A stretch of DNA of 62,916 nucleotides, filler included, from Octopus bimaculoides (Eukaryota): NCBI RefSeq assembly GCF_001194135.2. It is 7 parts of 7 records of this genome, joined end to end, with 100 filler letters (N's around TTAATTAATTAA, not from the genome) between each part and the next. Parts side by side here need not be neighbours in the genome. Positions count along the whole stretch, not along the records: positions 39,501 to 57,729 come from NC_069006.1; 6 more parts are not named here. One strand, given 5' to 3'. This document shows, piece by piece, positions 1 through 62,916 of the stretch. Below the pieces are notes generated by a model, which worked only from the letters and a program-made list of their open reading frames with translations, was not told where the DNA came from and searched no databases. The first letter of the stretch is position 1. Every line of letters begins with the position of its first letter. The translations under genes were made by a program, and so were the position numbers.

Positions 1-11499: not shown

Positions 11500-13646
11500 C
11501 AATGGACAACAAAGATTTTACTGGGGTAAAAGCATGTGATTTGGAATAAATCGAAGATGCTAATTCTGAATCCGCACTCAGAATTGTTCTAGCACATCAG
11601 GATTTTGAGTTGTGCGCATGCGAAAGATTATAGCTACACTTTCGGCTAGATATAGACGTATTATAATATTTGCTAAAATGAAAGCGGTCTTGATTCAAAA
11701 TTAAAGAAATAACAGCAACAAAACAAACTATAAGAAAGTGTATCTCTCGCTCTGCTTGATTACTCTGCGTTATCACTCTCCTATCGATGAAGAGTATGTA
11801 GCTGATTATAAGAAGATGAGCCGGGTTAGTTTAATCAAGAAGGTTTGAACGATTTAGTAAGAGAACTAGAATTGTCAAAAGACAGGGCAGAAATTTTGGG
11901 ATCCAAACCACAACAACGGAATCTCCTACAGCAAGGTACACAAATGTCTATTTTCCGTTCTTGCCATAAAGGCTTGCCTGTCTTTTTCAAGCAAGAAAAT
12001 AATGTTTGCTTCTGTACTTACGTTAATTCCCTCATGCAAAAACTAGGACACGTGCATGTGGCTAACGAATGGAGATTGTTTATAGACTCGAGTAAGGTTA
12101 GCCTCAAAGCTGTGTTGTCACATAATGGTAATGAAAAACCTTCCATTCTTGTGGGTCATGTTGTCGGAATGGAAGAGACTTATGAATTGATGGAACTCTT
12201 TCTGAAAGGAGGTAAGTACTCAGTTCATAAATGGAATATCTGTGGTGATTTAAATGTGATTTCCCTCCTCCTATGACTGCAGCTGGGATATACCAAAAAT
12301 GTGTGCTTCTTGTGTATTTGGAACAGCCACGATAACAGCAGTCATTACACTGTAAAAGACTGGCTTAAAAGAGATGAGCGCGTAGTTGGTTGGTACAATG
12401 TGTAGCATATGCCACTGGCCGACCCGAAAAAGATCTTCCTTCCAACCCTTCACATCAAACTCGGTTTCATGAAAACTTCGTAAAAGCAATAATACACGAT
12501 GGTTGTGGCTTCCACTACGTAAATGTAAAGTTTGGTGCAGAGAAAAGTAACGCAAAACTGAAAGGTAAGTAGACAGTTTCATTGGACCCGAGATCAGAGA
12601 ATTGATATCTGATAGCAAATTCAGAGGTAAAGGGAATCCAGTTGAGCCAAGGGCATGGTATTCATTCATGTTAATTGTACAGAACTTTCTTGGAAATCAT
12701 AGATCTGAAAACTATGCTGATTTAATAAACAACATGCTAACAGCGTATGAAAGAATGGGATGCCGAATGCCCCTTAAGATGCACTTCTTTCTTTCTCATC
12801 TTGATTTTTCCCCAATGGATCTTGGTGCCGTTAGTGATGTGCATGGTGAGAGGTTCCACCAGAACATATCTGAAGTGGAAACGAGATACCAAGGCCGGTT
12901 CAATCCACACATGATGGGTGACTACCGCTGGTTCCTACAATGGGAGACCAGCACGATGCACAAGCACAAGAGCAAGTGTCTCAAACATTTCTGAGCTGAG
13001 CATATAAAAAATAAAGTGAGTATTCCCTTAACATAAATATACTATGTACCATTATATTATAATACTATTTGACTTGAACATAAATTTACTATATACAATA
13101 CTAATATACCATTATAATGTGAAGGCCCGTGTCTTAGTGGCTAGGACATTCGGATCACGATTGTAAAGTCGTGGGTTCAATTCCCGGCGACGTGTTGTGT
13201 CCTTGAGCAAGACATTTTATTTCGCGTCGCTCCAGTCCACTCAGTTGGCAAAGATGAGTAACACCTCTATTTCAAAAGGCCAGCCTTGTCACGCTCAATC
13301 TCCCTGAGACCAACGCTAAGGGTACACGTCTCTGTGGAATGCTCAACCACTTGCACGTTAATCTCACGAGGAGGCTGTTCCGTTGATCGTATCAGCTGGG
13401 ACCCCTCGTCGTCGTAACCGACGAAGTGCTCTTTTGCTATAATAATAATTATTTGACTTGAACTTAATTATTCCTGATTCTAACATAGTATTAATATATA
13501 ATTATGCGCATAACTCAAATTTCTGGCGTGCTACATCAATTCTGATTTCAGATTCGGAATCATCGTACGCGACTTAGTTTTGGTACAGCACCATTTGTCT
13601 GAGTAGCAAACGATTAATCTTTTTGTGGGGGGGGGGGGGCGTAGTG
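11500..13646 (+). mobile_element. Chapaev3-like (CMC) DNA transposon, decayed, both ends present
   Basis: Broken transposase 11845-12994: LNDLVRELELSK, WRLFIDSSKVSLKAVL, WNICGDL, HIKLGFM, MPLKMHFFLSHLDF, VSDVHGERFHQNI. Ends are caatggacaacaaag and ...gtagtg|taa. Subterminal inverted repeats at 11563-11620 and 13503-13560. Confidence 0.75.
13120..13440 (+). mobile_element. tRNA-derived SINE family C (CORE-like segment) inserted in the Chapaev3-like element
   Basis: A box tagtggctagga, B box gggttcaattccc, then gttgtgtccttgagcaagaca, which resembles the start of the CORE domain. A related decayed copy lies at ~23590-23825. Confidence 0.7.
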
Positions 13647-13904
13647 TAATTTATCTTTAAATGTAGCACCTCCCAGTTCAAATTAACTATTATAACTTTC
13701 TATGAAGACCATGAGACATTTCAAGATATAATGTGAATAAACTGAAACGACCGCTAAATCTTTTGCGAAAAATAAAACAACTATGAAGTAGGTAAATGCC
13801 AAAGAATCAAAATATTGAAAGGATGAGAGAAGATAAGGGTGCCTTTTGACTATGCATATGTACGGACAGACATACACAGACAAAAGTGCATATCGGTGTA
13901 TTTG

Positions 13905-14303
13905 TATCTTTTATCTGTTTCAATCATTAGACTGCAACCATGCTAGAGCACCGATTTGCAGAAATTTTAGTCAAATGATTAGAAACCAGTGTTTATTTTT
14001 TTAAATCTCGTAATTATTCTATCGATCTGTCTTGCTGAACCGCTAATTTACAGGGACATACCAAACACCGGTTTTCAAGTGGTGATGGGATGGGGGGGGG
14101 ACAAACATAAAACACACACACACACACACTTATGTACATATATACATATACAATGGGCTTCTTTCAGTTTCCATCTACCAAATTCACTCAAAATGCTTTG
14201 GTCGTCTCGACGCTATAGCCAAAGACACTCGTCGAAGGTACCACGCAGTGGAACTGAACCTGGAACCATGTGGTTGGGAAGCAAGCTTCTTACCACAAAG
14301 CCA
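13905..14303 (-). mobile_element. SINE family A, near full length
   Basis: Colinear with 34665-35085, with an internal (CA)n at ~14113-14130. Confidence 0.85.
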
Positions 14304-14315
14304 CATATATGTATA

Positions 14316-14369
<54 letters not shown>

Positions 14370-14443
14370 CTTGTATGTGTGTGCGTATGTTGGTACATAC
14401 ATACATACAAACAAACATACGTATATATACATAAATATACATC

Positions 14444-14600
14444 CATACGAGTGTGCGTAGAAAAGTTAATGGCTTTGGGTAAAAGAAAATACAGGAGGAT
14501 CAGTTAATTATGATTTTATTGAAAATATTCCCCTCACTGATTCACAGACTTATTGCAAACTTTTCGAAATAATCTTAATTCCAGGAACTTTTCAGCATAC
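14444..14600. mobile_element. mariner-type MITE, decayed
   Basis: Homologous to 19963-20184 (ggctttgggtaaaagaaaat...attatgattttatt...ggaacttttcag). Confidence 0.65.
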
Positions 14601-15090
14601 ATACATACATACATACATACATACATACATACATGCATACATACATACATACATGCATACATACATACATACATACATACGTACATAAGTACATACATAT
14701 ATGCGTACATACCCACGCACATTCAGACATACATACACTCACAAACGTATACACATCAATCCGTTCATCTACCCATACATACATGCATACATACATATAT
14801 CCATACATACATGCGTACATACATACATACATACATTCATACATACATACATACATACATACATACACACACATTCAGACATACATACTCTCACAGACGT
14901 ACATCCATGCATGCATGCATACATACATACATACATACATACATACATCTATATTTACATACGTATGTACATACATAGTACATTCAAACATACATACACA
15001 TACATGCGTACGTACATAAATGCATACGCACACAGAGTCATACACGCATGCATACATACATAAACACATAGCTACATAGATACATATAAA
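14595..15090. repeat. degenerate (TACA)n microsatellite field
   Basis: Directly visible; source of the HTYI/MYVC pseudo-ORFs. Confidence 0.95.
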
Positions 15091-15600
15091 TCTAGGTATT
15101 GATATATGGCTTAACTGGCTGAAACTTCGAAGTCACTTTCCATAGTTTCCATGTTTAAAAATAAATTTGTACTCTGCATAAGTACAGAGTAACCATCAGA
15201 TTAACATTAAATTATTTTTACTATAACTAACTGAATATAGGAGGAAACAAACAAACAAACACACACACACATACACACACACACACATACAGACGCACAG
15301 ACAGACACACACATACACACAAACAGACACACTCAATGGTACAGAATAAAGTAGATTAATTAATTTTCAACAAGCAATTATGAAGTACTTGCCGAAAAAC
15401 ATATATAACATTGAATGACAACCGGTTTTTTCTGATTTTACTAATACATACATACATGAATGCATACATACGTATACATACATGTATATACATACATACA
15501 GACATACATCCACACACATTCATACAGACACAGATACAAACATATACGTACACACATACACATATAAACATATATTTGTACATGTATATATATACGTGTA

Positions 15601-15641
<41 letters not shown>

Positions 15642-15688
15642 NNNNNNNNNNNNNNNNNNNNNNNNNNNNNNNNNNNNNNNNNNNNNNN

Positions 15689-15754
<66 letters not shown>

Positions 15755-16364
15755 ATGTATATGTGTGTGTGTGTTTGTGTAGGTATATGTATATTTATAT
15801 TTCTTTTGGGGAAGAGTGTACCATGAAGCACATAAAACTACAAACATTAATGTGTAATTATTGGATCAAAAGGACCTTTCCGTATATTAAGTTGAATGTT
15901 GTGCTTGGAGATTCACTATTCCAATCAGAACCGTTTAACCTTCTCTACATATATACGAATATACACATATACACATACATACATACAAACATACATACAT
16001 ATGTGTGCGTGGTTGAGTGTGTATGTGTATGTGTGTGCGTGCGTGTGCGTTTGTGTGTTTGTGTGTGTACAGATGTATCATACACATGCGCATGTAATTA
16101 GGATGTACGTACGTATTTGATGAAAAGCTTTTCCGAAATTAGAAATTCTTGATTATAGAAGTCTTTAAGCAAATTAACTTAGATCTAATCAAAGGAAGTT
16201 TTTGTGTAGTCGTTTACTTCTGTTTTCACGATTTCATAACACTTATGCTTGTAAAATTAACGAAAAGAGCTTACAGAAAACCTACCGTCCGTCAGGTTTG
16301 TGTTAATCTGTGTACATATGCGGCCGCGTGCACACACAATATAGATAGGTAGATAAGCACAGAC

Positions 16365-16379
<15 letters not shown>

Positions 16380-16400
<21 letters not shown>

Positions 16401-16630
16401 ACAAAAAAGGAAACAAGAACATAACAGGCGACAACAAAACATCCGGACAGTTAGACGATACAAAAAAGGACAGGAAAAAAACAAGGACGGGTCATTCGGA
16501 GCTTTCTTTCTTCAGTCGAGTTCCAGAACGTCGTTGCAGTTTTGGCCGGTTACACTCAAGACTGCTCCAATCTGGCCGGCCCCAAGAAAATCTAAGCTAA
16601 GAGCACTAGATTCTTTGGAAGAAAGCAAGC
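16380..16630. repeat. probable interspersed repeat of unknown class
   Basis: GC-richer block between microsatellites that resembles an octopus repeat from memory. No second copy in the window. Confidence 0.3.
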
Positions 16631-17307
16631 GAATATGTATGTATGTATATATATATATATNNNNNNNNNNNNNNNNNNNNNNNNNNNNNNNNNNNNNNNN
16701 NNNNNNNNNNNNNNNNNNNNNNNNNNNNNNNNNNNNNNNNNNNNNNNNNNNNNNNNNNNNNNNNNNNNNNNNNNNNNNNNNNNNNNNNNNNNNNNNNNNN
16801 NNNNNNNNNNNNNNNNNNNNNNNNNNNNNNNNNNNNNNNNNNNNNNNNNNNNNNNNNNNNNNNNNNNNNNNNNNNNNNNNNNNNNNNNNNNNNNNNNNNN
16901 NNNNNNNNNNNNNNNNNNNNNNNNNNNNNNNNNNNNNNNNNNNNNNNNNNNNNNNNNNNNNNNNNNNNNNNNNNNNNNNNNNNNNNNNNNNNNNNNNNNN
17001 NNNNNNNNNNNNNNNNNNNNNNNNNNNNNNNNNNNNNNNNNNNNNNNNNNNNNNNNNNNNNNNNNNNNNNNNNNNNNNNNNNNNNNNNNNNNNNNNNNNN
17101 NNNNNNNNNNNNNNNNNNNNNNNNNNNNNNNNNNNNNNNNNNNNNNNNNNNNNNNNNNNNNNNNNNNNNNNNNNNNNNNNNNNNNNNNNNNNNNNNNNNN
17201 NNNNNNNNNNNNNNNNNNNNNNNNNNNNNNNNNNNNNNNNNNNNNNNNNNNNNNNNNNNNNNNNNNNNNNNNNNTATATATATATACGTAGATAGATAGA
17301 TAGATAA

Positions 17308-17380
<73 letters not shown>

Positions 17381-17480
17381 TGGAAAATGAGTAACGAAGT
17401 CAGATCAATCGATCGATAGATGGGTAGATAAACAGACAGACAGACAGATAGACAGATAGACAGATAGATAGATAGATAGA

Positions 17481-17580
<100 letters not shown>

Positions 17581-17882
17581 CTTACTTTTATGAAATTCGG
17601 TTCAGTATATATGAAAATATAGTCTGATCGACGAAATCGCCGAAAGACAGCTATGCTATTCACTTATGTATCACCTCGTAACTATACTAGACGATGCTAA
17701 ACATTGTTAACTATTATTATGATACGTGTATTACTTTAAAGTATTGATTGTTCTAAAGGAAACAGAATAAGAACACATGACGTGTCACGCGCAATCAGAT
17801 TTCAAATGCTAAAAGTGAGGAGAAAAGTAATATGTAAAAAGTAGTAGTAGTAGTAGTAGTAGTAGCAGTAGCAGCAGCAGGA

Positions 17883-18215
17883 AATGTAAAGTCGACCTCG
17901 GCTGAATTTGAACTCAGAACGTAGGGACATTTGAAATGATGCAAAGCATTTGGGCAGCGATCCACCTAGTTGATTCTTATATTAATAGATGCTTTAAACT
18001 GGCAGAGCCGTTAGCAGTATGAGCGAAATGTTTAGCGGCATTTCGTCCCTCATTCCTTTTAGGGATCAAATTCCAGCGGGATTGACTTTGCCTTTTATCA
18101 TTTCGAGGTTCCATAAAATAAGTACCGGTCGAACACTGGGGTCGAAGTAATCGACTTATTCTCCCTCCCCAATCCCGGAAATTGCTGGCCTTGTGCCAAA
18201 ATGTGAGACCAATAT
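17883..18215. mobile_element. head-to-head pair of SINE B copies (17883-17965 minus; 17995-18215 plus)
   Basis: aaagtcgacctcggctgaatttgaactcagaacgta (minus) faces ctggcagagccgttagc...attgactttgcc...aataagtacc (plus). Confidence 0.7.
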
Positions 18216-18688
18216 TAATAGCTGCCTTGGTTACTGGTATAGTTTATTTTATTCAACACATGATTTACGTCATTGCAGCATTGTATTCCGTTTCCAAACG
18301 ACATGGGAATGTATGTTATCAAATGTTTGATTTGGAGGAGATTTGGCTGTTATTTCCAGCAGTTTCAGCGGTCTGATTCCGTCACCTTTATTCAATCGTT
18401 ACAGTTTGTAATATTTTTGCAAATGGCATTATCAGCAATAAACCTCTGTTCCCTGATAAATACTCGTATTTGTTCTTCATAACGCTGATGTTTCTGTTAG
18501 CTTCAGTTAGAGATGTTTGCGTAAATGTTGAGCCTAGATTGTGGGCTTTCAGTATGAGGTGTCTACGACCCGATTTCGGTTCCTTGATTGAACTTCCAAA
18601 TATGTGTGTATGTATGTGCACGCGGGCGCGAGCACGTATACTATTTTTTAACGGGAATGGGTGTGGATGTGTGCGTGTGTGTGTGTGC

Positions 18689-18719
<31 letters not shown>

Positions 18720-19015
18720 NNNNNNNNNNNNNNNNNNNNNNNNNNNNNNNNNNNNNNNNNNNNNNNNNNNNNNNNNNNNNNNNNNNNNNNNNNNNNNNNN
18801 NNNNNNNNNNNNNNNNNNNNNNNNNNNNNNNNNNNNNNNNNNNNNNNNNNNNNNNNNNNNNNNNNNNNNNNNNNNNNNNNNNNNNNNNNNNNNNNNNNNN
18901 NNNNNNNNNNNNNNNNNNNNNNNNNNNNNNNNNNNNNNNNNNNNNNNNNNNNNNNNNNNNNNNNNNNNNNNNNNNNNNNNNNNNNNNNNNNNNNNNNNNN
19001 NNNNNNNNNNNNNNN

Positions 19016-19053
<38 letters not shown>

Positions 19054-19293
19054 TAGTAATGCTCTTAATATGTACATATGTGTATGTGTGAGCATCATTT
19101 GTGGTTGTATGTAGGTCCGTCTGTGCGGGTGTGTTTACACACACAGACATCAGGAATAGATAGAGTAGGAATAGATAGTGTAGAGAATTTGTGCTGAACG
19201 GAATAAACTGAGACTAAGAAAAATAAAGATGTTGCTGGAGATTGAGTGAATCATAATTATTTGTACATGCATACATACATACATACATACATA

Positions 19294-19830
19294 GCAACTG
19301 TCCTAAAATGTCATCACAGTACTACCTCTCTATGCAGCATGATGATGTTGCTAAAACAATTTCCAATGCCATCCGCAAAAAGACTGTCCTGAAATAAACT
19401 TAGAAAATCCCTCTGTTATGGAATACATTCATAAACACCAACTCAAGGAACGCTAGTGGAATATTTCCATCAAAACTTCTGTCAAATGCAAACATAACAG
19501 ACCGGATATTGTTGTTTGAGACAAAGAGGTATGTACCGTCATAGAGGTTAGCAGCCCTGCAGATATAAATATCTCTTTCAAAATCTAAGAAAAAGAAGAT
19601 ATCTATGGACAACTGCTTTGAAACGGCCAGCTTCTATATTCAGATTATGAATTCCTATTCATACCAATAATAATTGAAGCACTAGGTTTTGTTAGTAAAT
19701 GCTAAAAGGCGAAGCTGGATAAACTGGGATTTTCAGAAAGAGAAACTGACCGGCTGATTCGTACATTACAAGTGTTATCTGTGAGTGGAACAGTAAAAAT
19801 ATGAAAGACTTTTCTCAAGTTTCAAATGTG
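19294..19830 (+). mobile_element. R4/Dong-like LINE C-terminal remnant (zinc-knuckle end plus restriction-like endonuclease)
   Basis: SNCPKMSSQYYLSMQHDDVAK...CKHNRPDIVV*DK..VIEVSSPAD.N...EKEDIY...IPIIIEALG, with several stops. Confidence 0.8.
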
Positions 19831-19962
19831 AATTTGTCTGTGTTAATTACATCCCAAAGATGGAGCCTTATATCTTGTTGGGAACCGGCTCTCTCCTCAG
19901 TGGAAGATTTATAACAATTAAAAAATAGAAGAGGCACATTCATACATACAAACACACGTACA

Positions 19963-20184
19963 TACGAAGGGGTAGCAAAAAGTTCCTGGCTTTGGGTAAA
20001 AGAAAATGGAGGATGATCAGATGATTATGATTTTATTCAATATATTCCCCCTCTCAGATTCACACATTTATTGCAGCAGTCTTTCAGTTTTTCTAAGCCC
20101 CGTAAAAGGACTCGGAAGGTTGGGCCATCAGCCAGGCATTTCGTGACGTCCTTAAAGCCAAGAACTTTTCAGTACCATCACGTA
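19963..20184. mobile_element. mariner-type MITE with ~30-bp TIRs and TA ends
   Basis: Left tacgaaggggtagcaaaaagttcctggcttt; reverse complement of right end tacgtgatggtactgaaaagttcttggcttt. Confidence 0.75.
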
Positions 20185-20855
20185 CATGCCAGTTCTTGTA
20201 CCCTGACTATTAATTCTCATTTGTATCTGTAAACACAGTTGCATTAGATTATGTTTGCAAAACACCTCAGAGAACTCGGAGAAAGAGAAAAAGAAACTGT
20301 CGCGGATTCTCAAAATCCAGTCTATTTAGTGGCACTGTAAAAAATTGTAAAACATTCTAAAAATTCTTCATTTGAGATTCGTAAGATGAATAGATGTCCA
20401 CACTTGGGTGTATTTATCGAGAGTTCAACCAACACACCAACTCAACCACATATTTACAAAGGCCGGGAACTCTCTTAACTCAAACAGTCTTGTCGTTTTG
20501 TTAGCGACCGGCTTGAACTCTCCCGAGAACTTTAATTAAATTCAAAGAAAATAATATACATATATACATACATGTATACATACATACAAAACGCATCCAT
20601 CCATCCATCCATCCATCCATCCATCCATCCATCCATACATACATACATACATACATACATACAAACACACATGCATACATACATACATACATACATACAT
20701 ACATAACAATACATCCATATATACGCATACTTGATATATTAAGCATATATGCAAGTTTACACATACATACATGCATGTATACATCGATATATGTACATAC
20801 ACTCACATTCATATAGATATACATATCACTCTATATATATGTATATGTATATGTA

Positions 20856-20915
<60 letters not shown>

Positions 20916-20941
20916 CATCCATCTATCTATCTATCTATCTA

Positions 20942-20975
<34 letters not shown>

Positions 20976-21019
20976 CGCATCTATATGAATATATGTATGC
21001 ATATATGGATACATACATA

Positions 21020-21062
<43 letters not shown>

Positions 21063-21558
21063 ATGCATATATATATGTATATATATATTTATCTCTCTCT
21101 ATATATATTTATATATATATAGAGAGAGAGAGAGGGGGGAGGGAAAACCAGAGAGTGAGAATGAGAGAGGAGATAGAGAAAGAAGAAATAGATACTATAA
21201 ACGATATGAAAACATCGACGAAATAAGACACAAAGAATTAGATATTCGTTTGATAATTTGCATTACTTCAAAAAACAAAAAAACAAAAAGACTAAAAATA
21301 AAGTAATAAGATAAATAAAAGAAAAAGAATAACGCAAGAAATTCAGCAAAACCAACACGAATGTAACGAAAGAATCATAGAATAACAAATAGAAACAAGA
21401 TTAAAAAAATATTCACAACAAAACTATATACATACATATAAATAAATATAAAATAAAATAAACACTGTGGCTGAGGGGAAATAAAATTTTTTTAAATCTT
21501 TAATGATGTAGCGTCATATAATAGGCCGGCAGGCTGAGATGTAATATATTTAAAAGAG

Positions 21559-21609
21559 ATGCAAGTTGCACGTATGTTCCTGACCTTACTAATTGGCTAT
21601 TTTCTTCAG
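21559..21609 (+). CDS. candidate first coding exon with a signal-peptide-like sequence (unverified)
   Basis: ATG after an in-frame stop, MQVARMFLTLLIGYFLQ, then CAG|GTAAGA donor. TATA-like tataatag ~40 bp upstream. Confidence 0.2.
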
Positions 21610-22645
21610 GTAAGACCTGCTCAACGAACACCGAACGAATGTTTTAACAGCATGCAGTGCCTCTTTGATGACAACTTCATCGGAGATCCGTTAACTTTGA
21701 TGTTGGTCTAGAGGTTAATGGCGGCTACGGAGACATGTTCCGTAGCGGATCTCACACACTGGTCCGCGCAAAGGCGTGGAACCAACCGAACAGAGTAAAA
21801 TAGAGGTGAGAAAGTTTTTGAACTTTTGCACGCCTCGTTCTCACGATAGCTATTACATTTTTTTCTTGCATGTTTGGTTTCTTTTTGGGGGGGGGGGTTG
21901 TTTTTGTGTATACACGCGCACGCATGCATATACACGTACGTATACAGTTGTATACGCACATATATGAGAAATAAACTACCTGCATATAGGTATGCATATA
22001 TATACATACACACTGACAAACACACAGACACACACACGCTCATATACATAGAATATATATTAATGTGAGTGCGTGTGTGTTTACACTTACACACATAAAA
22101 TGTATACACAGTACATGTCTATTGATAACCTACCTTTCTACTTATATATGTGTGTGTGCGTGTGCGTGCGTGTGTGTATATGTATGTATATAACACAAAT
22201 ACCTACATACATATTCATACATGCATACATACATGCATACATGCATACATACATACATACATACATACATACAGACAGACATACATGCATAAATACATAC
22301 ACACGTATATGCGAACATGCATACACACACATAAACACAATAACACACAAACTAATAATACGGATAAGAGCACACATGACTACAAATTCCAGTTTTGCGT
22401 CTCCTTGTCTCCTGTTTTTGTGTCATTCATCTGAAGCTTACAAAAATCATTGATCTTAGTGACTAATTCTATACTTTAAATGAAAATACGTAAATAGAAT
22501 ATACATACACGAAATTAAATCTTGCCCTTGATATATATATATATANNNNNNNNNNNNNNNNNNNNNNNNNNNNNNNNNNNNNNNNNNNNTTAATTAATTA
22601 ANNNNNNNNNNNNNNNNNNNNNNNNNNNNNNNNNNNNNNNNNNNN

Positions 22646-22713
<68 letters not shown>

Positions 22714-23224
22714 GTGTGCGCGCATGTCCCGCTTTGTGCGTGTACATGTAGATAAGTGTGACGAAAGTAACAGATGAGCGTGATGTGATAAGCAGTTTTA
22801 TTCAATTTTTCGACATTCTCTTGACATGAGTAAAACTATCTTATCTTTTCGGAAAGAAACCAAATAGTATTAATTAAACATAACCAGCAGAAGCTGAAGA
22901 CAAGCGTGTGTAAGCGAGTTGATTACACAAAAAATACAACTACTTAAAATTGGAATGTTGCTTGTTTGCGATGAAAGCGGAAGAATTCCTAAAGAATTTT
23001 TACATGTCACATCGATAGTCGAAGAGATCTGAAAATTTTCTTTCGCTGGCTCGTTATCAGTCTCACCAGCACCACCACCACCATTACCACTTCCTCTATT
23101 TCATTGTGTCTCTCATTATCTCTTTCTCTCCTCCCTCTCTCTGTCCTTTGCTATCTACACTAGTGTGACGTACAGGACACAGTGAATTATGAAGAAGTTT
23201 TGAACTATTATTATACGTTATCGG

Positions 23225-23370
23225 CACAGGCGTCGCCGTGCGGTACTAAGTTTGATTACCAACCACGAGGTTCCGGGTTCACTCCCACTGCGTCGTATAT
23301 TCAGCAGGAAGTTTTTACTATAGTTTCAGGACGACCAAAGTCTTGCGAGTTTATTTGACCCGTCGCATAT
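23225..23370 (+). mobile_element. SINE family A head, degenerate
   Basis: accaaccacgaggttccgggttcactcccactgcgt...actatagt...gaccaaag. Confidence 0.65.
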
Positions 23371-23375
23371 GTGTG

Positions 23376-23416
<41 letters not shown>

Positions 23417-23422
23417 ATGTTT

Positions 23423-23575
23423 GCTGCTCCGTACGGAACGACGTTACTGCGCTTTTCTAACCCCAGGAGAACACCTCCTCCGGCTGGTTAATGACAGAAT
23501 CGGTGTAGGTGTCCGGTATACGTTGTTCTCCTGGGGTTCAAAAATTAGTAGTAACGTTGTTCCGTACGGAACAGC
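23423..23575. mobile_element. ~153-bp palindromic MITE with ~50-bp inverted arms
   Basis: Left gctgctccgtacggaacgacgttact...aaccccaggagaaca; reverse complement of right gctgttccgtacggaacaacgttact...aaccccaggagaaca. Confidence 0.75.
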
Positions 23576-23823
23576 TATGACGAAGTGGCAACAGACATTA
23601 CTTTTCGATTCGTAGATCAGGCGTTCTATTGTGTTCTTGAGCAAAGAACTTCATTTCATCATCTGACATGTGGCACTATTTGCACTTGTACAGGTAATGT
23701 CGATTTGATGGAGGGAGTGAGCATGTGTGAACACAAACATTTGATCACTATAAACAAATCATCTGTGTGGTTATCTAGTAAGAAATTATCGAAATCTCAT
23801 TCATCGTCTAACGACGGGAGAAT

Positions 23824-23863
<40 letters not shown>

Positions 23864-24789
23864 AGTAAAAATAAATACAAAAAAGGGNNNNNNNNNNNNN
23901 NNNNNNNNNNNNNNNNNNNNNNNNNNNNNNNNNNNNNNNNNNNNNNNNNNNNNNNNNNNNNNNNNNNNNNNNNNNNNNNNNNNNNNNNNNNNNNNNNNNN
24001 NNNNNNNNNNNNNNNNNNNNNNNNNNNNNNNNNNNNNNNNNNNNNNNNNNNNNNNNNNNNNNNNNNNNNNNNNNNNNNNNNNNNNNNNNNNNNNNNNNNN
24101 NNNNNNNNNNNNNNNNNNNNNNNNNNNNNNNNNNNNNNNNNNNNNNNNNNNNNNNNNNNNNNNNNNNNNNNNNNNNNNNNNNNNNNNNNNNNNNNNNNNN
24201 NNNNNNNNNNNNNNNNNNNNNNNNNNNNNNNNNNNNNNNNNNNNNNNNNNNNNNNNNNNNNNNNNNNNNNNNNNNNNNNNNNNNNNNNNNNNNNNNNNTA
24301 TATATATATATATATATATATATATTTCCTTTCCTTTCCTGATATTTTCTGTAACAAGGGCGACAAACTGACAGACTCATTAGCACGTCAGCTAAAAGCC
24401 TTTCGGTAATCAATTCCGGCCATTCTAAACAGGCGAAACATTTTCCTTTGGACATCCAGGAGTATATTCCTCTAACAATATTTCTTCCGAAAGCATTTGT
24501 TGTTATTGAGTTCCTTCAGTTTTCTTTTTATCTTCATGGGATCCAGGGTACTTAATGTTCAATCAGTAGATTTACCAGGATTAACTTTAAATCATTCCAC
24601 AATATCCATAATGTATTTTCGGCCAGAGCCATTAGCTATTTCAAAGGAAAGGTTAATTATATATTGTATGGCACAGATCCACTTTGAGGAATTAACAATA
24701 CAGCTATGATAGGATTGATTTCTTTGAGTTTCATTCATAATCGCTTTATCCTTTATGATCCGCAGAGCTTAATATACTAAGTTACTTAC

Positions 24790-24903
24790 GAATCACAATT
24801 TCGCAGATTTTCTAAGATGATGCCTTTCTCGGAATTCATGAAATTGTAATCATGTAACTCTAGACTCCAAGCAGCAAGCACCTGTGTGCAGTCGACCTTC
24901 GTG
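24790..24903 (-). CDS. candidate internal exon, 114 bp (unverified)
   Basis: Acceptor ttctatttccag| and donor |gtaagt. Only one frame is open: TKVDCTQVLAAWSLELHDYNFMNSEKGIILENLRNCD. No homology recognised. Confidence 0.22.
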
Positions 24904-24990
24904 CTGGAAATAGAAGCCTAATCATCCACAAATCAAGTTCTCTAATCCTGTGATCTTACCAAAACAAATTTCTCACTAGAAAATATAATC

Positions 24991-25024
<34 letters not shown>

Positions 25025-25047
25025 TATCTCCTTGTTTCTTTCTGTGT

Positions 25048-25086
25048 TCCTTTCTGTCGAAGAGCGTAGACTCGAAACGTAAAAGA
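25048..25086 (+). ncRNA. minimal hammerhead-like motif (Penelope-type), core mutated
   Basis: cttt-CTGTCGA-A-gag(c gtag a)ctc-GAAA-CG-TA-aaag gives stems I and II and a palindromic stem III, but CUGANGA is altered to CUGUCGA. Confidence 0.35.
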
Positions 25087-26031
25087 CTTTCTCACTTCCC
25101 GAGCGTTAAACTAATATAACNNNNNNNNNNNNNNNNNNNNNNNNNNNNNNNNNNNNNNNNNNNNNNNNNNNNNNNNNNNNNNNNNNNNNNNNNNNNNNNN
25201 NNNNNNNNNNNNNNNNNNNNNNNNNNNNNNNNNNNNNNNNNNNNNNNNNNNNNNNNNNNNNNNNNNNNNNNNNNNNNNNNNNNNNNNNNNNNNNNNNNNN
25301 NNNNNNNNNNNNNNNNNNNNNNNNNNNNNNNNNNNNNNNNNNNNNNNNNNNNNNNNNNNNNNNNNNNNNNNNNNNNNNNNNNNNNNNNNNNNNNNNNNNN
25401 NNNNNNNNNNNNNNNNNNNNNNNNNNNNNNNNNNNNNNNNNNNNNNNNNNNNNNNNNNNNNNNNNNNNNNNNNNNNNNNNNNNNNNNNNNNNNNNNNNNN
25501 NNNNNNNNNNNNNNNNNNNNNNNNNNNNNNNNNNNNNNNNNNNNNNNNNNNNNNNNNNNNNNNNNNNNNNNNNNNNNNNNNNNNNNNNNNNNNNNNNNNN
25601 NNNNNNNNNNNNNNNNNNNNNNNNNNNNNNNNNNNNNNNNNNNNNNNNNNNNNNNNNNNNNNNNNNNNNNNNNNNNNNNNNNNNNNNNNNNNNNNNNNNN
25701 NNNNNNNNNNNNNNNNNNNNNNNNNNNNNNNNNNNNNNNNNNNNNNNNNNNNNNNNNNNNNNNNNNNNNNNNNNNNNNNNNNNNNNNNNNNNNNNNNNNN
25801 NNNNNNNNNNNNNNNNNNNNNNNNNNNNNNNNNNNNNNNNNNNNNNNNNNNNNNNNNNNNNNNNNNNNNNNNNNNNNNNNNNNNNNNNNNNNNNNNNNNN
25901 NNNNNNNNNNNNNNNNNNNNNNNNNNNNNNNNNNNNNNNNNNNNNNNNNNNNNNNNNNNNNNNNNNNNNNNNNNNNNNNNNNNNNNNNNNNNNNNNNTAT
26001 ATATATACACATATATATTGCACACATACAT

Positions 26032-26079
<48 letters not shown>

Positions 26080-27233
26080 CTTTATATATGTACATATATA
26101 TAGATATGCAGAGAGATGGAGAGAGTTAATGAGAGATGGAGAGAGTTAATGAGAGATGGAGAGAGATCATCGACATGACGAAATTAATACAATTACTTTT
26201 TACTTCTACCATTACAAGAGATAAAGAAAGTGGTAGCTATTAGCTTCAGGACACTGCGCACAATAAACCTCTGCTTGAGCAACGTTGTCCAAAGTGTCCA
26301 TTGGGATTGCAACGTTTGTTATTTCAGTTTCTTCTCGAAAGACCGTCAGAGTAGACTGTTTTCTGCGATACATTACATATTCTAAGATAACCCATACCTA
26401 AAATTTTGTAAGTATTATTAAATCAGGAGAACGTGTAGAGAACTCGACTGTACGTTTCAACCCTACAGAGTGTGCTTGCAAATTCTAATCCAGGTAAAAC
26501 TTACATCTCGGCAGTAAATTAGTGTCTTGTTAAAAGAAAAATTCATGATGCCCCTGAGGTGAATGTATGTCATAGAATCTCTGCAGAAATAAGCTTCAAA
26601 AAATAACGTAAAGAGCAATGCTAACACACTAGAACGTGGTATTGATTTATAAAATCATTTGATATATTTTATAGTATATTTTAGGTGAATAACGAAATAT
26701 GACGTACCTACAATTCTTTAATATATTACATTCGTTTATTACAATCATACACAAAACGAATGCTAAAAAATTCAACGAAACTATTAGAACTATTGCTAGA
26801 ACAAAATACCAGAACACAAGGTACAAATATGGCAGATACATAGATAGCTAACATAAGTAACGAGATAAAAATGTTAAATTACTGGTTATGATCAATGCAT
26901 TTAGTAGGATAATGTTTCTCTTAAAAGGATATTTTTTTTTCATCGACAGTATTTGATTTGTGTATAGAGACATCTCGCATGAAACATTGCATTAGAGCCA
27001 TAATGGTGATATTGATAATCGTGATAAAAACATTCCTCCGCTCTCTGCCTTTCTCACTCTCTCTTTCACGTATTTGCATGTGTGTATGTGTTTATGTGTG
27101 AGTATGTATGTATATATGTATGAGTATGTATGCGTATATGTATGCGTGTATGTATGTATGTGTGTGGGTATGTTTCTATGCATGTGTGAGTATGTATATG
27201 TGTGTATGCATGCGAATATGTATGTGTGTATCC

Positions 27234-27264
<31 letters not shown>

Positions 27265-27325
27265 CATATATATATGTAGAGAGAGAGGGAGGGAGAAAGA
27301 CAGATACACACGTACATATATTTGG

Positions 27326-27402
<77 letters not shown>

Positions 27403-27636
27403 TCCGAGTTTGTATGATTATGTATAGAACAGTTATATTAATCAATGAAATTCCAACAAAGTCTGATTTTGAGGTTTCATTATTAACAATTTTCCAATTA
27501 TACAATTTTGAAATAAACTAGTAGTTCCATGTGTTACGCAATCATCAATTTTATGTAGTGACAACAGTCGTGTTCTACAAGCGACAACTGTAGTNNNNNN
27601 NNNNTATACATATATATATATATATAAGTGTATATG

Positions 27637-27677
<41 letters not shown>

Positions 27678-28842
27678 CTGTGCGTGTGTGTAAGAATATA
27701 TATGTATGTGTATATATCAATAATTTTAATGAAGGAATGGCGAAGTAAATTTAATGTTACGTACCTTTTGGTGAACCGACGTTTATTTTATAATACATAC
27801 ACTGATTCTTTAAATTTGCGAATATTTAATCTATGAAGAGTGTAACGTACCTAGCTATTATACAAGACCCCGACTCGTAGGGTGCTCCACTTTCAATTAG
27901 CTAATGAGTTTTCATTCATTAATTGATTAAACGGTATAGTTTGTACACCACAATTTGAAAACTTTGTCTGGTTCTTCCATGCATTGATGCTATGGTGTTT
28001 GTCTGGATTTCAATTTTGACTAGATTTACGCGTGTGGACATGCATTCGTGTGTGTGTGTGCTTGTATCTGTGTGTGCATGTGTTGATATCTCATATCGTT
28101 GTCAGACTATTGGCTCATGTTTCGCTGATGACGTTTGATTACACCAGAACATATGTCTTAGTGTCTGTCGTTACCTTCAGGACCAGAGCCACTCCCTCGC
28201 TGTAGTTTCCATATTTCTCATGATTTCAGTCTATTGATTTATTGATTAAAGTTATCTTCCATGGTTGTTGCTATGAGAATCAATAAATCCGTCATATATT
28301 TCAATATATACGTGAAACCATTCGAAATCTAATCGGAATTTCGATCTTCATCTATGGCACCTGACAAAATTTACTAGAGTTTTACACAGAATCTGCAAGT
28401 GCAATCAGTACGAATGTAATGTAGAAATAGGCACACATACACACCGATACACACTCACTCGTACACACATGCACTCACAAACATTGCATATATATGCATA
28501 TTTATGAGGAAACGTACGCATATAGCAGTGCATATTGTTCACCTGAAAACATTTACATACATGGCTACATTATAGGAATGCACACACACCCTCACACACA
28601 TACACAAACAGAAAAGCATCCACACATATGCACACTCGTGTGCATTTACATACGCACGGCGAGTAAAGCAAGTATTTCTGCCGTCGATTTTGACGATGTC
28701 TATTCCAGTTGTTCAATTAATTGGAATTCCTACTGATAGAATTATAATGTTTATGGTTGAGAACACGTACATGAATATAATTACAACACGACATAGATAT
28801 ATAAGGTTGAACACACTGACTTTGTTTCCTCATAACTCTTAC

Positions 28843-28972
28843 GATGTTGAAACTTTTCATTAAAATTTTCTGCAAATATCTTGCAGCTGATGAAGCTTAC
28901 AATTCTACAGGAATTCAATGTGGAATTTTCTTTTTCGTAGTAAGTAAAACTGTTCCGGATAACGCGCACGAA
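28843..28972 (-). CDS. candidate internal exon, 130 bp (unverified)
   Basis: cag| acceptor with a weak pyrimidine tract and |gtaaga donor. One open frame: [43 protein letters not shown]. Confidence 0.15.
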
Positions 28973-29078
28973 CTGAATTTATTTCCTCATAACATTCCGT
29001 GAAATACTCTTTTTCCTTTACAGATACAGAAACATACGCACACACATATATACATATATGTATACACACAAAAACACA

Positions 29079-29190
<112 letters not shown>

Positions 29191-29202
29191 CATACACTCG
29201 AC

Positions 29203-29342
29203 GGGCCCTCTTACAGTTTCCATAAACCAAATCCACTCACAGGGCATTGGTCGACCCGCAGTTATAGTAGAAGACACTAGTCTGGGGTGCCACGCAGTGG
29301 GACTGAACACGGAACCATGTGGTTGGGAAGCAAGCTACTTAC
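29203..29342 (-). mobile_element. SINE family A 5' half
   Basis: cgacgggc...aatccactcac...tatagtagaagacac...gtgccacgcagtgggactgaacacggaaccatgtggttgg. Confidence 0.8.
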
Positions 29343-29344
29343 TT

Positions 29345-29460
29345 GTAGAGCTTTAGGTCTTTTCGCTCAATAAAAACTTACAACGCCCGGTTTGGGAATC
29401 GAAACCGCGATCCTACGACCGCGAGTCTGTTGCCCTAACCACTGGGCCATTGCGCCTCAA
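29345..29460 (-). mobile_element. tRNA(Arg)-like SINE head (family E; possibly octopus OR type)
   Basis: Minus strand gaggcgcaatggcccagtggttagggc..gactcgcggtc...ggtttcgattccc with A/B boxes and a TCG anticodon-like loop. Confidence 0.6.
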
Positions 29461-29481
29461 CACACACACACACACACACAC

Positions 29482-29526
<45 letters not shown>

Positions 29527-29599
29527 TGCTAGGATATGTAAACGTTTTTTTTTCTTTCGTATTTGCTTATCTCATTGTGAAATTTTGTAAGGTTGAACA

Positions 29600-29740
29600 G
29601 TTTGTCATTCGACTTTGCAATTTTATCCTTTGGGGTCGATGAATTAAGTACCAGCTGTGTACTGGGTTCCATCTAATGGACTAGCCGCCTCCCCACCCCA
29701 CAAAAAGTATCGGACCTTGTGCCTAGAGTAGAAAAGAAAC
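29600..29740 (+). mobile_element. SINE family B 3' half
   Basis: tcgactttgc..atcctttggggtcgatgaattaagtaccag...gaccttgtgcctagagtagaaaagaa. Confidence 0.75.
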
Positions 29741-29902
29741 GAATATATGATTGTATGCGTGTGTATATAGATATCTGTGTGTGTGTATAAGCGTGTGCAT
29801 ATATATGTCATGCGTGTGTTACAGGACCCAAATAAGGGCCTTTTTTCTCTGATGGCTCCCTTGTATATCTATGCATAAGCATATATACATACATATATAT
29901 GT

Positions 29903-29967
<65 letters not shown>

Positions 29968-30804
29968 CATGAGTGTTTATACATCTTTGTTCTTTTGGAA
30001 TACGTTATTATTAAGGTTCATTTTATGTGGTTTATGTGTGTATATGTGTTTGATGCCACCTTCTCTTTGTCTCTCTCTTTCTGTTACACTTTCTCTCTCT
30101 CTCTCTTGCTTTATAGACAGCATACACACACACATGTATTCGTATACAATCACACGCATACATTTACATTGATATTCACACGAATCACTCCACAAATGTC
30201 CCTTATCATACATTATATTGAAAAGAAACGCATATGAGCAAACTTATAAATCTATGCACATATATACACATAAGCCACACAATATGTAACTTAGTAACAT
30301 CTATCGGACACAGATTTTTCAACGCATATATATATATATATATACATGTGTGTGTGTGCGTCGGGTTTCTGTGTGTGTGTAAAAAACATAAATGTATACG
30401 CACATACAAATTACTAAAGAAAATGTCCTTATCAAAACCTTATTATAAACACACAAACATATATAGACACGTACATGTACACACACACACATATACAAAC
30501 ATGCAATCCTAGGCTGATTATGACAAACAGCTCAATCTTGGAAAACTTAAAAATGAAATAATTCGCAAAATAACGAACAAAAAATAATGTTTTGAAAAAT
30601 GGTGGATTTTTAAAAGGCGAAATATTTGCACTTATAGAAGTCACATTTGACATGCTGGTTATTAGTGGAGAAAATTAATTAGTTTCAAAAATACAGCTAA
30701 TTAATATTGCTTCATGAAGGGGTATGATTATATTTATCCAATCATCATTATTATGTTTCTGCAATTCTTATTATATGATTTATATTAAAAATGTGATGTT
30801 TGAA

Positions 30805-30839
<35 letters not shown>

Positions 30840-31125
30840 GATTATTATTATTACCATTATTTTTATTATTATTACTATTATCATCATTATTATTATTTAT
30901 GTTATTCTTAATTACATTATTATTACTATTCAAGTTATTATTAATATCATTATTATTGTTATTTTTATTATTATTATTATTATTACGACTACTGCTACAA
31001 CAACTGTTGCTGCCGCTACTACTACTACTACTACATCATTATTTTTACTATTATAATATTATTAATATCATGATTATTATTAATATTATTAACAATTTCA
31101 TTATTGTTGATGTTGTTATTATTGA
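30805..31125. repeat. degenerate (ATT)n/(ACT)n microsatellite
   Basis: Directly visible. Confidence 0.9.
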
Positions 31126-31414
31126 TAGGGAATGTAATTTATTTGAAGTCAGTGTTACATCTCGCAACACGTCTATTCCAGTTCGAAATATTAATATCTT
31201 ATTAACTTATTCTTTATATTCTCTTAGTTTTTAATTTTCTTTTAATATCAGTTTGGATTCCATGTTGGTTTGCATGTCAGCACGCTGTTATATATATTCG
31301 CCAATACCTACATAAACTTCACTCCCATCTCCTTCGTACTCTCTCTGTTAACCCCTCGCATTCTCTCCCACACCCTTCCTACTTATATATATGTGTGTGT
31401 GCGAGTTGTGTGTT

Positions 31415-31454
<40 letters not shown>

Positions 31455-31598
31455 TTTGTATGCATAATAATGTATATATACACATAAGACATAAATACNN
31501 NNNNNNNNNNNNNNNNNNNNNNNNNNNNNNNNNNNNNNNNNNTTAATTAATTAANNNNNNNNNNNNNNNNNNNNNNNNNNNNNNNNNNNNNNNNNNNN

Positions 31599-31658
<60 letters not shown>

Positions 31659-31723
31659 TGTGTACACACACACATACATACATACACACACACATATATA
31701 TATGTATATATATATCTACATAT

Positions 31724-32955
31724 ACAAAGCAAACTGGAAGTTGATTGCGAAAGAGATCCTTGAACAGCATATCACTAAATGTCTCTCCACACCAGATATT
31801 GACATGAAACGCAAACATTTCATGACCATAATGCAAGCCATATGTAACAGATCTGTCCCAGAGCACAAGGCCAACATACACAAGAACAAGATCCCTAGGG
31901 AAAGGAAAATTCTTATGAGATGACGGACAAAGATTGTGAATTATCTGAACAAATACCTCAAAAGTAGTGAAAAGTCCTACCTGCAAAGAGCACTGTTGGA
32001 GATTGAGAAAAGTCTGCATCAGTCTCACATAAAAGAGGGAGCAGGTAAGGAAACCAGGGTTATAGAAAATATCAATTCGAACCCTAAAGCTTTCTTTAAC
32101 TTTGCCAAAGAAACAGCCTCAGTACACCACAAGATAAGGCCTTTCCTCCTAAAAGATGGCTCCCTCAAAGGAAACCCAGTGAGGGTAAGTGAAATACTGA
32201 AAGAATAGTTCCTAAGTGTGCTCACTACTCCTCTAGGGCAGAGGCAAGTGAAGAAACCAGCAGCCTTTTTTGCCACTTTACCTGTAACCAAAGAGGTGAA
32301 AATTGATTACATCAGCATTAAAGAAGATGTAACACAGGCCATAGATGAGGTTGGCACAAACTCAGCTGCTGGCCCCAATGGATTCCTAGCAATTCTTCTC
32401 AAATTGTGTGCAAATGAGCCCTTGCAAAATCACTGCAGCTTCCTTTTTCAGATCTTTCTTGCAAATGGTAAGCTCCCAAACATACTGAAGGAAGGGATAA
32501 TATGCCCTATCCACAAAGGAGGAAGTAGAGCAGGTGCTAAAAATTGTAGGCCCATCTCTCTGACCTCACACATCAGCAAAGTCACGGAACAAATAGTTCG
32601 CAAGAAACTAATCATGTTCCTTGAAGAAAATAACTTGTTGACCGACACCCAGCATGGCTTTCAACCCGGTAGAAGTTGTCTGATACAGTTCTTACAACAT
32701 TACAACTGAGTGTTAAAACAGCTGCTGAATGACTCAACTTTGCAAATGATATAATATGTATGTGACATATCATATCATGTTACCATATGTCACAAACTGC
32801 ATGATCTCAGCTTAGTAGGAAAACTTGGAGAGTGGCTACATAACTTTCTAAAAGATGGATGTCGGATAAGGAAACACAAATAGTAAGTGGTGTTCCACAG
32901 GGCACTGTGTTAGGGCCACTGCTGTTTATTGTGGTCCTCTCAAACATGCCCTCCG
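31724..32955 (+). mobile_element. CR1-group LINE ORF2 remnant (pre-RT linker and RT domains 0-4)
   Basis: KANWK...NPKAFFNF...SAAGPNG...IICPIHKGGSRAGAKNCRPISLTSHISKVTEQIV...TQHGFQPGRSC, then SGVPQGTVLGPLLF. Contains stops and deletions. Confidence 0.85.
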
Positions 32956-32974
32956 CTCTGCCTGCACTCTTAAC

Positions 32975-33520
32975 ATGCCTGTGCTCTAAACCACTATGCC
33001 ATATGCCTGTGGGCAATTATGGAGTGAATTTTAGGGCTTATAAATCTAACATTTTCCTGTCCTTCTTTAATACTGGTTCCTATATTCTACTCATATCTAC
33101 ACTAGGTCTGCTTAGCAGGTTATTATATCCTAGCATATGTGCTGCTTTTTTTAGTTAAAATAATAGACAGAGAACATCACTGGAAAATACAAAAACTAAA
33201 AGAGGCAGCACATATGCTAGGACATAATAATCTCCAAAGCATATGGGAACTGATATTAAGGAAGGATAGAAAAATATTGGATTTATAAGCTCTAAAATTC
33301 ACTCCATAATTGCCCATGGTCATATGGTGTAGTGGTTAAATGCGTGGGCTACTAACCCCAAGATTTTGAGTTCGACCTGAATAATAATAATAATAATAAT
33401 AATAGCAACAACATTGGAAAAATACCTTAGGAATGAGAACCCAGTTTCAAAATTCCCCCAGGACGCCTGATGAAGGCTGGAGGGTATATCAGACGAAACA
33501 TTTTGTTAACAACAAACGAG
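32975..33520. mobile_element. Penelope-like element 3' end and pLTR as an inverted pair (minus arm 32975-33160; plus arm 33165-33520)
   Basis: Arms are reverse complements. The plus arm reads IDREHHWKIQKLKEAAHMLGHNNL..SIWELIL (GIY-YIG C-terminal-like), then a tRNA-like module, (AAT)n, and cctgatgaaggctg...cgaaac. Confidence 0.65.
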
Positions 33521-34110
33521 GTATATGTGTGGAGACAAGCCAAAAGAAGCATTTGACCCTGACTGCCTTCTTCCAACTGTTAAACATGGAGAAGGATCTG
33601 TGATGATTGGGGGTGGGGGGCTGTATCTTGGAAATTTGTCAGCCCAATGCTTTTCCATCATGGCAGAAATAATAGTCAAGACTATTTAAGCATCTTATCT
33701 GATCAAATTTATCCTATGGTTGCGGAACTGTTTCTGGAGGGAAACATAATCTCTCAGGATGATAATGTACCAATTTACACAGCTAAGTTGTTACTGAATG
33801 GCACAAGGAACGTTCTAGTGAAGTTGAAAATTTTATCTGGCCACCACAGTCCCTAGATCTCAATATTATTGAACATTATGGTACATTTTAGAAAAACAAG
33901 TACAGAGTCAAATATCCTCCACCATCATCACTACAAGAACTGGAGACTGTTTTAACTGAAGAATGGACAAAAATACCCTTGGAAACAATTCAAACTTTGT
34001 ACGAGTCCATACCTTATAGAATTCAAGCTGCAATTACTGCCATAGGCTGTCCTACCCTATATTAAAATAAATTTGTTTGAAATCTTAAGATGTTTCCATT
34101 ATTTTGTCTA
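33521..34110 (+). mobile_element. Tc1-family transposase C-terminal remnant with 3' TIR
   Basis: VWR..EAFDPDCLLPTVKHGEGSVMI...QDDNVPIYT...WPPQSLDLNIIEH...EEWTKIP...LYESIPYRIQAAI; ends tttccattattttgtctaacccct. Confidence 0.85.
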
Positions 34111-34128
34111 ACCCCTCTCTCTATATGT

Positions 34129-34192
<64 letters not shown>

Positions 34193-34207
34193 GTATATGT
34201 ATTTATA

Positions 34208-34350
34208 TCATTATCATTTAACGTCTGCTGTCCATGCTGGCATGGGTTGGACAGTTAGACTGAGCTGCCATGCTGGAATGGTGCACCAGGATCCAATCTG
34301 ATTAGGCACAGTTTTCTATAGCTGGATGCCCTTCCTAACTCCAACCACTC
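34208..34350 (-). mobile_element. GAT-tailed retroposon family D fragment
   Basis: catttaacgtctgc..ccatgctggcatgggttggac...ctatagctggatgcccttcctaac matches 39190-39330. Confidence 0.7.
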
Positions 34351-34664
34351 TCTTCCCTCTTTTCTCTTTTCAAAAAATGTCTCTCCCAGCGTTCACTATT
34401 CTCGTTTCGTTCCAGTCTAACGACCCTCCATGTCTGTTTACGTTTGGTTTCCTAGTATGTCTCCACTGTTATTTTTTTGTTCCCAACTTTGACCCTCCAT
34501 AAATCCTAAATTTTATTTTAGAATTTATAGGAGCTACTGTCTTTCAAAACTCGTATTGTCATTTGAATGCTCGAAATGAGGAGTAGATAGACAGCTGACA
34601 ATTGATGAAGGGTCCTTTTTCTCTGTTAACTTGTCCTGTTTTCCATTTTTTTCTTGTTCTCTTA

Positions 34665-35085
34665 CTCTTTACTCTTTTACTTGTTTCAGTCATTTGACAG
34701 CGGCCATGCTGGGGCACTGCCTTTAGTTGAGCAAATCGCCCCCAGGACTTATTCTTTGTAAGCCTAGTACTTATTCTATCGGTCTCTTTTTGCTGAACCG
34801 CTAAGTTACGGGGACGTAAAGATACCAGCATCGGTTGTCAAGCGAAGTTGGGGGGACAAACACAGAGACACAAGCACATATACACACACACATACATATA
34901 TATATATACATATATACGACGAGTTTCTTTCAGTTTCCGTCTACCAAATCCACTCACAAGGCTTTGGTCAGTCCGAGGCTATAGTAGAAGACACTTGCCC
35001 AAGGTGCCACGCAGTGGGACTGAACTCAGAACCATGTGGTTGGTAAGCAAGCTACTTACTACACAGCCACTCCTGCGCCTATGTT
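34665..35085 (-). mobile_element. SINE family A, best full-length copy (~420 bp)
   Basis: Minus strand: tRNA-like head caggagtggctgtgtagtaag...gagttcagtccc, CORE-like ccttgggcaagtgtcttct, internal (TA/TG) microsatellite, and 3' tail ...gactgaaacaagtaaaagag. Confidence 0.9.
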
Positions 35086-35711
35086 GTTTACATATTTCAC
35101 TAGTTTTTCCCTAGCCCTGTAATCACTGTCCACATCTTGTATTTATCTCTGGTGTGTATGTCATTTGTACTATTGGTGACGTCCTGCACCCATACATGCA
35201 TGTATATTCTATTAGCAGTTTCAATCAGAAGCTGTGACTAACATGTAGCACACCCATTACTGATAATGCTTGTTTATTTGAGACTTACATCCTGGTCCTG
35301 AAGGAGTGAGTTGGATAGAACTACTCTTCTTTGCATTTCCTGCCATGATATGTGTTCTATTTGTATATAAGATAAAAATGTCTCTAGTTATTCTCTGATC
35401 ACAGATACATCTATGCTTCATAGTTGTTTGAGGCCTATTGGCAACGTATTGAGAATATATAGACATTTTTACTATATACATACATAGTAAATAAGTCTAT
35501 ATATACTGAGTATTCGAAATGTGTCCTAACATAATCCTTATTGTTCTTTGTACACCCTGTATATATGCAAATGTATATAAACATATGTATACATATACAT
35601 AGGTATATATACATATGTGTATGTATACATATGTATATATATATATATGTATATATACGTATATGTATATATGTATAGATACATATATGCATATCTACAC
35701 ATATATATTTG

Positions 35712-36075
35712 ACGAGCCCCACTGTTACCATTTCGAGCGTGGCCGTTGATCGTTACCAACGTTGCCTCCCTGGCACGTGGAAAGACATTCAAGCGAGATC
35801 GTTGCCACTGTCGATGGACTGGCTCCTGTGCAGGTGGGACGTAAAGCACACCATTTTGAGCGTGGCCGTTGCCAGTTCCACCTGACTGGCCCTCGTGCCA
35901 GTGGCACATAAAACACCCACTACACTCTCGAAGTGGTTGGTGTTAGGAAGGGCATCCAGCTGTAGAAACTCTGCTGGATCAGATTGGAGCCTGGTGTCGC
36001 CTCCTGGTCCACCAGTCCTCAATCAAATCGTCTAACCCATGCTAGCATGGAAAGAGGATGTTAAACGATGATAAT
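35712..36075 (+). mobile_element. GAT-tailed retroposon family D
   Basis: ...ggttggtgttaggaagggcatccagctgtagaaac...gcatggaaagaggatgttaaacgatgataatgatgat. Internal duplication of ccattt.gagcgtggccgttg. Confidence 0.75.
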
Positions 36076-36134
36076 GATGATGATATGTATATATACATAT
36101 ATATCAATCCCAGGCCTTTTTTTTTTGTTTTTCA

Positions 36135-36420
36135 AGCCTAATACTTATTCTATCTGCCTCTTTTCACTAAGTTACAGGAATGTAAATACACCAGCACCAG
36201 ATGTCAAGCTGTGGTGGGGGACAAACAAAGACACACACACACACACACACACACATGATGAGCTTCTTTCAGTTTTCATCTACCAAATCTACTCACAAGG
36301 CTTCAGTTGGCCAGAGGCTAGAATAGACACTTGCTCAAGGTGCCATGCAATGGGACTGAACCCAGAATTTTGTGATTGGGAAATGAAGCTTTCATTTTAC
36401 GATACACAGCTTATCACACA
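36135..36420 (-). mobile_element. SINE family A, degenerate
   Basis: Colinear with 34760-35060, with an internal (CA)n. Confidence 0.75.
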
Positions 36421-36851
36421 CAAAATGATTAACTTCCAAATCCTGCTTTCTGATTGGGTAAAAATGATCAAACTTTAAACTTCTGTAATATTTTACTAAA
36501 ATTTTTCTAGAATAAATGAATCATAAAATCGAATTCTATGTGAAAACTACATCAATATACCAAATTTGAGAACTTTTACTTCATTTTAAAATTTCAGAAT
36601 CTGTGTCAACAACAGAGAAGATCTCTGTTCGTCTATCTCTTTCACTTTTGCTTTTCTTGTTGCCAGTATATTTTTATTAATTATTTACATTATTTACATT
36701 TGATGGATATTTGTCCTCATCTTGTTTGTTGTTAACACGTTTCAGCTGATATACCCTCTAGCCTTCATCAGGTGTCTTGGGAAAATTTTGAACCTGGGTT
36801 CTCATTCCTGAGGTATTTTTCGATATCATCATCATCATCATTATTATTATT

Positions 36852-37073
36852 AAGTTAAAGAAGCGATTTTAAATTCTCAATCGCAGAATAATGCTAATAA
36901 TATAGCCTGAACAGGATAAACTATCCCTATTTTGCAGAGAAAAGTGTAGGTGGCTAGCTGTGGACAGCTAGCCACCTACACTTTTCTCTGCAAAATAGGG
37001 GTAGTTTATCCTGTTCAGGCTATATTATTAGTATTATTCTGCAATTGAGAATTTAAAATCACTTCTTTAACTT
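36852..37073. repeat. ~222-bp near-perfect palindrome (109-bp arms, 4-nt loop)
   Basis: Centre gctagctg-tgga-cagctagc. I count 4 mismatches between the arms. Confidence 0.95.
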
Positions 37074-37308
37074 TCTAAAAGATATCTCAACGCTTCTAAA
37101 AGCAAACTTCGTTTGTTTATTTACGTTTGTCGTAATTTGAATTTATTATTATTATTATTATTATTATTAAGGTCACTGCCTGGAATTGAATCAGATTGTT
37201 GGGGTTAGTAGCCTGTGCTCTTAACCACTATGCCATATATCTGTGAGCATAGAGGTTAAGGGCGTGGGCTACTAACCCCAAAATTCTAAGTTCGATCCCA
37301 GGCAATGA

Positions 37309-37352
<44 letters not shown>

Positions 37353-37408
37353 GCAACAACTTTGAAAAATACCTTAGGAATGAGAACCCAGGTTAGAAAT
37401 TTCCCCAA

Positions 37409-37454
37409 GACACCTGAGGAAAGCTGGAAGGTGTATCAGCCGAAACGTTGTGTT
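37409..37454 (+). ncRNA. minimal type I hammerhead ribozyme motif (Penelope-type)
   Basis: gacac-CTGAGGA-A-agctg(gaaggtgtat)cagcc-GAAA-CG-TT-gtgtt: 5-bp stem I, stem II, and palindromic AACGTT stem III. Confidence 0.6.
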
Positions 37455-38205
37455 AACAACAAACAAGATGAGGACAAATATCCGTCAAATGTAAATGTAC
37501 ATAATTCCTCATCTCTTAAATATAGAACTGTATTTCTATTAATATCTAGCAGTTTGATAAGTGCCAATGCATGAGATTCTCANNNNNNNNNNGGGCCAAG
37601 AATTTTGTGTGTTGCCACTTACCAAGTTTGTTAAGTGCCAACACATGAAACTCCCTATACATGAGTCACTTTGTTGCTTCTGCTATATATATATATATAT
37701 ATACACACACAAATATTCTATAATTATAAGCATAATTATAATCAGGGGTCAGTTAACTGCTTCACCACGCACCAAATTTAGAAATAGGAGTAAAAATGCC
37801 TTTTCTGCTACCATAGAGATCTCCCAGACAGTAACACACTTATGTGAACAATGTATTTATCCTCAATACCCACGTTTGTGCTACAAGTAATCCCGCAGAA
37901 ACTGCAGTTTTTGATCAGGGAGTAAATTATATTTCAATTATAATAATAAAAGGATAATATTAATTGATTAATTAATTAATTTTACCCTTTTATTATTATT
38001 ATTGGAATATATATATATATATATATATATATTGAAACTGAGTAATACCATCTGGTTGATAACTGATGAAGAATTAGGGACCTTCTGTTTTTGTTTTCCA
38101 TCTGCTTGTGCACTCAGTGTATGTTATTCCATTCATCTGTGCATTCATTATATAAGTTTTTGGTTCATGAATTTACTATACATTTTGTCACTTATNNNNN
38201 NNNNN

Positions 38206-38269
<64 letters not shown>

Positions 38270-38295
38270 CATCATCGTCATTTAATGTCTGTTGT

Positions 38296-38334
<39 letters not shown>

Positions 38335-38335
<1 letters not shown>

Positions 38336-38550
38336 GCCATTTCGAGCCTGACTGGCCTACGTGCCGGTGGCACGTAAAAGCACCCACTACACTCGTGGTG
38401 TGGTTGGCGTTAGGAAGGGCATCCAGCTGTAGAAACTCTGCCAAATCAGATTGGAGCCTGGTGTAGCTACCTGGTCCACCAGTCCTCAGTTAAATCGTCC
38501 AACCCATGCTAGCATGGAAAGTGAACGTTAAACGACGATGATGATGATAA
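38335..38550 (+). mobile_element. GAT-tailed retroposon family D
   Basis: ggttggcgttaggaagggcatccagctgtagaaactctgccaaatcag...gttaaacgacgatgatgatgat. Confidence 0.8.
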
Positions 38551-38736
38551 TTCAGGATCATTGTGCTAATAATAAACACATATACTAATTCTGTTTTCTT
38601 TAGTTTTTGTCAGTTGGTTAACCATTTAACTACTTAACTATGATTGTTTAATTAACTGTATGGCCAAACACATCTAGAATGTATAAAAGCAAAATACATT
38701 TGTGTGTGTGTGGTGTTTGTAAATATGTGTGTGTAC

Positions 38737-38785
<49 letters not shown>

Positions 38786-38860
38786 GGTTGGGCAGTTTGA
38801 CCAAGACTGGAAGGTTGCATCAGACTCCAGTCTGATTCGCATGATTTTTATGGCTGGATG

Positions 38861-38889
<29 letters not shown>

Positions 38890-38896
<7 letters not shown>

Positions 38897-39175
38897 AAAA
38901 GTGGTAAGAGCAGCCATTTTGAATAGACCAATAGGCGGTCATCAAGAGAGGGTTGAGTGTCAAAGAGTTGAGAGTCGAGAGTTCTAGTTGGTGTCTAGTA
39001 AAGCTATCAGTGATAGTAAGACCGAAGAAGTTAGTGTATTACTATTCCAGTACAAAGAGATACAATGGTATCCAATGACTTGTAACTATTGTAGCTACTA
39101 TTGTGCGTAAAACAGCAACTGCAGTACAACAGTAGTCACACATCACACCAGTGGGAGGAACCCACTTTACAACAT
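38890..39175. mobile_element. possible solo LTR
   Basis: ~290-bp non-repetitive block starting tagtaaaa and ending ttacaaca. No PBS, PPT or TSD confirmed. Confidence 0.2.
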
Positions 39176-39400
39176 CATCATCATCATCATCATCATCGTT
39201 TAACGTCCGCTTTCCATGCTAGCATGGGTTGGACGATTTGACTGAGGACTGGTGAAACCGGATGGCAACACCAGGCTCCAGTCTGATTTGGCAGAGTTTC
39301 TACAGCTGGATGCCCTTCCTAACGCCAACCACTCAGAGAGTGTAGTGGGTGCTTTTACGTGTCACCCGCACGAAAACGGCCACGCTCGAAATGGTGTCTT
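39176..39400 (-). mobile_element. GAT-tailed retroposon family D
   Basis: Reverse complement of 38335-38550, with (CAT)n on the plus strand. Confidence 0.8.
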
Positions 39401-39579
39401 NNNNNNNNNNNNNNNNNNNNNNNNNNNNNNNNNNNNNNNNNNNNTTAATTAATTAANNNNNNNNNNNNNNNNNNNNNNNNNNNNNNNNNNNNNNNNNNNN
39501 AGAGAAAGAGAGAGAGATATAGACAGACAAACAGATAGACAGATAGATAGATAGATAGGTAGATAGGTAGATAGGTAGG

Positions 39580-39622
<43 letters not shown>

Positions 39623-39687
39623 GTAGATATATAGACAGATAGGTAGATATATAGACAGATAGATAGATAGGTAGATAGGTAGATAGG

Positions 39688-39726
<39 letters not shown>

Positions 39727-40295
39727 GTAGGTAGGTAGGTAGGNNNNNNNNNNAGAAAGAGAGAGAGAGATAGACAGACAAACAGATAGACAGATAGATA
39801 GATAGATAGATAGATAGATTGGAAAATTTTGCAGGTATAGTTATTCTTTGATAAAAAAAAATCTCTTTGGCGAATTCCAATACAGAAAACCTGTTGTGTA
39901 AACCTATAAAAGTACAAATACTTGTCTGTATGTGAAAAACAGCGGATGGTTATTAGTAAACAGGATGAAGGCTTATTTGCATTGTTAGTCTGTAGAAAAA
40001 TTAATAATACGACAAATATCTGAATAATTTGTGTCGAAATGAATTTATTTGGTAGGTGTGGTTAATGATTGCGGATATAAATAGCTCGTATTGTGCTTTT
40101 ACTCAACTGTATTCCATTATTATTTGAGTAGTTTTATTAAACTGGTTATTGTTTCTTGTCCGTATATGGGTGAGTGCTGGAAGTGACAATTTGTTCCCTG
40201 AATACTGCATCATGTAGTGAGGGTTGTTGGTAGCATGTATTTTGGTGTGTGTGTGTGTATGTGTGTACATCATATATACATATATATAATATATA

Positions 40296-40336
<41 letters not shown>

Positions 40337-40797
40337 NNNNNNNNNNNNNNNNNNNNNNNNNNNNNNNNNNNNNNNNNNNNNNNNNNNNNNNNNNNNNNNN
40401 NNNNNNNNNNNNNNNNNNNNNNNNNNNNNNNNNNNNNNNNNNNNNNNNNNNNNNNNNNNNNNNNNNNNNNNNNNNNNNNNNNNNNNNNNNNNNNNNNNNN
40501 NNNNNNNNNNNNNNNNNNNNNNNNNNNNNNNNNNNNNNNNNNNNNNNNNNNNNNNNNNNNNNNNNNNNNNNNNNNNNNNNNNNNNNNNNNNNNNNNNNNN
40601 NNNNNNNNNNNNNNNNNNNNNNNNNNNNNNNNNNNNNNNNNNNNNNNNNNNNNNNNNNNNNNNNNNNNNNNNNNNNNNNNNNNNNNNNNNNNNNNNNNNN
40701 NNNNNNNNNNNNNNNNNNNNNNNNNNNNNNNNNNNNNNNNNNNNNNNNNNNNNNNNNNNNNNNNNNNNNNNNNNNNNNNNNNNNNNNNNNNNNNNNN

Positions 40798-40838
<41 letters not shown>

Positions 40839-42721
40839 ATACTCGTGTTATCTGGAAAGGGATAATGTTAAATGGACACAAGCTGGGGCTTGATTAGCCT
40901 TGACTAGATCACCCGGGTGAAGTTATCTGATTGCTGAATGCTCGAAATATCCAACGACCCCAGGAGTTTTCTCGTGTATCCAAATGCATCACAGGTCGAC
41001 GTATGGAAAAATACACATGCACGCACACACAAACATATGCATACAAGCACGCATGCCCACACATATACACATATAGTCATCAATTTTGTTTGAAACTCTT
41101 TAAAGTGCTTGTTGGAGATATAGTGAAGTTGCCAACGAAACAATGTTACATTTATATTTTATATTCCAATATTTTTGGTTGAAATGCCCTTTATCATTAG
41201 AAAATTGAGCATAGTGACGAACTGGCATCTTTTGAACAGACATATGTGAAGATGTCGCAACATACTAATCTACTTAATCTAGTTATATTCTATTTAAATA
41301 GATGAATTAATACAAATATTCTGTTTGTGAATTGTGCTTCTAGTGTAGGACCCGCTACGTTTATTGCAAGCTATTTGGTACACAACGTAAGCCTTCGTTA
41401 ATGGGACAACTGGTTAGTGTGCACATATAGGACACTAATATTGTTGCCCGTTGGACGATTCCCTCACAGAAACCTCTTTAGTGTGAGACCAGGATGTATC
41501 GTCTGTATGCTCAATCCCTTTTGCAAGGCACTTGATAGATTGCAGCAGAAATTGTGTCTTCAAAATGCTGCAGCTTTAGAAGCACCTACTATCTCTGGAG
41601 TTATGCTGGTAGATCTTGGTAAAACAAAAACGTGGGTTACTATTATCCAAAAGAGCCTTTTGGAACTCCTCAGTTCTGTTTTCAGTCCTATAATTTCCAA
41701 CTTGCTTCATAATGGCTTTCTAAAACAATTTTAACAACTCTTTTAGCAATACTTCATCCAGACACCATTACTTTTATATCATCAAGCCTGAAGCAGGTTC
41801 ACTTTTCTTTCATGTTGAATTTATATAATCTATTAGAGAAAGAAACGAGCAAAGATACACTGACGGATTACATTCTCAAAACATTGCGAGAAATATGTAA
41901 TGTATGTAAACGAAATATCTTATGCATAGTTGAAATACGTGTTGTATAGGTGAAATACGTAATGTCACCTGATACAATTCCTGTTAAGGTACAAAATGTT
42001 ATGAGATATCTATGAGGTAGCAATGGCGACAAAATACTACGACGTAATTTAAACGAAGAAACATAACAAACAAGTAAGATAGGCGCATTATGAAACTATA
42101 ACAACACGCTTCAATGTCCGCCACTTTTATTAGGGTAATCTTATCCAGGGTATGTAATATAAAAAATGAGGTCAATTTTTTGAGATTATAACGAGGTACT
42201 CAGTATTCTCAGAGAATCTTAACTAGGGTGTATATCTATTAATGTACTAATAACGTATATGAAAGACTAAAGGAGTACCTTAAATCAGAACCTGGTATAA
42301 GAAATTGTATTCTAAGCCAGGGTATACACAGATACCCCAAAAGTAAATAGACAGCCTTCTTTATACTGTTTTAGCAGTGCCGTCACTACTCATTACTATG
42401 ATGCCCAAAATATTTACTAAATATTAGATTAAGTATCTAGATTCATCAAATGACATTGTTTTGCTTCTAGAAATAAATTTTTCCAAAACGATGGTGTCTA
42501 TTTATGTACATACTTACATGTGCATATGTGGGCACAGGTTGTTACAAAACGTAAACAACAACAAAAAAATACGAAGTACGAGGACATGGAAATTGAACTT
42601 TTTTTGCGAACAACGAAAGAAACAAATGGAAAACAAGACAAACAACACAAAGAACGACCCTTCATCAGTTGTCGGCTGCTTTTCTAAACCGTATTTCGAG
42701 CATTTCACAACTATATATATA

Positions 42722-42868
42722 TAATCTGTATGTTTTCGTCTACCAAATCCACTCACAAGGCTTTGGTTGACCCGAGGCTAAAGTTGAAGGCACTTGCCCA
42801 AGGTGCCACGTAGTGGGATTGAACTCAAGAACCATGTGGTTGGGAAGCAAGCTTCTTACTCCATAACC
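42722..42868 (-). mobile_element. SINE family A 5' half abutting the left edge of the 27-bp array
   Basis: ctaccaaatccactcacaaggctttggttgacccgaggcta...cacttgcccaaggtgccacgtagtggg. Confidence 0.8.
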
Positions 42869-42869
42869 A

Positions 42870-45800
42870 CGACTTCAGTACTTCAATATTTCCTCTGACC
42901 ATGAGCAGCTCATTATAACCCCTGACCTCTAGTACCTCATTAAAATCCCTAGCCTTGGATACTTCATCATAACTGATGGGTTTGGCTATGTTACTATCAC
43001 TTTTGGTCTGTATTCAAAATAATGTAGTATTTTGTGTACCTCAGTACAGCTACTGACCTTTCAGTACCTCACTATAATGTCTGGCCTCGAGTCCTTTACT
43101 ATAGCTATCGACCTTCAGTACCACATTATAAAATCTGATCTCGAGCAACTAACTATAACTACTGGCCTTGAGTACTTCACTATCTTCTTTGACTCTGAGC
43201 ACCTCAACAGGTACTTTCAGTACCTTACTCTACCTCCTAGCCTTAGCATTTCAATATAATATTTCAACTTGGGTACCTCACTATAAACTCATACTGTGTA
43301 ACTCGCTATAACTTGATAGACTCAGTAAAACCTCTGGCCGCGATTGACTCGTCTTAATCTCTGACTTTCAGTGACTCATTAGAACTTTTGGCCCTGAGTG
43401 ATTCCTTGTGACCTCAGGCCTTGAATGCTTCCGCATAACTCCTGACCTTCAATGATTCATTATAACCTCTGGCCTTGAGTACTTCACTATCTTCTCTGCC
43501 CCTGAGCACCTCAATATAAACCATGACCTTAAGTACTTCACTATATCTGCTGGCTTTAGTACTTCAATACAATCTCTTAACTTGGGTACCTCACCCTAAA
43601 CTCTGACATTGAGTACCTTCGCTATAATCTCTGGCCTTGAGTACCACACTAAAATCCCTGGCCATGAGTACCTCATTATGTGTCCTGATCTCGTGTAACT
43701 AACTATAACTACTGACCTTGAGTACCTCACTATCTTCTCTGACCAAAGGTACCTGTATATAAGCCGTGAGCTTCAGTTCTTACCCATAAAACTACTGACC
43801 CTCAGTACATCATTATAACCCCTTGTCTGGAGTACCAAACAATATAATAGCTGACCTTCAGAATCTCATTATATTCTCTGCTGTTGCTGAGACTCAGAAC
43901 GTCCATATAAATGCTGGCGTTCGAGGTTTCAATGTATACCCTTGCTGTTAACGCGTTATTAAAACCCTTGTTTTCAGAACCTCAGGATGTTGCCCCTAAC
44001 TATGAGTACTTCGAATTAACCTCCGACCTTGAGTACATTATAATAACCTTAGGCCATGGTTATATCACTAAAACTTCTAGATTTGTGCATTTTACTATAA
44101 CTTCCCTTGTTGAGTGTAACAGTATAACTGTGGGCCTTTAGTGTCTTACAAGGATTTCTGATCTTGAGTATCTTAATACCTCTGGCCTTAAGCATGTCAA
44201 CATACAACCAGGCTTTGAGTGCCTCACTATAACCTCTGACTTTCAGTACTTTATTCTAAATGCTGGCCTTGAGTAACATGTCACAACCCCTGGCTTTGAT
44301 AGACTCAGTAAAACCTCTGGCCGCGATTGACTCGTCTTAATCTCTGACTTTGAGTGACTCATTAGAACTTTTGGTCCTGAATGATTCCTTGTGACCCCAG
44401 GCCTTGAATACTTCCGCATAACTTCTGAACTTTAATGATTCATCATAACCTCTGGCCTTGAGTGAATCATCATGATATCTGGCCTTCAATGACGCATTAT
44501 AACCTCTATTTTTGAGTGACTCATTATAACCACTGGCCTTGAGTACCTCCGTATAACCTCTGGCCTTGAGTGACTCGTCATAATATCTGGCCTTCAGTGA
44601 CTCACTATAATCTCTAGCCTTGAGTGGCTCATTACAACCTCTGGCTTTCAGTGACTCTTTATAACCTCTGGCCTTGTGTACCTCTCTATAACCTTTGGTC
44701 TTCAATGACACATTATATCCTCTGGCTTTGGGTGACTCGTTATAACCTCTGGCCTTGAGTGACTCTTTATATATCCGCTGGCCTTGAGTACATCTGTATG
44801 ACCTCTGGTCCTCAGTGACTCATTATAACCTCTGGCTTTGGGTGACTTGTTATAATCTCTGGCCTTGAGTGACTCGTCATAATATCTGGCCTTGTGTGAT
44901 TCATTATAACCTCTAGCCTCGAGTGACTCATTATTACCTCTAGCCTTGAGTGACTCATTATAACTTCTAGCCTCGAGTGACTCATTATAACCTCTAGCCT
45001 TGAGTGACTCATTATAACCTCTAGCCTCTAGCTTTTAGTACCTCAGCATAACCTCTGGCCTTGTGTACTTCTCTACAACCTTTGGGTGACTCGTTATAAC
45101 CTCTGGCCTTGAGTGACTCTTTATATCCGCTGGCCTTGAGTACATCTGTATGATCTCTGGTCTTCAGTGACTCGTTATAACCTCTGGCTTTGGTTGACTT
45201 GCTATAATCTCTGGCCTTGAGTGATTCTTTATGTCCGCTGGCCTTGAGCATCTCAGTATAACCTCTGGCCTTGAATGACTCGTCATAATATCTGGCCTTG
45301 AGTGACTCATAACCTCCGTCCTTGAGTACTTCCGTATAAGCTCGGGCCTTCAGTGGCTCATCATAACCTCTAGCCTTCAGTGACTCGTTATAACCTCTGG
45401 CCTTGAGTGACTCGTCATAATATCTAGCCTTCAGTGAATCATTATAACCTCAAGCCTTGAGTGACACATTATAACCTCTGGACTTGAGTACCTCAGCATA
45501 ACCTCTGGCCTTGAAGACTTCATTATGAAGTCTGGCCTTGAGCATCACATCAAACTCTCTGACCTAGAGTACTTCATTATAATATCTGGCCTTGAGTGGC
45601 ACATTGAAACCTCTGGCCTCGAGGACTTCACTCTAACCTTTGGTCTTGAGTACCTCCAGCTTTGATTATCTATTTTAAAACATCTGGCCTTGAATGTCTC
45701 ATTAATAGGTTTGGCCTCGAACAGCTTAGCATAATCTCTGACTTTAAATACCATAACCTCTGGCCTCGAGTACTACTTTATGAACTGTGGACTTGAGTAC

Positions 45801-48800
45801 CTCATTGTAAGGTCTAGCTTTGACTATCACAATTTACTATCGGAGCTGGAGTCCTTCAGTATAATATCAGGCCTTGAGTTCCTTACAATTATCTCTGATC
45901 TGGAGAACGTAACTTTAAACTTTAGTTTGATACCTTATCATAACTTGTGGTAATGAAAAACTAATCAGAATCCCTGACCTTCAATGCCATACGATATACT
46001 TCTGGCCTTCAGTACCCTGTGAAAATATCTGGTATTGCATACTTCACTATAACTTCTGGTTTGTGTACTTTGTTTAAGACTGGCATCGAGTACTGCATTA
46101 TAAGTTTGGCTTTGAATATCTCACTGCAACTCCTGGCTTTGAGTTACTCACTTTAAGTTTTGATCAAGAACTCTTTACCAAAACCTCTGGGCATGTTTAC
46201 CGTAATAAAATCTCAGTCCTTGAGTACCTCATTTTAAGGTACTCAAGTACCTTGAGAACCTCAGAACATTCGTGCATCACTATAAGATCTGGCCTCAAGA
46301 ACTTATTATAAGTTTTGATTCGGAGTACTTCATTTTAACCTCTGGCTTTGAGTACCTCAATTTCAGCTCTGTTTTTGGGACTTTATTTTAAGCTCTGGCC
46401 TTGAGTATTTCAGTTTCAGCTCTGGCCTTGAGTACCTCAATTGTAGCTCTGGCTGTAAGTACCTCATCTTAAGTTCTGTTTTTGAGACTTTATTTTAAGC
46501 CTTGGCTTTGAATACTTTATTTAACGCCCTGGCCTGGAATATTTCAATTTCAGTTCTGACTTTGAGTACCACATCTTACTTTGAACTTGGACACCATATG
46601 AAACGCTCTTATTCTAATGACAACAGTATAAGGTCAGGCCTTGGAGACCGCTTTATAAACTCTGGCCTTGAGTACTTCATTATAAGCTCTGGCTTGGAGT
46701 ATCACCTTATAATCTCTAGCCGTGAGTACTCAACTAAAATAACTGGTCTTGAGTACCTTACATTAACATCTGGCTTTGAACACCATGCCCTAAACTCCGT
46801 TTGATTACCTCACTATAGCCTTGTTTACCTCAGTATAAGTTCTGGCTTTGAGTACCTCATTTTAAGAACAGGATCTCAGTAACTTCTGGCTGTGAAGACC
46901 TCAGTATAAGCACAAACATTGACTACTTCATTTTAGTCTCTGACTTTGAGTACCTCGTTTTAAGCTCTGGCCTCGAGTACCTTAGTATAACCGCTGGCCT
47001 TGAAAACTTCAATTTAAGATCTGGTCTGTATAAGGTCTGGTTTTGGATACTACATTATACTTCTTAACTTAAATACTCCTTTATAACCACTGGTCAATAA
47101 CTTTATAAACTCTGGCATGTAGTACCTCATTATACGCCCTGGCTTTCAATACTACATTGTATCCTCCGGCTTTAATATCTGGACTTGAATATCTCACTAT
47201 AATATCTGGCCTTGAGTATCTCAGTTGCCACTAACCATGTGAATTTCGCTCCCGAGTACCTCATCATAACTTTTAACCTTGAGTATCTCATTAAAGCGCC
47301 CAGCCTTGAATATTTCATTATAATCTCTGGTATGAGTACCTCATTAAAAGGTTTAGTCTTGAGTGCCAATTTGTAAGCTCTGGCCATGAGTACCTCATTT
47401 CAAGCTTAGACTTTGAGTACAGTACGTTACCTCACTTCGACCCCTGCACTTGAGTATTCCAAGTAATGAAGCACTCAAGTGTAAAGTCTACACTTGAGTA
47501 CCTCATTAGAGACTTTGAGTTGGAGCACCTTACTGTATTATCCGTCTTCAGTATTTCACTATAACGTCTAGCTTTGAGTACTTCACTCCAGCTCTTGGCC
47601 TTGCATTTTTCATTATAACTTATGATCTTGAGTATTTCTTTAAAATGTCTGGCTTTCAGTACCCCACTATATCCTTTCACTTTGAGTACCTTATTAACAA
47701 CTCTGCCTTGAGGACCTGGTTATAACTGCTGCTTTTGAGTACCTCAGTATAGTAGTCTTGAGTGGCTCAGTTTAAAATATAAGTTTGAGTACTAGACTTC
47801 TGACCTTGAGTGACTCAGCATAACTTCTGGCCTCGAGTGACTCATAATAATCTCAGGCCTTGAGTAACTCGTTATAATCTCTGACTTTGAGCGACCCATT
47901 ATAATCTCTGGCCTTGAGTACCTATGTATAACCTCTGGCCTTGAGTGACTCATCATAACCTCTGTCTTTGAGTGACACACTATAAGCTCCGGCCTTGATA
48001 GACTCCGTATAACATCTGGCCTTGAGTGACTCATAAAAACCTCAGTGATTCGGCATAACCTCTGACTTAAATACCTCTATATAGCCTCTGGCTTTGAGTG
48101 ATTCGTTATAATCACTATCTTTAAGTGACTCATTAAAAGATCTGTTTTTGAGTAACTCCTTATAATCCGTGGCTTTGAGTGGCTCCTTATAACCTCTGGC
48201 CTTGAGTGACTCGTCATAACCTCTGGCCTTGCGTACCTCCATATAACATCTGTCTGAGTAACTCATTATAATCGCTGCTCTTAAGCGACTCATTAAAGCC
48301 TCTGGCTTTGAGTGACTCCTTATAACCCCTGGCATTAAGTACCACTTTATTACCGCTGGTTTTGAGTAGCTCCGTAGAGCCTATGGCTTTGAGTGACTCG
48401 TTATAACCTCTGGCTTTGAGTATCTACGTATAACCTCTGGCTTTCAATGGCTCATTATAAACTTTGACCTTGAGTGACACGTCATAACCTCTGGCTTTGT
48501 GTTCCTTCATACAGAATTTGCCCTTGAGTGTTTCATAACCTCTGGTCTTGAGTAACTTATTATAACCTCTGGCCTTGAGTGACTCATTATTATCTCCGGC
48601 GTTAGTGACTTGTTAAAACATCTGGCCTTGAATAACTCGTCACAACTTCTGACTTTGAGTATCTCCATACAACCTCTGGCTTTGAGTGACTCGTCATAAT
48701 CTCTAGCCTTGAGTGAGTCATTAGAATATTTGTCTTTGAGTGACTTATTACCTGGGACCTTGAGTACCTCCGTATAACCTCTGGCCTTGAATGATTCACT

Positions 48801-49340
48801 ATAATCTCTGGCTTTGAGTAACTTATTATAAACCCAGACCTTGGGCAACTCAATATTATCTCCGGTGTTGAGTGACTCCTTGAAACATCTGGCTTTGAGC
48901 GACTCATCATAATCTGATTCATTATAACCTCTGGCCTTGAGTGACTCATTATAAATTCCTGTCCTAAGTATGATATTATAAGTTGAGTTTTTCAGTAGCT
49001 CATTATAACCTCTGGCCTTGAGTGACTCATTACAACCTCCGGCCTTGAGTGACCCATCATATGTTCTTGTTCTTAATAAAACATTATTAGCTCGATCTTT
49101 GAGTACGTCATTATAAAGGATGGCCTTGAGTACCTCACATTAACCTCTAGTTAGGTATACTTTTAGATCATTTCTGGCCTCGAGTATATCAATATAATAT
49201 CTTGCCTTCAGTGACTCATTTACCTTCTGACATTAAATATGTCATTGTTATCTCAAGGCTTGATTATCTCCAGGATTTTAATCTGCTTCTGAGCACCTCA
49301 TTATAGTTTCTGATCTCACATAATCCTTTAACTCTATCTT
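42870..49340. repeat. degenerate 27-bp tandem array 1 (main block, roughly 240 units)
   Basis: Plus-strand unit GAGTGACTCATTATAACCTCTGGCCTT, or variant GAGTACCTCACTATAACCTCTGGCCTT. The cleanest run is 44900-45025. It produces the 9-aa periodic ORFs KARGYNESL and MSHSRPEVI. Confidence 0.9.
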
Positions 49341-49877
49341 TAGATATCTCCCTGTCCTCTTCGGCCTTTTGTCTGTGTCTTTAACCCCCATTCACCGCCC
49401 TCCTTGATCACGTTTACAGATACGTCGGGTCCCCGGTACCGCTCTTTACTTGGGAGGTAAAAAAAAGAACAGTAATCATAACGTCGCACTGAAGGTCGAA
49501 GGTTAAAAAAACAGTAGGCCGGATGTTATCTCGAGCGACTGACAACAGCAAACTCAAACATTATATTAAGCTACACAAGATCTGAGATTGTAATAAGGCA
49601 TTCAAGAGATTTTAATAAGGTATTTTCTAAACTCTAGCTTTACATATCTTACTAAAGAACCTGGCATTGTATTCCCCAGTTGCAAATTCTATGGTTTTAT
49701 GTGGCTCATGTAGTTTTGGGCTTTCGATATCTTGCTCTAATGTCTAGCCTTGGCTGCCCTTTTTTAAGTATGAGGCATTGGTACACTATTGTATTGTTAG
49801 GCTTCGTTACCCTAATACAATATCATGTTTTTCGATGCCATACTAAATTAGGGCCTCGTTAATATTTTCTAGCTCTA

Positions 49878-50040
49878 AGGTGGCGAGCCGGCAGAATCGT
49901 TGGCATGCAGGGCAAAATGCTTAGCGGAATTTCGTCCGTCATTAATTTCTGAGTTTAAATTGCGCCGCACTTGACCTTAGCTTTCATCTTTTCAGGGTCG
50001 ATAAATTAGGTACCAGTTGTGCACCAGGGTCGACGTAACG
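49878..50040 (+). mobile_element. SINE family B
   Basis: aaggtggcgagccggcagaatcgttggc...aaaatgcttagcgg...ggtcgataaattaggtaccagtt. Confidence 0.8.
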
Positions 50041-50054
50041 CTTTCGATAAATGC

Positions 50055-50620
50055 CTTCTGTTTTAGCCTCCGGCTGACCAAAGATCTGTGAGTGAATTTG
50101 GTTGACGAAACTGAAAGAAGCCCATATATATATATATATATATANNNNNNNNNNNNNNNNNNNNNNNNNNNNNNNNNNNNNNNNNNNNNNNNNNNNNNNN
50201 NNNNNNNNNNNNNNNNNNNNNNNNNNNNNNNNNNNNNNNNNNNNNNNNNNNNNNNNNNNNNNNNNNNNNNNNNNNNNNNNNNNNNNNNNNNNNNNNNNNN
50301 NNNNNNNNNNNNNNNNNNNNNNNNNNNNNNNNNNNNNNNNNNNNNNNNNNNNNNNNNNNNNNNNNNNNNNNNNNNNNNNNNNNNNNNNNNNNNNNNNNNN
50401 NNNNNNNNNNNNNNTATTTTACTTATTTCAGTTATTTGACTGCAGCCATGCTGGAACACCGCATTGCAGGGTTTGAATCGAGTAAATCGATACCAGGACT
50501 TTTTAAACCCTGGTACTTACTCTATCATTCTCTTTTGCTGAACTGCTAAGTTTGTGGGACGTAAACATACCAACATCGGTTGTCAAGCGGTGATGGGAGA
50601 GACGAACACAGACACAAAGA
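50055..50620. mobile_element. two SINE A halves in opposite orientation separated by a (TA)n gap (plus 50055-50125; minus 50415-50620)
   Basis: Homology to 34665-35085. Confidence 0.7.
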
Positions 50621-50824
50621 CCCCCCCCCATATATATATATACCCTCTTCCTTTGAACCAAGTTTTCTTCCATAGAACCGGCCGGATCCAGACTTTACAT
50701 GTATAAGTGAGTAAAACCTAATATAGCTGGAACCCTGACAGGTGGGACTACTCTGGGTCAGAACAGACATGAGAACAATAATGGTTACAAGGCGGTTCCA
50801 CATTTCTCGAAACACTGGTACTCT

Positions 50825-51830
50825 CTAATCTGCGTATAACTTCTGGCCTTGAGTGACTCATGAGCTCTGACTTTAAGTACCTCTTTATAATCTCTGGCTT
50901 TGAGTACCTACATACAGACTTTGGCTTTGAGTGACATAGTAATACCTCTGGCCTTGGGTGGCTCATTATAAACCCTGGCCTTGAGTATCTGCGTACAACT
51001 TCTGGCCTTGAGTAAGTCATTATAACCTCTGGCCTTAAGTAGCTCTTTACAACTCCTGGCTTCGTGTACCTTCATACAGACTTTGGCTTTGAGTGAGTCA
51101 TTATACCGTCTGGACTTGAGTATCTGCGTATAAACTCAGGCCTTGATAGAGTCATTATGATCTCTGGCCTTGACTATCTGCGTATAACCTCTGGCCTGGA
51201 GTGGCTCATAATAAACTCTGGTCTTAAGTAACTTATTATAACATCTGACCTTGAGTATCTACCGATGGCCTCAGGCCTTGACTGACTCATCATTACCTAT
51301 GGTTTTGGCTAACACACTATAACCTCTGACCTTGATAGAGTCATTATAACCCTTGGCCTTGACGGACTCGTTATAACGCCTGGATTTGAGTTCCTCCATA
51401 CAACCTTAGGCTTTGAGTGACTTATTATACCCTCTGGCCTTGAGTATCTGCTTATAACATTTGGCTTTGAGTGACTCACCATAACACCTGACCTTCATTG
51501 ACTCATCATAACCTCTGATTTTGAGTAACATACCATAACCTCTGGCCTTGATAGAGTGCTTATAACCTCTGGCCTTGTGTGACTCGTCATAACTTCTGGC
51601 CTTGTATACCTTCATACAGACTTTAGTTTTGAGTGACTCATTAAAGCCTCTGGCCTTCAGTGACTTATTATAACGCCTGGCTTTGAGTATCTACGCATAA
51701 CCTCAGGCGTTGAGTGATTCATCATAACCTCTGCCCATGTGTACTTCTAGTCTTGATAAACTCAGTATTATCACTGGCCTTGAGTGACTCGTCATAACCG
51801 CTGCCCATGTGTACCTCCATATAGCTCTCA
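50825..51830. repeat. 27-bp tandem array 1, right block (roughly 37 units)
   Basis: Same unit and orientation as 42870-49340. Confidence 0.9.
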
Positions 51831-51889
51831 AGTAAAGACACCTCAACTGAAAGCAGTTTAAAGACATGCCCAGAAAATTAGTGAGATAT

Positions 51890-54800
51890 AGAATGGGACA
51901 TTGGGTGCCAACCTATATAGTGGTACAGAGAAGGTCAAACACTGAAGTCGGACAGTCGAAGTCTGACACCATAGAAGGAAAGTCAAGGTCAGATACATAT
52001 TGAGACAGTCAACATTAGACATTACAGTGGGGCAGTGAAGGTCGGACACTATAGTAGAACAGTCAAGGTCAGATTTCATAGTGGGTCGGTCAAGGCCAGG
52101 CATTATAGTGGGACAGTCATGCTCAGACGCTACAGTCAGACAATCATGGTCAGACACTACAGTGGGAAAATAAATGCCACACACTATAATAGGACAATCA
52201 AGGTCAGACACTATAGTGGGACCGTCAAGGTCAGACATTATAGTGGGACAGTCAAGGCCAGACATTATAACTGGACAGTCATAATCAGACGCTACAATGG
52301 GACAGTGAACGTCAAATACTATAGTAAGACAGTCAAGGGCTAACACTATAGTGGGACACACAACATTAGACATAGTAGAACAGTCAAGGTCAGACACCAT
52401 TGTGGGTCAGTCAAGGCAAAACATTACAGTGGGACAGTCAAGGCCAGACGTTATAGTGGGACAGTCATGATCAGACGCTACAACGGGACAGTCATGATCA
52501 GACACTACAGTGAACGCGAGACACTATAGTAGGACAGTCAAGACCAGATATTATAGTTGGACAGTCAAGGTCAGGCCGCTACAATGAGACAGTCATGATC
52601 AGACACTACAATGGGACAGACACTACGACGTAATATTCAAAGCCAGACTCTAGTTCTACAGAGGGACAGTCAAGTCCAGGCATAACAATGGGACAGTAAA
52701 GGCTAGATATCATAGTAGGACATTCAAGGTCAGACACTACAATGAGGCAGTCAAGGCTAGAGACTATAGGGAGGCAGTAAAGGTTAGATGTCATTGTGGG
52801 GACAGTCAAGGTCAGGAAAGATAGTGGGACAGTCAAGGCTACGTATTATAGTAGGTCAAAGAAGGTTAGATTTATAGTGGGAAGTTCAAGGTCATACACC
52901 GCAGAAGGACAGGCAAGGCCAGACCTTACAGAGGAACAGTCAACGTCAGACGATACATTCGCACAGTGAATGTCAGACACTATACTGGGACAGTTAAAGT
53001 GAATCATCAGACTGGGACAGTCGAGGTCAGGCATTATAGTGGTCAGTGAAGCTCAGACATTACAGTGGGAAAGTCAAGATCAGAAACTACAGTGGTGTAG
53101 TCAATGCCAGATATTATAGTGGGACAGTCATAGTCAGACACTACAGTGGGACAGCCAAGGCCAGACACAATAGTGGGATAGTCAAGGTTAGACATTTTAG
53201 TAGGACAGTCAAATTAAGACTCTATAGTGGTACAGTCAAGGTCAGTCACCACAGTGGGACAGTGAGGGCCAGATATTATAGTGGAGCACTCAAGGGGAGA
53301 CACTGCAGTGGGATAGTCAAGGTCAGACACAACAGTTAGATAGTGAAGGACAGACATTATAGTGGGACAGTCATGGTTGGACATTGTAGTGGGACAGTCA
53401 AAGCTATACACTACAGTGGCACAAACAAGGCGTGACATTATAGTAGGAAAATCATGGTCAGGCGCAACAGTAGAACAGTCAAGGTCATACGTTATGGTGA
53501 GACAGTTTAGGTCAGACATCATAGTAGGACAGTCAAAGCCAGACATTATTATACTGCGACACTAAAGATCAGTTACTACAGTGGGACAGCCAAAGTCAGA
53601 CATTTTAGGAAGGCAGTCAAGGTCAGGGAATACAGTGGGACAGTGAAGGTCAGACTGTGTAGTGGGGAATTCAAAGCGAGAAATCATAATGGGAGACACA
53701 AGGCCAGGCATTACAGTGGGACAGTCAAGGCCAGACACTATAGAGGAATAGTGAGTGAATGGCAAGCGCTACCGTGGGACATTCAAGGCCAGCCATTATA
53801 GCGGGACGGTCGTGGCCAGACGTTATAGTGGGACAGTCAGTGCGAGAAATTGCAGTGGGATACTTAAGGTAACACACTGCCATGGAACATTCAAATCGTG
53901 GGATAGTCACGTAAAATACTGTAATGAGTCAGTTAATGTCTGAGACTATAATAGGTCAGTCACCGTGAGACATTATATTGTGAAAGTCAAGGTCAGATAA
54001 TATAGTGGGACAGTGAAGGTCAAACACTACTGTGCGAGTTTCAAGGCTAGGAAATATGATGGGACAGTGAAGGCCAGCTACTACAATGCGAGAGCCAAGA
54101 CTGGATATTGTTGTGAAAGTCTGAAACACTAGTCGAGCAATCAAGGCTGGACTTTATAGTGGGACAGTCAAGGTCAGACATAATAGTTGCACTTGGAAAG
54201 TTAGACACGGTAGTGAGACAGTCAAGGTCAGATAACATGTTGGGAGAGTCAAGGTCAGATTTTAAAATGCGACAGTCAAAATCAGACACTACAGTGGGAC
54301 GTCAAGGTCAGACACTATAGTGGGACAGTCAAGGTCAGATACTATAGAGGGATAGTCAAGTTCAGATGCTACAGAAGAACAATCATGGTCAGACAGAATC
54401 CTATGACAGTCAAGGTCATATACTATAGTGGAACAGTGAAGGCCAGGCATTAGAGTTCTACTATCATGGTCAGACACTATAGTGGTCTATGAATGTCAGA
54501 CACTATAGAGGAACGACCAAGGTCTGATTCTCTAGTCGTATAGTCAAGATCAAACCCTATAGTGGGACGGTCTAGGTCAGACACTATAAATGAGACAGTC
54601 AGAGCAAGACACTCTAGTGGTATGCTCAAGGACAGATACTACGTTAATGGTAGACACTTTAGTGACACAATCAAAACGAGACGTTACAGCGGGTGGTCAA
54701 AGTCTGGCATTACATTGAGATAGTCGAAGTAAGACATTATAGTAAGGTAGTGCCAGTGACACTCTATTGTTGAATACTGACTTTCAGATGTAATGTCACT

Positions 54801-56070
54801 GCAAAGGTCACACACAACTTTGGGAGTGTGAAGGTTAGGACAGGAGTTTGAAAGTTGGAAATTTGGGAGAGAGAAGGTCGGAGCAGTGAAGGACATACGT
54901 CATAGTGGAAAGCTGAAGTTCAGCTATTATAATCTAACAATAACGGTAAGACACTGCAACGGGATAGGAAATGTCAGACATTTTAATCTGACACACACGC
55001 ACTGCAATATACATATACATGTACACACACATTCATTCAGACGCACAAACAAGCGCTTACACAATCATGTACTCACACACATACACAGGGACGGCATTGG
55101 TTACAGCTTATAGGAGGTTTTGAAGGACAGACATTAAAGATGGACTGTCAAAGTCAGCCATTATAAAGAGAAAGTGAAGCATAGACGCTCTAGTGATAGA
55201 ATGAAGATCAATCATAGCAGACGGGCGGTGAAGGTAGGGCACTGTAATGAAAGAATCAAGGTCAGATGTTATATGGGACAGTGAAGAACAGACACAAGAG
55301 CGTGATATTCATGGTCAGATACTAGAAAGAGAAATATTTCAGCGAGAGGATCAAGGTAAAATATTATAGTGAGGCAAGGAGGATGAGACACCATTGTGCG
55401 ACAGCCAAGTTCAGACACTATTATTGTGGGACAGTCATTGTCAAACAATATAGTGAAACAGTCAAAGTCACAGATTACAGTGGGGCTGTCAAGATCAGAC
55501 GAAATAGAGTGAAGGTCAGTCATAGTAGACGAGGAAGGGTACTGTAGTGGGAGGATCAAGGTTAGACATTGTGACGGGCTGCTGAACGCTAGGTAGAGTA
55601 GTGGGACAATGAAGGTTAGACACTACAGTGAGATATCCAAAGTCAGACACTGAAGTGATGCGGTAAAGGTGAGACACTTTAGTGAGAGAGTCAAGGTCAA
55701 ATATTATAATAGTTTGGTGAAGGTCAGACATTGTAGTGAGGCAATGAAGGTCAGACACTACAGTAGGGGCGTGAATGACATACACTATAGAGGGACAGTC
55801 AAAGTCAGACACTAGAGCGAGCCAATCATAAAATGAGACTAGAATGAGAGTCAAGGTCAGAGGGTAGAGTGAGAGTGTTATGGTCAGACACTAGCGTGAG
55901 GCAATCAAGGTCAGATACTTTCGTGAAACAATGGAGTAATGTATTACAGTGGTCACCTAGTGACACCAGACATTCTAGTGTAACATCTAAGGCCAGACAA
56001 TTATGACACTGAAGGTAAGACATTATTGATTGGCTGTCAATGTCAGGCATTACAGAGTGATAGTGACCAA
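51890..56070. repeat. degenerate 27-bp tandem array 2 (roughly 150 units), inverted relative to array 1
   Basis: Plus-strand unit AAGGTCAGACACTATAGTGGGACAGTC; ORFs KVRHYSGTV (+) and SDLDCPTIV (-). Interrupted by (CA)-rich sequence at ~54980-55090. Confidence 0.9.
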
Positions 56071-56074
56071 TGAC

Positions 56075-56350
56075 GTCCCGCTGTGTGTGTGTGTGTGTTG
56101 GGCCCTTTCGCCGAACCGCTAAGTTACGGGGACGTAAACAAACCAACACCGGTTGTAAAGTGATGGGGTGGGACAAGCAAATACGTGCGCGCGCGCACAC
56201 ACATGAGAGGCTTCTTTCAGTTTCTGCATTCCAAATCCACTCACAGGGCTACAGTAGAAGACATTTGCCCGAGATGCCACGCAGTGAGACTGAACCTGAA
56301 ACTTCTTCCCGCACAGTCGGGTCGCAGACATCTTGCCGCACAGTCACTCC
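56075..56350 (-). mobile_element. SINE family A abutting the right edge of array 2
   Basis: ccgaaccgctaagttacggggacgtaaacaaaccaacaccggttg...ggcttctttcagtt...gtagaagacatttgcccgagatgccacgcagtg. Confidence 0.8.
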
Positions 56351-56662
56351 TGCACCTACAGATACACATTACCACAACATATCATATAACTAATTCCACC
56401 ATTGCTGGAAATAAATGATATTAAGTTGAATGCAATATGGAAGACGTTTAGTAAGTAATTACACATGTAAATCTGTTGGTATTAGTTTCTCTAAACGAAA
56501 AAGAAATGATTCTTACAAAGACCGTACAGGAAAAGAGTAATTTCAAGGACCGGATATGCACCAAAATGCCTTGAATGGAGAGTGTAGTTAAGTGTAGACA
56601 AGTCTAATAAAGATGAAAATGTGAGGGTCACGCTCACATACACATACATTATGCATGTATAT

Positions 56663-56721
<59 letters not shown>

Positions 56722-57139
56722 GTCCATACAAATATGTAGATAAATTGACAGACAAGCACATAGGCAGACAGGGAGCTTGATAGATAAATNNNNNNNNNNN
56801 NNNNNNNNNNNNNNNNNNNNNNNNNNNNNNNNNNNNNNNNNNNNNNNNNNNNNNNNNNNNNNNNNNNNNNNNNNNNNNNNNNNNNNNNNNNNNNNNNNNN
56901 NNNNNNNNNNNNNNNNNNNNNNNNNNNNNNNNNNNNNNNNNNNNNNNNNNNNNNNNNNNNNNNNNNNNNNNNNNNNNNNNNNNNNNNNNNNNNNNNNNNN
57001 NNNNNNNNNNNNNNNNNNNNNNNNNNNNNNNNNNNNNNNNNNNNNNNNNNNNNNNNNNNNNNNNNNNNNNNNNNNNNNNNNNNNNNNNNNNNNNNNNTAT
57101 ATATATATATATATATATATATAGTACCTTAGTACTTAT

Positions 57140-57350
57140 ATTTGTAAAGCCTTGTACCTATTCTATGGGTCTCTTTTGCCGAATCATTAAGTTACGGGGA
57201 CATAAACACACCAACACCGGTTTCAAACGATGGTAGGAGACAAACACAGACAAAAAGACACACACATACACACAAATCCACACACACATATACGTTTTGT
57301 TTTTCAGTTTCCCGTCTACCAAATCTACTCACAAGGGTTTGGCCGGCCCG
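57140..57350 (-). mobile_element. SINE family A fragment
   Basis: ctattctatgggtctcttttgccgaatcattaagttacggggac...ccgtctaccaaatctactcacaagg. Confidence 0.75.
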
Positions 57351-57686
57351 ATATATTCTCTCTCCATACGGTGAAGATGATGATGATGACGATGATGATG
57401 ACGATGACGATGATGATGACGATGATGATGACGATGACGATGGTGATGATGACGATGATGACGCTGCTGCTGCTGCTGCTGGTGATTACGACAACAACGA
57501 CGAAGATTCATAGTTTTGTGGTTATAAAGGTAGGTGCATTTGTAACGGCTTGAATCGAATGTAGTTTATTGGTGGATTAGCGACTCTCGGTAGGGATTTG
57601 AACTCAGAGCGTAAAGTGATGTAATACTAATAGGTATTACATCCCAGCGCTGACATCAAAAGAATGAGACATAAAGCAGTATTCGG

Positions 57687-57729
<43 letters not shown>

Positions 57730-57829
57730 NNNNNNNNNNNNNNNNNNNNNNNNNNNNNNNNNNNNNNNNNNNNTTAATTAATTAANNNNNNNNNNNNNNN
57801 NNNNNNNNNNNNNNNNNNNNNNNNNNNNN

Positions 57830-57862
<33 letters not shown>

Positions 57863-57954
57863 CAAGAATCCAAGCGATGCCGTATCTTATCATTCTTAAT
57901 ACTTTCTGATAAAGAAAGAGAAGTGTTTGTGTTCTTGTGAAATTCATCAATCCG

Positions 57955-58019
57955 GTGGGGTTACTTTTCCTGATGAGACACACAACAAGGTCGAAACACG
58001 ACGGAGTCTCGAAATCCAC
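57955..58019 (+). ncRNA. type I hammerhead ribozyme candidate
   Basis: tttc-CTGATGA-gac(acacaacaag)gtc-GAAA-cac(gacgga)gtc-TC-gaaa. Exact core, stem II GAC/GTC, stem I TTTC/GAAA plus distal GTGG/CCAC, and one C-C mismatch in stem III. Confidence 0.6.
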
Positions 58020-58035
58020 TTACAACAGTGAATCA

Positions 58036-58108
58036 TATGCGTTATGAACATACCTCGTTATGAACATATTATGCATTATGAACATATTCATGCGTTATGA
58101 ACATATCT
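58036..58108. repeat. short imperfect tandem repeat of ttatgaacata (4 copies)
   Basis: Directly visible. Confidence 0.8.
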
Positions 58109-58517
58109 CGTCCAAAGTGAGGAGGTATTCTCTGGTGATGCAAAACATCAACGATCAGATATGCACGTTCGAGTCTGCCAGAACGTGTAACAATAAAGAC
58201 AATATTGAAAATACGTACATCCTTTCCTGAAGGGGAATCTACTTGCACATGTGTTTCAGTAAATTGTTGGGGCTAGTTATAAAGCCTGCGATATGGATAG
58301 GTATGGCACCAGTATGAACAAGTACTCTTCTAAATTGATTAGCAGAGTACATGAACATATACTGTACACGTGAGGTAGAAGGAAAGTACAATTTATTCGT
58401 TTTGTAATATCTGTCAATTATCGTTCTAGAGTAAATTTGAAACAGCATCCATCTATTTAATGGCTAAACACGTTACACACAAATATGTATATATGTATAT
58501 ACATATGTATGTATATG

Positions 58518-58559
<42 letters not shown>

Positions 58560-58904
58560 NNNNNNNNNNNNNNNNNNNNNNNNNNNNNNNNNNNNNNNNN
58601 NNNNNNNNNNNNNNNNNNNNNNNNNNNNNNNNNNNNNNNNNNNNNNNNNNNNNNNNNNNNNNNNNNNNNNNNNNNNNNNNNNNNNNNNNNNNNNNNNNNN
58701 NNNNNNNNNNNNNNNNNNNNNNNNNNNNNNNNNNNNNNNNNNNNNNNNNNNNNNNNNNNNNNNNNNNNNNNNNNNNNNNNNNNNNNNNNNNNNNNNNNNN
58801 NNNNNNNNNNNNNNNNNNNNNNNNNNNNNNNNNNNNNNNNNNNNNNNNNNNNNNNNNNNNNNNNNNNNNNNNNNNNNNNNNNNNNNNNNNNNNNNNNNNN
58901 NNNN

Positions 58905-58959
<55 letters not shown>

Positions 58960-59614
58960 GCAAACATATACATACAAACACACACACACATACATACACA
59001 CCCATATCATTCCAACTACTTTATCACCAAGTTTGAGAGCAAGTCTCCAGCCTCATCTCAACATTATTTACAACGTTTCTTCTTCTTCTCTTTCTTTTTC
59101 TTCGTCTTCTTCTTCTTCTTCTTCTTCCCATTACCCCACTCATCCCATCCTCCTCCTCCTCCTCCTCCTCCTCCTTTTCCTCTCATTCTCACTTCACGTT
59201 ATTAATCAATGTGCCAAGACATTCTCTCCTAAAATGGCATCAATCAGAATCCTTTCACCCACGCACTTCCATCAACTATTAACCTCCAACTTTTCAAACT
59301 TAACAGAGGCTGAAATTTGTTTCGTTGATCGATTTCTGGGATCGATAATCTAAAAATTCCCAGAATAACGGGATTCGACAAGAATTTGCAGCTTTTTCAA
59401 CTTCTACCCATCAGGTAACCAGGTTACATCCGAGTATTGATGGCTTATTACTAGTCAGGCGATTAAAAAAAAAAAAAGTCGCCACTATTTCAACATTAGG
59501 TTACACCTAACCTAATAGAACCATGATCGGAGACATTCCAGTCCTGATTATTCCAGTTTTTTTTTTTCAAAATATATAGTATCTCTTGTTTTTCGTTTTG
59601 ATTTTATTACTTTT

Positions 59615-59800
59615 TAAAATCATTGGACTGTGGCCATACTGAAGTACATCCTCAAAGAGGCTATTCAACAATAAAATCGACTGAAACATTTCTATCGGAA
59701 TCTTTTGCCGAACCGCTACATTACGAGGAAGTAATCAAACTAAGACCGGTTGTTAAACGGTGCGGCGCAGAACAAAGACAAATACAAGACACACAACAAC
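59615..59800 (-). mobile_element. SINE family A 3' half, degenerate
   Basis: atcattggactgtggccatactg...cttttgccgaaccgctacattacg...ccggttgttaaacgg. Confidence 0.6.
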
Positions 59801-61137
59801 GCATACATATATATACATATATACATATATACAATGTTAATTCTCTAAATGAAGTATTAACAGTAACTGCACGATAAAGTGTAGTATATTGCCACTTAAG
59901 TGTGGCTGACCCCTAGGGGTGGATGTTACTGTTGCTTTTAGCCCCAAGAGGACATCTCCTCCAGCTGGCTTATCGACACACGACTGTGTCCTGTTTGCCA
60001 AGGGAAGTTAGCCCTCTCACCAACATCTGCAGCACGAACGGATCCGGATTTCAGGGTTATTTCCCTTCGTCGGCGTTCGATAGCCGCTGACCTTAGTGAG
60101 AGAGACAAAAACCTGGCAATCGTATATCTTCTTTTCCAGTGAAATTCTTCACTGATATCGAAAAGGTGAAAACANNNNNNNNNNNNNNNNNNNNNNNNNN
60201 NNNNNNNNNNNNNNNNNNTTAATTAATTAANNNNNNNNNNNNNNNNNNNNNNNNNNNNNNNNNNNNNNNNNNNNTATATATATTAAAGTGTGCTTGTATG
60301 TGTGTGTATGTGTGTGTATGCGTGTGTGTGTATACGCATATGTATATCTATGTGTATATGGGGTACGAGGAGCATTTAGTGCAAGAATATCAACGAATCC
60401 GTTCTTGCTCTGAAATATTCATCGAACCTGAAGGCGGATTTACAGGATAATCTATGACGAGAGCGTATCAAAACCACATAACAAGTTTTTATCAACATAC
60501 ATTTCGATTTTGGCAGATGAGAATTGCTTTATGAAGTTTCCAAATCCTCATCTCAAATACCTCTCACGCCCTGTAGATATATCTACGACTTCACTATTAA
60601 TTGTCTTTATAACACGCTATATTCAAATATGACTGATGTGTGGCAGTTATTTCAAACACAGAGAATAAAAAACTCCTCGTTCGTCTGGAAAAATTGTTGG
60701 TGATTAACTGTAATCATTTTATTCAGGTTGTCATACAGTTATTATTGTTGTTGTCAAAACTATTCCCACCGTTGTTGTTGTTGTTCACTAGAAACAATGA
60801 TAACTAGAATATTGATACGAGAGCATCACCTCCAGTGGTTTTCTTGCTCATTTCACACCCACCATCGCTCTTTCTTCCCCGTCACTCCAGCCATAACCTT
60901 CACTAACTACCTTCAATCCGTTAATTATCACTTCACTAATGAACGCTGCAGTTTAGTAATAGCAATGTCTCTTAGTTAACCGTGTTTTTCTCCTTCCATT
61001 TACCTGTCGTTCTGCTGTACCATCAAGATTATTATTTCTCTTAGCATACAAGCGTTACCACGGCAACCTGGCTCCCTGTCACTCTTTATCTCTTCCAACC
61101 ATCACAACTTAATAGCAAGAATAAATTTCTATTCCAA

Positions 61138-61170
<33 letters not shown>

Positions 61171-62149
61171 CTTCTTCTTCTTCTTCTTCTTCTTCTTCCC
61201 CCCACCTCTACCNNNNNNNNNNNNNNNNNNNNNNNNNNNNNNNNNNNNNNNNNNNNNNNNNNNNNNNNNNNNNNNNNNNNNNNNNNNNNNNNNNNNNNNN
61301 NNNNNNNNNNNNNNNNNNNNNNNNNNNNNNNNNNNNNNNNNNNNNNNNNNNNNNNNNNNNNNNNNNNNNNNNNNNNNNNNNNNNNNNNNNNNNNNNNNNN
61401 NNNNNNNNNNNNNNNNNNNNNNNNNNNNNCACCACCACAGTCTGCTGGTGCATCGTTGACTTTGAATGATTCTCCGAAATTTCTCTTTATCTTTTCTTTT
61501 AATTATACTTATGCCAATACGAACGCATGTCCCTGCCCATCCGTACTTTACTGGGATGAACCTAGATTTCATTTTGCTCAATGAGTTAAGTTTACCTTCA
61601 TAAGATACAGGCTTTTCTTCATGAAATGTTACCTCTCTCCGACAAAGATTATTTCCTCTTAGGAATTCTGGCTCTTATCCGTGCGTTTATTACGGGTTTT
61701 TCTTTGGCTATTTTTGTTTTCGAGGAAGTCTACTTACTTTCTTCATCTTCCGCCTGACAATAATCCTCACAAATGGATGAGTTAGTATTGCTCTCGTTGT
61801 TATATTGTTGTTATGACTGACTGACTCATCATCATTGTTGGTTCTTCTGAAGTGAAGGGATTCTTGCGACCAATGCCTTGCTCCTAGCAGTCAAGATAAT
61901 ATAATATAGTTTGCAGACTCACGTGCCATGTCTGTTGTGGCCCTAAAACTGGTAACTTCTATCATGTATTCTTGTTACTTTTCTTTTTTGAAGCTTTCTG
62001 TGTAGACACCTAGGTCGTTCTCATCGGCATTTAAGATTTTTTCTGTCAGTACACTACATACTCCTGGCACCGTTTTATAGTCTTACAGGGGCGGAGGGAC
62101 TTGTGACTAATGGTGACTTCAACCGAATTAGACTCCAAAAGTTATATTT

Positions 62150-62592
62150 GCACTGAATCCTGATCATATGATAATTTGCTATAAAGACTGACCAAACTAA
62201 TGAGGCAAAGACCAGACATGATTATGGAGGACAAATAAAGTAACAATCCAAGGTCATAGAGTTTGCAATTCCGTATGATAGTAGGGTCGAGACCAAAGAA
62301 AATCGAACAATTGAGAAATACCAGGATCTAAGCAGAGGGCTAGGAAGAGTGGGAAAGACCTAGGCAATAAGCATTCCAGGAGTAATAGGTGTGTGTGGAA
62401 AAACACCAAAAATCCTTCTTAAAAGACTGAAAGGAACTGGAATTGAGACTTGCATTCTGGACCTGCAGAAAAATACCATCCTATATTGTGCAAGAATCCT
62501 GAGAAAGGTTTCTTGAGATCTGAGGAGACTTGTCACCAAAACTCAAAATCGCATACCTGCCAACTAAACTAACTAAATTTCCATGCACTAAC

Positions 62593-62593
<1 letters not shown>
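62150..62593 (+). mobile_element. R4/Dong-like LINE 3' end (restriction-like endonuclease remnant plus short UTR)
   Basis: RQRPDMIM...IEFAIPYD...EKYQDL...IPGVIG..G..PK...LQKNTILYCARILRK, ending at (TAA)n. Confidence 0.75.

Positions 62594-62668
<75 letters not shown>
62594..62668. repeat. (TAA)n microsatellite between two R4/Dong-like pieces
   Basis: Directly visible. Confidence 0.95.
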
Positions 62669-62670
<2 letters not shown>

Positions 62671-62916
62671 CGAACCAAAAAATTATCGACCCATAACCTG
62701 CTTAACAACAATGTATAAGACGCTAACATCTGTCCTAACCGAGTACACCTATATGTTTTTAATAGAAAGTAGCATATTCCCTAATGAGCAAAAGGGATGT
62801 AAACGTGGATCTTATGGTTGTAAAGATCAGCTACTCATCAATAAGATGATCTTAGAAGATTGTCACAAGCGACACAAAAACTTGTCAATAGCCTGGATAG
62901 ACTATAAAAAGGCCTT
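62669..62916 (+). mobile_element. R4/Dong-like LINE reverse transcriptase (5'-truncated, frame open to window end)
   Basis: NEPKNYRPITCLTTMYKTLTS...IFPNEQKGCKRGSYGCKDQLLINKMILED...LSIAWIDYKKA with no stop in 82 codons. Absent from the supplied ORF track. Confidence 0.9.

What the first reader, a model, noticed from the sequence alone, without database searches (positions are those of the whole stretch)
42870..56070. 13-kb back-to-back complex of two related 27-bp tandem arrays (foldback-like architecture)
Seen: array 1 read on the minus strand (AAGGCCAGAGGTTATAATGAGTCACTC) and array 2 on the plus strand (AAGGTCAGACACTATAGTGGGACAGTC) share period 27 and 19/27 consensus positions, point away from each other, and meet within ~60-100 bp at ~51830-51900. 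Each arm has homogenised to its own consensus. I do not recognise the family. Established: Drosophila FB and sea-urchin TU foldback transposons have long inverted arms made of short tandem repeats. Inference: either a giant foldback-like element, an old inversion within a satellite followed by independent concerted evolution, or a divergent pair of repeat-protein genes.
Basis: partly seen in the sequence, partly recalled or inferred. Interest (0 to 1): 0.8.

Follow-up and report, generated by a model that had tools for sequence, protein, structure and literature searches.

The report
Old 27-bp minisatellite with strand switch
This is a real but ordinary 13-kb block of decayed, non-coding 27-bp tandem repeats whose two halves point in opposite directions; it is not a foldback transposon and not a pair of repeat-protein genes.

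Summary
About 440 copies of a 27-bp unit fill 42875-56050. They read on the minus strand up to ~51830 (consensus AAGGCCAGAGGTTATAATGAGTCACTC) and on the plus strand from ~51831 (AAGGTCAGACACTATAGTGGGACAGTC). The two consensuses share 19/27 positions in one register only (shuffle P ~1.5e-4), so they are two subfamilies of one repeat.

The interpretations fare differently.
- Coding is rejected. Every frame has stops, 78% of length changes are not multiples of 3, stops are not avoided, there is no codon periodicity, and no true protein relatives were found.
- A foldback transposon is not supported. The arms are not mirror images, the longest inverted match is 71 nt at 70-78%, the outer ends share no terminal inverted domain, and the arm consensuses differ at 8 fixed positions.

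The best reading is an old, decayed minisatellite. It acquired a head-to-head strand switch by inversion or inverted duplication. Arm-specific variants were then amplified, and SINE-like elements inserted later.

The gap at 50145-50414 lies in a SINE-like/(AT)n insert, not in the array, and the junction does not depend on it.

No eukaryotic genome could be searched, so copy number elsewhere is unknown. Interest is low.

The parts
42875..44200 (-). Arm 1, outermost block: degenerate 27-mers. Block consensus AAGGTCAGAGGTTATAGTGAGTTACTC; many copies end in GAGGTACTC.
   Evidence: 50 monomers, 70% identity to their own consensus. Consensus matches c1 at 24/27 and c2 at 20/27. Positions 5 and 17 are intermediate between the two arm types.
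44200..45700 (-). Arm 1, best-preserved block of the c1 type (AAGGCCAGAGGTTATAATGAGTCACTC).
   Evidence: 56 monomers at 82% identity to consensus. TRF reports 53 copies. Local segmental duplications: 45218..45110 vs 44866..44756 at 93%, and 44459..44324 vs 43476..43341 at 91%.
45700..47800 (-). Arm 1, degenerate block.
   Evidence: 81 monomers at 69% identity to their own consensus. Lag-27 autocorrelation is 0.41-0.57.
47800..49130 (-). Arm 1, second well-preserved c1-type block.
   Evidence: 51 monomers at 79% identity; consensus identical to c1.
49130..49870 (-). Arm 1, decayed tail. It includes a ~165-bp patch (49465-49630) that reads as c1-like monomers on the PLUS strand, a probable small local inversion.
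   Evidence: Wrap-alignment scores exceed the maximum of 300 shuffles (18): c1- signal at 49100-49414 and 49640-49864, c1+ signal 24-34 at 49460-49684. The patch monomers match c1 at 16-19/27. This is weak evidence.
49880..50834 (.). Insert that interrupts arm 1: SINE-like fragments in opposite orientations, with (AT)n runs and the assembly gap 50145-50414.
   Evidence: 50086-50122 matches the reverse complement of 56209-56246 at 87%. 50532-50587 matches 56105-56160 at 84%. The sequence was read. There is no 27-bp signal here.
50835..51830 (-). Arm 1b: c1-type 27-mers next to the junction.
   Evidence: 39 monomers at 76% identity; consensus 27/27 identical to c1.
51808..51930 (.). Head-to-head junction (strand switch). 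The last arm-1 monomer ends at ~51808-51830; degenerate arm-2 monomers begin at ~51831. There is no unique spacer.
   Evidence: Sliding wrap-alignment switches from c1- to c2+ between windows 51781 and 51808. Monomer table. There are no Ns nearby. The diagnostic positions switch abruptly at this point.
51831..54700 (+). Arm 2, inner part: c2-type 27-mers (AAGGTCAGACACTATAGTGGGACAGTC).
   Evidence: Blocks at 79% and 75% identity to consensus. TRF reports 71.6 copies for 51916-53839.
54700..56050 (+). Arm 2, outer degenerate part.
   Evidence: 50 monomers at 68% identity to c2. The c1 state at position 20 rises to 31-43%.
42690..42870 (+). SINE-like fragment just outside the left outer end of the array.
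   Evidence: 42737-42766 matches 57313-57342 at 93%. Sequence read.
56085..56360 (+). SINE-like element next to the right outer end of the array, preceded by (GT)n.
   Evidence: 56099-56154 matches 57166-57222 at 86%. 56105-56160 matches 50532-50587 at 84%. Sequence read.

Best explanation
This is a single, isolated locus of an old non-coding 27-bp minisatellite in an animal genome. From memory of the flanking SINEs the genome is probably a cephalopod (octopus); no tool confirmed this.

Inferred history: an ancestral 27-bp array grew by replication slippage and unequal exchange. One rearrangement, either an inversion with a breakpoint inside the array or a fold-back inverted duplication, placed two parts head to head at ~51830. 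Different monomer variants were then amplified in each part: the c1 type in blocks 44200-45700, 47800-49130 and 50835-51830, and the c2 type in 51831-54700. Amplification then stopped and all copies decayed by point mutations and 1-bp indels. SINE-like elements inserted into the array and lie at or beside its edges.

Shown: the anatomy, the relatedness of the two units, the strand switch, the absence of coding constraint, and the absence of foldback-transposon hallmarks.

Inferred: the order of events, the rearrangement mechanism, and the lack of function.
For: Anatomy and relatedness:
- Period-27 arrays with uniform orientation in each arm and an abrupt switch at ~51830. Skew reverses at the same place.
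- The consensuses share 19/27 in register, P ~1.5e-4.
- Between-arm monomer identity is 0.49, far above the ~0.26 expected by chance and below the 0.59 found within arms.

Decay without ongoing homogenisation:
- Identity to own consensus is 68-82%.
- Monomer identity does not fall with distance and there is no higher-order repeat. Only a few local 5-6-monomer duplications at 91-93% were found.

Layering:
- Well-preserved c1 blocks alternate with degenerate blocks.
- The outermost blocks are slightly intermediate at the diagnostic positions.

Later insertions:
- SINE-like copies interrupt the array at 49880-50834. One lies at its right edge and a fragment lies beside its left edge.

Non-coding:
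- Stops in all frames.
- 92 of 118 length-changed monomers are not multiples of 3.
- Stop counts match column-shuffled expectation, |z| <= 2.6 and about 1.3 or less in the frames the consensus leaves open.
- No codon-position periodicity, P = 0.92 and 0.10.
- No Pfam family above cut-off. No real protein relatives.

Precedent: diverged satellite arrays are known to accumulate mutations, inversion breakpoints (strand switches) and TE insertions with age (bioRxiv 10.1101/2021.07.12.452052, read).
Against: - No eukaryotic genome collection was available. I could not test whether the 27-mers occur elsewhere, alone or as inverted pairs, or whether the locus is conserved in related species.
- The rearrangement mechanism is not resolved: inversion and inverted duplication predict the same present-day picture.
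- A chimeric assembly join at ~51830 cannot be excluded without reads.
- The consensus contains TCAAGGYCA, a nuclear-receptor-type half-site. I recognised it from memory; it occurs 80 times. A binding-site-array function is therefore not formally excluded.
Confidence: 0.75

Rival explanations
1. Relic of a giant foldback-type (FB/TU/Tetris/Galileo-like) DNA transposon. Its two long inverted arms consist of 27-bp subrepeats and meet at a very short middle domain.
For: Two arrays of a related 27-bp unit lie in inverted orientation with almost no spacer. Foldback elements do have inverted arms built of tandem subrepeats and usually lack ORFs (PMC4079207).
Against: - The arms are not inverted copies of each other. 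There is no mirrored colinearity: z < 3 among hundreds of diagonals.
- The longest inverted matches are 71 nt at 70-78% and lie at scattered positions. None of 12 nt or more lies within 51500-52250.
- The outer ends share no terminal domain: local score 17, against a mean of 26 for random arm-by-arm windows.
- The arm consensuses differ at 8 positions, each at 52-96% frequency. Neutral decay of once-identical arms would leave the two consensuses equal.
- Arm lengths are very unequal (~8 kb vs 4.2 kb).
- No transposase-like ORF or Pfam hit inside or beside the arrays.
- No target-site duplication can be defined.
Confidence: 0.07
2. The head-to-head junction at ~51830 is an assembly chimera that joins two separate arrays of related minisatellite subfamilies. 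Alternatively, the scaffold join at the gap 50145-50414 is wrong.
For: - The assembly is gapped, with four N runs in 18 kb.
- The region is highly repetitive.
- The monomer type changes abruptly at the junction with no gradient.
Against: - The junction lies on uninterrupted sequence 1.4 kb from the nearest gap.
- Monomers are 20-30% diverged from one another, so most k-mers are unique and assemble normally.
- The arms are not a perfect palindrome, which is what fold-back library or missed-adapter artefacts produce.
- All three long gaps adjoin (AT)n runs, not 27-mers.
- If only the gap join were wrong, the junction would still stand, with 1.0 kb of c1-type array beside 4.2 kb of c2-type array.
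Confidence: 0.1
3. Two divergently oriented genes, or recent pseudogenes, that encode proteins with 9-residue repeats: (K-A-R-G-Y-N-E-S-L)n on the minus strand and (K-V-R-H-Y-S-G-T-V)n on the plus strand.
For: - 27 bp equals 9 codons.
- Each consensus has stop-free frames, which gives open stretches of up to 210 codons.
- In the shared frame several differences between the arms are conservative (N/S, S/T, L/V, A/V). This is read directly from the two consensuses.
Against: - Over whole arms every frame has 61-211 stops.
- 78% of monomer length changes break the frame.
- Stop counts equal column-shuffled expectation, and there is no third-position excess of variation.
- No Pfam hit.
- Two word-indexed searches of 5.8 billion proteins found nothing.
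- The exhaustive search of 1.84 billion representatives returned only unrelated low-complexity 8-9-residue repeat proteins. The DNA repeats of two of them are unrelated to these 27-mers, 15/27 or less.
Confidence: 0.03
4. A functional array of DNA-binding sites. One version is ~80 monomeric nuclear-receptor half-sites (TCAAGGYCA) spaced every 27 bp in two divergent blocks. Another is 9 x 3-bp modules for a tandem zinc-finger protein. Either could act as a regulatory or heterochromatin-nucleating element.
For: - YCAAGGYCA occurs 50 times on the minus strand of arm 1 and 30 times on the plus strand of arm 2, with none in the flanks.
- This 11-column window is the best-conserved window in both arms.
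- Only one of the eight arm-specific differences falls in it, and that change keeps the motif.
Against: - The excess conservation of the core is marginal: 0.80 vs 0.74 and 0.79 vs 0.75.
- Column conservation in the two arms correlates weakly, r = 0.16.
- The array as a whole is decaying at roughly neutral-looking rates, with TE insertions.
- The motif identity rests on memory, and any 27-mer contains some known motif.
Confidence: 0.03

Closest known systems
Diverged (decayed) satellite or minisatellite arrays with inversion breakpoints ('strand switches') and TE insertions, as catalogued in complete human centromere maps (bioRxiv 10.1101/2021.07.12.452052)
   Same: - Tandem array of one repeat family, split into blocks of opposite orientation.
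- Blocks of different subfamily and age ('layers').
- Accumulated point mutations.
- Retroelement insertions inside the array.
- No coding capacity.
   Different: - The unit is 27 bp, not 171 bp or a 5-bp-derived unit.
- The locus is only 13 kb and sits between non-satellite flanks, so it is a minisatellite-scale interspersed locus and not a centromeric megabase array.
- Chromosomal location is unknown.
Foldback transposons (Drosophila FB, sea-urchin TU, D. virilis Tetris, Galileo). Defining features were taken from PMC4079207; details of FB and TU are from memory.
   Same: Inverted arms composed of short tandem subrepeats, a very short middle region, and no ORF.
   Different: - The arms are not sequence-level inverted repeats. 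Monomer identity between arms is 49%, the consensuses match at 70%, and there is no mirrored order.
- There is no shared terminal domain and no definable target-site duplication.
- The arm lengths are unequal.
- Evidence for multiple copies could not be obtained.
Large genomic palindromes or inverted duplications formed by fold-back repair or template switching (general knowledge, from memory)
   Same: Head-to-head arrangement with essentially no spacer. A fold-back inverted duplication of an array end would produce exactly this geometry in one step.
   Different: The present arms have lost all mirror symmetry and carry different consensus variants. If this was the origin, it is very old and has been overwritten by arm-specific amplification. 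It cannot be distinguished from a simple inversion.

Membership tests
Foldback (FB-like) DNA transposons | Long terminal inverted repeats: the two arms are reverse complements of each other | tested here: not met
   No mirrored colinearity. The longest inverted matches are 71 nt at 70-78% and are scattered. None of 12 nt or more lies across the junction. Between-arm monomer identity is 0.49.
Foldback (FB-like) DNA transposons | Arms contain tandem subrepeats | tested here: met
   There are 284 and 157 copies of a 27-bp unit.
Foldback (FB-like) DNA transposons | Conserved terminal (flanking) domain at both outer ends, in inverted orientation | tested here: not met
   42780-43000 against the reverse complement of 55950-56130 gives a best local score of 17 (an 11-nt match). 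That is below the mean of 26 for random arm-by-arm windows.
Foldback (FB-like) DNA transposons | Target-site duplication of 8-10 bp flanking the element | tested here: inconclusive
   The right outer end runs into (GT)n and a SINE-like repeat, and only a fragment-level SINE match lies just outside the left end. The original insertion borders, if there were any, are not identifiable. The sequences immediately outside the array show no obvious direct repeat.
Foldback (FB-like) DNA transposons | Multiple dispersed copies in the genome, with or without an autonomous partner encoding a transposase | not testable with these tools
   No eukaryotic genome collection is on hand. Pattern scans of metagenome, prokaryote and viral collections gave only chance matches. 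There is no transposase-like ORF in the piece.
Tandem-repeat (minisatellite/satellite) DNA | Head-to-tail copies of a unit with significant periodicity | tested here: met
   TRF. Lag-27 autocorrelation is 0.4-0.7 against 0.27 background.
Tandem-repeat (minisatellite/satellite) DNA | No protein-coding constraint on the repeats | tested here: met
   and the protein searches.
Tandem-repeat (minisatellite/satellite) DNA | Signs of unequal exchange or segmental amplification within the array | tested here: met
   Local duplications of 5-6 monomers at 91-93% identity. Alternating well-preserved and degenerate blocks.
Repeat-protein gene (9-residue repeats) | An open reading frame maintained across the array | tested here: not met
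   There are 61-211 stops per frame over whole arms, and the longest open stretch is 210 codons.
Repeat-protein gene (9-residue repeats) | Homologous proteins elsewhere | tested here: not met
   Searches found none. The hits are unrelated low-complexity repeats.

The most novel reading that the evidence does not exclude
The locus is the decayed remnant of a very large fold-back inverted duplication, or of a foldback-type mobile element, built from a 27-bp unit whose conserved core is a monomeric nuclear-receptor half-site (TCAAGGYCA). Related loci would then recur in the genome as inverted pairs. That would define a new cephalopod repeat or transposon family with possible regulatory or heterochromatin-nucleating activity.
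Probability: 0.06. Interest if true: 0.55.

Novelty: new member of a known kind. Interest (0 to 1): 0.18.

Why it matters
It matters little by itself. The locus is a clean example of how an old minisatellite records its history: a strand switch, layered amplification of variants, decay, and retroelement insertions. It also warns that inverted arrays of a shared short unit need not be foldback transposons. If the source genome holds many such paired arrays, the family would deserve a library entry for repeat masking, and possibly a second look as a mobile element.

Tried and rejected
1. Protein homology for translated arms. Two word-indexed searches gave nothing. The exhaustive phmmer search gave 70 hits with E down to 6e-19. 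Inspection showed unrelated proteins with 8-9-residue low-complexity repeats, for example a lysyl-tRNA synthetase tail and TPR-like repeats.
   - The two most similar-looking hits (P0022 NESLKTYCS, P0041 KARCYTAPL) are anonymous ENA metagenome ORFs.
   - Their 27-bp DNA units match c1 at 15/27 or less, within chance after selection.

2. DNA pattern scans with a sparse dimer pattern of 22 specified bases, which matches the piece 10 times. Metagenome, prokaryotic genome and viral collections gave 2, 1 and 0 hits. All hits are unrelated 2-3-copy or 13-bp repeats.

3. Taxon confirmation. A search with an ORF translated through the SINE-like repeat found nothing. A literature search for three SINE strings found nothing. 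'Octopus' therefore remains my recollection only.

4. Rfam and tRNA scans gave only sub-threshold hits on CA/TA microsatellites.

5. A third, plus-oriented array remnant left of arm 1 (42100-42350) was suspected by eye. It is not significant: score 2 against a 99th-percentile null of 8.

6. A higher-order repeat structure, suggested by the TRF periods 54, 81 and 108, was not found. There is no regular lag signal in monomer space.

7. A mirror-symmetric palindrome was tested and rejected.

8. Flanking ORFs gave no Pfam hits above cut-off.

9. Literature searches for cephalopod or octopus satellites and minisatellites found no description of a 27-bp family. The O. vulgaris repeat annotation paper does not itemise tandem repeats.
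Full report
OBSERVATION.

Tandem Repeats Finder reports period-27 arrays, with overlapping rows at 54, 81 and 108, at 43032-49131, 50835-51744 and 51916-55919. Lag-27 autocorrelation in 300-bp windows is 0.4-0.7 from about 42850 to 49200 and from 50900 to 56000. Lags 26 and 28 stay at the ~0.27 background.

- AAGGCCAGAGGTTATAATGAGTCACTC (c1) for 44200-45700, 47800-49130 and 50835-51830;
- AAGGTCAGACACTATAGTGGGACAGTC (c2) for all three blocks of the right arm.

The two share 19/27 positions in register 0 and in the same reading direction only; the next best of the 54 rotation/strand combinations gives 12. The chance of 19 or more is 1.5e-4 by shuffling and 1.2e-4 analytically.

PWM scans show that orientation is strictly uniform within each arm and that the family occurs nowhere else in the piece. 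GC and AT skew change sign at 51.8-52.0 kb.

THE GAP.

The N run at 50145-50414 is not inside the 27-mer array. The array decays from 49130 to about 49870. Then comes a stretch without 27-bp signal. It consists of fragments of a dispersed SINE-like repeat in both orientations, with (AT)n runs:
- 50086-50122 matches the reverse complement of 56209-56246 at 87%;
- 50532-50587 matches 56105-56160 at 84%.

The array resumes at 50835 with a consensus identical to c1. All three long gaps of the piece are bordered by (AT)n/(TA)n, so they are microsatellite assembly failures.

No reading frame is at stake. The join of arm 1a to arm 1b is plausible, since type and orientation agree, but it is unverified. 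The head-to-head junction lies 1.4 kb to the right of the gap, on uninterrupted sequence, and does not depend on it.

ANATOMY.

Arm 1 is layered. Two well-preserved c1 blocks (44200-45700 at 82% identity to consensus; 47800-49130 at 79%) alternate with degenerate blocks (42875-44200 at 70%; 45700-47800 at 69%). In the degenerate blocks many copies end in GAGGTACTC instead of GAGTCACTC. Arm 2 is best preserved near the junction (79%) and decays outward to 68%.

Mean pairwise monomer identity is 0.59 within each arm and 0.49 between arms. Identity between monomers does not fall with distance, and there is no regular higher-order repeat. Only a few local duplications of 5-6 monomers at 91-93% identity were found. 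Homogenisation therefore stopped long ago.

At the eight positions that distinguish c1 from c2, the states switch abruptly at the junction with no gradient. The outermost blocks of both arms are slightly intermediate: T at position 5 and G at position 17 in outer arm 1, and A at position 20 in outer arm 2.

The junction is at ~51830. What looked like a 60-100-bp spacer reads as degenerate arm-2 monomers at 16-18/27. Inside the decayed tail of arm 1, a ~165-bp patch (49465-49630) scores as c1-like on the plus strand, above the maximum of 300 shuffles. It is probably a second, small inversion, but the evidence is weak.

On the right, the array runs into a (GT)n run followed by a SINE-like repeat at about 56085-56360. 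On the left, a short SINE-like fragment lies just outside it at about 42690-42870. Beyond these there is no 27-bp signal.

IS IT CODING? No.

- The consensus sequences leave two frames (c1) or three frames (c2) free of stops. That alone explains open stretches of up to 210 codons.
- Over whole arms every frame carries 61-211 stops.
- Of 118 monomers with a changed length, 92 change by a non-multiple of 3.
- Stop counts equal those of column-shuffled monomers, |z| <= 2.6 and about 1.3 or less in the open frames.
- Variability shows no codon-position pattern, P = 0.92 and 0.10.
- No Pfam family passes its cut-off.
- Word-indexed searches with an arm-1 ORF and an arm-2 ORF found nothing.
- The exhaustive search of 1.84 billion representatives returned 70 hits. 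They are unrelated proteins with 8-9-residue low-complexity repeats.
- The DNA behind the two most similar-looking hits has unrelated 27-bp units, matching c1 at 15/27 or less.

IS IT A FOLDBACK TRANSPOSON? The evidence says no.

Foldback elements have arms that are true terminal inverted repeats, with a terminal domain, tandem subrepeats and an inner domain. They also have a middle domain, 8-10-bp target-site duplications, and several copies per genome (PMC4079207). Here only the 'tandem subrepeats' feature is met.

- The arms show no mirrored order: z < 3 over hundreds of diagonals, and the best 6-monomer runs are within noise.
- The longest inverted matches are 71 nt at 70-78% and lie at unrelated distances from the centre.
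- No inverted match of 12 nt or more exists within 51500-52250.
- The outer ends share no inverted terminal domain.
- Neutral decay of two once-identical arms would leave their consensuses equal. Here they differ at eight positions, each held by 52-96% of copies. Arm-specific amplification must therefore have taken place.
- No transposase-like ORF is present.
- Target-site duplications cannot be assessed. The right edge runs into (GT)n and a SINE-like repeat, and the left border is not identifiable.
- Copy number elsewhere could not be tested.

BEST EXPLANATION (confidence 0.75).

This is an old non-coding minisatellite. It suffered a head-to-head strand switch, through an inversion with a breakpoint in the array or a fold-back inverted duplication; the two cannot be told apart now. 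Different variants were then amplified in each arm. Turnover stopped, the copies decayed, and SINE-like elements inserted.

I recognise the SINE-like repeats from memory as the tRNA-derived SINEs of octopus genomes. Nothing confirmed this. If the genome is an octopus, a rough age can be given using the calibration quoted in PMC13282606 (JC 0.09 ~ 25 My, JC 0.2 ~ 56 My). The 18-32% divergence from consensus corresponds to JC 0.21-0.42, roughly 60-115 My. This is an order-of-magnitude figure that assumes neutrality.

RIVALS.

- Assembly chimera at the junction (0.10). It cannot be excluded without reads. It is disfavoured because the junction lies on contiguous sequence of well-diverged monomers and is not a perfect palindrome.
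- Foldback relic (0.07).
- Repeat-protein genes (0.03).
- Binding-site array (0.03). The best-conserved 11 columns in both arms spell TCAAGGYCAGA, which contains the extended half-site of monomeric nuclear receptors (from memory). It occurs 80 times, strand-specifically in each arm. However, the core is only marginally better conserved than the rest, and column conservation correlates weakly between arms, r = 0.16.

LIMITS.

No eukaryotic genome collection was available. Sparse-pattern scans of metagenome, prokaryote and viral collections gave only chance matches. Literature searches found no description of a 27-bp cephalopod repeat.

VERDICT.

Biologically it is an ordinary decayed minisatellite with a strand switch: a new member of a known kind, of low interest.

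Noticed in passing
window 42690-42870, 49880-50122, 50416-50640, 56099-56360, 57166-57350: Five copies or fragments of one dispersed SINE-like repeat with an internal (AT)n/(CA)n microsatellite. Short matched segments of 30-57 nt between them are 84-93% identical. From memory they resemble the tRNA-derived SINEs of octopus genomes. A protein search and a literature string search did not confirm this.
   Followed up: partly
window 40337-40797, 50145-50414, 56790-57097: All three long assembly gaps of the piece are bordered by (AT)n/(TA)n runs. They look like microsatellite assembly failures and not structural breaks.
   Followed up: yes
window 49465-49630: A short patch inside the minus-oriented arm reads as 5-6 c1-like monomers on the plus strand, at 16-19/27. 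Its wrap-alignment score of 24-34 compares with a shuffle maximum of 18. It is possibly a small second inversion.
   Followed up: partly
window 42875-56050 (monomer positions 26-27 and 1-9): The best-conserved part of the unit in both arms is TCAAGGYCAGA. It contains the extended half-site of monomeric nuclear receptors (NR5A/FTZ-F1, ERR; from memory). There are 50 exact YCAAGGYCA on the minus strand of arm 1, 30 on the plus strand of arm 2, and none in the flanks. Conservation of this core is only marginally above the rest of the unit.
   Followed up: partly
window 43341-43476 vs 44324-44459; 44756-44866 vs 45110-45218: Local segmental duplications of 5-6 monomers at 91-93% identity within arm 1. 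They are much younger than the bulk of the array.
   Followed up: yes
window 39533-39819; 57372-57463: An (AGAT)n microsatellite of ~72 copies, and a (GATGATGATGAC)-type 30-bp repeat next to another SINE-like copy.
   Followed up: no
window 56631-56700, 40998-41070, 40235-40332: Rfam mir-297, mir-466 and mir-3149 matches at 26-45 bits, against gathering scores of 85-100. They fall on CA/TA microsatellites and are artefacts.
   Followed up: yes
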